Source of the DNA: Lactimicrobium sp. | Lineage (GTDB): Bacteria > Bacillota_I > Bacilli_A > Erysipelotrichales > Erysipelotrichaceae | DNA length: 64,000 nt | Direction: 5' to 3' (one strand) | NCBI RefSeq assembly: GCF_036453445.1 | Contig: NZ_JAZHUX010000001.1 | In this document: positions 1 through 64,000 of the stretch, in pieces | How the letters are laid out: each line of letters opens with the position of its first letter | How positions within the stretch are numbered: the stretch's first letter is position 1 | Notes under the pieces: model-generated | Told to the model about the DNA's origin: nothing | Database searches by the model: none | What the model saw: the letters and a program-made list of their open reading frames with translations, nothing else | Program-made: the position numbers and the translations under genes

Positions 1-239
1 AAGGCATTGCGCACAAAGCCCCTGCCAAGCACAAAGGCACCAAGCAGATACAGGGTGGTATCAAACAGTGCCGAGGTAATGGAAGGGGATATGCCAAACC
101 AGTGTTCCAGCAGCAGTTCTGTACCGAGCTCACCGCCCTCTGTCACACCGCTCTGCAGATGCACATTAAACAAGCCAAAAGAAAGAATGCAGGCCCCGGC
201 AATCATCACCAGATCATTTTTCAACTTCTTTGTGTCCAT
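1..239 (-). CDS. YitT-family membrane protein, partial (3' end runs off the window)
   Basis: Manual translation from ATG at 239: MDTKKLKNDLVMIAGACILSFGLFNVHLQSGVTEGGELGTELLLEHWFGISPSITS... The N-terminal TM helix and 'xxEGG' motif are typical of YitT. Not in the ORF track because it is truncated. Confidence 0.75.
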   Translation of the reverse strand, partial: MDTKKLKNDLVMIAGACILSFGLFNVHLQSGVTEGGELGTELLLEHWFGISPSITSALFDTTLYLLGAFVLGRGFVRNA

Positions 240-245
240 GCCCAC

Positions 246-274
246 ATTCTATCGCATGTTCACATAATATTCAA
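246..274 (-). promoter_or_regulatory. Sigma-A promoter of the YitT gene (TTGAAT-17-TAGAAT)
   Basis: -35 at 274-269, -10 at 251-246, ATG 6 nt downstream of the -10. Confidence 0.65.
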
Positions 275-276
275 AT

Positions 277-3200
277 TTACGACTTTTTACGATGAGACGC
301 TCCCTTATCGGCATACATTGCCTGATCTGCCCTGCGCAGAAGTTCATCAAAATGATCTGTGGATCCCTTCTGCAAGGCATACCCCATGGCTATGGCAAAG
401 TGCTCCTTCTCACAAGCCTGATGAACCTCATCTATGATCTTCCAGATCCTGCTTTCATCCTCATTTTCCAAAAGCACAAGGAACTCATCGCCGCCCATGC
501 GCACCACATGGTCACAATCCGCATACCGCATCAGGATACTGGCAGCCTGACGGATCAGCTTATCCCCGGCCAGATGGCCTCTGCCATCATTGACATCCTT
601 GAGACCATTGATATCACAGGCAATCAAACCAAAGCTTTCCATCTTTCCATGACGCTCCAGATACTTCTCCAGACCGCCGCGGTTCAAAGCACCGGTCATT
701 GGATCACGTCTTCCTTTTTCCTCAGCATCCACCAGGGTATCCCGGTTCCTGACCAGTGCCGCCAGGAAATCAGTCAGCGTCGAAAGCATACTGCCGGCCG
801 GATGCAGATTGGCACTGTCAGAGTTGATCACCATTGTAAAGCCTCTTGATTTGCCAGATATGACAAGATGGCCGGAAATCAGATTGGCAATGGCAATCGG
901 CGGATGAAAATCAGGATGCTCTGCCACAAAGGCATTCATATCCGGGATCAGCACAACTTTATGAGACTGAAACAACTGATACAGCGCATCCGCATCTTTC
1001 TTACGCATACCCTGCAGCTCTGCTTTCAGCGGCACATCCACACCAGAACACCATTCATAGGTGCAGGCAAGTGTACCATCCATTCTTTCCTCAAAAATCA
1101 GAAAGCGCTCTGCCTGCAGGTGCAGGGAAATCTGTTCCATGGTCTTTTCAATGCCAACAGAAGGATCAGGTTCTGACATACCGATGGCAATGGCATCATT
1201 GGCCCATGTCTCATAGGCAAGCAGATCCTTTGTCATTGTATTTTCAGCCGTCTCAGACGGATTGCCGATACAGAATCTGACGGTTCTGCCCTGCCAGTTG
1301 ATCAGAAGGTTTCTTGTGGAGTAAATATGGGAAGCGGCGTCCATGCGGACCTGACGGGATATTACCGTCTCATAGGAAAGCAGACTGTTGAAGCACCATG
1401 GACAGACAGCTGTTCTGCCTTCAAGGATCTCATAACATTTTCTGCCCGCCACATCCAGATCCTCCGGCAGATTCAGATCCTGCTTCATGGCTTTGTTCAT
1501 AAACAGAATCTCAGTGCTTCTGGGATCCATCAGAATAATTCTCTCCGGTGCTGTATTCAGCACATTGATATCGGCGCCGACTCTGTGAATGCAGGCAAGC
1601 TGCTGATCCAGTGCACTGGCCTGGCGTTCAAAATGTGCCATCCGCTTGAGCAGCAGTTCCATCACGCCGTCAAAATAATACGCTTCCGACCCCATCACAA
1701 CAGCACAATCCAGATCCAGAGAATACTGGGTACTGCTGCTGTGCCAGAGGTTTTTCACCATGTCAGACAATAGATTCGTGACATTGACAAGAGCCTGCAT
1801 ATCCTTCTCTTTGCCCAACAGTAAGAACGAGCAGCCATGCAGATGGGCCGCAATCGTATGCGCAGGCAGATGAATCGACCGGATGCTCTTTGCCATCGCC
1901 TGCATGATCTGCTCACAGAATGTATCTGAAAAATTCCTGCGCAGAGATGCCTCATCGTGCAGACGCAGATAAATGCAGCCATAATTCTCATGCGAAGAAT
2001 GCAGTGCTGAGGCAAATGCCTCCCCGGCCATCATTGCCCCATACGCATTGTATAAACCCGTTTCTTCATCATGCATGAAGATCTCACCGCGGGTTTCCTG
2101 ACACAGATGAATCAGCCCAGCCGTACCGGCAATCCGATTGCCCCGGTACCATGGAAACTCAGAGATCGTGACATACTGCATGCCTTGTTTGCCATTGACA
2201 AAACAGCCGGTATTGCGCGGCTTTCCATCCTGCAGAATCTTATCTTCCAAAGCACGTTCCTGTCTGGCATCAGCCAGCCAGCCTGTTTCCCGTTCCGTTC
2301 TGCCTGCCACATCCGCAAGGCTCTTTTTCTGCAGGCGGGCCAGCATCGTATCATTCATGCCCAAAAAGCGCTGTCTGTCATCTTTCCAGAAAAACGGAAT
2401 ACCGGCGCAATCCAGAAATGCCCGGAACACAGCAAGAGCATCCTCATTCTCATGGCTTTCTGCGTGTCTGTCTGCGAACAGATCAGGTTCCAGGGAATTG
2501 GCAAACACCGGCAAAAGATCCCGGCGGTTTTTCGCCGATTCCCACAGATCCCGTGCCTCACAGACAAGAATGTCCTTTTTCCCGCTGCGGGATACCTGGG
2601 TTGCCTTGAATACAGTCCAATACCAGCAGCCATCATTTGCCTTGATGCGGAATAACGTCTGCACATAGCCGCCCTGGGAAGCCTGAATTTCCATCATCAG
2701 GCTGTCTGGATCCATAAATGCCAGAAAGCGGTCATGATCATCGGGATGCACCAGTCCGCGGCAGTAGGCCAGAATGCCATCCTTCACGCCATGAATCAGT
2801 GTTTCCGGCTTTAACTGCGGATGCACACAGTCAATGATGTCAATTTCATCTTTCTCTGTGTCCAGGCAGTAAATGCCATCATACAGCAGAATCAGATTGC
2901 GGAAGGCCGCATCAAACTGTCTGGTCTTATAGACCTTCTGGTCCATACTGATATTGAGGACGCCCATGGTGCCAGCCCAGAACTGACTGATGCCGGCAAT
3001 ACGGACAGCCTGCATGCGGATGTACTGATCATGATCCACAAATGTAATCACATGATTGTCACCCTCGGACACCTTTTCCAGATACTGCTCCAGTTTGCGG
3101 CGCATCGGGAAACTGCGGGAGGAAAGATCATGGGCAAAATTTTCCAGACTGGTAAAACCAATGCTCTCCAATTGCTCGATAAATGCCTGGTTGCCGGCAA

Positions 3201-4959
3201 AGACATGAATGCTGTCATGGGCATACAGAAAGATACCAATCGGATTTTCTGTGATCAGATCAATCAGGCCGACGGCACCATAGATGGCCGATTCCAGCTC
3301 CGTCTCCATCGGCAGATGCTTTTCCTCAATATACCTGCGGATTTGAAGAATAGGCATCGGCCTGCCGAAATAGAAGCCCTGAATCAGCTCACAGCCGATC
3401 TCCTTGAGAAAATCCAGCTGCTGTTTTGTCTCTACGCCTTCCGCAAGAGTATGCATGCCAAGCCGCTTGGCCATGGCAATAATGCTGGTAATGATATCCC
3501 GGCTGCGGTCATCAAAGTTGCGGAAAAACTCCATATCCAGCTTGATCGTATCAAACATGTAATTATGCAGTGCATTCAAAGAAGAATAGGCAGAGCCAAA
3601 GTCATCCAGCCAGACCTCATAGCCGGATTCATGGAAGCCGTCAATCACTTCCAGCATCCGCTGACGGTTGGAGGCAATGGCACGCTCTGTGATTTCAATA
3701 TGCACAAGACGCCTTGGCACATTCAGCTGCAATGTCAGCTTGTTGAGATAGGCAAGCGGATCCATCAGATCCACATCCTGCTGGGACAGATTCAAAGAAA
3801 CCGGCACAACGGAAAGACCATGTTCGAGGCATTCATGCAGGCTCTCTACAACCCGCTTCATCACATACTGATCGAGCCTTGCAATCTGTCTTGCCTGCTC
3901 CAGCACCGGTACAAAGATGCCCGGTGAAATCATGCCTCTTTCCGGATCATCCCATCTTGACAGTGCCTCAAAAGAGCGCACCGACGAAAAGTATGTATGC
4001 ACCACCGGCTGATAATAAATGCGGATATAGCCCGCTTCCAAAGCTTTATCAAAGTGGCTCAGAATATAGCTGCGCTGCTGGTATTCCGTCTGCATCTGCT
4101 CATCAAAGAAAGCATAGCTGCGGTTACTGTCATTCTTGATCGTCTCACAGGCAATCATTGCCTTTTCAAACAGCATCTGAATTTCATTGGGATCCGGATA
4201 GCTGTGCGGCACAAAAATACCGGCTTTCAATGACGCATTGCGGGTGCCAATATACAGGTTCACCCTGGCACACACATCATCCAGCTTTTCGGCAATCTTG
4301 TTCTGCGGCACAACCGCATGGAACTGATCCGCATTAATCCGGCAGAACAACCCAGTTGGAAAGGTATTCTTCAGTACCGTGACAACATAAGCAAGACAGC
4401 GGTTGCCTGCCTGGGCACCCTTTTCACGATTGAAACCACGGAAATTGGCAATGTCAAAATAGACGGCACAGCAGGTCATCTCTGCACCATCTTCCTTTTT
4501 CTTTTCAACCAGAGCCTCTACCTGACGGGCAAACGCAGATGGACTGACCAGTCCGGTCAGATCATCCTTAGGCTGTTCAAAGCCATGGTCCTGATGGCAC
4601 CACAGCTGCAGCAGATAGCAATTGTATCCAACCGCATGCGGCTGGCAGATTTCACCATAGGCTTCCCGCAGATTCTGATGAGATGTCATAAACTGCAGCC
4701 GCAGCGGAATATTCAGACTGCTGGAGGCATTCACCTGCATGCCGCCTCTGTGGAACATACCCTGCAGACGGCCGCCTGTCCACTTCAGAAAAGAAGGCAG
4801 ATCCTCACATTCATACATATCCAGCACAGCCTGATTGACAAACAGGACCGTTTCTTCCTCATCGTCATCAATCACACAGATACCGACATTCAGTGCATCA
4901 TAGCAGCGATGCATCTCCGCCAGAAACTGTTCCTTCTCTTCCAATAACATCTTGATCAC
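277..4959 (-). CDS. Multidomain c-di-GMP enzyme: PAS-like, degenerate GGDEF, EAL, PAS-like repeats, degenerate GGDEF, PAS, GAF, intact GGDEF
   Basis: EAL motifs FEALSRW, IEITE, DDFGSAYSSL, IKLD, LAEGVE, IQGFYF. C-terminal DPMTG...DINGLK.VND..GH..GD...RMGGDEF. Start is GTG 4959 or ATG 4950. Confidence 0.9.
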   Translation of the reverse strand: MIKMLLEEKEQFLAEMHRCYDALNVGICVIDDDEEETVLFVNQAVLDMYECEDLPSFLKWTGGRLQGMFHRGGMQVNASSSLNIPLRLQFMTSHQNLREAYGEICQPHAVGYNCYLLQLWCHQDHGFEQPKDDLTGLVSPSAFARQVEALVEKKKEDGAEMTCCAVYFDIANFRGFNREKGAQAGNRCLAYVVTVLKNTFPTGLFCRINADQFHAVVPQNKIAEKLDDVCARVNLYIGTRNASLKAGIFVPHSYPDPNEIQMLFEKAMIACETIKNDSNRSYAFFDEQMQTEYQQRSYILSHFDKALEAGYIRIYYQPVVHTYFSSVRSFEALSRWDDPERGMISPGIFVPVLEQARQIARLDQYVMKRVVESLHECLEHGLSVVPVSLNLSQQDVDLMDPLAYLNKLTLQLNVPRRLVHIEITERAIASNRQRMLEVIDGFHESGYEVWLDDFGSAYSSLNALHNYMFDTIKLDMEFFRNFDDRSRDIITSIIAMAKRLGMHTLAEGVETKQQLDFLKEIGCELIQGFYFGRPMPILQIRRYIEEKHLPMETELESAIYGAVGLIDLITENPIGIFLYAHDSIHVFAGNQAFIEQLESIGFTSLENFAHDLSSRSFPMRRKLEQYLEKVSEGDNHVITFVDHDQYIRMQAVRIAGISQFWAGTMGVLNISMDQKVYKTRQFDAAFRNLILLYDGIYCLDTEKDEIDIIDCVHPQLKPETLIHGVKDGILAYCRGLVHPDDHDRFLAFMDPDSLMMEIQASQGGYVQTLFRIKANDGCWYWTVFKATQVSRSGKKDILVCEARDLWESAKNRRDLLPVFANSLEPDLFADRHAESHENEDALAVFRAFLDCAGIPFFWKDDRQRFLGMNDTMLARLQKKSLADVAGRTERETGWLADARQERALEDKILQDGKPRNTGCFVNGKQGMQYVTISEFPWYRGNRIAGTAGLIHLCQETRGEIFMHDEETGLYNAYGAMMAGEAFASALHSSHENYGCIYLRLHDEASLRRNFSDTFCEQIMQAMAKSIRSIHLPAHTIAAHLHGCSFLLLGKEKDMQALVNVTNLLSDMVKNLWHSSSTQYSLDLDCAVVMGSEAYYFDGVMELLLKRMAHFERQASALDQQLACIHRVGADINVLNTAPERIILMDPRSTEILFMNKAMKQDLNLPEDLDVAGRKCYEILEGRTAVCPWCFNSLLSYETVISRQVRMDAASHIYSTRNLLINWQGRTVRFCIGNPSETAENTMTKDLLAYETWANDAIAIGMSEPDPSVGIEKTMEQISLHLQAERFLIFEERMDGTLACTYEWCSGVDVPLKAELQGMRKKDADALYQLFQSHKVVLIPDMNAFVAEHPDFHPPIAIANLISGHLVISGKSRGFTMVINSDSANLHPAGSMLSTLTDFLAALVRNRDTLVDAEEKGRRDPMTGALNRGGLEKYLERHGKMESFGLIACDINGLKDVNDGRGHLAGDKLIRQAASILMRYADCDHVVRMGGDEFLVLLENEDESRIWKIIDEVHQACEKEHFAIAMGYALQKGSTDHFDELLRRADQAMYADKGASHRKKS

Positions 4960-5012
4960 CCGTACAAAGCCTTATCCCCACGACAAAAACAGCAGTCATT
5001 AAATATAGATTC

Positions 5013-5040
5013 ATTGTAACCGGTTCCAGATTAGTGTCAA
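5013..5040 (-). promoter_or_regulatory. Sigma-A promoter (TTGACA-16-TACAAT) overlapped by a cre/LacI-like site TGTAACCGGTTCCA (5015-5028)
   Basis: Read directly from the sequence. The site has one mismatch to TGWNANCGNTNWCA. Confidence 0.6.
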
Positions 5041-5068
5041 TCTGCACCAGCATTACCCAAAATTACGC

Positions 5069-5091
5069 AAAAAAGCAGGACGCTGTCTTGC
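5069..5091 (-). terminator. Intrinsic terminator after the pyrophosphatase gene
   Basis: GCAGGA-CGCTG-TCTTGC stem next to an A-run, which is a U-tract on the minus strand. Confidence 0.5.
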
Positions 5092-5108
5092 CCTGCCCAT
5101 CTCATCAA

Positions 5109-6737
5109 TCACTCTTCAATCACCTTTGTCAGCCTTGGCAGAATCTGCATTTTTCTCGACAATACATCCTTCTGCAGAGTAAACGGGCCATCACTGTCAG
5201 GGAAGGCTTCCCTGCACTTGTCTGCCTTTTCACCCGCCGCAAAGAACACCGTTCCATTTTCCACCACGGATGTAAAAGCCACAACCAGCAGATCCAACCC
5301 CTTCTTTTTCACAAGCAGGTCCATTGCTTTCTGCACAGCTGCCTGCTGTGAAATGGCCATGGAAACCTTGGGTACCAGCACCTGGGAAATCATCGTATGC
5401 ACAGAATCAATGTCATAATACTTGATATCCTGCACAATCTGATCACTCAGGGGCATATCCCCGCTGACACTGGCAGCCGTAAACATCTGCCGGCCGAAGT
5501 CATCAATATCCACATCTGCCACGGCCGCCAGGATATTGGCCACATCACGGTCTTTCTGGGTTGTCGTCGGACTTTGAAACATCAGTGTATCTGACAATAC
5601 AGCCCCAAGCAGAATGCCCGCAATTTCCTTTGGCAGCGGAATCTGATTTTCCCGGAACATAGTCGTAATGATGGTTGCCGTAGAACCGACGATCTCATTG
5701 CGGAAGGATACCGGCTGCTTGGTCGCAAAGTCATTGATGCGGTGATGGTCGATCACTTCCAGAATCACGCCCTTTTCCACTGCCCGTACAGACTGGGAAA
5801 ATTCATTATGATCCACGAGAATCAGTTTCTTGTTGCGGTAATTCATGATGTGATAGCGGGAAATATAGCCAACCAGATGATTGCCTTCATCCACGACCGG
5901 ATAATCACGATACCGGGTTTTCATCATTCTGGTACCGGCATCCTCCACCAGCTCATCCTGACGGAATACCATCGGCTTCTTCATGATCAGCTTCACCGGC
6001 GGTGCCAGAAACAGATAACGGGTCGTATTCATCGAGCCATGCCCGCTCAATACAATCGGACAGTGATACTGCTTCGCAGCAGAAAGCACCTGCGGGGCAA
6101 TCTGCTTTGTCCATACCGCCACCAGCGTACCGGCACCCTTTTCAATCAGATCTTTCTGACTGTCAGGATCATCTCCGACAATCACGATTCTGTCCTTCAC
6201 TTCATAATTCTGTGTCTTGGTCTTGCTCAGAGCGACAATAGACACTTTGCCATTGACATGCACATCAGGATCTTCATATATCACACGGCCATTGATTGCT
6301 TTGGCCAGATGGCTGACATCCGTATGTTTCAACAGCTCAATCTCAGCTGCGGTATCGCCCAGGCCGATATTGGCCAGATCACTGCGGGAAATAAAGCCGG
6401 CAATGGTACGGTCCTCATGCAGCACCGCCACCGAATTGCGCTGGGAGTCCTTCAGAATGCCAACAGCCTCAAAGACAGTGGTGTCCGGGGTGACGGAAAC
6501 TGGCGGATCGATGCAGATCTCACCAATGGTCTTGCGGGCATCCTTCAGCAGCATCGGCACCTCAACATGAAAATGATCCAGCAGGAAGCTGGTCTCATGA
6601 TTCAATTCACCAAGCCGGCATGGAATCGCCCGGATTCCCTGCGCTCTCTTGAAAAAAGCATAAGCAATGGCACTGGCAACCGAATCTGTATCCGGATGCA
6701 CATGGCCAAGCACATACACTGGTTCTTTCTCATCCAT
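5109..6737 (-). CDS. ppaC: Manganese-dependent inorganic pyrophosphatase, family II, with CBS-DRTGG-CBS insert
   Basis: GHVHPDTDS, LVDHNE, IDHH and VGSTATI motifs; about 230-aa CBS/DRTGG insertion; C-terminal SRK. Confidence 0.9.
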   Translation of the reverse strand: MDEKEPVYVLGHVHPDTDSVASAIAYAFFKRAQGIRAIPCRLGELNHETSFLLDHFHVEVPMLLKDARKTIGEICIDPPVSVTPDTTVFEAVGILKDSQRNSVAVLHEDRTIAGFISRSDLANIGLGDTAAEIELLKHTDVSHLAKAINGRVIYEDPDVHVNGKVSIVALSKTKTQNYEVKDRIVIVGDDPDSQKDLIEKGAGTLVAVWTKQIAPQVLSAAKQYHCPIVLSGHGSMNTTRYLFLAPPVKLIMKKPMVFRQDELVEDAGTRMMKTRYRDYPVVDEGNHLVGYISRYHIMNYRNKKLILVDHNEFSQSVRAVEKGVILEVIDHHRINDFATKQPVSFRNEIVGSTATIITTMFRENQIPLPKEIAGILLGAVLSDTLMFQSPTTTQKDRDVANILAAVADVDIDDFGRQMFTAASVSGDMPLSDQIVQDIKYYDIDSVHTMISQVLVPKVSMAISQQAAVQKAMDLLVKKKGLDLLVVAFTSVVENGTVFFAAGEKADKCREAFPDSDGPFTLQKDVLSRKMQILPRLTKVIEE

Positions 6738-6740
6738 AGA

Positions 6741-7220
6741 TCATGCCTCCTGGTCTGCAGATCCCTGCACCAGACCATTTTCCACCAGATGTTTCTGCAG
6801 CGTTGCATAGGTAATGCCAAGAGCAGCCGCCATTTCTTTCTTGGTGATTTCCCTGCGGGCAAGCTGATCACAAAGCTGGCTGAACAAAGCCATATCCAGC
6901 TCCTTGCTCTTGCGGCCCCGCTTCTTCTCTTCTCCCGGCACAACAGCACCTTTTTTCTGGGCAAACAGAACCGTCACGCCAAGATCATGCAGCTTCGCCA
7001 GCAGTTCCTTCATTTCAGAAACAGAAAGACCGCTGCTGTCATACCCCTGCATCATCAGTGTATCTGCCCACGACAAAAGGCCAAGCATCTTCTGCATCTG
7101 CACCCTGGAAGAGCCAACATCCAGAAAAATATCATCCAGATCAATGACTTTTGTAAAAAACAGTTTACTGGAAGTCTCAAAAACTTCATCGTTATCTAAA
7201 ACAGCATATCCGTATCTCAT
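6741..7220 (-). CDS. Degenerate serine-recombinase (resolvase)-like domain plus C-terminal HTH
   Basis: MRYGYAV start and resolvase-like secondary-structure pattern; KKRGRK followed by HTH (TKKEMAAALGITYATLQKHL). Catalytic RVS and DRLxR motifs are absent. Start chosen at MRYGY (7220). Confidence 0.6.
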   Translation of the reverse strand: MRYGYAVLDNDEVFETSSKLFFTKVIDLDDIFLDVGSSRVQMQKMLGLLSWADTLMMQGYDSSGLSVSEMKELLAKLHDLGVTVLFAQKKGAVVPGEEKKRGRKSKELDMALFSQLCDQLARREITKKEMAAALGITYATLQKHLVENGLVQGSADQEA

Positions 7221-7404
7221 TGTGTCTTCACTACGCATATTTTGCGTATTTCTGATGCTATCTTAATACAGAAAATGAGCAGTGCAAAAGAGTTTTTTGT
7301 GTGAAAACACATACATTTGCAAAATGCAGTTTCTAACACGGTATTCATGAAAAGAAGACGTATCAGGTGTATCATTATGCGGTATGAAAAAGGGAGGCAG
7401 TGAT

Positions 7405-8100
7405 ATGAAGAAAATCCCCTTCATCGCCATCTGCACCTGTCTTGCACTTCTGACAGGATGCGGCGGCAATAAAACTGATATTGCAAAACCAACTACAGCA
7501 GTCAGTCCGACCCCAACGGCTACACCAACCCCGTCCCCGACTGAGCTGACCTATGTACAGAAGATGGAAATGCTGGAAATCATCAACAGTGATCTCAACC
7601 AGACCTACGGCACCAAGGCACAGGTATATGCCGACATGACCGCAACAACCTTTACGCTTTCCGGCAGTACGGCAACCGCCAAGGGCACCTACAAGTATCC
7701 AACCACCGCCACGGAGGCAAATGAAAGCTTCACCTATACCTTCAATATTCTGGATGATGGCGACGTGGAGAAGAAAGATGCAGATGTCACCGCATCAACG
7801 CCGACACCAACGGCAAGTTCCTCCAGTGCTTCCACAACCGGCAAGAAAGCAGACTATACGCCAACGGAAAAGTTTGACTTCACCTGCAATTCTTCCATTA
7901 CCGTCTATGGCAAGATGGAAGGCAGCGGCACCTACCGTGCGGATGTAGTGGACAGCGATGGCAAGATTGTCGCCAACGTCTTCAATGAGTCCAGTCCGTT
8001 TGATACGACCAAGACCGTCGATCTGCCCGCCGGATCCTATTCTCTCTGGATCCTTCTGGACAATGCCGGCAACTGGGATCTCAATTACACTGTCAGTTAA
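7405..8100 (+). CDS. Lipoprotein with Thr/Pro/Ser-rich linkers and a C-terminal beta-sandwich-like domain
   Basis: SD AGGGAGG; MKKIPFIAICTCLALLTGC lipobox; PTATPTPSPT linkers. Confidence 0.8.
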   Translation: MKKIPFIAICTCLALLTGCGGNKTDIAKPTTAVSPTPTATPTPSPTELTYVQKMEMLEIINSDLNQTYGTKAQVYADMTATTFTLSGSTATAKGTYKYPTTATEANESFTYTFNILDDGDVEKKDADVTASTPTPTASSSSASTTGKKADYTPTEKFDFTCNSSITVYGKMEGSGTYRADVVDSDGKIVANVFNESSPFDTTKTVDLPAGSYSLWILLDNAGNWDLNYTVS

Positions 8101-8101
8101 G

Positions 8102-8144
8102 AAAACAGCAGCTTTTCCCACCCAAGGAATAAGCTGCTGTTTTT
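8102..8144. terminator. Bidirectional intrinsic terminator
   Basis: AAAACAGCAGCTT / AAGCTGCTGTTTT 13-bp stem between convergent genes. Confidence 0.8.
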
Positions 8145-8207
8145 CTGAAATCAAGATTTTACTTTTGCTCTCTGCCATCACAAAACAGATGTTAGAAGTG
8201 GAACATG

Positions 8208-8768
8208 TCAGAGGATCCGGGCAAGCAGTGCACCGGCAATGGCACCGCCAAGATGTCCCTGCCATGAAATGCCAGGCAGAAAGTTCATGACCAGGTTAAC
8301 AAAGATGGTATATACCATAGCACTGTTATGGGTAATGGCTTCCATGCCATACTTTTGGGCAATCCTGACAATAGCAAATACCATCAGTCCATACAGACCG
8401 GTGGAAAGACCTGCCGCAAGTGTGTGCGGAGCCAGAAGACATACCATGATATTTCCCGCCACAATACAGACAAACAGCAGCAGTCCGAATCTGGCATGGC
8501 CAAGATTGTTTTCCATTGACTGGCCCATACTGATAAACGCAGACAGGTTCATGGCAATATGCCAGAATGACAGATGGACAAAACCAGCTGTCAGAAGGCG
8601 CCACCACTGGCCGCCAAGCACATAAGAGCGGCTGACACCAAGCAGATACGGCATGGGATCATGGCCCAAAGAAGCTGTCTGCATCAGGCCCAGCAGATAG
8701 ACAAGCACACAGATGGCACTGACGGCATAGGTTACGATCGGAATATTTGTGAAGTTATTGTAGTCCAT
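8208..8768 (-). CDS. Rhomboid family intramembrane serine protease
   Basis: QWWRLLTAGFVH.S.WHIAMN; GLSTG (catalytic Ser); ISWQGHLGG (catalytic His). Confidence 0.9.
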   Translation of the reverse strand: MDYNNFTNIPIVTYAVSAICVLVYLLGLMQTASLGHDPMPYLLGVSRSYVLGGQWWRLLTAGFVHLSFWHIAMNLSAFISMGQSMENNLGHARFGLLLFVCIVAGNIMVCLLAPHTLAAGLSTGLYGLMVFAIVRIAQKYGMEAITHNSAMVYTIFVNLVMNFLPGISWQGHLGGAIAGALLARIL

Positions 8769-8786
8769 GCAAAAATCCTTTCCATT

Positions 8787-9473
8787 TTACCGGCTGCGTG
8801 AAGACAGGTGGTGAGTGCGCCGGATATACAGGTCATAGAACAGACTGCCTGTCTGTCCCTCTTTTGGATAATCATCCTCAGAAAGATCCAGGGAATAGCG
8901 GTCATAGGCATTAATCAGCTTTGTGCCGGCCGGATGGATAATCTCACGCTTGAATGGTGCGCCATAACTGGCATGAACATGGCCATATGCCATGTACTTC
9001 GGCCCCCATCTTGTTAAAAGATCATTGAAACAGGCAAAACCGCGGTGAGCCAGATCTTCCCCATCCCCATAGCCAAGACACGGGGCATGGCTGACAAGCA
9101 GATCAAAGCCGCCTGTAAACCGTAACATGCCCTCCATGTGGCGGATCCGCTTGCTCATCTGCTTTTCCGTATACATATCCTTCCCGCTGTGATAGCGCAT
9201 CGAACCGCCAAGGCCAAGTATCCGCAGACCGTGAAAGTTGTATACCGTATCGTCGATATCAATACAGCCCATGGGCGGATGCACATCATAGTGATGGTCA
9301 TGGTTGCCGCGCACATACAGCAGCGGCTTATTGGCAGCCGTGGTCAGATACTCCAGATAATCCGCAGAAAGATCACCGCAGGAAATGATCAGATCATATG
9401 CATCTGTCTTGTCAGGTGTCCAGTAATCCCACAATCCCTTTTCTTCTACATCAGACAATAACAGAAGCTTCAT
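8787..9473 (-). CDS. Calcineurin-like metallophosphoesterase
   Basis: Motifs SDVE, CGD, GNHD, SHAP, GHVH. ATGA overlap with the upstream gene. Confidence 0.85.
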   Translation of the reverse strand: MKLLLLSDVEEKGLWDYWTPDKTDAYDLIISCGDLSADYLEYLTTAANKPLLYVRGNHDHHYDVHPPMGCIDIDDTVYNFHGLRILGLGGSMRYHSGKDMYTEKQMSKRIRHMEGMLRFTGGFDLLVSHAPCLGYGDGEDLAHRGFACFNDLLTRWGPKYMAYGHVHASYGAPFKREIIHPAGTKLINAYDRYSLDLSEDDYPKEGQTGSLFYDLYIRRTHHLSSRSR

Positions 9474-11320
9474 TGCGCCTCCATCTGTTTGATTTCAGCA
9501 GCCGTCTTCTCATCATATTCATGCATTTCAGGTATCTTTCCTTCCACATTCTCATACAGCCAGTCCATGGCCAGAATCTGCCCGGCATCCAATGCCCCAT
9601 GGCTGTTTCTCACATTGCCAGCCTGGTCTTTCAGCTCACCAGAGAAAATGGCAAAATCATCACAGAGAAGCGCATTCTTCAAGGCATCCATCAGCCGCAC
9701 AGAGCAAGATGGCAGGCCATCTGCACAATGCAGATCAATCACACCGGACTTCAGTCCCCACCACTGGCTGTGCATGCCAGGCTTGATGCCCTGAATGATA
9801 TTATGAATCAGTTTTTCATAAAAGGCACCCCAGTTGCGCACCGGTGCAGCCAGATGAATCACTTTGCCATTCTCTCTGCGGCAAAGGCCGTATTCCGGTT
9901 CATCACGGTCCGGAAAGATCAGGTCCCTGGCCGCATACAGCGTAATGTTTTCCTTTGCAAACAAAGCGGCACTATCCACATCTTTCTGATCGGCCCAGAC
10001 TGCTTTCACTTTAATATCCGGACGGACCATCTGTGCACCAATGGCAAAGGCATTGACTTCTGCTGCTGTGCCATACACAGGCGAGGGCACCAGATAGCCA
10101 ATGTGATCGGTATTACTGAGCTGAGCTGCCAGAGCACCCATCAGAAACTTCACTTCAAAATCACGGGTGGCATAGGAATGCAGCGAATGGTTCTCCAAAA
10201 ATAACGAGCAGTTGTAAATCTGCACCTGTGGATGCAGGATTGCCTGCCGCAGGGCAGCGGTTCTCTGCAGGATGCTGGTAGTAAAGATCACCTGTGCTCC
10301 TTTGGCAATGGCATCATTGATAGCCGCTTCGGTATCTTCATCTTTGTCACAGCTGTCATAAACCATTGTCTTCACAATGCCGTCAAACACATTCTCGATG
10401 TAAATGCGGCCGATTTCATGATCCGAGACAGCACTGTCACTCTGCTTCGTCGGATAAATAAAGGCTGTATACAAAGGATTGCGCTCACTGTAGGCAGGAT
10501 TGAAATTCAGCAGGCTGAACCGCTTTTCCTTTGCATCCACCGGTGCCATCTGCACGCCTGCCTGCTGACAGGAGCCAAGCATCAGTTCCTTCTGCAGGCC
10601 CGCAATACGCCGGGCAATGGAAGCGCGGGAATAATCCAGCAGACTGTCAAACTGATAGGTCAGAAGATAGACAAGAAAGGCATCTCCTGGTGTAAGAGAG
10701 ACTTTGTCACTTTTCATCTGCTGATAGACACCCTCAAAGCGGAAATAGCCGCCCTGAACAGTATGAATCAGATCCGCAGGCCATGGCGTCACCAGATCCC
10801 GGTTTAACAATGCGGCAAGCCGCTTATAGCTGCCAGGCTTTGTGAACTGAATATTGTAGATCGGACAGACCTTGTAAAAGGAAAGAAACTCCTGATAGAC
10901 AGCTGGCATATCATCACACATCACTCTGGTGACATCAGCCATGATGGAAGGATTGCCAAGATACTTCATGACGGAAACACGCTTGTTGCCTTCCTGCACA
11001 TAGAAGCGGCCCAGATACTCCTTGACCTGAATGGGATCATCAATGCCGCTGTCTGTCTGCACCTGCCAGACATTCATCCACTTGCGGGCAAACTCACTTC
11101 CCTCCGGCATGACCGGCATATAATTGCCGGCAAAGGATACCGTCCGCATCTGTGTCACTGTACCCGTCACAAGAGACAGCGGGATCTCCATGACACCCAG
11201 CGGGATCTGCTGACAGGTGCCTTTGACAATGTCATCGAGAACAGCAAGCTTTTCCCCGTGCTTTACTGCTTTTTCACCCTCTTTGTGGGCTTTTTGATAT
11301 TCCTGCAGAGCTTCACTCAT
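9470..11320 (-). CDS. ParB/Srx-like N-terminal domain fused to a BMP/PnrA-type substrate-binding domain, no signal peptide
   Basis: DPIQVKEYLGRFYVQEGNKRVSV resembles the ParB/Srx GxxR motif. The C-terminal half has BMP motifs (AFIYP...HEIGR, FLMGALAA, HIGYL, NAFAIGA, W+GLKSGVIDL). Confidence 0.75.
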   Translation of the reverse strand: MSEALQEYQKAHKEGEKAVKHGEKLAVLDDIVKGTCQQIPLGVMEIPLSLVTGTVTQMRTVSFAGNYMPVMPEGSEFARKWMNVWQVQTDSGIDDPIQVKEYLGRFYVQEGNKRVSVMKYLGNPSIMADVTRVMCDDMPAVYQEFLSFYKVCPIYNIQFTKPGSYKRLAALLNRDLVTPWPADLIHTVQGGYFRFEGVYQQMKSDKVSLTPGDAFLVYLLTYQFDSLLDYSRASIARRIAGLQKELMLGSCQQAGVQMAPVDAKEKRFSLLNFNPAYSERNPLYTAFIYPTKQSDSAVSDHEIGRIYIENVFDGIVKTMVYDSCDKDEDTEAAINDAIAKGAQVIFTTSILQRTAALRQAILHPQVQIYNCSLFLENHSLHSYATRDFEVKFLMGALAAQLSNTDHIGYLVPSPVYGTAAEVNAFAIGAQMVRPDIKVKAVWADQKDVDSAALFAKENITLYAARDLIFPDRDEPEYGLCRRENGKVIHLAAPVRNWGAFYEKLIHNIIQGIKPGMHSQWWGLKSGVIDLHCADGLPSCSVRLMDALKNALLCDDFAIFSGELKDQAGNVRNSHGALDAGQILAMDWLYENVEGKIPEMHEYDEKTAAEIKQMEAQ

Positions 11321-11352
11321 ACGTCCTTCTCCCTTTTGTTCTCAATTATATG

Positions 11353-11379
11353 AAAAAAGATGGCTGTTACACCATCTTT
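11353..11379 (-). terminator. Intrinsic terminator after the PDZ gene
   Basis: AAAGATGG / CCATCTTT stem with U-tract on the minus strand. Confidence 0.65.
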
Positions 11380-11402
11380 GCAAGTGACATCACAAACAGA
11401 TC

Positions 11403-12365
11403 TCACGCTTTTTCATTGTCTGAAGATGAAACACTGTTCTTGGAAATCAAAATCACTTCTGCAGTTGTTTCCTGGCCATCCCGCTTCAATGTCAGTGTCA
11501 CCTTGTCGCCAACATCCTTATCGGCAATGTATTCAGCCAGTGTGCTGACACTTGTCACTTCTGTGTTATCCACTTTGACAATCCGGTCACCGACCTTCAC
11601 ACCGGCATCGGCGGCATTGGATTCATCCGCAATGGCAACAACATACACGCCGCCCTCCTGATCATCCGATGCTGTTACCTGCTGCACAGTGATGCCAAGA
11701 GCTGCCTTGGATGCAAACGGATTGGTGGAATCACTGCCATTACCATTCTGTGTGCCCTGTGAAGGGGAAGCCGAAGAAGAACCATCCGTTCCATCAGAAC
11801 CAGAACTGCCGGAGCCATTGGAGCCCTGCGATCCATTATTGTCAAACTGAGAAGGCAGCTGCTCAAAGAACTTCTCCATCTCTTCCCGTTCTGCAGAAGT
11901 ATCGTTCTTCCGGCTTCCAAGGCCTGTATAGTTGGCCACAACACCGCCGCCAAAGCCGCATCCAAAGCACAATGCACAGATGCCGATAATCGTCCATACC
12001 TTCTTGTGGTTAACCTTCTTTTTAGCAGGCTTTGCGGGCTTTGGTGCTTCTGTCTTTGGCGCAGACGAAACTGTCTTGCCAGCGGTTTTCATCTCTGCTG
12101 TATTTTCTGTCTTAGCTTCTGAAGCAGCAGATGCCTCTGTCTTTTCTTCGCCCTTTTCGGTATGTTCTTCTGACTTAGCTTCTGCAGATGCTGGTTCAGC
12201 AGATTCTGCCTTTTCCTGTGACTTTGCAGTATTGTCCACAGATGTCAGCTGCTGGGTTTTATCAGTCTGCCCAGAAGAAGACACTGTCTTTTCAGCAGAT
12301 GATTCCTGCTTTGCGTCTTTGTTTTCTTCTGTATTTTTCTTTTCGTTATCGATATTTTCTGCCAT
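11403..12365 (-). CDS. Membrane-anchored PDZ-domain protein (HtrA-like layout without a protease domain)
   Basis: SD GAAGGAG before MAENID; charged low-complexity N-terminus; TM helix WTIIGICALCFGCGFGGG; Ser/Gly linker; PDZ (ALGIT...GVYV...AGVKVGDRIVKVD). Confidence 0.8.
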   Translation of the reverse strand: MAENIDNEKKNTEENKDAKQESSAEKTVSSSGQTDKTQQLTSVDNTAKSQEKAESAEPASAEAKSEEHTEKGEEKTEASAASEAKTENTAEMKTAGKTVSSAPKTEAPKPAKPAKKKVNHKKVWTIIGICALCFGCGFGGGVVANYTGLGSRKNDTSAEREEMEKFFEQLPSQFDNNGSQGSNGSGSSGSDGTDGSSSASPSQGTQNGNGSDSTNPFASKAALGITVQQVTASDDQEGGVYVVAIADESNAADAGVKVGDRIVKVDNTEVTSVSTLAEYIADKDVGDKVTLTLKRDGQETTAEVILISKNSVSSSDNEKA

Positions 12366-12459
12366 GTCTCTCACTCCTTCTGTGTTTGCAGATACATGGT
12401 ACCTGTCTTTTGTGAACACTGCATGAACAACAGAAGGATGTCAGACGATAATTGCCTGC

Positions 12460-13518
12460 TTACTGCAGCTTCATATCACCGTCTTTGATCCAGCCAAGAT
12501 GCTTCTCCAGGCGGCAGAACAATACGGACAGCACCGCCGGCAGCACAAAGCAGATCAGGATCATACCAAGCCAGTCCATACCAGTGATGCTTGTCTTCAG
12601 GCCGTTTTCAATATCACTGATCCAGCCGGTGTAGATGCCGATCTGGCCGACAAAGCCGCAGGTTCCCATACCGGAAGAGACAGCCGGGCCATTGTTCTGC
12701 AGATGGAAGACACAGGTGGCAAGTGGGCCGGTGATCGCGCTGGCAAAAATCGGAGGCAGCCAGATTCTTGGATTCTTGATGATATTGGGCATCTGCAGCA
12801 TGCTGGTGCCAATTCCCTGCGAAACAAGTCCGCCAACGCCGTTTTCCTTGTAGGACATGATGGCAAAGCCAACCATCTGCGCGCAGCATCCAGCCACGGC
12901 GGCGCCCCCGGCCAGTCCGGTCAGAGAAAGGGCGGCACAGATGGCTGCAGAAGAAATCGGCAGCGTCAATGCAATGCCTGTTACAACAGCCACAATCATT
13001 CCCATGACAAGCGGCTGCTGTTCGGTTGCCCACATGATGACGGAGCCAAGTGAAGATGCCGCTGCACCAATGGCCGGTGCCCACAGCATACTCAAACCAG
13101 CACCAACGATCAGTGTCACTGCCGGCGTAACCAGAATATCAATCTTTGTTTCACCGGAGACAAGCTTGCCGCACTCCGTTGCAATGATGGCAATGATGTA
13201 AACAGCCAGAGGACCGCCGGCCCCGCCCAGACTGTTGGCAGCAGCACCGACACCTACCATGGTAAACAAAACAAGCTGCGGGGCATGCAGTGCCCAGGCA
13301 ATGGAGGCTGCCATTGCCGCACCGGCTGCACCGGAGGCATAGCTGCCAATGTCAGAAAGGAAGGACAGATGCAGCTGGGTGCCAGCTGTCGAAAGAATCG
13401 TTCCAATCAGCAGGGAAGCGAAAAGCCCCTTTGCCATCGCTCCCATCGCATCAATCAAATAGCGGTCTGCAGAGACAACCACGTCCTTGCGGGCCAGAAA
13501 ACGCCTTACATTTTCCAT
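12460..13518 (-). CDS. PTS EIIC_2-like (PfoR-like) integral membrane transporter
   Basis: Gly/Ala-rich multi-TM protein with motifs LPISSAAI and GTSMLQMPNI; SD GGGGAGAAAG before MENVRR. Confidence 0.75.
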   Translation of the reverse strand: MENVRRFLARKDVVVSADRYLIDAMGAMAKGLFASLLIGTILSTAGTQLHLSFLSDIGSYASGAAGAAMAASIAWALHAPQLVLFTMVGVGAAANSLGGAGGPLAVYIIAIIATECGKLVSGETKIDILVTPAVTLIVGAGLSMLWAPAIGAAASSLGSVIMWATEQQPLVMGMIVAVVTGIALTLPISSAAICAALSLTGLAGGAAVAGCCAQMVGFAIMSYKENGVGGLVSQGIGTSMLQMPNIIKNPRIWLPPIFASAITGPLATCVFHLQNNGPAVSSGMGTCGFVGQIGIYTGWISDIENGLKTSITGMDWLGMILICFVLPAVLSVLFCRLEKHLGWIKDGDMKLQ

Positions 13519-13568
13519 ATCTTTCTCCCCTTGAACATGTTCCGTTATACAACAGGAGAAAACATTTG

Positions 13569-13611
13569 TATAGTCATTCTGACTATACTTTATTGTCAGA
13601 ATGACTATCAA
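13569..13611 (-). promoter_or_regulatory. Promoter (TTGATA-18-TATAGT) covered by a tandem palindromic operator
   Basis: TAGTCA-TTC-TGACTA (13571-13585) and TTGTCA-GAA-TGACTA (13593-13607), 22 bp apart. Confidence 0.7.
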
Positions 13612-13623
13612 ATAATCAGTCAC

Positions 13624-13652
13624 AAAAAAAACAGCAGACATTTCCTGCTGTT
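13624..13652 (-). terminator. Intrinsic terminator after the MFS gene
   Basis: AACAGCAG / CTGCTGTT stem with an 8-nt U-tract on the minus strand. Confidence 0.75.
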
Positions 13653-13680
13653 AACATGAATCCTGTCCGCAAAAACACTC

Positions 13681-14880
13681 TCATGCCTTTACCGGTACTT
13701 TATTGCTCATGAAAATCACAATGACACTGCCAATCACACAGAAGACAAAGCTGAGCAGCACCAGCAGATGCGGCCCAAATGCATCCAGGATCATGCCGCC
13801 GGACACATTGGCAATAATGCCGGACGCCATCATCATGATGGTAAACATAGACTGTCCCTTGACGGCTTCTCCCGCCTTCATTCTTTCGCCTGTATACTGC
13901 ACAATGGCAGGATAGAACAGGCCGTATGCCATGAAAGAAAGCAGCTGTGACACATAAACAAGAGTCACATTGCCAGCCAGCAGAACAAGCAGTGCCTTGA
14001 GTGAAAAGCCAATCATGGATACCTGCAGGGCATGGGCTGCAGAAAGCCTTCTGCGCAGCCAGTCAAAGCTGACCATAGCAGGGATTTCCATGGCAGCTCC
14101 AAGGGCAAACAGATTACCCATATCTGTGACCGTACCGCCCAAAGGCTTGATCACCTGCAGCATGAATGAACCTATGATGTAATTGTAGTAGTACATGACC
14201 ATGATGCCGATATTCAGCACCAGGAATGCCTTGTTATTTCTGATGAAGTCTTTGAGCGTAATGCGCTCTTCCTCTTTGGGTTCCACATGAGATGAAGATG
14301 TCTGTGGCCCAAGATGTTTTTTCAAAAGGAAGATGCTTATCAGCAATAGAATCAACGAGAATATCGTAGCACCGGGAATGGAATTGATGCCTGCTTTTTC
14401 TATCACGACGCCCAGAACAGCAGTCATGATGGCATACAGCAGAGATCCGGCGGCTCTGCACAAGCCAAAATTAAGCTGAATGCCATATCCCTGAATCCGA
14501 AAAACAAGTGTATTTACAAGCGGCTGCAGAAGCAGATCAAACACAAGAGCCAGCACATAGCAGATAAACAGGGCAGCACTGTGACCATGCAGAATCATCA
14601 GAAAGATGCACATCAGGCCGGTCAGAAAGGCAAGCAGTGAAATCAGCTGGGTCAGTGTAACCTTTTTCGTGCGGTCTGCGAAGTCAGCCAGCCCTGGTGA
14701 TAAAAGAACAGTTAACAGATTTGCACCGGACATTACCAGACCGACTTCCGTGTTGGAAAAACCATTGGCCAGCAGGAATACCGAAAGGAAAGCACCTACA
14801 CCGGCATACATTGTAGAGTAAAAGCCCTGAATACCAGCATAGTCCAGTGTCAGTCGTGTTTTCAGTTTTTTCTGGTTCAT
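13681..14880 (-). CDS. MFS transporter (LacY/MFS_1_like, sugar or nucleoside type)
   Basis: About 12 TM segments; PGLADFADRTKK loop; FGLCRAAGSLLY; AAMEIPAM. Start chosen at MNQKK (SD GAAGGGA). Confidence 0.85.
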   Translation of the reverse strand: MNQKKLKTRLTLDYAGIQGFYSTMYAGVGAFLSVFLLANGFSNTEVGLVMSGANLLTVLLSPGLADFADRTKKVTLTQLISLLAFLTGLMCIFLMILHGHSAALFICYVLALVFDLLLQPLVNTLVFRIQGYGIQLNFGLCRAAGSLLYAIMTAVLGVVIEKAGINSIPGATIFSLILLLISIFLLKKHLGPQTSSSHVEPKEEERITLKDFIRNNKAFLVLNIGIMVMYYYNYIIGSFMLQVIKPLGGTVTDMGNLFALGAAMEIPAMVSFDWLRRRLSAAHALQVSMIGFSLKALLVLLAGNVTLVYVSQLLSFMAYGLFYPAIVQYTGERMKAGEAVKGQSMFTIMMMASGIIANVSGGMILDAFGPHLLVLLSFVFCVIGSVIVIFMSNKVPVKA

Positions 14881-14962
14881 ATCCAAATCTTCCCTTCTGC
14901 AGCAATGCGGCCATAGCGTACCACACTGCCTGTGGGCATACAACAGAGTAAAGAAAACTTAC

Positions 14963-15685
14963 TCAATGGATTTCGGGATCTTCATAGCACTCACAATAGC
15001 GGGCCATGAAAGATGGCTTTTCACCCTTTGCATACAGGTGGGAAACATCACCAAAGCTGCTGATCCGGAAAGACGCAGTTCCTTTTACTCTTTCCTCGGT
15101 ATAGATGGTTGTCACACTGGATGGTGCTGCGCAGAATCCATGCCAGATGATCATCGGGGATACATTCAGCAGATGGGACAGCAGCACACATTCAAGACCA
15201 AAATGACAGAACAGGGCAATGGTATCGTGATTGCTGGCAACGGCATCATACAAATATCCATTGCGCTGATAGCCGTGCTTAGCCAGCAATTCATCAAAGC
15301 TGGAAACAACATGGTCATACTTTGCTTTCAGATCCACTGCCTCAAAAGCAGGATTTTCTGTCCAGTGATCCTTGTCAAAGAAGCGCTCATCCTGAGTCCA
15401 GACAGCAGGACGCCAGTCCCATGGCCTTGTTGGTTCAGTTTCATCGGTATGAACAACCGGAATATGAAACTCCTTCAGCCAGTCCAGTGTCACTGCCTGA
15501 CGATTCATTTTCTTCAGTGTACAGGAAGCCGTAGCCTGTGCCCTGCCCATCGGTGAAACATAAAAATAGTCGATCTTTTCCTTTGCCAGCCGCTCCGCAA
15601 GATACTCCGCCTCACGCCATCCCTTCTCTGTCAGGCTGTCATGTGCATAGTCTGGCTCACAATGCCGCACCACCAGTATTCTCAT
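14963..15685 (-). CDS. Histidine phosphatase (phosphoglycerate mutase) family protein
   Basis: VVRHCEPDY (RHG-like), VSPMGRAQAT, FCHFG; SD GGAGG. Confidence 0.85.
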   Translation of the reverse strand: MRILVVRHCEPDYAHDSLTEKGWREAEYLAERLAKEKIDYFYVSPMGRAQATASCTLKKMNRQAVTLDWLKEFHIPVVHTDETEPTRPWDWRPAVWTQDERFFDKDHWTENPAFEAVDLKAKYDHVVSSFDELLAKHGYQRNGYLYDAVASNHDTIALFCHFGLECVLLSHLLNVSPMIIWHGFCAAPSSVTTIYTEERVKGTASFRISSFGDVSHLYAKGEKPSFMARYCECYEDPEIH

Positions 15686-15705
15686 TCCAATTCCTCCCAA
15701 TCTCA

Positions 15706-15734
15706 TTGAAAACAAAATACATCTCGATTATAAT
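15706..15734 (+). promoter_or_regulatory. Sigma-A promoter of tRNA-Thr (TTGAAA-17-TATAAT)
   Basis: Near-consensus hexamers with 17-bp spacer. Confidence 0.8.
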
Positions 15735-15750
15735 ATCAAAGCTGTCATTT

Positions 15751-15823
15751 GCCGACTTAGCTCAGTTGGTAGAGCAACTCATTCGTAATGAGTAGGTCGT
15801 TGGTTCGATTCCGATAGTCGGCA
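15751..15823 (+). tRNA. tRNA-Thr(CGT)
   Basis: GCCGACT/AGTCGGC acceptor stem; ACTCA-TTCGTAA-TGAGT anticodon arm; GGTTCGATT T-loop; CCA not encoded. Confidence 0.95.
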
Positions 15824-15828
15824 CCTCA

Positions 15829-15859
15829 GAAAAGCCCTTGAATAAAGGGTTTTTCTTTT
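15829..15859 (+). terminator. Intrinsic terminator after tRNA-Thr
   Basis: GAAAAGCCCTT / AAGGGTTTTTC stem followed by T-tract. Confidence 0.8.
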
Positions 15860-16066
15860 GTTCGATATAATGTACATTCACAAAATCAGCTTCCAGGTAC
15901 ATCAAATGTTTTTTATTTTTGCAGAAATAATCCAGCAAATCCTCTGCAAGGCATATTTATATTACGATTTACAGTATCATCACAATATCAATAAGCGGCT
16001 TATCCGCGGTTCATTTTCATCATCTGTCTGCTGTCATTTCTTTGCTTTTTCAGCATGCGGACAACG

Positions 16067-16095
16067 TTGCCCCTTTTTCATGTTTCTCATATACT
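16067..16095 (+). promoter_or_regulatory. Sigma-A promoter of the Crp/Fnr gene (TTGCCC-17-TATACT)
   Basis: The -10 ends 6 nt before ATG 16102. Confidence 0.55.
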
Positions 16096-16101
16096 AAGGA
16101 C

Positions 16102-16797
16102 ATGGATCACGATAAAGAGTGCCCTTATCGGGCAAAAAATGAATACTGTACACATGCCATTCGTCTGTTTCAGAAGCTGCCGGAAGAAGATCAGGCTTCG
16201 CTGGTGGCACATGCGATGCACATCAAACGGCCGCGCGGTTCCATTCTGGCCGAAGAGAACAGCGAAATCGATGCGGTTGTCATCATCCGCAGAGGCAAGG
16301 TGAAAACCAGAAGAATTGATACCAATGGTGAGGAACATATTCTGGATGTCCTGCATGACGGCCAGGCAATCTGGCATGGCATGTTTCTGGAGGATCATGT
16401 CTACCACTATGATGTTGTGGCTCTGACGGATGTTTCTCTATGTCTGATCAAACGTTCTGATTTTATTGCCGTGCTTTCTGAGCACCCCTCTACGGCTTTA
16501 TATCTGATTGAAATGCTTTCTACGGAACTGCAGGATGCCAATGAGAAAGCTTACCTGCTGTCTCTGCATGCAGTGGATGACCGGGTCGGTCAGTTTCTGC
16601 TGTTTCGTGATGCCCGCTGCATTGGCAAGGAGATTGAGCTTAAGCTGGATGACATTGCAGCATCCATCAGTTTACGGCCTGAGACCGTCTCCCGGGTAAT
16701 CACAAAGTTTGAAAAAGAAGGTGCCGTAAGAAGACTGGGCCATGGCAAGCTGCTTGTCATAGACCGCAGGAAGCTTTCTGCGCTATCTCATGCCTGA
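16102..16797 (+). CDS. Crp/Fnr family transcriptional regulator
   Basis: cNMP-binding-like beta-barrel (IRRGKVK...ILDVLHDG) and C-terminal HTH (IAASISLRPETVSRVITKF); N-terminal CPY...YC. Confidence 0.9.
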   Translation: MDHDKECPYRAKNEYCTHAIRLFQKLPEEDQASLVAHAMHIKRPRGSILAEENSEIDAVVIIRRGKVKTRRIDTNGEEHILDVLHDGQAIWHGMFLEDHVYHYDVVALTDVSLCLIKRSDFIAVLSEHPSTALYLIEMLSTELQDANEKAYLLSLHAVDDRVGQFLLFRDARCIGKEIELKLDDIAASISLRPETVSRVITKFEKEGAVRRLGHGKLLVIDRRKLSALSHA

Positions 16798-17936
16798 AGA
16801 TCCTGATAATAGCTTTTCGCGGTGACAATACCATCCTGCATCATGATCTTTCCTCTGGCAATCACGCCATCCAGGGAGAGATCATTTTTTAACAGCACCA
16901 GGTCGGCATCACTGTCTTTGCCAATGTGCCCTTTGTGAGGATACAGATCCAATGCAGTTGACACCGTCTTTGTAATTGGCATCAGAGCTTCAGAAAGAGA
17001 CAAGTGCTCATCATTGACAAGATGGCGGACTGTATCAAACAAAGTTGCCATCTTTCCAATTCCCATTCCAATCAGCTTCTTGTCATCACTCCACACCGGG
17101 AAACTGCCATTGGAATCCGAAGACAATGTAATTCTGTCCCAGGATACCTTTTCCTTCGCAGCTGCCATCAGATGCGCTGTTCTGGCTGTCTCATTGCCGC
17201 TGGTAAAGTCAATATAGCCGCCCTTTGAGGCAAAGATCAAAGCATCCTCGTACGCATTCGCCACATGCGTCGGTCTGAACTGACGAATCGGAATATCCGT
17301 ATTCTCTACAATGTCCAATACATCCTTGTATCCCTTTTTGCCCCTGCCCGTATGCATGTGCACAATACCTGGCTTTTTTGCCAGCAGGCCGGCTGTTCTT
17401 ACCTGTGTGGCCAGACGTGCAAGCTCTTCCTTACTGACATTGGAAGAACGATGGTCACTGATGGCAATCTTGACGCCAATGATTTCATTGATAAACGCAA
17501 CATCTTTTGCCACAGATCCTGTCAGGGTCGTGCTGGGATAGGCATAGGAACCTGTCAAACACCAGGCACTCATGCCTTCTTCCCGCAGTGCCTTTGTCTT
17601 GGCGACAAGTTCCTGCACGCTTTTGGCATTGCTGTCAGTGCCCAGCAGGCCAACCACAGAGGTCACACCATACCGGATGCAGTCACGCATCTGCAGCGGT
17701 GGAATCAAAGAGGCAAAGCCATCCTCACCGCCGCCGCCAATGATATGGACATGCTGGTCAAGAAAGCCCGGCACAAGCAGCTTGCCAGTACCATCAATAA
17801 CCTTCATATCATCCTTATCCCAGTCAAAGTCAATCTGATGATCCACTTTGACAATACGGTCATTGCATACCAGTACATCATTGATGCCAAGATCTTCCGG
17901 TGCATACACATGCACATGCTTTATGATCAGAAACAT
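16788..17936 (-). CDS. iadA: Isoaspartyl dipeptidase (beta-aspartyl peptidase)
   Basis: PGFLDQHVHIIGGGGEDG, GVTSVVGLLGTD, GVKIAISDHRSS, HMHTG, RPTHV, TLSSDSNGSFP. Confidence 0.92.
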   Translation of the reverse strand: MFLIIKHVHVYAPEDLGINDVLVCNDRIVKVDHQIDFDWDKDDMKVIDGTGKLLVPGFLDQHVHIIGGGGEDGFASLIPPLQMRDCIRYGVTSVVGLLGTDSNAKSVQELVAKTKALREEGMSAWCLTGSYAYPSTTLTGSVAKDVAFINEIIGVKIAISDHRSSNVSKEELARLATQVRTAGLLAKKPGIVHMHTGRGKKGYKDVLDIVENTDIPIRQFRPTHVANAYEDALIFASKGGYIDFTSGNETARTAHLMAAAKEKVSWDRITLSSDSNGSFPVWSDDKKLIGMGIGKMATLFDTVRHLVNDEHLSLSEALMPITKTVSTALDLYPHKGHIGKDSDADLVLLKNDLSLDGVIARGKIMMQDGIVTAKSYYQDLQA

Positions 17937-17960
17937 ACTTCACCTCCAAAAAAAGTCCGT

Positions 17961-18458
17961 TCAGTGTAAGAACGAACCAATCACGCCATACGATACAAGC
18001 GACATAATCACAGCTGCCAGGAAGACACCAAGCAGGATGGAAATACTTGCCTTCTTCAGGTCCATATCAAAGACAGATGCCACCAGAGAACCTGTCCAGG
18101 CGCCTGTGCCAGGCAGCGGAATACCAACAAACAGCATCAGTCCCCAGAAACCATACTTATCAATCTTTGGCTTGTTTTTAGCAGCCTTGGCTTCCAGCCA
18201 TTCCACGAATTTACCCATGTGATGATCTGCCATGAAATGAAGAAGTTTTTTCAAAAGCAATAAGATAAACGGAATTGGCAGAATATTGCCGGCAACACAG
18301 AAAATCAAAGCTTTCCAGAGCGGAATGTTCAGCAGTCTGGCAACGATCAGACCCCCGCGCTCTTCAACAAGCGGAAACATTGAAACGATAAAGACTGACC
18401 ACTCAGCCGAAATATGCTGTCCAATCGTGGACATGAACCAGTTAATGAAGCTGTTCAT
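17961..18458 (-). CDS. Small multidrug export-family membrane protein
   Basis: SMFPLVEERGG; LMLFVGIPLPGTGAWTGSL motif. Confidence 0.85.
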   Translation of the reverse strand: MNSFINWFMSTIGQHISAEWSVFIVSMFPLVEERGGLIVARLLNIPLWKALIFCVAGNILPIPFILLLLKKLLHFMADHHMGKFVEWLEAKAAKNKPKIDKYGFWGLMLFVGIPLPGTGAWTGSLVASVFDMDLKKASISILLGVFLAAVIMSLVSYGVIGSFLH

Positions 18459-18551
18459 ACATCCTCCTGAATGCGACTACTCTACCACATCCGCCATACG
18501 TGCTCAACCAGAGCTGATATACACCCTGGTAAAATTTGCGGAAAAATATTG

Positions 18552-18579
18552 TTGACATAAAAAGTTAGAATTGGTATTA
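18552..18579 (+). promoter_or_regulatory. Promoter of tRNA-Ile/tRNA-Ala (TTGACA-16-TATTAT, extended -10)
   Basis: TTGACA at 18552-18557; TGgTATTAT at 18571-18579. Confidence 0.75.
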
Positions 18580-18602
18580 TAGACAAGCATTCGATGAGAT
18601 AT

Positions 18603-18676
<74 letters not shown>

Positions 18677-18687
18677 CTTCATCGTAT

Positions 18688-18760
18688 GGGGTTATAGCTC
18701 AGCTGGGAGAGCACCTGCTTTGCAAGCAGGGGGTCAGGAGTTCGATCCTCCTTAGCTCCA
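18688..18760 (+). tRNA. tRNA-Ala(TGC)
   Basis: GGGGTTA/TAGCTCC acceptor stem with G3:U70; anticodon loop TT-TGC-AA. Confidence 0.95.
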
Positions 18761-18766
18761 CTGATT

Positions 18767-18792
18767 ACGGATGAGAAATCATCCGTTTTTTT
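18767..18792 (+). terminator. Intrinsic terminator after tRNA-Ala
   Basis: ACGGATGA-GAAA-TCATCCGT followed by T-tract. Confidence 0.85.
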
Positions 18793-18803
18793 CTCTGTTT
18801 CTT

Positions 18804-18839
18804 AAAAGGATGGGCGCTGCTATTCAGCGCCCATCCTTT
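18804..18839 (-). terminator. Terminator for the convergent OB-fold gene
   Basis: Perfect 15-bp stem AAAGGATGGGCGCTG-CTATT-CAGCGCCCATCCTTT. Confidence 0.8.
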
Positions 18840-18855
18840 GTTCTTATCCTTTTGC

Positions 18856-19347
18856 TTATTTCTGAGGAATCAGGGAAGCATTCATGCCCTGAAAGCGCGG
18901 CCTGCGTGCCTTGCTCAATCTGAACAAGCCGCTTACGGTAATACTGAGCTCCGGCAGTCTGCCCGGATAGCGCTCCGTATCATTCTTACGCATATATGCT
19001 CTGCCCTGCACAAGCACACGGTCACCAGCCTCAAACTCATATGCCTCATCAGCACGCCAGTCCTTGGCCGTAAAACTGATCACATCCACAGAGCCCTCGT
19101 CATCATGAACATGATAGTAATCACGGCTCTGTGTCTCTTTCAGCAGTGTCATGATCTTGCGGTCCTGGTTATGCAGTGTAATCCTGCCAAATGCCATCTT
19201 CTCATCCTTTTCCGGCCCCAGGTCTGAACGCAGATGCACAGCACCATCTTCCTCAATCGTTCCAATCGCCGTCACATAGTAGCAGATCACATTGTGATCA
19301 TGATCCCGAATCGTTTCAAATGCAAAATAATCTCTAGGTCCCATCAT
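18856..19347 (-). CDS. Hypothetical protein with a C-terminal SSB-like OB-fold
   Basis: VISFTAKDWRADEAYEFEAGDRVLVQGRAYMRK...LSITVS mirrors the SSB beta3-helix-beta4-beta5 pattern. Start placed at MMGPRD because the longer ORF overlaps the divergent peptidase. Confidence 0.6.
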   Translation of the reverse strand: MMGPRDYFAFETIRDHDHNVICYYVTAIGTIEEDGAVHLRSDLGPEKDEKMAFGRITLHNQDRKIMTLLKETQSRDYYHVHDDEGSVDVISFTAKDWRADEAYEFEAGDRVLVQGRAYMRKNDTERYPGRLPELSITVSGLFRLSKARRPRFQGMNASLIPQK

Positions 19348-19450
19348 TGTCAAATTTCTTCCCAAACTTGGATGTATTCTGTAAACATAGGCTTTATACC
19401 ACATTTTTCTGTGACGTGCTACCATGAATTTGGAAAAGCGGAGGTTTCCC

Positions 19451-20419
19451 ATGTCAACAATTCTGAAATCTATTCCTGTTACTGCCATTGACGGCTTCAC
19501 CATCGGGCAGTGTGAAAATACCAATACGACAACGGGTGTTACCGTCATTCTCACTGGTGAAAAAGGTGCTGTCTGCGGTGTTGATGTCCGCGGCGGCGGT
19601 CCTGCCAGCCGGGAAAATGCCCTGCTCAATCCTCTTGCCGCAAACGATGCCGTTCATGCCGTTGTTCTCTCCGGCGGATCTGCCTTCGGTTTGGAAAGCA
19701 GCTGCGGTGTTATGCGCTGGCTGAAGGAAAGAAGCATCGGCTTTCAAACTGCATACGGGCCAGTCCCGATTGTTGTCAGTTCCTGCATCTTTGATCTTGG
19801 CATTGGTGATGCCAATGCCTGGCCGGATGCACAGATGGGCTATCAGGCCTGTCAGAGTGCCCCGAACTTCCTTGAAGGCAATCATGGTGCCGGCATGGGT
19901 GCAACGGTAGGCAAAGCCAATGGCATGGAACATGCTATGAAAGCAGGTATTGGCGCAGCAGCATTTCAGCTGAATGATCTGCAGGTAGGCGCCATTGCCG
20001 TCGTCAACGCCTTTGGCGATATCTATGATCCTGATACCGGCAGAAAGCTGGCAGGACTGCGGGATGATGATGGCACAATGACACCAAGCTGTGAAGAGGC
20101 ACTGTACCAGATGGCACCGCAGCTGGCCCATACCAACACAACCATCGCTGCGATATTAACCAATGGCATCTTCAACAAGACAGAGCTCACCAAAATTGCC
20201 GGGATGGGCCATGACGGCTATGCCCGTGCCATCAATCCCGTGCATACCATGTTTGACGGTGACTCTCTGTATGCCCTGAGCCACCCTGCTGTTAAAGCAG
20301 ACATCAATGTGGCAGGCACACTGGCCGCAAGAGCAGTCGCAAAAGCCATTGATGCCGCTGTTCTGCATACTCAGGCAGCTTTTGGACTGCCCTGTGCCAA
20401 AGACATGCTTGCAAAGTAA
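19451..20419 (+). CDS. P1/S58 family (DmpA-like) peptidase
   Basis: TGVTVIL, VDVRGGGPASRE, LSGGSAFGL, GNHGAGMGAT, NTTI, HTMFDGD; SD GGAGG. Confidence 0.9.
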   Translation: MSTILKSIPVTAIDGFTIGQCENTNTTTGVTVILTGEKGAVCGVDVRGGGPASRENALLNPLAANDAVHAVVLSGGSAFGLESSCGVMRWLKERSIGFQTAYGPVPIVVSSCIFDLGIGDANAWPDAQMGYQACQSAPNFLEGNHGAGMGATVGKANGMEHAMKAGIGAAAFQLNDLQVGAIAVVNAFGDIYDPDTGRKLAGLRDDDGTMTPSCEEALYQMAPQLAHTNTTIAAILTNGIFNKTELTKIAGMGHDGYARAINPVHTMFDGDSLYALSHPAVKADINVAGTLAARAVAKAIDAAVLHTQAAFGLPCAKDMLAK

Positions 20420-20476
20420 AAAAACAGGTTTTGAAGAAAGTCTGGCGTAAATCCAGTCTTCTTCATGACCTGTTTT
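20420..20476. terminator. Long bidirectional terminator hairpin
   Basis: AAAACAGG...GAAGAA.G.CTGG / CCAG.CTTCTTC...CCTGTTTT between convergent genes. Confidence 0.7.
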
Positions 20477-21842
20477 ATTTTACGGCATCCATAAGCTTTT
20501 CTCTCTGGCGGACAGAGCGTTTCAGCCAGCCTCCCTGGAAGTAATACAGGAAGAACATGGCCGAAGTCGCGATCCAGCTGATTGGATAGCATACAAGCGT
20601 ATCAAACAGACGGGTGGCAGGGAAAAACAGGATCCACAGGATTCTGAATGCTCCAACACCAATTGCAGTCATGACCATAGGAACAACAGAATCACCGCAT
20701 GCACGCATAGACGAGGAAAGAATCTCGACGCCACAGAATGTCACCCAGAACGGGCACATGTACCACAGCATCTGCATACCAATATTGATGACACCCTCAT
20801 CTGGTGTAAACAGACGGTAAATCCAGCGGCCCAGCAGCAGGCATCCTAAAGAAATTGCACTGGCCCCGATGACATACATGAGCAATCCTTTATGAATGCC
20901 CTTCTTCACACGGGTAATATTGCCCGCCCCGAAGTTCTGGCCGCAGAATGTCAGCACTGCCTGTCCAAGTGCTGCCGAGGAATTCCAGAACAGGGCATCA
21001 ATCTTGCCAAAAGCAGTAAATGCAGCGACGGTATCTGTACCATAGCTGTTGACACTGGACTGAATAAACAGGTTGGCGATGGAATACAGGCAGGACTGAA
21101 TGCCCACCGGGAAACCGATGATAACAACGCTCTTGAGCACATTCCAGTCAACGGACAGATCGCGTATCTTAAATGCATAAATATCATCGGTTCTGGCCAG
21201 CACCCACAGTGTCAAAGCACAGGAAACAACTTCTGAAAGTACCGTTGCGATGGCAGCCCCAGCTACTGACCAGTGGAAGCCTACGACAAACAGAATATCC
21301 AGTACGATATTGGTAATACAGGATGCCGCCAGAAAATATAATGGGCGTTTGGAATCACCGACAGCACGCAGAATGCCGGCACCGTTGTTATAAATCAAAG
21401 ACGGCACCATCCCGGTCAGATACAGGCGCATATAGGTCAGTGAGTAGCTGTAAATAGAATCCGGCACTTTCAGCAGATGCAGAATGGAAGGTGCTAGCAG
21501 AATACCGCCAACCGTAAAAATAATGCCAAGGATCAAGGACAGATACATAGAGCTGTCAACGGCCTTATGCACGCCTTCCTGCTGGCGGCTGCCATAGTAC
21601 TGGGCAATGACGACGGTCGCACCTGAGCTTAATCCTACGACAAAGCCGACCAGCAGATTGATCACCGTACCAGTGGATCCGCCTACAGCGCCAAGGGCTT
21701 CCTTGCCGACAAAATTGCCAACAACAATGGCATCCACCGTGTTATAAAGCTGCTGAAACAAGGAGCCAAACATGATCGGAAAGAAAAAGAACAGGATCTG
21801 CTTCCCGATACTTCCCTCCAGCATATCATTCTTAGCATGCAT
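20475..21842 (-). CDS. MATE family efflux transporter
   Basis: QQLYNTVDAIVVGNFVG, LRAVGDSKRP, NIVLDILF, GAAIATVLS. Confidence 0.92.
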   Translation of the reverse strand: MHAKNDMLEGSIGKQILFFFFPIMFGSLFQQLYNTVDAIVVGNFVGKEALGAVGGSTGTVINLLVGFVVGLSSGATVVIAQYYGSRQQEGVHKAVDSSMYLSLILGIIFTVGGILLAPSILHLLKVPDSIYSYSLTYMRLYLTGMVPSLIYNNGAGILRAVGDSKRPLYFLAASCITNIVLDILFVVGFHWSVAGAAIATVLSEVVSCALTLWVLARTDDIYAFKIRDLSVDWNVLKSVVIIGFPVGIQSCLYSIANLFIQSSVNSYGTDTVAAFTAFGKIDALFWNSSAALGQAVLTFCGQNFGAGNITRVKKGIHKGLLMYVIGASAISLGCLLLGRWIYRLFTPDEGVINIGMQMLWYMCPFWVTFCGVEILSSSMRACGDSVVPMVMTAIGVGAFRILWILFFPATRLFDTLVCYPISWIATSAMFFLYYFQGGWLKRSVRQREKLMDAVK

Positions 21843-21983
21843 GCTTATACCCTCCCTTCATTTTGATTTCATCATGAAAACAATGGCATCATGATACCAC
21901 GATCCCGGTATCAGTAAAGCCGCTCAGCCTGAAAACAGCCTGTTTACAAGATGATATACCATTCAGACAAATATCGATGCATT

Positions 21984-24416
21984 TTATTCCACAGCCTTCA
22001 GTGATTCGGCCATGTTAATACGCCGGATAGATCTGCGCATCAGCAGATTTACAATCAATGTAAAGAGCAGTGTGATGACAAAGGAAAGTACATAGGACAG
22101 TGCTGTCACATGAACATCAAAGCACATGGTATTCACGACAATACGGGCCATGACTGCTCTTTCAAACAGGGTTCCTGCCGGCATGCCAAGCAGCCCTGCC
22201 AGAACAGAAAGAATGATGTTTTCACGCAGAACGTAGCTGTATGTCTCGCGCGGATAGAAGCCAAGCACTTCCACCGTGGCAATTTCACGGCTGCGCTCAG
22301 CAATATTGATACTTGTGAGATTGTAGATCACAACAAATGCCAGTGCACCAGAGATGATGACAATCATGGCAATGATGTAGTGCAGACAGGAAAGCGCGCG
22401 GTCTACGCTGCTGCGGGTCTCTGTAAGCCGCACCAGTCCTGTTACACCGGAAAGATCTGTCAGACGTGTGGCAAAATCATCTGAGACATCACTGCATTTC
22501 AACAGGTATGTATCCGCCTGCCATGAGGCATCGGTAAAGGAGGCATGATTATTCATGATGACGAAATTGCTGATATAGCAGTCAAAGATGCCGCTGACCT
22601 TCACGCGCATCTGGTTGTGGTCACTGTCTTCCATCACCATCTCATCACCCACTGACAGTTTCAGCTTGCGGGCAATACCTGTGCTGATGACTGCTTCACC
22701 ATCCTTTGGAAAGGCAATCTGTTCACTGCCATAATGCAGATGCCAGTAATCTGAAAACGCATCGGTATCCGCAAACTGATACAGCGTTACACCATTGAGC
22801 TGCGTGTCCTGACCAACTGTCACACCAGTGGAACTGCCTTCCAGCATGCCGTCAATCTCCGTGCTCTTTTCAAGCTCACTTTCCACCTGGTCATGCACAT
22901 CCGTTTTGAATGAAAGGGCCATATCATACGTCTGGACCTGGTCAAACTGCAAATCAGCGATATCCACCATGGAATCCTTGACGCCAAATCCTGTCACAAG
23001 CAGGCCGGTACAGCAGGCAATGCCGATCACAAACATCACCAGACGCTGGGGATAGCGGAAGGCATTGCGCAGACTGGTCTTCTGCAGAAAGGACAGATGT
23101 TTCCAGATGGAAAAACGTTCCAGGAAGATTCTTTTGCCATGGCGGGCAGGCAGCGGCCGCATCAGAGCAGCCGGCACACTGTCCAGTTCATGATGGCAGC
23201 TGTACCATGTACACAAAATCATGCCCAGCATCGTTACTGTCAGTGTCAACAAAGCAAGCTTCCATGAAAACAGATACGGCATGGATGCAAAGTGATAGCT
23301 GACCTGATAGGCTTTCCAGAAAATCTGCGGTAAAGCCCATGTACCGCCAAAGAAGCCAATGATCCATCCAAGCAGGGCAGCACTGCCGGCATACAGCAGA
23401 TATTTGGCCGTAATTGCGCCCTCAGAAAAGCCAAGAGCCTTCAATGTGCCGATCATGCCGCGTTCTTCTTCAACCATGCGTGTCATGGTAGTGATACATA
23501 CAAGCATGGCAATCAAGACAAAGAACAGCGGGAACAGACTGGCAAGACCGCCGACAATTGACGTGTCATTTTCAAAGCTCACATAGCCGGCATTGTCTTT
23601 CCGGGTCAGTACATATGTCTTTGGCGCCGTAATACCAGCAGCTTCGCCTGTCCATTCCGTCAGAAAATGGTCATTTAGCAATGTATGATAGCGCTCCTCT
23701 GATATTTCACTGGTTTTCTGTTCCACATCATCCTGATATGTATCAAGCAGGCTGTCATAGGCCTTGCTGTAAATCTCTGCCTGGTTGGATAAAGTCAGAT
23801 CCACCTCCGTATAGTCATCTGATACAAACACGGCATCCTGCACATAGAGAAACGCCTTGATGGTACCGCTGCCAATGGAAGCAGTGCCGCGGTCATTGCC
23901 AATATACAGCGGCGATGTGCACAGCCCGGTAATCGTATACGTTTCTCTTTTCAAATCACTGCTGTCCACGGTGATGGTTTTACCAATATCATCTTTGGTA
24001 AAGAAATTATCATCCCCAAGACATTCAGAAGTATTCCCCGGCAGCTTCCCTGCGGTCAGCTTTGGCACATTGATCTTTGCAGGCATGGCAATGACGGTAT
24101 AGACATCACTGCTGCCATCAAACGTTCCCATGGCATTCAGGCTCTTCTGTCCCTCTGCCTCTTTGATCCCATCAATGCCGGCCAGCTTCTCTACTTCATC
24201 ATCCCCAAAGCCAAGCGTAGAATACAAGCGGAAATCATACAGATTCTGCAAAGACAGATAGTTCTGACCAACTGAAGTCATGGCATCTGTTGTAATACGC
24301 AGGCCTGAGAAAAAGCCAACCCCAAGCATCACAATCAGCACAAGAGCAAGCCAGCGTCCCTTGAAGCTGGCAATCGAGCGTCTGGTTAACTTTCCAATCC
24401 CTTTCATCTTCTTCAC
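21984..24416 (-). CDS. ABC transporter permease (FtsX-like, duplicated)
   Basis: LFPLFFVLIAMLVCITTMTRMVEEERGMIGTLKALG; NIAERSREIATVEVLG. Confidence 0.9.
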   Translation of the reverse strand: MKKMKGIGKLTRRSIASFKGRWLALVLIVMLGVGFFSGLRITTDAMTSVGQNYLSLQNLYDFRLYSTLGFGDDEVEKLAGIDGIKEAEGQKSLNAMGTFDGSSDVYTVIAMPAKINVPKLTAGKLPGNTSECLGDDNFFTKDDIGKTITVDSSDLKRETYTITGLCTSPLYIGNDRGTASIGSGTIKAFLYVQDAVFVSDDYTEVDLTLSNQAEIYSKAYDSLLDTYQDDVEQKTSEISEERYHTLLNDHFLTEWTGEAAGITAPKTYVLTRKDNAGYVSFENDTSIVGGLASLFPLFFVLIAMLVCITTMTRMVEEERGMIGTLKALGFSEGAITAKYLLYAGSAALLGWIIGFFGGTWALPQIFWKAYQVSYHFASMPYLFSWKLALLTLTVTMLGMILCTWYSCHHELDSVPAALMRPLPARHGKRIFLERFSIWKHLSFLQKTSLRNAFRYPQRLVMFVIGIACCTGLLVTGFGVKDSMVDIADLQFDQVQTYDMALSFKTDVHDQVESELEKSTEIDGMLEGSSTGVTVGQDTQLNGVTLYQFADTDAFSDYWHLHYGSEQIAFPKDGEAVISTGIARKLKLSVGDEMVMEDSDHNQMRVKVSGIFDCYISNFVIMNNHASFTDASWQADTYLLKCSDVSDDFATRLTDLSGVTGLVRLTETRSSVDRALSCLHYIIAMIVIISGALAFVVIYNLTSINIAERSREIATVEVLGFYPRETYSYVLRENIILSVLAGLLGMPAGTLFERAVMARIVVNTMCFDVHVTALSYVLSFVITLLFTLIVNLLMRRSIRRINMAESLKAVE

Positions 24417-25126
24417 CAGACTATCTCATCCACACTTTGAATATGGCCATTCTTACAATCATCCAGAATCTTTCCACTCTGGATATGGATGATACGGTCA
24501 GCCATCGGGGCAATTGCCTGATTATGGGTAATGATAACAACCGTTGTATGCCGCTGCCGGCTCAGTTCATACAGCATCTTTAATACGGCCTTGCCAGTCA
24601 CAAAGTCCAGGGCACCGGTTGGCTCATCACATAGCAGCAAAGATGGATTTTTTGCCAAGGCGCGGGCAATGGCCGTACGCTGCTGCTCACCGCCGGAAAG
24701 CTGGGAAGGAAAATTATTCATTCTGTCCTGCAGTCCCACCATTTCAAGAGCCTTCTCAGCCGGAATCGGAGCATCACAAAGCTGGGCAGCAATTTCTACG
24801 TTCTCCAGGGCGGTCAGATTGGGAATCAGGTTGTAAAACTGGAAAACAAAGCCAACATCATGGCGCCGGTATGCCGTCATTTCCTTCTTATTGAAAGCAC
24901 TGATTTCCCTGTCTTTCAGATAAATATGTCCGGATGTCAGAGTATCCATGCCGCCAAGCATATTGAGCAGCGTTGTTTTGCCAGCACCAGATGAGCCCAG
25001 GATCACGCAGAATTCTCCCTGATCAATTGTAAAACTCACTCCATCCAGTGCATGCACGGCGGCACTGCCGCTGCCATAGATTTTTACTGCATTCTCAAAA
25101 CGGATATACCCTGATGCATCGCTCAT
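24413..25126 (-). CDS. ABC transporter ATP-binding protein (LolD/MacB type)
   Basis: [25 protein letters not shown]; ATGA overlap with the permease. Confidence 0.92.
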
Positions 25127-25186
25127 TTGTGTAACCTCTGCTAAAGGTATTTTAACTGAAAACCAATAAAACAAAACAGCCAGTTA

Positions 25187-25639
25187 TCAACCAGCTGTCC
25201 GATGAGAATGAGAAATATGGGAACTCATGTATATGATGGTCCAGACAACACTCATACCAAGCGCTATGGCAATGGCAAATTCCATCATCAGGAAAAACTG
25301 TGTCTGACAGTCTGCCATGCGATTCTGCACGGCTGCCAGCATGCCATAGTACAGATAGGAGCCCGGAATCAGTGGAATCGCGGATGGAATCACAAACAGG
25401 GTTGCCGGAGCATGCAGCAGTCTTGCCAGAAGCTCTGCATACGCTGCTGCAAAGGCAGATGCCAGCAGACATGGCGAAAAGATGGTGCCGGTGAGATGGT
25501 GCAGAAGCAGGTAAATACTCCAGGTAAACAGGCCGCCAAGGCTTGCTGGCAGCAGTAACCGCCCACGCACCCGGAACATGATGGAAAAGCCAAGGGAACC
25601 AAAGAAGGCCGTGGCAAGCTGAATGATAATTGTCTGCAT
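25187..25639 (-). CDS. Threonine/serine exporter small subunit (ThrE_2/YjjB-like)
   Basis: FGSLGFSIMF; FVIPSAIPLIPGSYLY. Confidence 0.85.
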   Translation of the reverse strand: MQTIIIQLATAFFGSLGFSIMFRVRGRLLLPASLGGLFTWSIYLLLHHLTGTIFSPCLLASAFAAAYAELLARLLHAPATLFVIPSAIPLIPGSYLYYGMLAAVQNRMADCQTQFFLMMEFAIAIALGMSVVWTIIYMSSHISHSHRTAG

Positions 25640-25640
25640 C

Positions 25641-26408
25641 TTACAGCCTCCCGGCAGCCATGATCGCTGTCATAAAGCCAGCCGCAATGACGGCTGCTCT
25701 TACCATGCTTTCCGTTAAGCGGAGTGTACCGCTGATCGTATCGCCAACCAGAATATCACGGATGGAATTTGTCATCGGAATACCCGGGATCAATAACATG
25801 ATGTCCCCGATCATAATCATATCCGCATGCAGAGACGGCGCCAGCCTGGCAGTCAGACAGACACAGAATCCGGTAAGGAAACTTGTCAGCAGGTTGAACG
25901 ACACGGCATTGGGGCAGATGGGATCCAGAAACTGCACCAGAAAGGCTACAAGCAGTCCCATCAGGCCGGAGGCAATGCCATCCGCAAATGTACCGCCAAA
26001 GAAGATGGCAAAGGCCATTGCACCAAGCATACTGCCAAAGTACATCCAGAAGACGTTTTCTTTCTGATTGCGGATTGCTTCAATTTTCTGATGCAGCTGT
26101 GCACACGAACATGGTTTTCTGCAGAAGGCACGGCTCAGCTGATTCAATTGCTCCAGCCGGCGGAAATGATTGGAGGCACTTGTCAGTACACGTTTTGTCT
26201 GCGTATAGACATGTCCATCTGAATCTTCCATCGTTACAACAATACTGCTGGTGATGACAAAGACGTTCATCCTGGCAGCACCAGATGCCATTCCCATGCG
26301 GGCAATCGTATCCTCTACCCGTTTTACTTCACCACCGCTGTCCAGCATCAGCTCACCAATATCCAGCAATGCCTGCAGCAGGTTATTGCGCTCTGTCTCT
26401 TCCATCAC
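25641..26408 (-). CDS. Threonine/serine exporter ThrE/YjjP-like subunit
   Basis: LLDIGELMLDSGGEVKRVEDT; IMLLIPGIPMTNSIRD. Confidence 0.88.
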   Translation of the reverse strand: MMEETERNNLLQALLDIGELMLDSGGEVKRVEDTIARMGMASGAARMNVFVITSSIVVTMEDSDGHVYTQTKRVLTSASNHFRRLEQLNQLSRAFCRKPCSCAQLHQKIEAIRNQKENVFWMYFGSMLGAMAFAIFFGGTFADGIASGLMGLLVAFLVQFLDPICPNAVSFNLLTSFLTGFCVCLTARLAPSLHADMIMIGDIMLLIPGIPMTNSIRDILVGDTISGTLRLTESMVRAAVIAAGFMTAIMAAGRL

Positions 26409-26477
26409 TCACACAATCTTTCGCAAGCCATTGTATCAGAACACAAAGGCAAGAGAAATGAAAAGCAGCTGTCATTT

Positions 26478-27281
26478 TCAATGCAGATCATCATACGTAA
26501 TCAGCTCCACATGATTGGTCTCAATCCAGTCTTTCAGCTGCAAAGACATCATCATGGCAGCGTCTTTACACCGGGCCAGAGACAATGTCGTCAAGCCAAG
26601 CAGTTCATCATCAATGTAGCCAGGATGACAGGCAATTGTGATGTATTCAGCAGAAAGAAATTCCTCTGCATATTTCAGATTGTCCTGCAGCGGTGTTCGG
26701 GCAAGCTGTTCCTCAGGATCAAAAATCTTTCCTTTCAAAGAAACTGACCTGCTTTGAAATGTCTCCTTTGATACAAAGCCATACTGTTTCTGCATATCCA
26801 GAGAAAATGGAACGCCTGTTTCTTTGGACAGATCACGAATGACCTGCATATAGTTTTCATGCATCAGAGAATGGGCATGCAGATAGCCTGGCTTTCTGCC
26901 AGTCAAAGCCAGAAAGCGCTCATACTGCGCCTTCATTTCCCGATAACATTCTTCATATGGAAACATCTCTTTTCCGCCTTGTTCACTCTGATAACGTTGA
27001 TCCTTTACCCGCACACCAGAGCGGATAAAAGCGCCATTTTCATCCACCAGATGCGGGATCAAAGACGGATCCAGGACCGGTCTGCCAGAGACAATATTGA
27101 AGTCAATGCCAAAGCATACCTGCGGACGGTCTGCCATGAAGCTCACGGCAAATTCAGTTGAGGGCATATTGGTAAACAGGCCTGTATTGCGCAATACACC
27201 ATGATCAATCGAATCTACAATTCCTAATGTCACACCTCTTGTAAAGCCAAAATCATCTCCCTGTGTCAGCAGTTTCGTCAT
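26478..27281 (-). CDS. ChbG/YdjC family carbohydrate deacetylase
   Basis: LTQGDDFG, GYLHAH, IACHPGY, LSLARCKD. Start chosen at MTKLL with SD GGAAGG. Confidence 0.88.
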   Translation of the reverse strand: MTKLLTQGDDFGFTRGVTLGIVDSIDHGVLRNTGLFTNMPSTEFAVSFMADRPQVCFGIDFNIVSGRPVLDPSLIPHLVDENGAFIRSGVRVKDQRYQSEQGGKEMFPYEECYREMKAQYERFLALTGRKPGYLHAHSLMHENYMQVIRDLSKETGVPFSLDMQKQYGFVSKETFQSRSVSLKGKIFDPEEQLARTPLQDNLKYAEEFLSAEYITIACHPGYIDDELLGLTTLSLARCKDAAMMMSLQLKDWIETNHVELITYDDLH

Positions 27282-27349
27282 ATCACGCATCACCTTCCTG
27301 CAATTGCTCTTTGTGTGATACAGATCATAACAGACAAAGCCGCAGACAC

Positions 27350-27380
27350 AAAAAAACCTGAAGAATTCTCTCCAGGTTTT
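27350..27380 (-). terminator. Terminator after rpsI
   Basis: AAAACCTG...CAGGTTTT stem with U-tract on the minus strand. Confidence 0.7.
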
Positions 27381-27396
27381 CCAAGCCAAATTGTGA

Positions 27397-27798
27397 TTAA
27401 CGCTTGCTGAACTGCGGTGCACGGCGGGCAGCTTTGAGACCGTACTTCTTACGTTCCTTCATACGGGAATCACGTGTGAGGAATCCAGCCTTCTTCAGTA
27501 CAGGTCTGTAATCTGCACTGGCTTCCAGCAGAGCACGGGAGATGCCATGACGCATAGCACCAGCCTGGCCGGCATAACCGCCGCCATAAACGTTGATCTT
27601 GATGTCAAACTGACCCTTTGTTTCAGTCAGTACAAGCGGAGCATTTACCTCCATACGCAGAGTAGCCTGCGGGAGATACTCTTCCAGAGTGCGTCCATTA
27701 ACTGTGATCACACCTGTACCCGGAGTCATAAAGACACGGGCAACGGACTGCTTGCGGCGTCCTGTTCCGATGTAAGTAACCTTCTTCTTACCTGCCAT
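27397..27798 (-). CDS. rpsI: 30S ribosomal protein S9
   Basis: [44 protein letters not shown]. Confidence 0.99.
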
Positions 27799-27812
27799 TG
27801 TCCTTATCCTCC

Positions 27813-28247
27813 TTACTTAATCTTCAGCTCAACAGGCTTCTGAGCTGTATGAGGATGTTCAGCACCCTCATAAACGAATACATGCTTGCGCATCTGATCA
27901 CCAAGCTTGTTGTGCGGCAGCATACCAGTGATAGCCTTTGTGACCCACTCAACTGTATACTGTTCACGCATCACCTTTGTGCTTCTGACACGCAGACCAT
28001 TCGGATACTGGGAATGAGAGAAGTAGAACTTCTTGAAATCCTGATCACCAGTGATACGAACCTTATCTGCATTAATGACGATCACATAATCGCCACAGTC
28101 AACATTCGGTGTGTAAATCGGCTTGTTCTTGCCCTTTAATACTGTTGCGACCTGAGAAGCAAGACGTCCCAGGACACAGTCAGTGGCGTCTACAACATAC
28201 CACTGACGCTTGACTTCGTTTGGCTTAGCCATCGTTGTCTGACGCAT
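27813..28247 (-). CDS. rplM: 50S ribosomal protein L13
   Basis: [38 protein letters not shown]. Confidence 0.99.
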
Positions 28248-28257
28248 AATTCATCCT

Positions 28258-28333
28258 CCATATGTAGTTTCCGGGGCTACATTTGGCATGAGATGCCGAC
28301 TGTTATTTTAAGTCCTGCCATGCACCAAGTCAA
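28258..28333 (-). promoter_or_regulatory. rplM promoter (TTGACT-17-TAAAAT) and structured 5' leader (L13-leader-like)
   Basis: Two hairpins in the leader: GGCAT-CTC-ATGCC and ATGTAG-CCCCGGAAA-CTACAT, the second abutting SD GGAGG. Confidence 0.7.
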
Positions 28334-28410
28334 CCTTTATTTATCGGCACTTTACGCATCTTTTGCAAAGGTAAATTCCACTGGGAAAGTGTCCTGTATC
28401 TGCGGCAGAT

Positions 28411-28436
28411 AAAAAGCCCTGGTCTCCCAGAGCTTT
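28411..28436 (-). terminator. Terminator after the GH1 gene
   Basis: AAAGCCCTGG / CCAGAGCTTT stem (one mismatch) with U-tract on the minus strand. Confidence 0.6.
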
Positions 28437-28456
28437 GTTCGCTTCAGATCAATTGA

Positions 28457-29959
<1,503 letters not shown>

Positions 29960-29973
29960 TTAAGATACTTAAA

Positions 29974-30006
29974 TGATAACGTATTCATCATGAAAGATGG
30001 TGTCAA
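29974..30006 (-). promoter_or_regulatory. GH1 promoter (TTGACA-17-TACGTT) overlapped by a cre-like site TGAATACGTTATCA
   Basis: The site at 29974-29987 has one mismatch to TGWNANCGNTNWCA. Confidence 0.5.
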
Positions 30007-30057
30007 AATGCTGAATAACATCTGAATATGAGTAGCAGTCATGCTGAAGGGAGGGCG

Positions 30058-30092
30058 AAAAAAAAGTGACTCTCAGGATGAGAATCACTCTT
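30058..30092 (-). terminator. rrn operon terminator
   Basis: AGTGA.TCTC / GAGA.TCACT stem with A-run (U-tract on the minus strand) just after the 5S. Confidence 0.65.
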
Positions 30093-30096
30093 GCTA

Positions 30097-30203
30097 ACCT
30101 GGCAGCGCGCTCTTTTTGCCGTAAGGCTATCTTCGCCGCGGAAGTGCTTAACTTCTGTGTTCGGGATGGGAACAGGTGTGACCACTTCGCTATTGCCACC
30201 AGA
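30097..30203 (-). rRNA. rrf: 5S rRNA (about 107 nt)
   Basis: TCTGGTGGCAATAGC...CCCATCCCGAACACAGAAGTTAAG...GCTGCCAGG. Confidence 0.95.
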
Positions 30204-30291
30204 TCTCCTCAGGTTCTCTAAATTCCCTGAAAACTGAATAACAGTTATTGACAGATGCCTTTCTTACTTCTTGTATGGCGTTCTCTTAGCT

Positions 30292-33191
<2,900 letters not shown>

Positions 33192-33440
33192 ATGCCTGTT
33201 ATCTATGACGAGTTCATAAATAACATTTCTACTGAGAACTGTTAACTGTCTGTTTCTAACATTTTCAGTTAATCTTTTCTACAACTTTTCAGAAAGACCT
33301 ATCTGTCTTTCTTCTGTTATTCAGTTTTCAAAGAACTTATCCTCTCCTGAGAATATACTTTTGAGAAATCCTTCCAGATCTCTCAAAACCGAACAGAAAT
33401 TGTTATCCCACATCCAACTTCGCTTGTACTCTTTCTCCTT

Positions 33441-34966
<1,526 letters not shown>

Positions 34967-35091
34967 GACTTGTGCTCACCTGATTCTTACAATCAGGATT
35001 TCTTATAAACTCATTGACGTTGTTTGTGTTCTAATCTTTCTGTTCAGTTTTCAAAGATCTGCGCTCTTCCCTTCTCGGAAACAGCTTGTTT

Positions 35092-35130
35092 ATCTTACCT
35101 CTTCAGTTTATTTTGTCAACAACTTTTTTT
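35092..35130 (-). promoter_or_regulatory. rrn promoter (TTGACA-16-TAAGAT) with A-rich UP element
   Basis: -35 at 35119-35114, -10 at 35097-35092. A TCTTTGAAAACTGAACA boxA/processing-stalk motif lies downstream (about 35041-35057) with related copies in both spacers. Confidence 0.75.
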
Positions 35131-35223
35131 CGAAGTTTATGACTGCTGATCCATGATCATTTCCTGATTCCTGAATCCCTTCTGAAGAAGCTTCATGATC
35201 TTACCCTTTTTCCCTCCTATCTG

Positions 35224-35913
35224 TCAACTTCTTTTTTTACAAATTACATTCCGCTGTGGACGTATGACCATTTCACAGGGACAGATCTCTGCCCGCATTG
35301 CAAGAAGATCATGTACAGCAAGGGCGATATCCTCAGATTCCAGATGACAGTCATTCTCTTTGCCAGGCTGGAAATCCGCATGGCGGTACAGATCCGTTTC
35401 TGTCAAATCCGGCATCAGGCAGATTACCTTCATGCCATGCTTTCTTTCTTCTTCAAACAGCGATCTGGAAAAAGCCAGCAGGCCTGCTTTGGCAGCACCA
35501 TACGCAGCCGCATGCGGACTGGCACCAAGTGCGGTCACACTGGCAACATTGATGATCGTGCCATGATTTTCCCGCAGCCTTCTGCCATAGTACCGGCATA
35601 AGCGCATCGGCTCTTCCAGATCCAGGCGCACCATCTGCTGAATCTGACTGTCTTTCATAAACTCATGCAGCCCGTAATATGCACAGCCGGCATTGTTCAC
35701 AAGCAGAGACAGATCAAGATCCAGCTCATCAAGACAGGATAGAACATTCTGATCATCCAGCAGATCGAGGATGATGGGATGAAAGGAAGACGGATATGTC
35801 TGCTGTTGGAAGGTGCGGCCAATGCCCCATACTTCCCAGCCATCTTTACATAACTGCATGGCAATGGCTCTGCCAATGCCATGGCTTGCGCCTGTCACAA
35901 GTGCCTGCTTCAT
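35224..35913 (-). CDS. SDR family oxidoreductase
   Basis: VTGASHGIG, LVNNAG, NVAS, YGAAK. Confidence 0.9.
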   Translation of the reverse strand: MKQALVTGASHGIGRAIAMQLCKDGWEVWGIGRTFQQQTYPSSFHPIILDLLDDQNVLSCLDELDLDLSLLVNNAGCAYYGLHEFMKDSQIQQMVRLDLEEPMRLCRYYGRRLRENHGTIINVASVTALGASPHAAAYGAAKAGLLAFSRSLFEEERKHGMKVICLMPDLTETDLYRHADFQPGKENDCHLESEDIALAVHDLLAMRAEICPCEMVIRPQRNVICKKRS

Positions 35914-36926
35914 GATTCCCTCCAGAAAAAGATCTTCTCTTTACCAATGCCATGTTCTGCCAGAGCTTCTACAATGCTATCTGTCATCTCTGTCTCAATC
36001 CGGGCAGGCAGATGATAAAAGCCCTTTTCACATACGTACGGATACTGCAGAACGGCACTGTCAGGATACTGCCGGCGCATTCTGGCCATATATACCTTTG
36101 ACAGCCGGAAACTGCCAAGCGAAAAATCCCGCACTTTCTGCAGATCAATTGCCGTTGCAATCTTTTCCACAAGATCCTGATATGCCTGCTTCTGATCCGG
36201 ACACATCAGCACCGGATCAAAGCAGATCCGCACCGGAAAGCCCAGGTCCATTGCCTTCTGTAACATAGCAAGCCGGGCAGAAAGAGAAGGTGTTCCCTTT
36301 TCTTCTTTGGCAATTACCGTTTCCGGAGACAGCGTAAAAGCCAGAATCGTCCTGTCTGAAACTGTCATCTTCTGCCATGATGTATCAAACGTTCCCTTGG
36401 TCCGGATTTCAATCGTCAGATTATCATGTTTCCGGACAAACTCACTCCATGCCCGGCCATAGCCAAGGATACTTTCCAAAGACAAGAGGTCTGCATCATA
36501 CGAAACACAAAGATACAAAGAATGTTTCTGCAGTTCTTTCTCCACTGCATCAAAATAATCTTCCAGATTCACGAATACCGCCAGGTTTCCACCCGGATAC
36601 ATGCCCTTTAAGAAACAATAGCTGCAGTCATAGACACAATTCATCACACAGGAAGAATACATGAAATACGGATTGCCAAAGGACTGACAGACCGGTGAAC
36701 CAGGATACAGGAAACCATCTTTTTTCCTGGCCAGGATCAGCTTCTGGCTTTTGTGCTGCAGGCTATAGGACTGCCGGGGTCTGTCAAACACATCCCGATA
36801 ATCCTGAATCATGATGATATGGGCATTGGGAAAATGAGACAGGATAGAATCTGCCTGTGTCCGGATGCCTTCTTCCACATAGATCTCAGTGAACTTTGGC
36901 TGTAACAATGTCTCTTTCAAGCTCAT
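35910..36926 (-). CDS. Spore-photoproduct-lyase (SplB)-family radical SAM protein
   Basis: CVYDCSYC (CxxxCxxC); IEIRTK, AFTLSP, EEKGTPSLSARL, GFPVRICFDPV follow the SplB-family pattern. Confidence 0.8.
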   Translation of the reverse strand: MSLKETLLQPKFTEIYVEEGIRTQADSILSHFPNAHIIMIQDYRDVFDRPRQSYSLQHKSQKLILARKKDGFLYPGSPVCQSFGNPYFMYSSCVMNCVYDCSYCFLKGMYPGGNLAVFVNLEDYFDAVEKELQKHSLYLCVSYDADLLSLESILGYGRAWSEFVRKHDNLTIEIRTKGTFDTSWQKMTVSDRTILAFTLSPETVIAKEEKGTPSLSARLAMLQKAMDLGFPVRICFDPVLMCPDQKQAYQDLVEKIATAIDLQKVRDFSLGSFRLSKVYMARMRRQYPDSAVLQYPYVCEKGFYHLPARIETEMTDSIVEALAEHGIGKEKIFFWRES

Positions 36927-37713
36927 GCAGCACCTGCTTTCCCTGTTCCTTATCCCTGACTTCTGCCGACAGCACCTTTTTTACAAAACGATCTGTATCA
37001 ATGCCGGCCGCATGCCCATAGCGCAGCAGCTGGGCAATCTTGGCACGCATCGTGGATGTTGCATGCAGCTTCTCAGCTAATGCATTGATGATTTCTTCAT
37101 GATCTGTTTCTGTATTCTCTGAAATCAACTCCTGATATGCCAGCAGCTTTTCAATAAGCGCTTCCAGCATCGGTGCATACTGCAAAGACAAATCATGCAG
37201 GACCTGCAGCGTGATCTTTCCATGACCGTCATCTGATACAAAACGCACAAAGAACAACTGATGCGGTCCCATCACTTTGCCTGCAGCTGCCACAGCACCT
37301 GCACATTCCATCTCATAGATACCATGGGTTTCATCCATTTGTGCATCCTGCTGTTCATACAGCTGATATCCGGAAAAAAAGCCTGTCAGTGGAAGCACTG
37401 TCTCCAGCAGTAAATCCGGATAATATGTCCGATGAGTAATGGTATCGGTAATACTTTCGGCCTGATACATGCCTGGCTTCAGACCAGCTGCACAGCCATA
37501 CCACAGCAGGATGTCCCCATTGCCGGCTTGCTCTTTTTCCAGCAGTGTGCCAATGGATGATGCCGCATTGAGCTGCCCGGTTCCACACACAGCACATTTC
37601 AGCTTCTCATTGGAAAAAAGCTGAAGACCGCGGACACCTGCCTCTTTCTTCAGCTGCATTTTCTCAATCAACGGACGAACTTCCTCATACAATGCCGATG
37701 CAATATACAGCAT
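36886..37713 (-). CDS. Purine nucleoside phosphorylase / MTA-SAH nucleosidase-like protein with C-terminal helical extension
   Basis: ALYEE, CGTGQLNAA, YGCAAG, YEMECAG, VRFVSD follow the PNP_UDP fold; SD AGGAGG. Confidence 0.7.
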   Translation of the reverse strand: MLYIASALYEEVRPLIEKMQLKKEAGVRGLQLFSNEKLKCAVCGTGQLNAASSIGTLLEKEQAGNGDILLWYGCAAGLKPGMYQAESITDTITHRTYYPDLLLETVLPLTGFFSGYQLYEQQDAQMDETHGIYEMECAGAVAAAGKVMGPHQLFFVRFVSDDGHGKITLQVLHDLSLQYAPMLEALIEKLLAYQELISENTETDHEEIINALAEKLHATSTMRAKIAQLLRYGHAAGIDTDRFVKKVLSAEVRDKEQGKQVLHELERDIVTAKVH

Positions 37714-37726
37714 GAGCCACCTCCTG

Positions 37727-38767
37727 TCAGCGGATGATCAATGGCATCCTTTCATCCAGGCCGCAAAGCCCAAGCCACTGCCGGAACTGTTCAAGCAGTG
37801 ACACTGCCTCATCCCTGCCTTCTGAGCACACTGAGACAATCTGCGTTTCCTCCGGCATGACAATCACTCTTGCCAGCATCTGCTGTGAGTGCCTTGTTGT
37901 CATCACAAGATGCAGCGGATAGGTCCTGTTTTCCATTTCTGCCTCAGTATCTTTCAAGGTCAATCCTTCCGGCAGATCATCTTGCAGCAGATATTCCCGG
38001 ATCATACCGCCGGCATCCAGTGCAGCAATCTCAAAGTAATTCACTTCTTCCAAAGTAAGCCCGCAGGCCGGCGCATTGCGCCTTGCCTTTGTACGGGATT
38101 TAGCAGCCAGAATCTTTTCAATATCTTCCGGCTTGATGCGGTGGCGGCCAGCCTCAATCAGCTGGGCACTCATCATCCGTACCATATAGCGCAGAAAACC
38201 TTTGCCGCAGTATGTAATCGTAATATGACCGTCATATTCTTGCAGATCAATCGAAAGAATTGTCCTGGTCTGATCCGGATACTCACTTAACGGCGAAGAA
38301 TTCAAAGACGTAAAGTCATGAGTGCCGACAAGATACTTTGCAGCTTCTTTCATTGCTTCAACATCCAGTTTGATCGGACACTGATACTCATAGTCTTTGG
38401 TAAAGACATCATAGGGACCGATATTGATGCGGTAGGCATACTTCTTCCATCTCACATTGTAGCGGGCATGAAAGCGGAACGTCACAAGACGGACATCCAG
38501 AATATGGATATCATCCGGCAGAAAGGCATTGATCGCACCCATCCACTTGCGTTCCTTCATTTCCCGCTCGGTGTCAAACATGAACACCTGCATGCGGGCA
38601 TTGACACCCGCATCCGTTCTGCCCGAGGCAATGATATTTGTCTTTTTTCCGGTAATTCTTAACAAGGCAGCTTCAATATGTTCCTGAATGGAAGTACCCA
38701 ATGTCTGTGACTGCCAGCCATCATACTTTCCACCCATATACTCCACAACACAGCGGTAGCGGTTCAT
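37727..38767 (-). CDS. truA: tRNA pseudouridine(38-40) synthase with about 100-aa C-terminal extension
   Basis: SGRTDAGVNA, FHARY, GTHDFTS, GKGFLRYMVR, APACGLTL. Confidence 0.95.
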   Translation of the reverse strand: MNRYRCVVEYMGGKYDGWQSQTLGTSIQEHIEAALLRITGKKTNIIASGRTDAGVNARMQVFMFDTEREMKERKWMGAINAFLPDDIHILDVRLVTFRFHARYNVRWKKYAYRINIGPYDVFTKDYEYQCPIKLDVEAMKEAAKYLVGTHDFTSLNSSPLSEYPDQTRTILSIDLQEYDGHITITYCGKGFLRYMVRMMSAQLIEAGRHRIKPEDIEKILAAKSRTKARRNAPACGLTLEEVNYFEIAALDAGGMIREYLLQDDLPEGLTLKDTEAEMENRTYPLHLVMTTRHSQQMLARVIVMPEETQIVSVCSEGRDEAVSLLEQFRQWLGLCGLDERMPLIIR

Positions 38768-39564
38768 ATCACGTATGCCAGCAGAATCATCAAAACAAGC
38801 ACACCGCAGGCACCGGCAATAAAAAGCCAGTCTGAAGAATGCATTTTCAGAATCTTATAACGGGTGCGCGGCTCACCAGGCGCATAGCCTCTGGCTTCCA
38901 TGGCATTGGCCAGATCCTCTGCTCTCTGGAACGCACTGACAAACAAAGGCACAATCAAAGACAGGATGGCAACGATCTTCTCTTTCATCGTTCCTTCCTT
39001 CATATCCACACCGCGGCTTTCCTGTGCCTTCATGATACGCAGTGTCTCATCAATCAGATCCGGAATAAAACGTAAGGCAATCGATATCAGCATCGCAATC
39101 TCATGAGCCGGTACATGAATCACCGTAAACGGCTGCAGCAGATCCTCAATGCCCAGTGTCATATCCAGCGGCTTGGTCGTTGCCGTCAGACAGGTTGTGA
39201 TCATGATCATCAATAACAGACGCACAGCAATATAGGCGGTCTGAGAAAGCGCACCGGTATACAGGCCCCACTTGCCAATGCCAAACAGACGGATGCCATC
39301 CTTGATGACAAACGAGTTGACAATCAGCAGGAAAACCATCATGAACAGCATCGGCTTCATGCTCTTCCAGACATAGGAAAAGCTGAGCTTGCCAATCAGG
39401 ATCTCACATGTTGCAACCGCAAAGATGATGGCATAGCCAAGCCATCCCGCCGGGAAGAAAATTGCCACCAGCATGATTAACATGGCCATGATCTTAGCCC
39501 GCGGATCCAGCTTATGAACAGGTGAATCCAGAGGAATATAACGTCCCAGTGTAATGTTATTCAT
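38764..39564 (-). CDS. ecfT: ECF transporter transmembrane component T
   Basis: LGRYIPLDSPVHKLDPRAK; IALRFIP; QESRG; AMEARG. Confidence 0.95.
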   Translation of the reverse strand: MNNITLGRYIPLDSPVHKLDPRAKIMAMLIMLVAIFFPAGWLGYAIIFAVATCEILIGKLSFSYVWKSMKPMLFMMVFLLIVNSFVIKDGIRLFGIGKWGLYTGALSQTAYIAVRLLLMIMITTCLTATTKPLDMTLGIEDLLQPFTVIHVPAHEIAMLISIALRFIPDLIDETLRIMKAQESRGVDMKEGTMKEKIVAILSLIVPLFVSAFQRAEDLANAMEARGYAPGEPRTRYKILKMHSSDWLFIAGACGVLVLMILLAYVI

Positions 39565-40414
39565 GTTTCTTCACCTGCCTGGCAATGCAGTCTGCCAGTG
39601 CTTCTATATCCACAATATCATCATCCACCTGGAAGCCCTTCGCCTTCAGGCCGTCCTTCATCTGTACAATCGCAGGCGGTACAATGTTCAGGCTCTCACA
39701 GATCGAACCGTCTTTAAAGAATTCTTTCACGCTCGTATGCAGGCGGCATTTGCCATCTGCCATCACCACAACCTCATCACAATAATGGAATACCTGCTCC
39801 ATGTCATGAGACACAACAAGCACCGTCTTGCCCATTTTATTCAGCTTGGAAAACAAAGACATCATTTCCACAGTGCCCCGGGGATCCAGACCTGCCGTCG
39901 GCTCATCCAGCACCAGAATCTTTGGATCCATAGCCAGAATACCGGCAATGGCAACCCGCCGCTTCTGTCCACCTGACAATTCCAGCGGACTGCGCTCATA
40001 CAGTGCTTTATCAAAGCCAACCAGCTGCAGTGCCTTCTCTGCCTTTTCAACCGCTTCTTCCTCACTTGCCCCAAAGTTCTTCGGTCCAAACGAAACATCC
40101 TTCAGCACCGTTTCTTCAAACAGCTGATACTCCGGAAACTGGAAAACAAGGCCGACATCCCCGCGCAGAGACTTCAGTCCCTTGGGACGTGACCCAGCCT
40201 CAATCTTACGGTCCAGAACATATACTGTTCCCTTTGTCGGCAGCAGTAAGGCATTGAGATGCTGAACAAGTGTGCTCTTGCCAGATCCGGTCTGGCCGAT
40301 GATGGCCGTCATCTTTCCCTCCGTCAAAGAAAGTTCCAGATCATTGAGCGCCGTATAGGCCATCGGCGTCCCTTCGCTGTAAATGTGAGTTACATGTTCG
40401 AACTGTATCGGCAT
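39557..40414 (-). CDS. ecfA2: ECF transporter ATPase A2
   Basis: GQTGSGKST, FQFPEYQLF, LSGGQKRR, DEPTAGLDP. Confidence 0.95.
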   Translation of the reverse strand: MPIQFEHVTHIYSEGTPMAYTALNDLELSLTEGKMTAIIGQTGSGKSTLVQHLNALLLPTKGTVYVLDRKIEAGSRPKGLKSLRGDVGLVFQFPEYQLFEETVLKDVSFGPKNFGASEEEAVEKAEKALQLVGFDKALYERSPLELSGGQKRRVAIAGILAMDPKILVLDEPTAGLDPRGTVEMMSLFSKLNKMGKTVLVVSHDMEQVFHYCDEVVVMADGKCRLHTSVKEFFKDGSICESLNIVPPAIVQMKDGLKAKGFQVDDDIVDIEALADCIARQVKKHE

Positions 40415-41217
40415 AAATCCTCCAGCAGGCTGTCAATCGTCAGATCACGGGGCAGCACAACCCCACGCTTCACCAAAGCTTCCTGCAGTTTCAAAGAAAA
40501 CGGAATATCCAGCTGAATCTCCTTCAGCTTCTTCTCCTGACGGAAAATCTCAGCAGGAGTTCCCTGCATCACACATCTGCCCCCGGCCATGACAATCACC
40601 TGGTCACTGGACGCAACCTCATCAATGTCATGCGTAATTGAAAGAATTGTCAGTCCGCGGTCCTCATGGAGCTGCTTTGTCACCCGCCGGATTTCCTGGC
40701 GGCCCTGGGGATCCAGCATGCTGGTAGCCTCATCAAAAATCAGAATCTTCGGCTTCATGGCCAACACACCGGCAATGGCAACCCTCTGCTTCTGACCGCC
40801 GGAAAGACGGGTCGGCTCATGATCCAGATACTTCGTCATGCCTACCTTTGCCGCATACGTATCAATGATCCCCTCCATCTCATCATGCGGCACACAGTGA
40901 TTCTCCAGACCAAAGGCAATATCATCCCGTACCGTGGAGCCAATGAACTGATTGTCCGGATTCTGAAACACAACCCCAACCCGGCTGCGGATGGCATTGA
41001 GATTTTCCAGAGTCAGATCCAGACCGTCAATGGTGATTTCACCCGAAGATTTATCCAGCAGTCCCGCAATCAGCTTAGCAACTGTTGACTTACCCGATCC
41101 ATTATGGCCGATAATGGCCGTATAGCTGCCCTCTTCCACGCTAAAAGAGACGTCACGGATCGTGGGGACGCCTTCTTCATAGGAAAAGTTCAGATCTTTT
41201 ACCTGCAATATTGACAT
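40390..41217 (-). CDS. ecfA1: ECF transporter ATPase A1
   Basis: GHNGSGKST, FQNPDNQF, LSGGQKQR, DEATSMLDP. Start chosen at MSILQV. Confidence 0.95.
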   Translation of the reverse strand: MSILQVKDLNFSYEEGVPTIRDVSFSVEEGSYTAIIGHNGSGKSTVAKLIAGLLDKSSGEITIDGLDLTLENLNAIRSRVGVVFQNPDNQFIGSTVRDDIAFGLENHCVPHDEMEGIIDTYAAKVGMTKYLDHEPTRLSGGQKQRVAIAGVLAMKPKILIFDEATSMLDPQGRQEIRRVTKQLHEDRGLTILSITHDIDEVASSDQVIVMAGGRCVMQGTPAEIFRQEKKLKEIQLDIPFSLKLQEALVKRGVVLPRDLTIDSLLEDLCRYSSNM

Positions 41218-41283
41218 AGCAGGGTCATTATACACGATTGTGCAGATCACAACAGGCAAAAACACCCAAAACGCCGGCAGAGA

Positions 41284-41580
41284 TCAGGCCGTTTCTGCCA
41301 TTTTCTTCTGATAGCACACCCATGTAATCACAATCAGGAATACTGCCATGCATACAACATTCACCAGCACCAGTACATAGCTGTGAAACAAATCCACCAT
41401 GAATCCCAGCAATGACACACCAGGCGCATTGGCAATAGTGCCGGCAAGAGTGATCTTTGGATACACATGACTGTATTGTGCCATGCCAGACATATCCCTT
41501 GTTAACATCACCACCGCTGACGTCGGCAATGAATAGCTTAAACCAATCAGGGCAGCGCCCAGCAGCAGGCTGGCTGTCAA
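41284..41580 (-). pseudogene. C-terminal remnant of an MFS transporter
   Basis: LIGLSYSLPT...YSHVYPKITLAGTIANA.GVSLLGFMVDLFHSY resembles the last MFS helices. Only 98 codons, TTG start directly after a stop, no SD. Confidence 0.55.
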
Positions 41581-41608
41581 TCACGATACTCAGCAGGCTG
41601 GAATGTAC

Positions 41609-41630
41609 AAAAAAAGCCCCGCAGGGCTTT
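41609..41630 (-). terminator. Terminator after the acidic protein gene
   Basis: AAAGCCC-CGCA-GGGCTTT with U-tract on the minus strand. Confidence 0.75.
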
Positions 41631-41638
41631 ATGTTTGC

Positions 41639-42472
41639 TTACTGAATCAGATCGCAGTCCTGATAGCTGCCGCCAAGAGCTGATGCCTGATTGGCTACAT
41701 TGAGAATATCAGAAATGATGGCGCCATCCTCCACAAAGAAACGCTTGGAGGCCTGCACGCTGCCATCCTCCTGATGCGTGCATGTATACCCTGCATCATT
41801 GAGAATTCCCTCAAAGCGCAGCAATGAATGCAGATCTGCAAACTTCACATGATGCACCGCACAAACAAGTGTATCTTCCGGGAACTGTGCATTATATGCA
41901 TCATTGCGGCCCAGAATCTCCTTGATGAAGGCAGGCTTAAGATACGGATACAGATCCGCCACTTCCTTTACCTCATCACTGTAATCCTCATCCTCAGAAG
42001 GGGATTCTGCTTCTTCACCTTTATCATCCGCCGCAGATGTTTCCTCTGCATCCTCACCATCACTGATGGGAATCTCATGAGGACCTTCCTCCTCATTCAC
42101 CTGTGGCGCTGCTGCTTTTTTTTCCTCAGATTCCTCTTCTTTCTCAGGCTCTTCCTTTACATCTTCCTCATGATGATCCGCGGAATCAAACTTGTGGATT
42201 TCCACATCGTCATCCTCATCCTCTTCCTCATCATTATCATCCATCTTTACGCCATCAAGATGGGCAGAACCCTTGTTTTCCTCACTGTCATCCCTGATCT
42301 CGACAAAGTGAATTTCATCGTCGTCATCATTGACGCCTGCATTTTCTTCTTCGTCTTCATCCTGATCGTCTTCGTCATCATCCTGCCGGCGGTCACGAAG
42401 CTCTTTCACTACGAGCACTGCTGCAGCAGCCGCTGCCACAACAAGTGCACCAAGTACTGTTTTCTGGAACAT
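41639..42472 (-). CDS. Membrane-anchored, highly acidic protein with a C-terminal RraB-like domain
   Basis: N-terminal TM helix; about 150-aa D/E-rich linker; HHVKFAD...AGY...VANQASALGGSYQD. Confidence 0.65.
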   Translation of the reverse strand: MFQKTVLGALVVAAAAAAVLVVKELRDRRQDDDEDDQDEDEEENAGVNDDDDEIHFVEIRDDSEENKGSAHLDGVKMDDNDEEEDEDDDVEIHKFDSADHHEEDVKEEPEKEEESEEKKAAAPQVNEEEGPHEIPISDGEDAEETSAADDKGEEAESPSEDEDYSDEVKEVADLYPYLKPAFIKEILGRNDAYNAQFPEDTLVCAVHHVKFADLHSLLRFEGILNDAGYTCTHQEDGSVQASKRFFVEDGAIISDILNVANQASALGGSYQDCDLIQ

Positions 42473-42511
42473 AACCCTGTCATTTCCTTTCGCTGCCTTT
42501 ATTTTAGCACA

Positions 42512-43495
42512 TCAGGCATGTTTGCAAACATACTCCATGATTTCCACCGCATTGGCAGCCGCACCCTTGCGGATCTGATCCCCGCAGCACCACAAAGCAA
42601 TGCCATTATCATTCACCAGATCACGCCGCAGACGGCCCACATACACCTTATCCTGATTGCTCGTCATTAAAGGCGTCGGAACAGTATCATCATACACATC
42701 CCCGTCAAATGCCGAAATCGCTTTCTTCACTTCATTCAAGTCCAGCTTATCCTCAAACACAGCACACACCGAAATTGCATGGCTGCGGAACACCGGCACC
42801 CGCACACATGTACAGGTCACTTTCAGATCCGGCAAATGCATGATCTTTCTGCCCTCATTGAGCATCTTCATCTCTTCGGTTGTATAGCCATTGTCCGTCA
42901 TGGATCCAATATCTGCAATGCAGTTATACGCAATCTGGGCCGGGAACACATGCGGAGTAATTTCCCTGCCCTGGCGGACATCCTCTACTTCTGTAGACAG
43001 CTCGGCAATGCCCTTCATACCAGCACCGCTGACTGCCTGATACGTTGAAGCCGTCAAAGATACAAGCTTAGACAGACGGGCAATCGGTGCCACCGCCATA
43101 TACGTAATAATCGTCGAACAGTTCGGATTGGCAATCGTTCCATGATGTTTCAAAGCATCCTCGCCATTGATCTCCGGGACAACAAGCGGCACATCCTTCT
43201 CCAGGCGGAATGCACTGGAATTATCGATATAGACAGCACCAGCCTTTTCAATCAGCGGGCGGAACTGCTTCGACAGATCATTGGAAACCGCACCAAGCAC
43301 AAAGTCCAGGCCGTCAAAACAGCCAGGTTTCACCTCATCCACCATCAGCTGATCATTCTGATATGGAATCAGAGTTCCAACAGAACGCTCTGACGCAAAC
43401 AGCCGGATCTCATCGCAGTCAATCTTTCTTTCTGCCAGACAGTCCAGCATCTGTCTGCCAACCGCACCCGTAGCGCCAACAATTCCAACTTTCAT
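42512..43495 (-). CDS. asd: Aspartate-semialdehyde dehydrogenase
   Basis: GATGAVG, IDNSSAFR, ANPNCST, TYQAVSGAG, RKGAA. Confidence 0.97.
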   Translation of the reverse strand: MKVGIVGATGAVGRQMLDCLAERKIDCDEIRLFASERSVGTLIPYQNDQLMVDEVKPGCFDGLDFVLGAVSNDLSKQFRPLIEKAGAVYIDNSSAFRLEKDVPLVVPEINGEDALKHHGTIANPNCSTIITYMAVAPIARLSKLVSLTASTYQAVSGAGMKGIAELSTEVEDVRQGREITPHVFPAQIAYNCIADIGSMTDNGYTTEEMKMLNEGRKIMHLPDLKVTCTCVRVPVFRSHAISVCAVFEDKLDLNEVKKAISAFDGDVYDDTVPTPLMTSNQDKVYVGRLRRDLVNDNGIALWCCGDQIRKGAAANAVEIMEYVCKHA

Positions 43496-44829
43496 TTGTT
43501 TTTCTCCTCGGAAATAAACTTATCATAGATCGCATGAATGGCTTTTTCAAAGTCACTGTCATTGACACCAACCACAATGGTCAGCTCATCACAGCTCTGT
43601 GAAATCGTCCGGATATTGATGGCATGATTGCCAAACTCCGATAAAAGCGCACCAGACATACCCGGCCGATTGCGCATCTCTCTGCCAACCACAGCAATCT
43701 GAGACAGATGATCCTCAATACGCAGATCATCCGGATGCAGCGTATTCTTGATCTCACCAACAATCTCATACAGATTCTGATCCACGGCACGGCTCTGCAC
43801 AATCACCGAGAATGTATCCACGGTCACCGGCACGGATTCCACCGACACATTGTACTTTTCAAAGGCATCCAGCAGTTTGCGCAGAAAGCCGACTTCCGTA
43901 GAACTGTGGGCCTTGATTACATTGATGGACGTAAACCCCTTGCGGCCGGTAATGCCGGTAATCACATGCGGCGGCTCCAGAGCATCCATCTCACTGCAGT
44001 CCTCCATGATCATCGTACCAGGATTGGACGGATCATTCGTATTGCGGATATTGATCGGAATATTCTTCTGTCTGACCGGGAACACAGCATCATCATGCAG
44101 AACATTGGCACCCATGTAGCTCATTTCCCGCAGCTCATTATAGGTAATACGCGGAATGCGCAGCGGATGATCAATGATACGCGGATCTGCCACCAGAAAG
44201 CCCGACACATCCGTCCAGTTCTCATACACATCCGCATCCACCAGGTTGGCAATCACAGCACCGGTAATATCCGATCCACCCCGGGTCATGACCTTGATCG
44301 CACCATTGGGCATTGCCCCATAAAAGCCCGGAATCACAATCCGGTCCGCACCAGCCGCGGCCTTCTCCAGCTTCTCACCCGTCACTGCCATATCAATCGA
44401 GCCATCATAGCGGAAACTCATCACATCCGCCGCATCCACAAACGCAGCCCCAAGATACTCTGCCAGCAGTCTGCCAGTCAGATACTCACCGCGTGATACA
44501 AGATAATCCGTTGATACATTGGCATCAATCAGCTTCCGGATCAAAGCAAACTCATGATCCAGATCCGTTGTCAAGCCAAGATCTTTCCTGATCTTTTCAT
44601 ACTTGTCCTGCACCGCCTGAAACAAAGAATCATATGACACATGATAGCGGACATGGGCCTCAATCAGATAGAGCAGATCCGTCACCTTATGATCATCACT
44701 GGATTCCTTGCCACACGCACTTGTCACAATAAACTTGCGGCCAGCATCTGCCTCAACAATCTTCTTCACCTTGGCAAACTGCACCGCATTGGCAACCGAA
44801 GATCCCCCGAACTTGGCAACCTTGATCAT
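43492..44829 (-). CDS. lysC: Aspartate kinase
   Basis: KFGGSS, SRGE, TRGGSD, WTDVSG..ADPR; two C-terminal ACT domains. Confidence 0.93.
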   Translation of the reverse strand: MIKVAKFGGSSVANAVQFAKVKKIVEADAGRKFIVTSACGKESSDDHKVTDLLYLIEAHVRYHVSYDSLFQAVQDKYEKIRKDLGLTTDLDHEFALIRKLIDANVSTDYLVSRGEYLTGRLLAEYLGAAFVDAADVMSFRYDGSIDMAVTGEKLEKAAAGADRIVIPGFYGAMPNGAIKVMTRGGSDITGAVIANLVDADVYENWTDVSGFLVADPRIIDHPLRIPRITYNELREMSYMGANVLHDDAVFPVRQKNIPINIRNTNDPSNPGTMIMEDCSEMDALEPPHVITGITGRKGFTSINVIKAHSSTEVGFLRKLLDAFEKYNVSVESVPVTVDTFSVIVQSRAVDQNLYEIVGEIKNTLHPDDLRIEDHLSQIAVVGREMRNRPGMSGALLSEFGNHAINIRTISQSCDELTIVVGVNDSDFEKAIHAIYDKFISEEKNK

Positions 44830-45971
44830 AGAATCACCCCCGCAAACAGCTTCTCATCCCCAGACTTTCTGACTCTTGCACAAAGATCCATCAAAGATAT
44901 TTCCCGGGTGATCAAAGCATCCCCGGCATCTTCCTGCTTCACATCCTCAAACACAGATGCATTTTCCGTGCGCACATAATAACGTCCCATCACACTGCTT
45001 TGATCCATCACTGCATCCGGCATCACTGCCGTACTGGCACATCGTCCCTCATACAGATCCAGAAGATCCTGCACCACCGCATGGGCTGTTGGCAGACTGC
45101 CGGCACCCGGTGCCGCAAAGGCAGACGTGCCAAGTGTTTGTGAATGTGCTACGAGCACATTGTCATTGGCACTGATCGATGCATACAGGCTGTCTGCTTT
45201 GACAAAAGCAGGCATCACCCATGCTGATACCGCATGATTGTGATTCTCACCCGTTCCAAGCAGCCGGATTGTTAAGCCATGTGACTTTGCCCAGGCAAAA
45301 TCACATGCCTGAATATGACGGATGCCGAAAGTCTCTACAGAAGAAACCGGCATATACACGCCAAATGCCTGCATGCAGGAAAGCACAACTTTATTAGCCG
45401 CATCCACACCGTCAATATCATCACTTGGATCACGCTCAGCATAGCCAAGCTTCTGTGCCTCTTTCAGCACATTCTGAAAGTCTGCGCCGCCCTTTTCCAT
45501 GCGCGAAAGAATGTAATTTGTTGTCCCATTGAAGATTCCCTGAAAGGAAGATACCGGTTCAATGCGCGCAATCCGTTTCAGATTCGCCATCCAGGGAATC
45601 CCGCCGCCGCAGGCTGCTTCGTCCAGAAGACAGACATGATGTTCACTGGCCAGTGCATACAGCCGGGCTGCCTTTTCCGCGAGCATCCTCTTATTAGAAG
45701 TCACAACTGACTTTCCGCCTGCCAATGCCTTTTCCACAAAAGAACCAGCCGGCTCAATACCGCCCATGCATTCCACAACCACATCAATATCCGGATCATC
45801 CAGCACATCATCCGCACATTCCGTAAAGCGCGCATCCATGCCTTCACCAATCTCTTTCACCAGGATTCTGGTCAGCTGCAGATCACTGCCTGCCTCCGTC
45901 TTTCCCTCATCCAGAATCTTCTTTACACCGCTGCCAACAACACCACAGCCAAGCATGCCAACTTTCATCAT
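44826..45971 (-). CDS. hom: Homoserine dehydrogenase
   Basis: GCGVVG, VTSNK, EAACGGGIP, GIFNGTTNYIL, GYAERDPSDDIDGVD, GAGSLPTA. Confidence 0.95.
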   Translation of the reverse strand: MMKVGMLGCGVVGSGVKKILDEGKTEAGSDLQLTRILVKEIGEGMDARFTECADDVLDDPDIDVVVECMGGIEPAGSFVEKALAGGKSVVTSNKRMLAEKAARLYALASEHHVCLLDEAACGGGIPWMANLKRIARIEPVSSFQGIFNGTTNYILSRMEKGGADFQNVLKEAQKLGYAERDPSDDIDGVDAANKVVLSCMQAFGVYMPVSSVETFGIRHIQACDFAWAKSHGLTIRLLGTGENHNHAVSAWVMPAFVKADSLYASISANDNVLVAHSQTLGTSAFAAPGAGSLPTAHAVVQDLLDLYEGRCASTAVMPDAVMDQSSVMGRYYVRTENASVFEDVKQEDAGDALITREISLMDLCARVRKSGDEKLFAGVIL

Positions 45972-45992
45972 GAACCCCTTGTCTTTATTTCA

Positions 45993-46047
45993 GATACACT
46001 TGTTTTTATAACGAGGACAGTGTATCATTGCACCGAAGTCAATGCAA
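45993..46047. promoter_or_regulatory. Overlapping divergent promoters of hom and thrC, with an 8-bp inverted repeat
   Basis: hom (minus): TTGCAT-17-TACACT with extended -10. thrC (plus): TTGTTT-17-TATCAT. Inverted repeat GATACACT-N18-AGTGTATC. Confidence 0.65.
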
Positions 46048-46060
46048 GGAGAATATCACG

Positions 46061-47548
46061 ATGAAATATGTCAGCACCCGAAACAAGAACGTCACTGTCA
46101 GTGCCCATCAGGCCATTCTCAAAGGCCTGGCAGCAGATGGCGGCCTGTATACACCTAAAGATCTGAATGTTCATTTCAAACCGGAACAGTTTCTGCACAA
46201 AAGCTATCAGGAAACAGCCGCAATGATCCTTTCCGCCTTTCTGGATGACTATACAGAAGAAGAAATCAAAGCAGCTGTCCAGAAGGCATATGATGACAAA
46301 TTCGATGACAAAGACATCGCACCGGTGCGTTCTCTTTCCTACACAAACCTGCTGGAGCTGTACCATGGCCCGACCAGTGCCTTCAAAGATCTGGCTTTGA
46401 CCATTCTGCCAACATTACTGACAGATGCCATCCGAAAAGAAAACTGCCAGGATACCATCTGTATCCTGACTGCTACCAGCGGTGATACCGGCAAGGCAGC
46501 CCTGGCCGGCTTCAAGGATGTACCAGGCACCGCCATCACCGTCTTTTATCCTGAAATCGGCGTTTCTGCCATTCAGAAACGGCAGATGCAGACATCTCAG
46601 GGAAACAATGTCAACGTCATCGCCGTCAAAGGAAACTTCGATGACTGCCAGCGCATGGTCAAGCAGGCATCATCCAGCAAAGATATCAATGCATGCAAAG
46701 GTGTTTCTCTTTCCAGTGCCAATTCCATCAACCTTGGCAGACTCCTGCCGCAGATTGTCTACTACTGCACCGCCTATGCCAGACTTGTCGAACATAACAA
46801 AATCAACTGCGGTGAAGAAATCAACGTATCTGTTCCTACCGGAAACTTCGGTGATATCCTGGCAGGCTGGCTGGCCAAAGCCATCGGTCTGCCGATTCAC
46901 AAACTCATCTGCACTTCCAACACAAACAACGTCCTGTATGACTTTCTGAAAACCGGCACCTATGACAGCAGAAGGTCCTTCCATAACACCATGTCGCCAG
47001 CCATGGACATCCTTGTCTCCAGCAATCTGGAACGCCTTCTTTTCCTGAAATCAGGTGAAGATGATCAGCTTGTAAAGCAACTGATGACAGATCTGCAAAG
47101 CAAAGGATCCTACACTGTACCAAAGGAACTTCTTGCCAGTATTCAGCAGTACATGACAGGTGAATGGACGAATGAAGAAGACTGTGCAAAGACAATCCGC
47201 AATACCTGGGAGCAGGAACATGTCCTGATTGATCCCCACACCGCCGTTGCCCTGCATGGCTTGCAGCAGTACAAAAAGGAAACACAAGACAACAGGCCTT
47301 CCCTGGTTCTTTCCACTGCCTCTGCCTACAAGTTTTCCCATGATGTATACAAAGCCATCACAGGAAAAGAGGAAGAGGATGATTTCAAGGCCATGAAAGA
47401 TCTCAATGCATTGACCCATTGCACAATCCCGGCAAACCTTGCCAATCTGGAAAGCATGCCGATCCGCTTCCACACTGTCATTGAGAAAGAAGACGGCATG
47501 AACACCATCAAACACATCATGGAGGAACTCTCTGATGCCCATCATTAA
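46061..47548 (+). CDS. thrC: Threonine synthase
   Basis: MKYVSTR, GLAADGGLY, ELYHGPTSAFKD (PLP Lys), ATSGDTG, NSIN.GR, VPTGNFG; SD AAGGAG. Confidence 0.97.
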   Translation: MKYVSTRNKNVTVSAHQAILKGLAADGGLYTPKDLNVHFKPEQFLHKSYQETAAMILSAFLDDYTEEEIKAAVQKAYDDKFDDKDIAPVRSLSYTNLLELYHGPTSAFKDLALTILPTLLTDAIRKENCQDTICILTATSGDTGKAALAGFKDVPGTAITVFYPEIGVSAIQKRQMQTSQGNNVNVIAVKGNFDDCQRMVKQASSSKDINACKGVSLSSANSINLGRLLPQIVYYCTAYARLVEHNKINCGEEINVSVPTGNFGDILAGWLAKAIGLPIHKLICTSNTNNVLYDFLKTGTYDSRRSFHNTMSPAMDILVSSNLERLLFLKSGEDDQLVKQLMTDLQSKGSYTVPKELLASIQQYMTGEWTNEEDCAKTIRNTWEQEHVLIDPHTAVALHGLQQYKKETQDNRPSLVLSTASAYKFSHDVYKAITGKEEEDDFKAMKDLNALTHCTIPANLANLESMPIRFHTVIEKEDGMNTIKHIMEELSDAHH

Positions 47549-48404
47549 AGTACCGGCAACCTCCGCCAACCTCGGTCCCGGTTTTGACTGCCTTGGCATT
47601 GCCCTGGATCTCTATGACACCTTCACCGTAAAACAAGCAGATGATCAAGACATCCTGCACAACGTGGAAGAAAAGTACTGCACACCTGACAATCTGTTTC
47701 TCAAAGCCTATCACAATGGTGCAGAAAAGCTTGGTTACAGCGATTATATCGAAGCAGAATTCGCCTGTGATATCCCGATTTCAAGAGGACTTGGCTCTTC
47801 TGCTGCCATGATCATCGGCGGCCTGCTGGCAGTCAATGCAATCCATGACAAACAGCTGACAAAAGATGAAATCTTCCAGCTTGCCTGTGACATGGAAGGC
47901 CATCCTGATAACGCTGCCCCGGCATTATATGGCGGCCTTTGTGCAGCTATGCATGGCAGCATCTGGCTGAAAGAAAGCCTGCCAGTCAGTGATACCTTCA
48001 CCTTCACCGCACTGGTGCCAGACTTTGCCGTTGAAACAAAAAAGGCAAGAGCCATCCTGCCTGACAGCTATCCCAGAAAGGAAGCTGCAGCCAATATCGG
48101 CCATGCCATCTTTCTGACCAAAGCACTGGAAACAGGAAATCTCGATCTTCTGAAACAGGCCGCCAAAGATTATCTGCATGAACCTTACCGCAGTCAGCTG
48201 ATCACCGATTTTGGCAGCATCAAAGACATCAGTGAAAAGGATACAAACGGCCATCTGTTCATCTCCGGCTCCGGCTCCACCTGCCTGCTCATTGCAAAAC
48301 AACTGTTATCCCCCGAAGCAGAAAAAGCAATCAAGGCACGCACCAATCCAAAGTGGACCATTCATCATCTTCATTGTGACAAACAGGGAGGCAGAATCCT
48401 GTGA
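47535..48404 (+). CDS. thrB: Homoserine kinase
   Basis: VPATSANLGPGFD, PISRGLGSSAA, EGHPDN, SGSGST. Confidence 0.97.
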   Translation: MPIIKVPATSANLGPGFDCLGIALDLYDTFTVKQADDQDILHNVEEKYCTPDNLFLKAYHNGAEKLGYSDYIEAEFACDIPISRGLGSSAAMIIGGLLAVNAIHDKQLTKDEIFQLACDMEGHPDNAAPALYGGLCAAMHGSIWLKESLPVSDTFTFTALVPDFAVETKKARAILPDSYPRKEAAANIGHAIFLTKALETGNLDLLKQAAKDYLHEPYRSQLITDFGSIKDISEKDTNGHLFISGSGSTCLLIAKQLLSPEAEKAIKARTNPKWTIHHLHCDKQGGRIL

Positions 48405-48838
48405 GCTCCAACTTCCTGATCGTACACAAAAAGATCCTGCCGGACTATCTGGAAAAGGTCATCGAGGCAAGGAATATGCTGGAAGCCAAAGAAGCCGCCA
48501 CCGTCACCGAAGCCGTACAGAAAGCCGGTATCAGCCGCAACACCTACTATAAGTACAAAGACTATGTCTTTCCCTATGACGATACCAGGCAGACAAGACG
48601 GGCCGTCATCTCATTGATCGTCAAAGATGAAAGCGGCGCCCTCTCTGCTATTCTCACCTTTCTTTCTGCCCACTCCATCTCCATTCTGACCATCTCGCAG
48701 GCCGTCCCGATTGCCCAGAAAGCAAATGTCCTGCTCTCACTGGACATCTCCCACACCTCAACCTCCATGGAATCCCTCATCCAGCAGATCAGACAGCTGC
48801 CATCGGTACGCAGTGCCCACCTGGATGCCATGGAATAA
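48401..48838 (+). CDS. thrR: HTH-ACT regulator (UPF0735; B. subtilis PheB/ThrR-like)
   Basis: ILPDYLEKVIEARNML...AVQKAGISRNTYYKYKDYVF followed by an ACT domain; located in the thr operon. Confidence 0.8.
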   Translation: MSSNFLIVHKKILPDYLEKVIEARNMLEAKEAATVTEAVQKAGISRNTYYKYKDYVFPYDDTRQTRRAVISLIVKDESGALSAILTFLSAHSISILTISQAVPIAQKANVLLSLDISHTSTSMESLIQQIRQLPSVRSAHLDAME

Positions 48839-48848
48839 CACCACATGG

Positions 48849-48879
48849 AAGAAGTGAACATCACTCACTTCTTTTTTTT
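48849..48879 (+). terminator. Terminator of thrC-thrB-thrR
   Basis: AAGAAGTGA-ACATCAC-TCACTTCTT followed by T-tract. Confidence 0.8.
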
Positions 48880-48907
48880 CGGCAGTTTCTCAATACAATT
48901 ACATTTC

Positions 48908-48934
48908 TGCTATAAAGATGACAAACCTGTCATC
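48908..48934 (+). promoter_or_regulatory. Extended -10 (TGcTATAAA) and adjacent 7-4-7 palindrome, esterase operon
   Basis: GATGACA-AACC-TGTCATC at 48917-48934. Confidence 0.55.
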
Positions 48935-48988
48935 ACATATCATTGCCTGCATGCTATATCAACACATGAGAAACAGGAGAATCAGACA

Positions 48989-49756
48989 ATGAAGAAAAAA
49001 ACAGGAAAAGATGTTTTCTATGCTGCAGCAGCCTGCCTTGCCGCAGCATCTCTGACAAGTCTTGCCATCACCGGCAGAACCATCGGCTGGGGACCTTTTT
49101 CCTTTTTGCACACATGGGATCAGGACGTGGCAGAGATTCAGAAAAGCCATCCGGTGAAAGACCATCAGCACGGCATCATTTTCTATGGTGCTTCCAATTT
49201 CCGCCTGTGGACACAGATGGAAGATGACCTGTCAGCCTACCATGTGCAGAATCACGGCTTTGGCGGCTGCACAGACCATGATCTTGTTCACTATGCAGAC
49301 AAGCTGCTGTACCCGTATCACCCTGACATCATCTTTTTCCAGACAGGCTCCAATGACTATGTCAGCCTGAAAGGAACAGATCAGGAAAAAGTAAATGCAT
49401 GCATGGATTACAAGAAGAAGATGTTTGAAGACGTTCACACAAAGCTTCCAAACACAAAGCTGGTCATCATGAGCGGCTTGCTGCTGCCAGGACGCAGCCA
49501 GTACCGGAAGATGACACAGGACATTAACAGGCAGCTGAAAGAGCTCTGTGAAAACACAGAGTATCTGACCTTTGTGGATGCTGAAAAGATGACATGGGAT
49601 GGTCACAGCTATCACAAAAAACTTTTCCGCAAGGACGGCATCCATCTCAACCACACTGGTGAGCTTCTCTGGATGAAAGACTATATCCAGCCACAAATCG
49701 AACAGCTGATCAGCACATGTCATCTGGATGAAGTACGGAGGGAGAGTGCAAAATGA
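48989..49756 (+). CDS. SGNH/GDSL hydrolase with N-terminal signal or anchor
   Basis: YGASNF (block I), HGFGG, GSND (block III), DGIH (block V); SD AGGAGA. Confidence 0.88.
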   Translation: MKKKTGKDVFYAAAACLAAASLTSLAITGRTIGWGPFSFLHTWDQDVAEIQKSHPVKDHQHGIIFYGASNFRLWTQMEDDLSAYHVQNHGFGGCTDHDLVHYADKLLYPYHPDIIFFQTGSNDYVSLKGTDQEKVNACMDYKKKMFEDVHTKLPNTKLVIMSGLLLPGRSQYRKMTQDINRQLKELCENTEYLTFVDAEKMTWDGHSYHKKLFRKDGIHLNHTGELLWMKDYIQPQIEQLISTCHLDEVRRESAK

Positions 49757-50652
49757 CATGCCTGTTTGGTCATGCAACAAATCTTGTTTTCCGGTGCATG
49801 CCTCAGGACAAACCAGGACAGCCGCATGATTACATTACCGAAAGAAAGCGCAATGACCGCAAGCCACCAAGACCGCCAAAAGATGTTACAGTCCGGATCA
49901 GCACACTGGATGGTCTGTATGCCGAATTCATAGAAAAACCAGGAAACGAAAAAGGAACCATCTTTTACATCCATGGCGGCGGCTTTACGGTTGGCTCCGC
50001 CAGAGAGCGCCGCGGCATCTGTCAATACATCGCTGCAAACTATGGTTATAACTGTGTCAATTCCAATTACCGTCTGGCCCCGGAAAACCTCTGGCCATCG
50101 CCCTTGGAAGACTGTTATAAAGCCTATACAGCCCTGTTAAAAACAGGCATTGATCCCAAAAGCATCGTCTTTATGGGCGAAAGTGCCGGCGGCACCCTGG
50201 TGCTGTCATTATCTCTTCTGCTCAAAGAAAAAGGACTGCCCCAGCCAAAGGCACTCACCGCATTCTCGCCGGTTGTCACCCAGGCAGATCAGTTTCCTTC
50301 CTATACAGCAAATGCCAGAACAGACTACATGCTGAGGAATTCTGTCAAAGAAGGAAAAAGCAAGGTTGTATACGGCTCTCATGCCAATGACATAAGCTAT
50401 CTGCGTGATCCATTGATCTCACCATTGTATGGCAATTACACGAACCTGCCGCCGGTGATCCTTTCTGCCTCTGATACAGAAGTATTGCTGGATGATTCCA
50501 AAGCTCTATATCAGAAACTGCAGAAAGAAAAACATCCCGCCGCACTGGATATCCGCCATGGTGTCTGCCATGCCTTTCAGGTATTCACACGTATGCCCGA
50601 GGCAAGAGCAGCACTGGCATGGACATTTGCAAAAATGGAGGAGCTGTCATGA
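49753..50652 (+). CDS. HSL-family alpha/beta hydrolase (esterase)
   Basis: HGGGF, NYRLAPE, GESAGG, EVLLDD, HAFQ. Confidence 0.9.
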   Translation: MTCLFGHATNLVFRCMPQDKPGQPHDYITERKRNDRKPPRPPKDVTVRISTLDGLYAEFIEKPGNEKGTIFYIHGGGFTVGSARERRGICQYIAANYGYNCVNSNYRLAPENLWPSPLEDCYKAYTALLKTGIDPKSIVFMGESAGGTLVLSLSLLLKEKGLPQPKALTAFSPVVTQADQFPSYTANARTDYMLRNSVKEGKSKVVYGSHANDISYLRDPLISPLYGNYTNLPPVILSASDTEVLLDDSKALYQKLQKEKHPAALDIRHGVCHAFQVFTRMPEARAALAWTFAKMEELS

Positions 50653-51491
50653 AGACATGGATCAAACGCACTCTGATCATCACAAGCACTGCCGCTGCCG
50701 CAGTCTCTGCTTTTACCGCTGTATCACTGATTCACTATGTCGGCATTCCCCAATCCGTCTCAAACAAGAAGACCAGTTACACCATCAAAACGCAGCGGGT
50801 GGACTACGATGACATCAGCCTCTATGGAAAAATACTGATTCCAGAAGGTAAAGGTCGTTTCCCAACTGTCATCTATGCCCATGGTGCCGAAAGTGATTAC
50901 AAGGCGGATATGACAACCTTGAAAAGCCTGGCTGAAAGCGGCATTGCCTGCTATACCTTTGACTTCTATGGCTGGACGAAAAGAAGCACTGGTCCTGAAG
51001 ACACCCATTGGTTCCATGATATACCAAGAGGTGTAGATGATTCCTATCAGAAGAAAGTACTGCAGCAGGTGGAAGATCTCAATGCAGTCATTGATACTGT
51101 CAAAACCTGGAATTTCGTTGATACAAGCCACTTGTATCTGCTTGGCAGCTCCATGGGCGGTGCCACCGCTTCTGCAGCCGCCATCACTCACAGCACCGAT
51201 GTCCATGGCATCATCCTGCAGTATCCTGCCATCAATCTCAATCCCGATGCACTGAAAACTGGTGCACCCCTGGATGTCAATGGTTATACAGGTCCGGTTC
51301 TCATCCTGCAGGGCACAAAGGACAAGATTGTTCCTCTGGAAATGGCCAGATCACTGACAGATCATTATAACATCAAAAAAGCAAATCACGCAAAGCTCAT
51401 CATATACAAGGGACAGCCCCATGTCTTTACAGGAAAGTACAAGGTCAAAGCCGCAAAAGACATCTATGCATTCATGCAGGAGAACAGCTGA
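50649..51491 (+). CDS. Alpha/beta hydrolase (esterase) with N-terminal TM or signal
   Basis: HG, YTFDF, GSSMGG, QGTKDKIV, QPHVF; ATGA overlap. Confidence 0.88.
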   Translation: MKTWIKRTLIITSTAAAAVSAFTAVSLIHYVGIPQSVSNKKTSYTIKTQRVDYDDISLYGKILIPEGKGRFPTVIYAHGAESDYKADMTTLKSLAESGIACYTFDFYGWTKRSTGPEDTHWFHDIPRGVDDSYQKKVLQQVEDLNAVIDTVKTWNFVDTSHLYLLGSSMGGATASAAAITHSTDVHGIILQYPAINLNPDALKTGAPLDVNGYTGPVLILQGTKDKIVPLEMARSLTDHYNIKKANHAKLIIYKGQPHVFTGKYKVKAAKDIYAFMQENS

Positions 51492-52951
51492 TGAAGCCGG
51501 CATATAACCCTGTTCTTCCCATCAACGTCTGTATTGCGGATGGTGAACCACATGTCTTTGGAAACAGAATTTATATCTTTGGCTCCCATGACAAACCCGG
51601 CTCAGAAAGTTTCTGCATGGAAGACTATGAATTCTATTCAGCCAGCCTTGATGATCTTTCCAACTGGACAAGCAATGGCATCAATTACTGTGTAAAGCAG
51701 GATCCATTATATGGTGAAGATGCAAAGTATCTCTATGCACCGGATGTGGTTCAGGGCAATGACGGCAGGTTTTATTTGTACTACTGCCTGGCAGGCTGGA
51801 AAGGAAGAGGCGGCTACAGCCATCCCATCAGCGTAGCTGTCTCAGACAAACCTGATGGCAGATATACATACTATGGCACGGTAAACAATCCCGATGGCAC
51901 ACCGTATCAGGACTTTGTCTGCTTTGATCCCGCTGTGATCAACGATGATGGGACTATCCGGCTGTACTTTGGCTCCGGCCCTTTCAAAGGCATGCAGGCA
52001 AAACCATGGAATGCGCTCATCCTGGCAAACATCTATGCCAGCGTATTTCAAAAACCAGCAAAAGCATTCCTGCAAAAACCAGGTCCGCTAGGTGCCAATA
52101 CCGCCGTACTTTGCGATGACATGCATACCCTGAAAGAAATGCCGAAGCGCATCGCCGATACTAAAGACTTCAAGGGACATGCATTCTTTGAAGGCAGCAG
52201 TATCCGCAAAGCAAATCATACATATTACTTTATCTACTCCTCTCAGCAGAACCATGAACTCTGCTATGCTGTCTCACAATATCCCGACCGTAATTTTCAC
52301 TATCAAGGAACACTGATCAGTAACGGTGATATCGGATATCAGGGCAGAAAAGCAAAAGACAGAATAAACGCCACTGGCACAAACCATGGCAGTATTGAGA
52401 AAGTGAATGGCAGATGGTATGTCTTCTACCACCGGCTTACCCATGGCAGCGACTATTCCAGACAGATGTGCGCCGAACCTTTGACAATGAACAAAGACGG
52501 CACATTCCATCAGGCAGAAATGATATCATCCGGTCTTAGCAGCAAAGATCTGCCAGATCAGGGTGAATACCCAGCCACCATCTGCTGTCATCTGACCAAT
52601 GGCAGAATGCCGCACCTCGCCAACCAGATCAAAGAAGGCATCCCATGCATCACTGACAAAGATGGCCAATGGTATATCACCAATGCCGCAGCAGGCACAG
52701 CGATTGTCTACAAGTACTTCATCTTTCACAAAGGTACAGCTCTGCATCTATGGGCAAGGGGAAATGGCAGCCTGCATATCCTTATAAACAGCCAGAACAT
52801 TGGCACACTTTCCTTCCACAATTGCCAATGGCAGAGGCAGGCAATACGAATTTCAGAAGACTGCATGCATGCCGCCATAACGTTCTACATCACAGAAGGA
52901 AAGCTGGATGTTCTATCACTTGCCTTTACCTCTGTCCACAATCACTCATAA
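51491..52951 (+). CDS. Glycoside hydrolase family 43 with C-terminal CBM6-like domain
   Basis: ADGEPHVF..RIYIFGSHD, YAPD, FDPAV, FFEGS, NHGSI, YVFYHR. Confidence 0.88.
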   Translation: MKPAYNPVLPINVCIADGEPHVFGNRIYIFGSHDKPGSESFCMEDYEFYSASLDDLSNWTSNGINYCVKQDPLYGEDAKYLYAPDVVQGNDGRFYLYYCLAGWKGRGGYSHPISVAVSDKPDGRYTYYGTVNNPDGTPYQDFVCFDPAVINDDGTIRLYFGSGPFKGMQAKPWNALILANIYASVFQKPAKAFLQKPGPLGANTAVLCDDMHTLKEMPKRIADTKDFKGHAFFEGSSIRKANHTYYFIYSSQQNHELCYAVSQYPDRNFHYQGTLISNGDIGYQGRKAKDRINATGTNHGSIEKVNGRWYVFYHRLTHGSDYSRQMCAEPLTMNKDGTFHQAEMISSGLSSKDLPDQGEYPATICCHLTNGRMPHLANQIKEGIPCITDKDGQWYITNAAAGTAIVYKYFIFHKGTALHLWARGNGSLHILINSQNIGTLSFHNCQWQRQAIRISEDCMHAAITFYITEGKLDVLSLAFTSVHNHS

Positions 52952-52965
52952 TCATGTATTCATGC

Positions 52966-53006
52966 AAAAACGGCTGTCGGACAAGTATGCCTGCACAGCC
53001 GTTTTT
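52966..53006. terminator. Bidirectional terminator
   Basis: AAAAACGGCTGT / ACAGCCGTTTTT 12-bp stem. Confidence 0.8.
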
Positions 53007-53027
53007 CCTTTATTCAAAAGAGAAAAT

Positions 53028-54028
53028 TTATTCACCGTAGACTTTCTGGGCAAGATCAGAAACCACCGAATACAGATCCCCGCTGCCGCCATATACCTGC
53101 GAGAAGTCGGTGGAATATACCTGATGATTCCTGATGGCATCAATATCTGCCAGCTGAGGATTGTCATACAATGACTGGATCATTTCATCCATGTCCGGTC
53201 CCCCGGCATAGTCAAACAGAATGATAACCTGCGGATTTTCCGCAATAACGGTTTCAATAGAAACCTCAGAACCAGTGGCACTGGCATTGATATTATGCAT
53301 GCCAACCATCTCGAGAGCTTCATTCTGCAATGATTCTGTGGATGCAGAGCCGAATACCGGCGAACCATCATTGATGTAGGAAACCTCGGCGAGCTTGATA
53401 TCCTTATCCCCATATTTCTTCTTCAGATCATCTGTATAGGACTGATAATATTCTTTCAGGTCCTCCGCCTTGTCCTGTACATTAAAGATTTTTCCATAGT
53501 TATCAATATCTTCCAGAAAAGAAGTAAAGGTGGCACCTGTATAGCCGACATGGGTAATGTAGGAGGAAATACCTGCATCCTTCAATTCATCCACCGTACC
53601 AATGCCATAGTCACCATCAATAAACAGATCCCCTCTGCCTGTCACAAAATCAGGATTGACGCCCTGTACAGCTTCCTTGGATGCATAGCCCTGAGCAATC
53701 ACCGGAATCTTGTCAAAAGCTTCTTTAACATCATCCGGTGCCGTGCCATACACCGCAGCAACGCCAACCAGCTTATCCGCTAAGCCAAGCCGGATCAATA
53801 ACTGGGCAGTGCCCTGGTTATTGGCAACAACACGCTGCGGCTCACTGTCATATGTGGCTGTAATCGGTGTCCAGGCGGCACCATCGCCAGACACACTGTA
53901 GGTATCCACTGTTACCGGATAGCCAGAAGATGATGATGCCGAAGCACTTGCGGATGAAGCAGAAGATGCCGAACCACACCCCGCTAAAAGGCTCACTGCA
54001 AGTAAAGCTGAAATTACTGCCTCTCCAT
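53028..54028 (-). CDS. Iron-siderophore/cobalamin-type ABC substrate-binding lipoprotein with a damaged 5' end (possible pseudogene)
   Basis: PQRVV, LIRLGLADKLVGV, SKEAVQGVNPDFV, SIETVIAENPQVII. Lipobox LLAGC is in frame, but the nearest ATG (54028) is one base out of frame. Confidence 0.7.
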
Positions 54029-54119
54029 CCCAAAGATCAGCAGTCTATGAATCCAACAGAGCAGCAGCCATCATCAAGGTCCCTTATCGTGCATACCGCA
54101 TCTGATTAACAGACTGTTT

Positions 54120-55013
54120 TCAAGCCTGCTGTTTCCTCTTGGACAATGAGATCATCACCAGCATGGCAAAGATACATGCAAAGCCAAGTCCATCTCCCAG
54201 TGTAAATGGTGTTCCCATGATACCAGTCACAATCGCTGCCGTAACAGGTTCGGCAAAGCCATACAGGATGCCCTTTTCCGGACCGATTTCCTTTACGCCC
54301 TGCATATACATCGTAAAGGCAAGCACATTGCCAACAACGACCACAAAAGCAATGCCAAAGATTCCCATCAGATTCGGTACATAGCTGTACTGCCAGATCC
54401 GGAAGACAAAGGCAAACAGCAGTCCGCCCATCAGGAAAGACCATGCCTGCAGCACAACAACCGGAAAGTGTGCCAGCAGATGGCGGGGATAGCAGTTATA
54501 GACAGTCACGCATCCCGCACAGAGTACGCCGCACAATAAGGCACCCGCCGGAATGCCCAGTTCCATCCTGCCATGTGTTGTAATCAGTGTCACGCCAACC
54601 AATGCCAGAATGATGGAGAGAACATCAAAGATACCAGGCTTTTCATGCCTGTGAATACATTCCACAATCAGAATCATGACCGGCGAAAGATCCTGCAGAA
54701 TGGTTGCCGCACCGGCTGTTGAAAGCTGGATGGTACGGAAATACAGAAACTGACAGAGGGAAATGCCAAGCAGGCCATAGATGAGCAGATCTTTGGTATC
54801 CCGCTTTGTCTTCCATGGTGAATAAACATACTTTCCCATTCTTGCCCGGCAGTAGATGAAAAGAATCACACCAGCCAGAAACAGACGGATCGGCACTAAC
54901 CATCTGGCATCCATTCCCTGCTTTGTAAACAGATACTGACCCATGGAACCGCTCAATCCCCAGTAGACACCGCCGCCCGCCGTCAACAATGCCCCTCTTG
55001 CACTTTTTTTCAT
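54120..55013 (-). CDS. DMT/EamA family transporter
   Basis: Two EamA repeats; WGLSG, ATILQDLSPV, EPVTAA. Start chosen at MKKSARG. Confidence 0.9.
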   Translation of the reverse strand: MKKSARGALLTAGGGVYWGLSGSMGQYLFTKQGMDARWLVPIRLFLAGVILFIYCRARMGKYVYSPWKTKRDTKDLLIYGLLGISLCQFLYFRTIQLSTAGAATILQDLSPVMILIVECIHRHEKPGIFDVLSIILALVGVTLITTHGRMELGIPAGALLCGVLCAGCVTVYNCYPRHLLAHFPVVVLQAWSFLMGGLLFAFVFRIWQYSYVPNLMGIFGIAFVVVVGNVLAFTMYMQGVKEIGPEKGILYGFAEPVTAAIVTGIMGTPFTLGDGLGFACIFAMLVMISLSKRKQQA

Positions 55014-55080
55014 GGAGTCGATTATATCGCAGCGGACTTTTGTTTGTGATAAGGTTATGACAAAAGAAAGCAGGAATTTT

Positions 55081-55416
55081 ATGAGCAACTATACATACGC
55101 GGCAATGATCATCCTGATCACCGGTGCAGCCGGTGTTCTGATCGGCATCTTTGAAGCCATTTCCAGATCAAAAAAGGCATGGGGCTTTGGCAGCCTCCAC
55201 GCCCCCTTCCCGGTCAAAGACGTACATACATACAACCAGGCCGTCGGACGGCTCTGGATGATCACCGGTCTTGCCATCGCCGCAGACGGCATGATCCTCT
55301 ATCTCTTTCCTTCCCGTAAAATGGGCATTGTGGCAGTTGTCCTTGCCGTTGTCATATACAGTATCGGCACCGGCTGGTATGTCACATCCATCGAATCCCG
55401 TTTCCGTAAAAAGTGA
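55081..55416 (+). CDS. Small three-TM hypothetical membrane protein
   Basis: Hydrophobic segments; YNQAVGRLW; SD GCAGGA. Confidence 0.7.
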   Translation: MSNYTYAAMIILITGAAGVLIGIFEAISRSKKAWGFGSLHAPFPVKDVHTYNQAVGRLWMITGLAIAADGMILYLFPSRKMGIVAVVLAVVIYSIGTGWYVTSIESRFRKK

Positions 55417-55425
55417 GGTGTTAAT

Positions 55426-56190
55426 GTGAAAACAGCTTTGATTACAGGCGCATCCAGCGGTCTGGGCAGAGAATTTGTCCGCCAGCTGGCTGATGATACT
55501 GCCATTGAACAATTCTGGGTCATTGCCCGCCGCAAAGAACGGCTGCTCGAACTGCAGAAATTCACCAGCAAGCCCGTCATTGCCATTCCCCTGGATCTCT
55601 GTGATCCCCACAGCTTTGATGTCCTTGCAGAAAAACTGCAGACAGAAAAGCCGGATATCACTGTGCTTGTTGCCGCGGCAGGCCTTGGCTCCATTGGCAA
55701 AACCGAAGAGCTGAGCGTTGCGGAAACAGACCGCATGATTGATCTCAACTGCCGGGCAGCCGCTGCTGTAACACGCTTGTGCCTGCCTTATATGCACAAA
55801 GGTGCCAGAATCCTGGAGATTGCCTCCATCGCCGCCTTCCAGCCAATGCCAGGCTTCAACGTCTATGCCGCATCCAAAGCCTTTTTGATGAGCTACACCA
55901 AGGCATTACACCATGAGATGCTGCCAAGACACATCAAAGTCACCTGTGTCTGTCCCTACTGGGTCAAGGATACCGAATTCATCCCCAAAGCCAGAACAAC
56001 CGGAAACAGTTTCCGCCACACACCCCTGGCCTCTGTCTCAAAAAGTGTTGTCCGCCTATCCCTGGCCGCATCAAAGGCAAACCTCTGGGTATGCACACCC
56101 GGCATTGTCACAACTGCCCAGCGCATTGTAGCCAAGATTGTCCCCCACTGCATCGTGGTTCCCTTCATGGACCTGATCCGCCACATCTGA
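55426..56190 (+). CDS. SDR family oxidoreductase
   Basis: ITGASSGLG, IASIAA, YAASK. Confidence 0.92.
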   Translation: MKTALITGASSGLGREFVRQLADDTAIEQFWVIARRKERLLELQKFTSKPVIAIPLDLCDPHSFDVLAEKLQTEKPDITVLVAAAGLGSIGKTEELSVAETDRMIDLNCRAAAAVTRLCLPYMHKGARILEIASIAAFQPMPGFNVYAASKAFLMSYTKALHHEMLPRHIKVTCVCPYWVKDTEFIPKARTTGNSFRHTPLASVSKSVVRLSLAASKANLWVCTPGIVTTAQRIVAKIVPHCIVVPFMDLIRHI

Positions 56191-56199
56191 ACAAGCCAA

Positions 56200-56238
56200 T
56201 AAATCGTGCCCATCTGAAACCAGACAGGCACGGTTTTT
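56200..56238. terminator. Bidirectional terminator
   Basis: AAATCGTGCC..TCTG / CAGA..GGCACGGTTT between convergent genes. Confidence 0.7.
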
Positions 56239-57914
56239 CATATCACGTTTGAAAGTTTCTGATGATCAAGCCTGAGAATCCGGCTGCAGTCAGACAGTGT
56301 GGACATACGATGGGAAATCATCAGCACAGTCCGGCCGTTTCCAGCCTGTTTCAAAGTATGCAGGAATTCCTTTTCATGCAGGACATCCAATGCACTTGTC
56401 GGCTCATCAAAGATCATCACCGCCGGATTCTTCAGAAACAATCTTGCCAGGCCGATCCGCTGTCTTTCACCACCGGACACCCTGGCATTCATAGCTCCCA
56501 TCTGCGTTTGGTACCCATCGGGCAGAGAACAGATGAAATCATGAATGCCGGCTTTCTTTGCTGCATCCTCGATCTCTGTCCTTGACGCATTTGATCTGCC
56601 AATGGCAATATTCGCTGCAATCGTATCATCAAACAAATACGTATCCTGTTCCATCAGGCCGATCTGTGCATGCAGAGAAGAAAATGAAATGTCCTTCAGA
56701 TCGACACCATCTATCAGAATCTTTCCTTCCTCCGGATCATAGAAGCGCAATAACAGACGCAGAATCGTCGACTTGCCAGCCCCTGAATCACCGATGAAAC
56801 CAACCTGGTCACCATGATGAATCTCAAAGCTGGCATGATCCAGCACCTTCACATGCGTGCCAGGATACGTAAAGCTCACATCTTCAAAACGAATCGTATC
56901 CACATGATCAATGGCAATCGGATGTGCTGCTTCCTGCACCATCTGCTCTGTATCCTCAATGGCAAAGATGCGCTGGGCACTGGCAAACGTCTCCAACAGG
57001 TTTGTTACCACTGTGGTCAATGAGAAGGTGGAGGAAAAAGACGCCGAGGCAATAAATGAAACAATAATGGTTCCCACCGGATTGGCTGCCCCATGCATGG
57101 CCAGATAGCCGCCTGCTGCTACGATCAGAATCCTGACGGCATATGTCACAAAATCTGGCAGGGAAGTCAATATCGAGCGGTGCATCTTCAGGCCATGATC
57201 CGCTTTGTTCAAAGCTGTATTGCAGGCAAGCATCTGCGACATCCTTGCCCTTCTGGCATCAAAGATCTGAATATCCCGGATGCCATAGACGCTCTCCAGA
57301 ATCGTACTCTTCAAAGCTGCCTGTGCTTTCCTTGCCTTCTCACCGATCCTTCTGCCTGCCTTCAATGCGGCAAGCGGAATCACAATCGATACAAGCACAT
57401 AAGCCGGAATCAGAATCCATGCAAACAGACGATTGTACCGCCAGGCAATGACAACCGAAACCACTGGCAGAAGAATCACCGTAAACATCGGTCCGATCAT
57501 ATGGGCAAAGAAGAATTCCAGCTGTTCAATATCACCAACAGCCGTATTCATCACATCTCCCATCTGATGATCAATCAGATAAGCCGGCGCAATCCGGTCA
57601 ACCTGCGCATAGAAATCCACCCGCATCCTGGCCAGAATGCCATATGCCCCTTTATGCGAAAACACACCTTCCAGATACCGGCCGACGGCAATCAAAGCAC
57701 CGCATACTGCCATGGCCGTGCCATAGAACCACACACTGCCATTTACTTTCCCATAGGCACACAGTATCAACAAAGCCCCAAAGCCCATCAGCCCCATACG
57801 GGACAGATTGCCAATGATACTGGCCAGGGTTGAAACAAGCAGATAATAACGAATCGGATATGCCTTCTTTAACAGACGGGAAATCATCTCATGATAGGAA
57901 TACTGCTTCTTCAT
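56238..57914 (-). CDS. ABC exporter, fused permease/ATPase (CydC-like)
   Basis: GDIEQLEFFFAH; GDSGAGKST, VSGGERQR, DEPTS, ISHR. Confidence 0.88.
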   Translation of the reverse strand: MKKQYSYHEMISRLLKKAYPIRYYLLVSTLASIIGNLSRMGLMGFGALLILCAYGKVNGSVWFYGTAMAVCGALIAVGRYLEGVFSHKGAYGILARMRVDFYAQVDRIAPAYLIDHQMGDVMNTAVGDIEQLEFFFAHMIGPMFTVILLPVVSVVIAWRYNRLFAWILIPAYVLVSIVIPLAALKAGRRIGEKARKAQAALKSTILESVYGIRDIQIFDARRARMSQMLACNTALNKADHGLKMHRSILTSLPDFVTYAVRILIVAAGGYLAMHGAANPVGTIIVSFIASASFSSTFSLTTVVTNLLETFASAQRIFAIEDTEQMVQEAAHPIAIDHVDTIRFEDVSFTYPGTHVKVLDHASFEIHHGDQVGFIGDSGAGKSTILRLLLRFYDPEEGKILIDGVDLKDISFSSLHAQIGLMEQDTYLFDDTIAANIAIGRSNASRTEIEDAAKKAGIHDFICSLPDGYQTQMGAMNARVSGGERQRIGLARLFLKNPAVMIFDEPTSALDVLHEKEFLHTLKQAGNGRTVLMISHRMSTLSDCSRILRLDHQKLSNVI

Positions 57915-59629
57915 GCGATGCCTCCTTTCTCCAGAGCTGACTGTTCATGAACAAGTGAGGCATAATAACCATCCTGCTTCATCAAAGCTTCATGTGTGCC
58001 CTGCTCCGTCATCTTTCCATTCTGCAGCACATAGATGGCATCACAATGGCGGATCGAAGAAAGCCGGTGGGAAATAATAATCAGTGTCTTGTCTTTGGAA
58101 ATACGTTCAATTGTTTCCCAGATTTCCTTCTCACTTTCCGGATCCACCGAAGAAGTGGCTTCATCCAGAATGATGTAATCTGCTTTGGAAAGCAGTGCCC
58201 TGGCAATGCCGATCTTCTGTTTCTGACCGCCAGAAAGCATACTGCCGTTTTCACCCGTAAACCGATCCAGATCACACGCAAAATCATCCAGCCGCACCGC
58301 ATGCAGAGCAGCCCTCATCTCCTCATCACTGGCATGCAGGCCGCCAAGCAGCAGATTATCCCTCACCGTACCCGAAAAGATCGTCACCGCCTGCGGCACC
58401 ATCGTAATCTTTTTCCGCACTTCCTGCGGTGTCATAGAAAGATAATCATGCCCATCCATGATGATCCGGCCCGACTTTGGATCCATGAACTTCATCAGTA
58501 AGGAGCCAATGGTTGACTTGCCTGAACCGGAAAGGCCAACCAGCGCCACTGAAGTTCCCTTTTGTATCTGCAGAGAAATATCCTGCAGCACATCCCGCCG
58601 TGCATCATAGCCATAGACGACATGTTCCAGGCGGATACCGGTTTCCTGCGGATTTACCTTCATATCCGGCTCATAGGGCCGGCTTGTATCCACAGCCAGA
58701 ATCTCGCCAACCTTGCCCGCTGCTGAAACAGCCGTCAAAGCATCATGGGTTGCACTCATCAGCTCCCTTTCCGCGGTAAAGAAACTGTATGCCAGCAGTA
58801 ACACCGTCAATGTCCCAGCCAGCGGTGCACTCTGATGGATCACAAGCACCACCACCCAGATAATACCGGCAGAAATCATTGCCTCTGTCACCAGAAACGA
58901 AGTGAAATTGATCTTCATGAAAGCATTGATATCCTGATTCAACCGGTCTGCCTTCTGATACAGAATCTCCTTGTGCTCTTTGTCTTTGTCAAACAGTTTC
59001 AAAGTTGTCAGACCGCGCAGAGAATCCAGGAAATACCCGGTCATATCATCCACCGAATGCCAGTAGCGCCGCCGCATCTTTTCCAGCCTGAAACGAAACA
59101 CATTGTGCAGCGGCAGCAGCACCAGTGATACCAGCATCAGCACAATGGCTGCCAGAAGTGAGATCGGCTCAACCTGAAAGAACATATAGACCGGCGCTGC
59201 AATGGCAAATAACAACGCTGGCAGATATTCGCTGCAATATGTCTGCATGTGTTCCACCGCATCCACACTGGCTGTAATGGCGGAAACCGGCCCGATCTTT
59301 TCAATACTGCCGGCATCCAGATCCATGATCTTGCCAAAGATGGCAGTGCGCATCCGCACCCTGGCATCTGCACTGCAGCGGTATTCCAGTTCGCCCTGCA
59401 CAAGGCGCAGAACAAAAGCAATCCCCGCAGCCAGAAAAGCCTGCACCAGAGAATAAGAAAGCATGGCCCCATCAAACGAAGGATCCAGCATATCCCCCAG
59501 TGAAGCACCGATGTCTTTGAGAAACTGCGTCATGCAGACAAGCATGGCAAACCGTGCGAGAAAGATCAATACAATCCACGGCCATGACTTTTTCGACAGT
59601 TTCAACAATGTATGATCCAGTAAAAGCAT
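57911..59629 (-). CDS. ABC exporter, fused permease/ATPase (CydD-like)
   Basis: YFLDSLRGLTTLKLF; GLSGSGKST, LSGGQKQK, DEATS; ATGA overlap. Confidence 0.88.
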   Translation of the reverse strand: MLLLDHTLLKLSKKSWPWIVLIFLARFAMLVCMTQFLKDIGASLGDMLDPSFDGAMLSYSLVQAFLAAGIAFVLRLVQGELEYRCSADARVRMRTAIFGKIMDLDAGSIEKIGPVSAITASVDAVEHMQTYCSEYLPALLFAIAAPVYMFFQVEPISLLAAIVLMLVSLVLLPLHNVFRFRLEKMRRRYWHSVDDMTGYFLDSLRGLTTLKLFDKDKEHKEILYQKADRLNQDINAFMKINFTSFLVTEAMISAGIIWVVVLVIHQSAPLAGTLTVLLLAYSFFTAERELMSATHDALTAVSAAGKVGEILAVDTSRPYEPDMKVNPQETGIRLEHVVYGYDARRDVLQDISLQIQKGTSVALVGLSGSGKSTIGSLLMKFMDPKSGRIIMDGHDYLSMTPQEVRKKITMVPQAVTIFSGTVRDNLLLGGLHASDEEMRAALHAVRLDDFACDLDRFTGENGSMLSGGQKQKIGIARALLSKADYIILDEATSSVDPESEKEIWETIERISKDKTLIIISHRLSSIRHCDAIYVLQNGKMTEQGTHEALMKQDGYYASLVHEQSALEKGGIA

Positions 59630-59672
59630 TTACTCCCCTCTTCTTTCCCAGAAAGAAAAGACTTTGAAACAC

Positions 59673-60557
59673 TCAAAGTCCATCCGGGCGGTTATTCCTG
59701 CATGCCTGGGCAATCTTCTGTCCGGTCTTTGTTCCTGCAAGGCCGCCAATTCCGGTTTCCCGGATTTCCACCGGCATCTTTGCACCAATAGTATGCATGG
59801 CATCAATCACCTCATCCGCCGGAATCTTAGATACAATTCCTGCTCTTGCCATATCACAGCTGGTCACCGCATTGACCGCTCCAATCACATTCCGCTTCAC
59901 ACACGGCACTTCTACCAGTCCTGCCACCGGATCACATGCCAGTCCTAACAATCCCTTCAGTGCCAGGGCACAGGCATTGACAATCTCCATATTGCCGCCG
60001 CCATCCAGATAGGCAAGGGCACCCGCTGCCATCGCACTGGCCGAGCCAATCTCCGCCTGACAGCCGCCCTGGGCACCAGACAAAGAAGACCGCTGTCCAA
60101 TCACACCGCCAATCCCGGCAGCCACATACAGACCCTCACACATCTTCTCATCCGAGCAGCCTGTCTTCTCCTGATAAGAGATCAATACCGCCGGCAGTAC
60201 ACCGCAGCTTCCTGCGGTAGGAGCTGCCACAATACGCCGCATACAGGCATTGCAGGCAGCCACCTTCAAAGCCTTCTCCATCACAGATGACACAAAATCC
60301 CCGGCCAGCATCTCTTTCTTTTCCATGCGGCCATGCAGTAAGGCAGCCTCATGTCCCACCAGCCCGGAGGCAGAAGACATCCGGCCATCATAGCCAGCCA
60401 CTGATGCTTTCATAGACGCATACATACCAGCCATCCTGGCAAAAGAAGCTTCTTCGGAAATATTTTCTTCATGGCAGTCCTCTGCCTGCACAACCTTCCA
60501 GAACGGCTGGCCGCTTTTTCCAGACTCCTCCAGAATTCTCTCTAATGAACTGTACAT
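59673..60557 (-). CDS. sdaAA: L-serine dehydratase, iron-sulfur dependent, alpha subunit
   Basis: IVAAPTAGSCG, GAQGGCQAEIG, GLACDPVAGLVEVPCVKRN, RETGIGGLA. Confidence 0.96.
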   Translation of the reverse strand: MYSSLERILEESGKSGQPFWKVVQAEDCHEENISEEASFARMAGMYASMKASVAGYDGRMSSASGLVGHEAALLHGRMEKKEMLAGDFVSSVMEKALKVAACNACMRRIVAAPTAGSCGVLPAVLISYQEKTGCSDEKMCEGLYVAAGIGGVIGQRSSLSGAQGGCQAEIGSASAMAAGALAYLDGGGNMEIVNACALALKGLLGLACDPVAGLVEVPCVKRNVIGAVNAVTSCDMARAGIVSKIPADEVIDAMHTIGAKMPVEIRETGIGGLAGTKTGQKIAQACRNNRPDGL

Positions 60558-61225
60558 GTTTCCTCCTTGATGGACAGATACGTAATCTTGATGATGCCAG
60601 GATGTGCACGCAATTGTTCCAATGCCGTATCAGGCACTTCCTGATCACACTCAATGACGGTCACGGCATGGCCGCCCCGGCTGTCACGGTCCAGCTGCAC
60701 CGTCGCAATATTAATATGATGCTCATACAGCATGCCCGTCACTGCCGACACCTCGCCAGGCCGGTCATCATTTTCTACAATCAATGTCGGATATTCACCG
60801 GAAAACACGGTCTTCAAACCATCTATCTCCCGAATCTGAATCTGGCCGCCGCCAATGGAAGCCGCCACAATCTCCAGCTTCTTGCCATGTTCACCCTTTA
60901 AAAACAAGCGCACACTGTTGGGATGAGCCTCTTCTCCTAAATCAACCGTACCAAGTGTCACTTTCATGCCGGCTTTGCGTGCTTCCTCAAATGCATCCGG
61001 AATCCGCTCATCATCACATGCCATGCCCAGAAGACCGGCAATCAATGCCCGGTCCGTACCATGGCCGACACCCGTAGCCGCAAACGAACCATGCAGCAGA
61101 ATCACGGCATCCACAACCTTTTCCCCTAACAGCCTTCTTGAAACAAGACCAATCCGGGCAGCACCGGCTGTATGGGAACTTGACGGTCCCACCATCACCG
61201 GTCCGATAATCTCAAAGATATTCAT
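60542..61225 (-). CDS. sdaAB: L-serine dehydratase beta subunit with ACT domain
   Basis: IIGPVMVGPSSSHTAGA, HGSFA.TG.GHGTD, HPNS. Confidence 0.96.
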   Translation of the reverse strand: MNIFEIIGPVMVGPSSSHTAGAARIGLVSRRLLGEKVVDAVILLHGSFAATGVGHGTDRALIAGLLGMACDDERIPDAFEEARKAGMKVTLGTVDLGEEAHPNSVRLFLKGEHGKKLEIVAASIGGGQIQIREIDGLKTVFSGEYPTLIVENDDRPGEVSAVTGMLYEHHINIATVQLDRDSRGGHAVTVIECDQEVPDTALEQLRAHPGIIKITYLSIKEETCTVH

Positions 61226-61497
61226 AGTAAACCTCGTATTCTCATCAACACAATGATCCACAGCACCAGGAGCACCGGTACACCAACCGTAAACTTCGTA
61301 TGTTTTGTCTTGTGATGAAACACCTTCATACCAAGCAGTGCTCCCAATGCACCGCCCATGGCAGCACTTGCCATCAGTACACGTTCCGGTATGCGCCAGG
61401 CATGGACGATGGCTTTATGCTTATCAATGCCAAACAAAACAAACGCAATGATGTTTATCACCAGCAGCCAGCCAGTGATCATTCTGTATGTTTCCAT
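61222..61497 (-). CDS. DUF1294 family membrane protein
   Basis: FGIDKHKA..HAWRIPE; GGALGALLGM..FHHKT+H.KF; ATGA overlap with sdaAB. Confidence 0.9.
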   Translation of the reverse strand: METYRMITGWLLVINIIAFVLFGIDKHKAIVHAWRIPERVLMASAAMGGALGALLGMKVFHHKTKHTKFTVGVPVLLVLWIIVLMRIRGLL

Positions 61498-61553
61498 GGC
61501 TATGATGATAACACGATCTCACAAAAGGCAAAACGAATGTACAATGAAGAAAC

Positions 61554-63371
61554 ATGAACAAGCGTAAAGAACCTGTGAAAATTGTAAGCCATCTGATCAA
61601 CAGCAGAGATGTCCTGCCAAGACTGCTGCTGTTTCATATCTGTTTGTCTGCCCTTCTGGCATTGATCATTTTCTGCTATGGCTGGATCGTACAGGCCCTG
61701 CTGGATGCCGGCGGCCTGGTATCACTGACATCCGGCAATCTGAAATGGATCTTCACCAGCTGGCAGGGATGGACCATCCTGATCAGTGCCATGTTCATCC
61801 TCATGCTTTGCACATGCCTGGAAATCAATGCCCGCATCCTGTACTGCCAGGAAGTACTGCAGGGAACCCGGAAACCATCCTTCTGTCAATGCACAAAGCA
61901 GGGATTGAAAACACTGCCCCGCTTTCTGACACCTGCCGGCATCCTTGTCATGTTCTGGACCGGCATCATCATCCCGCTGGCAGGCCTTGGCACCACAACC
62001 ACATGGACTTCCTCTTTGCGCTGGCCAGCATGGATCTTAGCAGGATTCAAGCGCACCCCGATCTTCTATCTGCTCTATGGCAGCGTCGAAGGCACCATTC
62101 TCATCCTGAGCTTTCTTAGCATCTATACCCTGCACGCCGCCATCCTGCACAAACAGAAACCATGGCAGGCTGTACACACCTCATGGAGAATGTTCAAAAC
62201 AAACAGGAAAGAATATCTGCTGGAAACCGCCAGTGCCATCGCTGCCATCTTTCTATCGATCTGGCTTGCCGGCATCCTGACAATCAAAGTTCCGGCCTAT
62301 CTGCTGAATACGTTCCTGACCAGCCACACCGTTGGCGAAAGAGTCCTGCTTGGTGCCGCCACCATGTTCTGCGTGCTTGTCTATACCATCATCCGCATGC
62401 TTGCCAGCAGCTGTCTCATTCTGGAACTGACCAGCATCTGGCTGAGCATGCAGAAAGAAACAGAAGTTCCCGTCAGAAAGCCAAAAGGCAGATTCATCCG
62501 CCGCTTCCTGCTGGCATCCCTGGCTGTCTCACTTGCCTTTGGCTTTGTGACAGCAGGCTATTTTGATGACTGGTTTCCGGCGAAATCCGATGCATTGATC
62601 ATCGCCCACCGGGCCGGCGGCGCCCTTGGTGCTGAAAACACGCTGTATGATCTGGAACTGGCACACGAACAGGGCATCACGGCAGGAGAGATTGATGTAC
62701 AGCGCACCAAAGACGGCTATTATGTTGTCACCCACGACAACACGTTCTGGCGCACAGCCAATGACAGACGCTATGTCTGGGATATGACCCTGGAAGAGAT
62801 CCAGACCGAAATCAACATCTTCCCATTGCGGCAGGGCCAGCCAAGTGTCACCGTCTCTACCATCGAGCAGTTTCTGGATAAGGCAAAAGAGTGGAACATG
62901 CATTTGTTTGTCGAACTGAAAGGCTATACTGCCGATACGAAGATGGCCGATGATCTGGCCAGAATTGTCAAAGAAAAGAATATGGCAGATCAATGTACAT
63001 TCATATCCCTCAAATACAACCTCGTTGACTATATGGAAACCACATATCCGGAACTGGAAACAGGCTATATCTACAACATGGCCATCGGTGATACCCCAGA
63101 TCTCAACTGTGACTGCTTCATTGTCGCAAGCGAAGCAGCCACCCCTGCTGCCATCTATGCCATCCAGGCAAAAGGCAAGAAAATCTATGTATGGAGTGTC
63201 AACACCACCAGCCAGATTGAAAAATTTCTGAAATCAGATATCGACGGCATCATTACCGATCAGCCTGTCAATGCCAGAAAGGTAGAAAGAAAACTGGAAA
63301 GACGGTCAGACTTCCAGAGAGTCTATGACAACCTGACGACACTCATTCCATCCTTCCTGCCCATCTCATAA
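61554..63371 (+). CDS. Glycerophosphodiester phosphodiesterase with N-terminal membrane domain
   Basis: Multi-TM N-terminus; IIAHRAG, AENTL, EIDVQRTKDG..VVTHD, VELK, VWSVN, DGIITD. Confidence 0.92.
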   Translation: MNKRKEPVKIVSHLINSRDVLPRLLLFHICLSALLALIIFCYGWIVQALLDAGGLVSLTSGNLKWIFTSWQGWTILISAMFILMLCTCLEINARILYCQEVLQGTRKPSFCQCTKQGLKTLPRFLTPAGILVMFWTGIIIPLAGLGTTTTWTSSLRWPAWILAGFKRTPIFYLLYGSVEGTILILSFLSIYTLHAAILHKQKPWQAVHTSWRMFKTNRKEYLLETASAIAAIFLSIWLAGILTIKVPAYLLNTFLTSHTVGERVLLGAATMFCVLVYTIIRMLASSCLILELTSIWLSMQKETEVPVRKPKGRFIRRFLLASLAVSLAFGFVTAGYFDDWFPAKSDALIIAHRAGGALGAENTLYDLELAHEQGITAGEIDVQRTKDGYYVVTHDNTFWRTANDRRYVWDMTLEEIQTEINIFPLRQGQPSVTVSTIEQFLDKAKEWNMHLFVELKGYTADTKMADDLARIVKEKNMADQCTFISLKYNLVDYMETTYPELETGYIYNMAIGDTPDLNCDCFIVASEAATPAAIYAIQAKGKKIYVWSVNTTSQIEKFLKSDIDGIITDQPVNARKVERKLERRSDFQRVYDNLTTLIPSFLPIS

Positions 63372-63414
63372 TAAAAGGAGGCAGATTGCTCTGACTCCCA
63401 CGCAACATTCATTC

Positions 63415-64000
63415 TCAAGCCCAGTTCACACTCACTGTGTAATCGGATCCATACACACTTCTGACCCTGTCAACAATGAAGGCTTCCGCACTCTTCTCTG
63501 CCCGCTCCAGAAGGTCTGTACCTTCCACATAGGATTCAAACTCATCCTTGATGGCATCCTCAATCCCAGGATAATCCTCAAATCTGAAAGAATTGAAGAT
63601 ACTGTCATTCACATCCCATATTTTCGAGTTGGCAGTATACACATCCAATAGTTCTACAGATGGCGCATCAACCGTTACCGTCTTAGCATCTTCATCCACA
63701 TCCGCCACCTTGATCTGCGTGGCATCCTTGATGCCAGCCTTGGCCGTACCGTCATACTCAATCAGGGCCGATTTGCCGGTAAACGGAATCTCAATCCCCA
63801 GAACCTTCTCCTTTTCCTGCGTATATTCGTAAATATATCTGCCCGTAACCTGTTCCGTCGCTAACTCCGCAATATCATCAAAGGAAACGACTACCGGTGC
63901 CGTAGTGGAAGAAGAACTGCTGTGATGAGGCAGAATGTCACCAAGATATGGTCCTGCAAACACACCCCCAAAGAAGATGGCAATGCCAAGAAGAATGCGG
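63415..64000 (-). CDS. DUF4230-like single-TM protein, partial (5' end outside the window)
   Basis: The frame stays open to the window edge (RILLGIAIFFGGVFAG...). DIAELAT, EYDGTAKAGI and LLERAEKSAE fit DUF4230. Confidence 0.75.
   Translation of the reverse strand, partial: RILLGIAIFFGGVFAGPYLGDILPHHSSSSSTTAPVVVSFDDIAELATEQVTGRYIYEYTQEKEKVLGIEIPFTGKSALIEYDGTAKAGIKDATQIKVADVDEDAKTVTVDAPSVELLDVYTANSKIWDVNDSIFNSFRFEDYPGIEDAIKDEFESYVEGTDLLERAEKSAEAFIVDRVRSVYGSDYTVSVNWA

Follow-up and report, generated by a model that had tools for sequence, protein, structure and literature searches.

A conserved nucleosidase, SPL-fold radical SAM enzyme, and SDR cassette of gut and oral anaerobes, with a candidate role in adenosine-centred small-molecule metabolism

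In the 64,000 nt stretch of Lactimicrobium sp. DNA analysed here (the window), three genes lie between truA and the promoters of a ribosomal RNA operon, raising the question of whether they belong together and, if so, what their products do. All of the features described are on the minus strand. The first gene (36886-37713; 275 aa) encodes a nucleosidase-like protein of the MTAN fold, the second (35910-36926; 338 aa) a radical SAM enzyme with the fold of spore photoproduct lyase (SPL) and a CX3CX2C motif at C97/C101/C104, and the third (35224-35913; 229 aa) a classical SDR. The end of the nucleosidase gene overlaps the start of the radical SAM gene by 41 nt (36886-36926), an arrangement of translational coupling, and the radical SAM stop codon and SDR start codon overlap in an ATGA (35910-35913), with GGAGG located 5 nt upstream. 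A spacer of 13 nt (37714-37726), containing AGGAGG, separates the cassette from the upstream and co-directional truA (37727-38767, stop codon 37727-37729; 346 aa), the product of which matches TIGR00071 with 191.7 bits over residues 6-239 and has a C-terminal extension of about 100 aa. Directly downstream of the cassette are two tandem sigma-70-like rrn promoters (35092-35227), the first of which (TTGACA-18-TAAGAT, 35227-35198) overlaps the SDR stop codon, while the second is at 35119-35092 (TTGACA-16-TAAGAT); these are followed on the same strand by the 16S (33443-34967), 23S, and 5S rRNA genes. Terminator prediction gave no candidate site from the SDR stop codon to the 16S gene. The initial annotation of three tightly coupled genes, joined by the 41 nt and ATGA overlaps, 13 nt from truA, and ending at the rrn promoters, is exact on all of these points.

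Comparison of 80 genome loci shows that the nucleosidase, radical SAM, and SDR genes, in this order, are the sole conserved block around the radical SAM gene. The three gene clusters of the cassette are present in 79, 78, and 76 of these loci and the next real gene cluster in only 11; the gene upstream of the radical SAM gene is the nucleosidase in 78. Having the same genes in the same order as the only conserved block is far beyond chance. The trio was also found among 80 metagenome loci, and overlaps similar in size to the 41 nt between nucleosidase and radical SAM genes are seen in most related loci. In some cases the two are fused into a single gene (L021, 687 aa; P0155, P0253, P0267, P0168, and P0043), including in Fusobacterium vincentii (623 aa) and in approximately 18 Fusobacterium-like metagenome contigs (619-626 aa). 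The SDR gene in Fusobacterium comes right after the fusion and its product is 40% identical to the SDR of the window. An MBL-fold gene follows the SDR gene there, restricted to the Fusobacterium lineage. The sole match in a search of a plasmid collection was a 2.1-Mb Fusobacterium record. In one metagenome lineage (L119-L133; GC 0.41), an acyl-ACP thioesterase gene comes after the nucleosidase and radical SAM pair and there is no adjacent SDR, therefore the reductase step is not obligatory in cis.

The hosts include Erysipelotrichaceae and human-gut Lachnospiraceae, together with oral and gut Fusobacterium. In the tree, the Erysipelotrichaceae-type clade (14 rows, support 100) is in a polytomy with clades of Lachnospiraceae. 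The three genes are one self-contained functional unit, retained as a block in anaerobes from the gut and mouth that belong to three phyla. That the trio is a real unit had been proposed from the window, and the search for non-conservation failed to refute it, given its occurrence across the three phyla and the repeated fusion of nucleosidase and radical SAM genes.

The genes surrounding the cassette are not part of this unit. Co-transcription with truA had been taken as a hint of a link to RNA, which is not borne out, as truA/ecfT are upstream in only three of the 80 genome loci (L001, L014, and L016), all of the Erysipelotrichaceae-type clade, and the flanks differ freely elsewhere. truA is outside the conserved cassette and the cassette is not an appendage of truA. 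Likewise, when 134 immediately flanking genes were sorted by Pfam family, no conserved fourth partner emerged and no family occurred in more than seven loci, the commonest being Lon (seven loci) and PP-loop, rhodanese, and AhpC/TSA (five each), and there was no conserved transporter or regulator among these families. No riboswitch or leader was matched by Rfam in the 11 loci with long upstream gaps, and the Rfam matches near the cassette in the window are to rRNA alone. The absence of a conserved transporter, regulator, or riboswitch would suit an internal metabolite.

The predicted model of the nucleosidase (AF2 pLDDT 91.3) has a catalytic domain (approximately residues 1-165) and a family-specific C-terminal domain of five helices (approximately residues 169-275, about 105 aa). 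Foldseek places MTAN and futalosine hydrolase at the top (E about 1e-11), and the profile matches MTAN in the PDB with an E of 3.8e-9. Residues E11, E136, and D161, which 74, 78, and 78 of 79 sequences retain, align with E12, E174, and D197 of MTAN, the last of which protonates adenine N7. The family also has an invariant motif of its own, YPD, at 98-100. Established families capture the protein poorly: Pfam gives no match to the protein, and none to the C-terminal domain at E <= 0.01; the best NCBIfam match is to TIGR03664 (MqnB), with 25.2 bits against a cut-off of 124.7; NF004079 (MtnN) is matched by the N-terminal 80 residues only, with 20.8 bits against 169; the NCBIfam search reported no match to TIGR01704 (MtnN); and there is none to TIGR03468 (HpnG) at E <= 0.01. 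At E <= 1e-30 the family includes 1121 clusters at 50% identity. Based on fold and catalytic residues, all of which are in place, the earlier nucleosidase-like call holds, and gene 1 is considered to encode a genuine MTAN-fold nucleosidase, predicted to release adenine. The same genome has another MTAN-like gene elsewhere (226 aa; NF004079, 95 bits), therefore general clearance of 5'-deoxyadenosine is not obviously dependent on the cassette nucleosidase.

The radical SAM enzyme is related to SPL at a distance. The model (AF2 pLDDT 85.9) superimposes on SPL structure 4fhc with a TM of 0.80 (Foldseek E 1.3e-19) and hhalign against the SPL alignment gives a probability of 98.9%, at an identity of approximately 16%. 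The match to PF20903 is 52 bits, whereas those to TIGR04070 (60.9 bits) and TIGR03886 (43.2 bits) are far below the cut-offs of 400 and 437.6. The H-atom donor in SPL is a cysteine, either C140 (Geobacillus numbering) or, in Clostridium, C77, which corresponds to S76. In the cassette family C140 is kept in 79 of 80 sequences and is paired with SPL C140 by hhalign, but HMMER and three MAFFT modes pair Y143 with this position instead; in addition, the invariant C80 is three to four residues from the S76-equivalent position. The cluster cysteines (C97/C101/C104) are invariant, as is Y103, equivalent to Y96 of SPL, an adenine-stacking residue and one of the two radical relay tyrosines, and equivalents of K174 (K177), S195 (T198), and R273 (R274) are kept, the roles of the SPL residues being those described previously (PMC3467042). 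Position 105, the equivalent of the other relay tyrosine, Y98, is Tyr in 65 of the 80 sequences and Phe in the window and 14 relatives. In Bacillus subtilis SPL, the Y99F substitution results in one 5'-deoxyadenosine per turnover and abolishes SAM regeneration (PMC3742179). By analogy, SAM should be consumed stoichiometrically by the enzyme of the window clade, as Phe at the relay position leads to this expectation under either of the mechanism variants considered below.

The lesion-binding residues of SPL are R193, E268, K309, and Y339, and R304/Y305 form the tip of the DNA-flipping hairpin (PMC3467042). In the cassette enzyme the former are replaced by A196, G271 (or a gap), F303, and F334, while the hairpin tip aligns to a gap/C299 (hhalign) or C299/E300 (MAFFT auto and L-INS-i). 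The initial annotation had put forward a damaged or modified nucleoside as candidate substrate of a three-step pathway, possibly as a nucleic-acid modification. The family has a median pI of 6.5 and a net charge of -3, compared with 8.4 and +3 for SPL; together with the lost hairpin residues, this near-neutral pI argues weakly against a nucleic-acid substrate. Fusobacterium, one of the hosts, does not form spores. The initial annotation had observed that the canonical splA and spore-repair context is missing here, and this now extends to the lesion-binding residues themselves. The cassette is therefore probably not a spore-photoproduct repair system, judged by sequence, even though the labels in public records for its relatives are 'spore photoproduct lyase' or no more than 'radical SAM protein'.

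The product of the third gene matches PF00106 with 104.9 bits and contains the SDR motifs TGASHGIG and NNAG, the S125/Y138/K142 catalytic residues, and a conserved R33 after beta-2. At least 90% conservation is seen at T7-G8, G12-I13-G14, N73-N74-A75-G76, S125, Y138, and K142. The closest relatives in the PDB are FabG ketoreductases. The enzyme is a classical, FabG-like ketoreductase, probably of the NADPH type.

Taken together, it is proposed, with a probability of roughly 0.6, that the cassette is an autonomous, adenosine-centred pathway acting on a small molecule, in which an adenosine-linked compound derived from SAM is made and processed. A specific route through an adenosyl adduct can be suggested by analogy, more tentatively and at somewhat less than even odds. 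In this route, the radical enzyme would cleave SAM and the 5'-deoxyadenosyl unit would enter a product that needs processing, most likely through addition of the 5'-deoxyadenosyl radical to an sp2 carbon of the acceptor, with the adduct radical being quenched by an invariant cysteine. Adenine would then be removed by the dedicated nucleosidase, leaving a C5-linked ribosyl group, and the aldehyde of the ring-opened ribose would be reduced by the SDR to give a polyol side chain. The logic, with this type of pathway as the nearest analogue, would be that of HpnH followed by HpnG in the formation of bacteriohopanetetrol, or of MqnE followed by MqnB, the latter being the PNP/MTAN-fold partner that processes the C-adenosylated intermediate. 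In both cases known so far in which a pathway links a radical SAM enzyme to a PNP/MTAN-fold protein, the intermediates processed are C-adenosylated (HpnH/HpnG and MqnE in PMC13459092). The radical SAM enzyme of the cassette has only the superfamily in common with HpnH and MqnE, the Foldseek TM against MqnE (6xig) being about 0.46. To our knowledge no member of this fold family other than SPL has been characterised, and the chemistry of SPL is hydrogen abstraction, not addition to a double bond. Both tyrosines are kept in most members and there are invariant cysteines (C140 and C80) near both known H-donor sites of SPL, features that suit an SPL-type cycle of abstraction, scission, and hydrogen return at least as well as they suit addition. 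It is less likely than not that the cassette performs a type of radical SAM reaction not yet described for the SPL fold. Should it do so, one possibility is C-adenosylation, adenine removal, and reduction, by which a molecule of Firmicutes and Fusobacteria would acquire a C5 polyol chain derived from ribose; the reverse possibility is a radical 'de-adenosylation' with which anaerobes that have many radical SAM enzymes would repair stray 5'-deoxyadenosyl adducts.

The alternative that survives best, although itself less likely than not, retains SPL-type lyase chemistry and adds a dedicated scavenger. The enzyme would abstract hydrogen from a non-DNA substrate, beta-scission of a C-C or C-X bond would follow, and the cysteine would return the hydrogen, with the nucleosidase merely destroying inhibitory 5'-deoxyadenosine and the SDR reducing the carbonyl or enone product. 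5'-Deoxyadenosine does inhibit radical SAM enzymes as a product, an inhibition relieved by MTAN, and radical SAM dehydratases or lyases that work together with an NAD(P)H reductase are known, as in AprD4/AprD3. No by-product scavenger is known to us that is inherited along with its partner enzyme, coupled to it in translation, and fused to it repeatedly in different phyla. The largely kept SPL radical constellation (Y103, the Tyr105 of most sequences, and the C140 that hhalign aligns with SPL C140) favours this alternative, as does the stoichiometric 5'-deoxyadenosine release predicted from Phe105 in the window clade (PMC3742179), but the other MTAN-like gene of the window genome is already available for the task, and the YPD motif and extra conserved domain of the nucleosidase would be superfluous in a plain 5'-deoxyadenosine hydrolase.

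Salvage that begins with the nucleosidase is quite improbable. SAH, MTA, or 5'-deoxyadenosine would be cleaved first, after which the radical enzyme and SDR would convert the released (thio/deoxy)ribose, for example by breaking a C-S or C-C bond through radical chemistry, in place of LuxS or the DHAP shunt. The catalytic triad indicates an adenosine-type substrate and gut anaerobes rely heavily on salvage (PMC11130926), but there is no direct evidence for any sugar substrate and no preQ1 or other riboswitch or transporter is found beside the cassette. A queuosine version of salvage draws on the presence of tgt in the window genome; however, QueL (Q186P0) is under IPR006638 and not the SPL family entry, while QueK is an IPR023186 hydrolase. 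With these differences in InterPro entries and the absence of a preQ1 riboswitch and qrtT, queuosine salvage by QueK/QueL was rejected as a leading idea.

Least probable of all is an enzyme that acts on nucleic acid, with SPL-like direct reversal, or modification, of some base adduct in DNA or RNA that is not spore photoproduct, and the nucleosidase and SDR as helpers: the housekeeping neighbours truA and rrn in the window and the 'spore photoproduct lyase' names of relatives speak for it, but the SPL lesion and hairpin residues are all replaced or deleted, the charge is not that of SPL, the TIGR04070 score is 61 bits against 400, linkage to truA is limited to one lineage, hosts such as Fusobacterium are not spore-formers, and it is not obvious what a partner of the MTAN fold with adenine specificity, or a FabG-like SDR, would do on a polymer.

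A literature search found no published study of this cassette or its chemistry. The genes are present in abundant Lachnospiraceae of the human gut, in Erysipelotrichaceae, and in Fusobacterium, with the nucleosidase family alone exceeding 1100 clusters at 50% identity. Identification of the substrate would correct a widespread misannotation of the central radical SAM enzyme and would give the SPL fold a second characterised chemistry. A new metabolite derived from SAM, or a new route of repair, might also come to light in major members of the microbiota. For biochemistry, the natural fusions of nucleosidase and radical SAM enzyme are ready-made constructs.

Compared with known systems, the QueK/QueL pathway of Clostridioides difficile resembles the cassette in combining a nucleoside hydrolase with a radical SAM lyase in gut anaerobes, but it is set apart by the InterPro entries of both enzymes and has a preQ1 riboswitch and an ECF S-component, neither of which is found at the cassette. 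MtnN/Pfs shares the fold of gene 1 and the equivalents of E12/E174/D197, and differs in the YPD motif, the C-terminal domain of about 105 aa, and the low NF004079 score. For the menaquinone enzymes, futalosine hydrolase (MqnB) and Helicobacter pylori MTAN are the top structural matches of gene 1, which is nevertheless far below the TIGR03664 cut-off and has the extra helical domain, while MqnE is matched by the radical enzyme at the superfamily level only, and neither mqnA/C/D nor an mqn-type partner is among the common flanking families. The HpnH/HpnG pathway to bacteriohopanepolyols may share the same three-part logic of radical SAM enzyme, adenine removal, and reduction of ribose to a polyol, although the radical enzyme is not a homologue of HpnH, the nucleosidase does not match TIGR03468, and squalene-hopene cyclase or other hopanoid genes are not among the common flanking families. 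The closest counterpart of the radical enzyme is SplB (EC 4.1.99.14; TIGR04070; Geobacillus thermodenitrificans 4FHC/4FHD), with which it shares the full-length fold, CX3CX2C, the adenine-stacking tyrosine, the lysine that binds the SAM carboxylate (K174, here K177), and the equivalents of S195 and R273. It differs from SplB in the Phe of the window enzyme at relay Tyr98 (a Tyr in most relatives), in its low identity and sub-cut-off score, in its lost lesion residues and hairpin tip, in its near-neutral charge, and in being paired with or fused to a nucleosidase, without splA, in hosts that include Fusobacterium.

Searching species-representative genomes with a radical SAM protein profile recovered at least 580 relatives, and the best 80 loci were analysed by all-against-all clustering of their ORFs. 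Three ORF clusters are present in 79, 78 and 76 of the 80 loci, without exception in the order nucleosidase-like gene (nuc), radical SAM gene with the spore photoproduct lyase (SPL) fold (rSAM), and SDR gene; the next genuine cluster is found in 11 only. Around these loci, a Pfam tally of the 134 immediately flanking genes identified no common partner (Lon occurs seven times, and PP-loop, rhodanese and AhpC/TSA five times each) and no recurrent transporter or regulator. Likewise, no Rfam families were found upstream of the cassette in the 11 loci with long leaders. Among the best 80 loci, truA/ecfT are upstream of the cassette in L001, L014 and L016 only, all inside one Erysipelotrichaceae-type clade of the rSAM tree (14 rows, support 100). 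The ecf-truA adjacency, from which the initial annotation had drawn a hint of an RNA link, is therefore local synteny and outside the system.

In the window, ecfA1 (40390-41265), ecfA2 (39557-40414), ecfT (38764-39564) and truA (37727-38767; 346 aa) precede nuc (36886-37713; 275 aa), rSAM (35910-36926; 338 aa) and SDR (35224-35913; 229 aa), all on the minus strand. The truA stop is separated from nuc by a 13 nt spacer containing AGGAGG, nuc and rSAM overlap by 41 nt, and rSAM and SDR are joined by an ATGA overlap with GGAGG; the junctions in the initial annotation are all exact on the window sequence. The TIGR00071 match to TruA stops at residue 239, and the remaining 100 aa or so at the C terminus form an extension without a family match; TruA is similarly long in Lactimicrobium (346 aa) and Bulleidia (359 aa). 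Downstream are two tandem rrn promoters (TTGACA/TAAGAT; 35227-35198 and 35119-35092, minus strand), about 100 nt apart, then 16S, 23S and 5S, co-directional with the cassette. Because the -35 box of the first promoter contains the SDR stop codon, and no terminator-like site is predicted between this stop and the 16S, cassette transcripts may read through into the rRNA operon. Among the matches listed, the closest genome is that of Lactimicrobium massiliense, with 87% identity in the rSAM protein and identical gene order. This is the only SPL-family gene in the 1.83 Mb assembly.

The cassette was found in Erysipelotrichaceae, Lachnospiraceae and Fusobacteriota, and the nucleosidase profile matched 1121 clusters (50% identity) at E <= 1e-30. 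In some loci nuc and rSAM are a single gene, of 687 aa in L021; the cluster representatives P0155, P0253, P0267 and P0168 are fused, and P0043 is partly fused. Searched by tblastn, the plasmid collection gave a single match, to a 2.1-Mb Fusobacterium vincentii replicon in which a 623-aa fusion precedes an SDR of 40% identity to that of the window. This essentially unannotated record (NZ_CP084075.1, PLSDB 'plasmid' pSB055A) looks like a chromosome, based on size and housekeeping content. In a metagenome scan seeded with the F. vincentii sequence, its arrangement of fusion (619-626 aa) and SDR recurred on about 18 Fusobacterium-like contigs (GC 0.22-0.27), and there were also many unfused trios (GC 0.33-0.57). 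In the Fusobacterium-like loci L087-L111, fusion and SDR are followed in conserved order by genes for an MBL-fold hydrolase, a UDG-superfamily protein, 5-formyl-THF cyclo-ligase and a KpsF-like SIS-CBS protein; the MBL gene, the sole one of these neighbours checked, is confined to this lineage. In the lineage L119-L133, nuc and rSAM are followed by an acyl-ACP thioesterase in place of the SDR. The invariant core is therefore the nuc and rSAM pair, and the SDR is usual, not obligatory. The metagenome loci L119, L121-L123, L125, L127, L130 and L133 (GC 0.41) have no adjacent SDR, carry AzlC/AzlD downstream with the thioesterase, and have a GT4 glycosyltransferase two genes upstream. Four cassettes from MAG bins named Duodenibacillus (L002), Bifidobacteriaceae (L008), Senegalimassilia (L043) and Parolsenella (L060) nest within Erysipelotrichaceae- or Lachnospiraceae-type sequences, and are more likely to be on mis-binned contigs than to reflect cross-phylum transfer.

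The nuc product has no match in Pfam, and its NCBIfam matches are all sub-threshold (futalosine hydrolase, 25 bits against 124.7; MTAN, 21 against 169). Its AF2 model (35 homologues; pLDDT 91.3) best matches MTA/SAH nucleosidases and the Helicobacter pylori futalosine hydrolase in the PDB (E ~1e-11, TM 0.57-0.68), and a profile search of PDB sequences matched MTAN at E 3.8e-9. The motifs AlYcE, YDmEaaA and vSD align with AMEQE, VEMEAAA and VSDS of MTAN, thus E12, E174 and D197 of MTAN correspond to E11, E136 and D161, kept in 74, 78 and 78 of 79 family members. Two features are specific to the family: YPD at 98-100, which is invariant, and a C-terminal domain of five helices (approximately 169-275; H217, M222, Q228, Y232 and G258-K259 conserved), which has no Pfam match and in the fusions adjoins the rSAM N terminus. 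A second, divergent MTAN-like gene is present in the genome (L083, contig C11, 1438-2115, minus strand; 226 aa), aligning over the full length of NF004079 at 95 bits against 169. Neither of the MTAN-like genes found in this genome reaches a curated MtnN cut-off; there are two DeoD genes.

The rSAM protein matches PF20903 (52 bits) and TIGR04070 (60.9 bits against a cut-off of 400). Its AF2 model (pLDDT 85.9) superposes over its whole length on G. thermodenitrificans (Gt) SPL (TM 0.80, E 1.3e-19), and the following matches, PFL-activase and others, are far weaker. The family was aligned with 15 bona fide SPLs by hhalign (probability 98.9%) and three MAFFT modes, concordant on kept and lost residues except E-INS-i around 268-305, with residue roles from previous work (PMC3467042; PMC3742179). 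Based on these alignments, the cluster cysteines, R274 (Gt R273), D146 (Gt D143), the adenine contact Y103 (Gt Y96) and the SAM carboxylate contacts K177 (Gt K174) and T198 (Gt S195) are kept. The lesion contacts are replaced (R193 by A196, E268 by G271 or a gap, K309 by F303, Y339 by F334) and hairpin-tip R304/Y305 are absent. With a median pI of 6.5 and a net charge of -3 the family is near-neutral, in contrast to the basic SPLs (8.4 and +3). A separate reading of the sequence had the donor cysteine as missing, which is not secure: C140 (79 of 80) pairs with the SPL H-donor C140 by hhalign, HMMER and MAFFT place invariant Y143 there because a 3-residue gap is positioned differently, and C80, another invariant cysteine, is 3-4 residues away from the equivalent of Gt S76/Clostridium C77, an alternative SPL donor site (PMC3467042; PMC3742179). 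The family may well have an H-donor cysteine. At the position of the relay tyrosine (Gt Y98), 65 of 80 relatives, Fusobacterium and the fusions have Tyr, and the window with its clade has Phe; the Y99F variant of B. subtilis SPL retains repair and spends one SAM per turnover (PMC3742179).

The third gene encodes a classical SDR (TGASHGIG, NNAG, S125/Y138/K142), most closely related, among solved structures, to FabG ketoreductases. By general SDR rules, the conserved R33 after beta-2 suggests NADPH as cofactor.

Because the rSAM machinery for SAM cleavage is intact, its partner is equipped for glycosidic cleavage of an adenosine modified at the 5′ position, and the two are coupled, physically or translationally, across phyla, it is probable (about 0.6) that the cassette is an adenosine-centred small-molecule pathway. 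Within this reading two routes stand close together. In one, tentatively placed first, the rSAM/nucleosidase pair would process a C-adenosylated intermediate. To our knowledge, a radical SAM enzyme is paired with a PNP/MTAN-fold enzyme within a dedicated pathway in two cases, HpnH/HpnG and MqnE/MqnB, and both pairs act on C-adenosylated intermediates; we know of no enzyme assigned to ring-opened ribose reduction in the hopanoid pathway. HpnH/HpnG processes C-adenosylated intermediates (PMC13459092). An NADPH reductase would fit reduction of a ring-opened ribose, and the other MTAN-like gene would cover general clearance, which favours this adduct route. The second route, an SPL-type lyase with the nucleosidase as scavenger, is consistent with the Tyr/Cys constellation retained in rSAM, and is somewhat doubtful. 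Less likely than either is salvage in which the nucleosidase acts first, which is improbable, and nucleic-acid repair is more improbable still.

No study of the cassette was found in full-text literature searches, and rSAM relatives are publicly named 'spore photoproduct lyase' or 'radical SAM protein'. The rSAM protein shares the fold of SPL but falls outside SPL membership by its score, its lesion residues and its gene context. In fold and catalytic residues the nucleosidase is like MTAN, and it falls below every curated equivalog.
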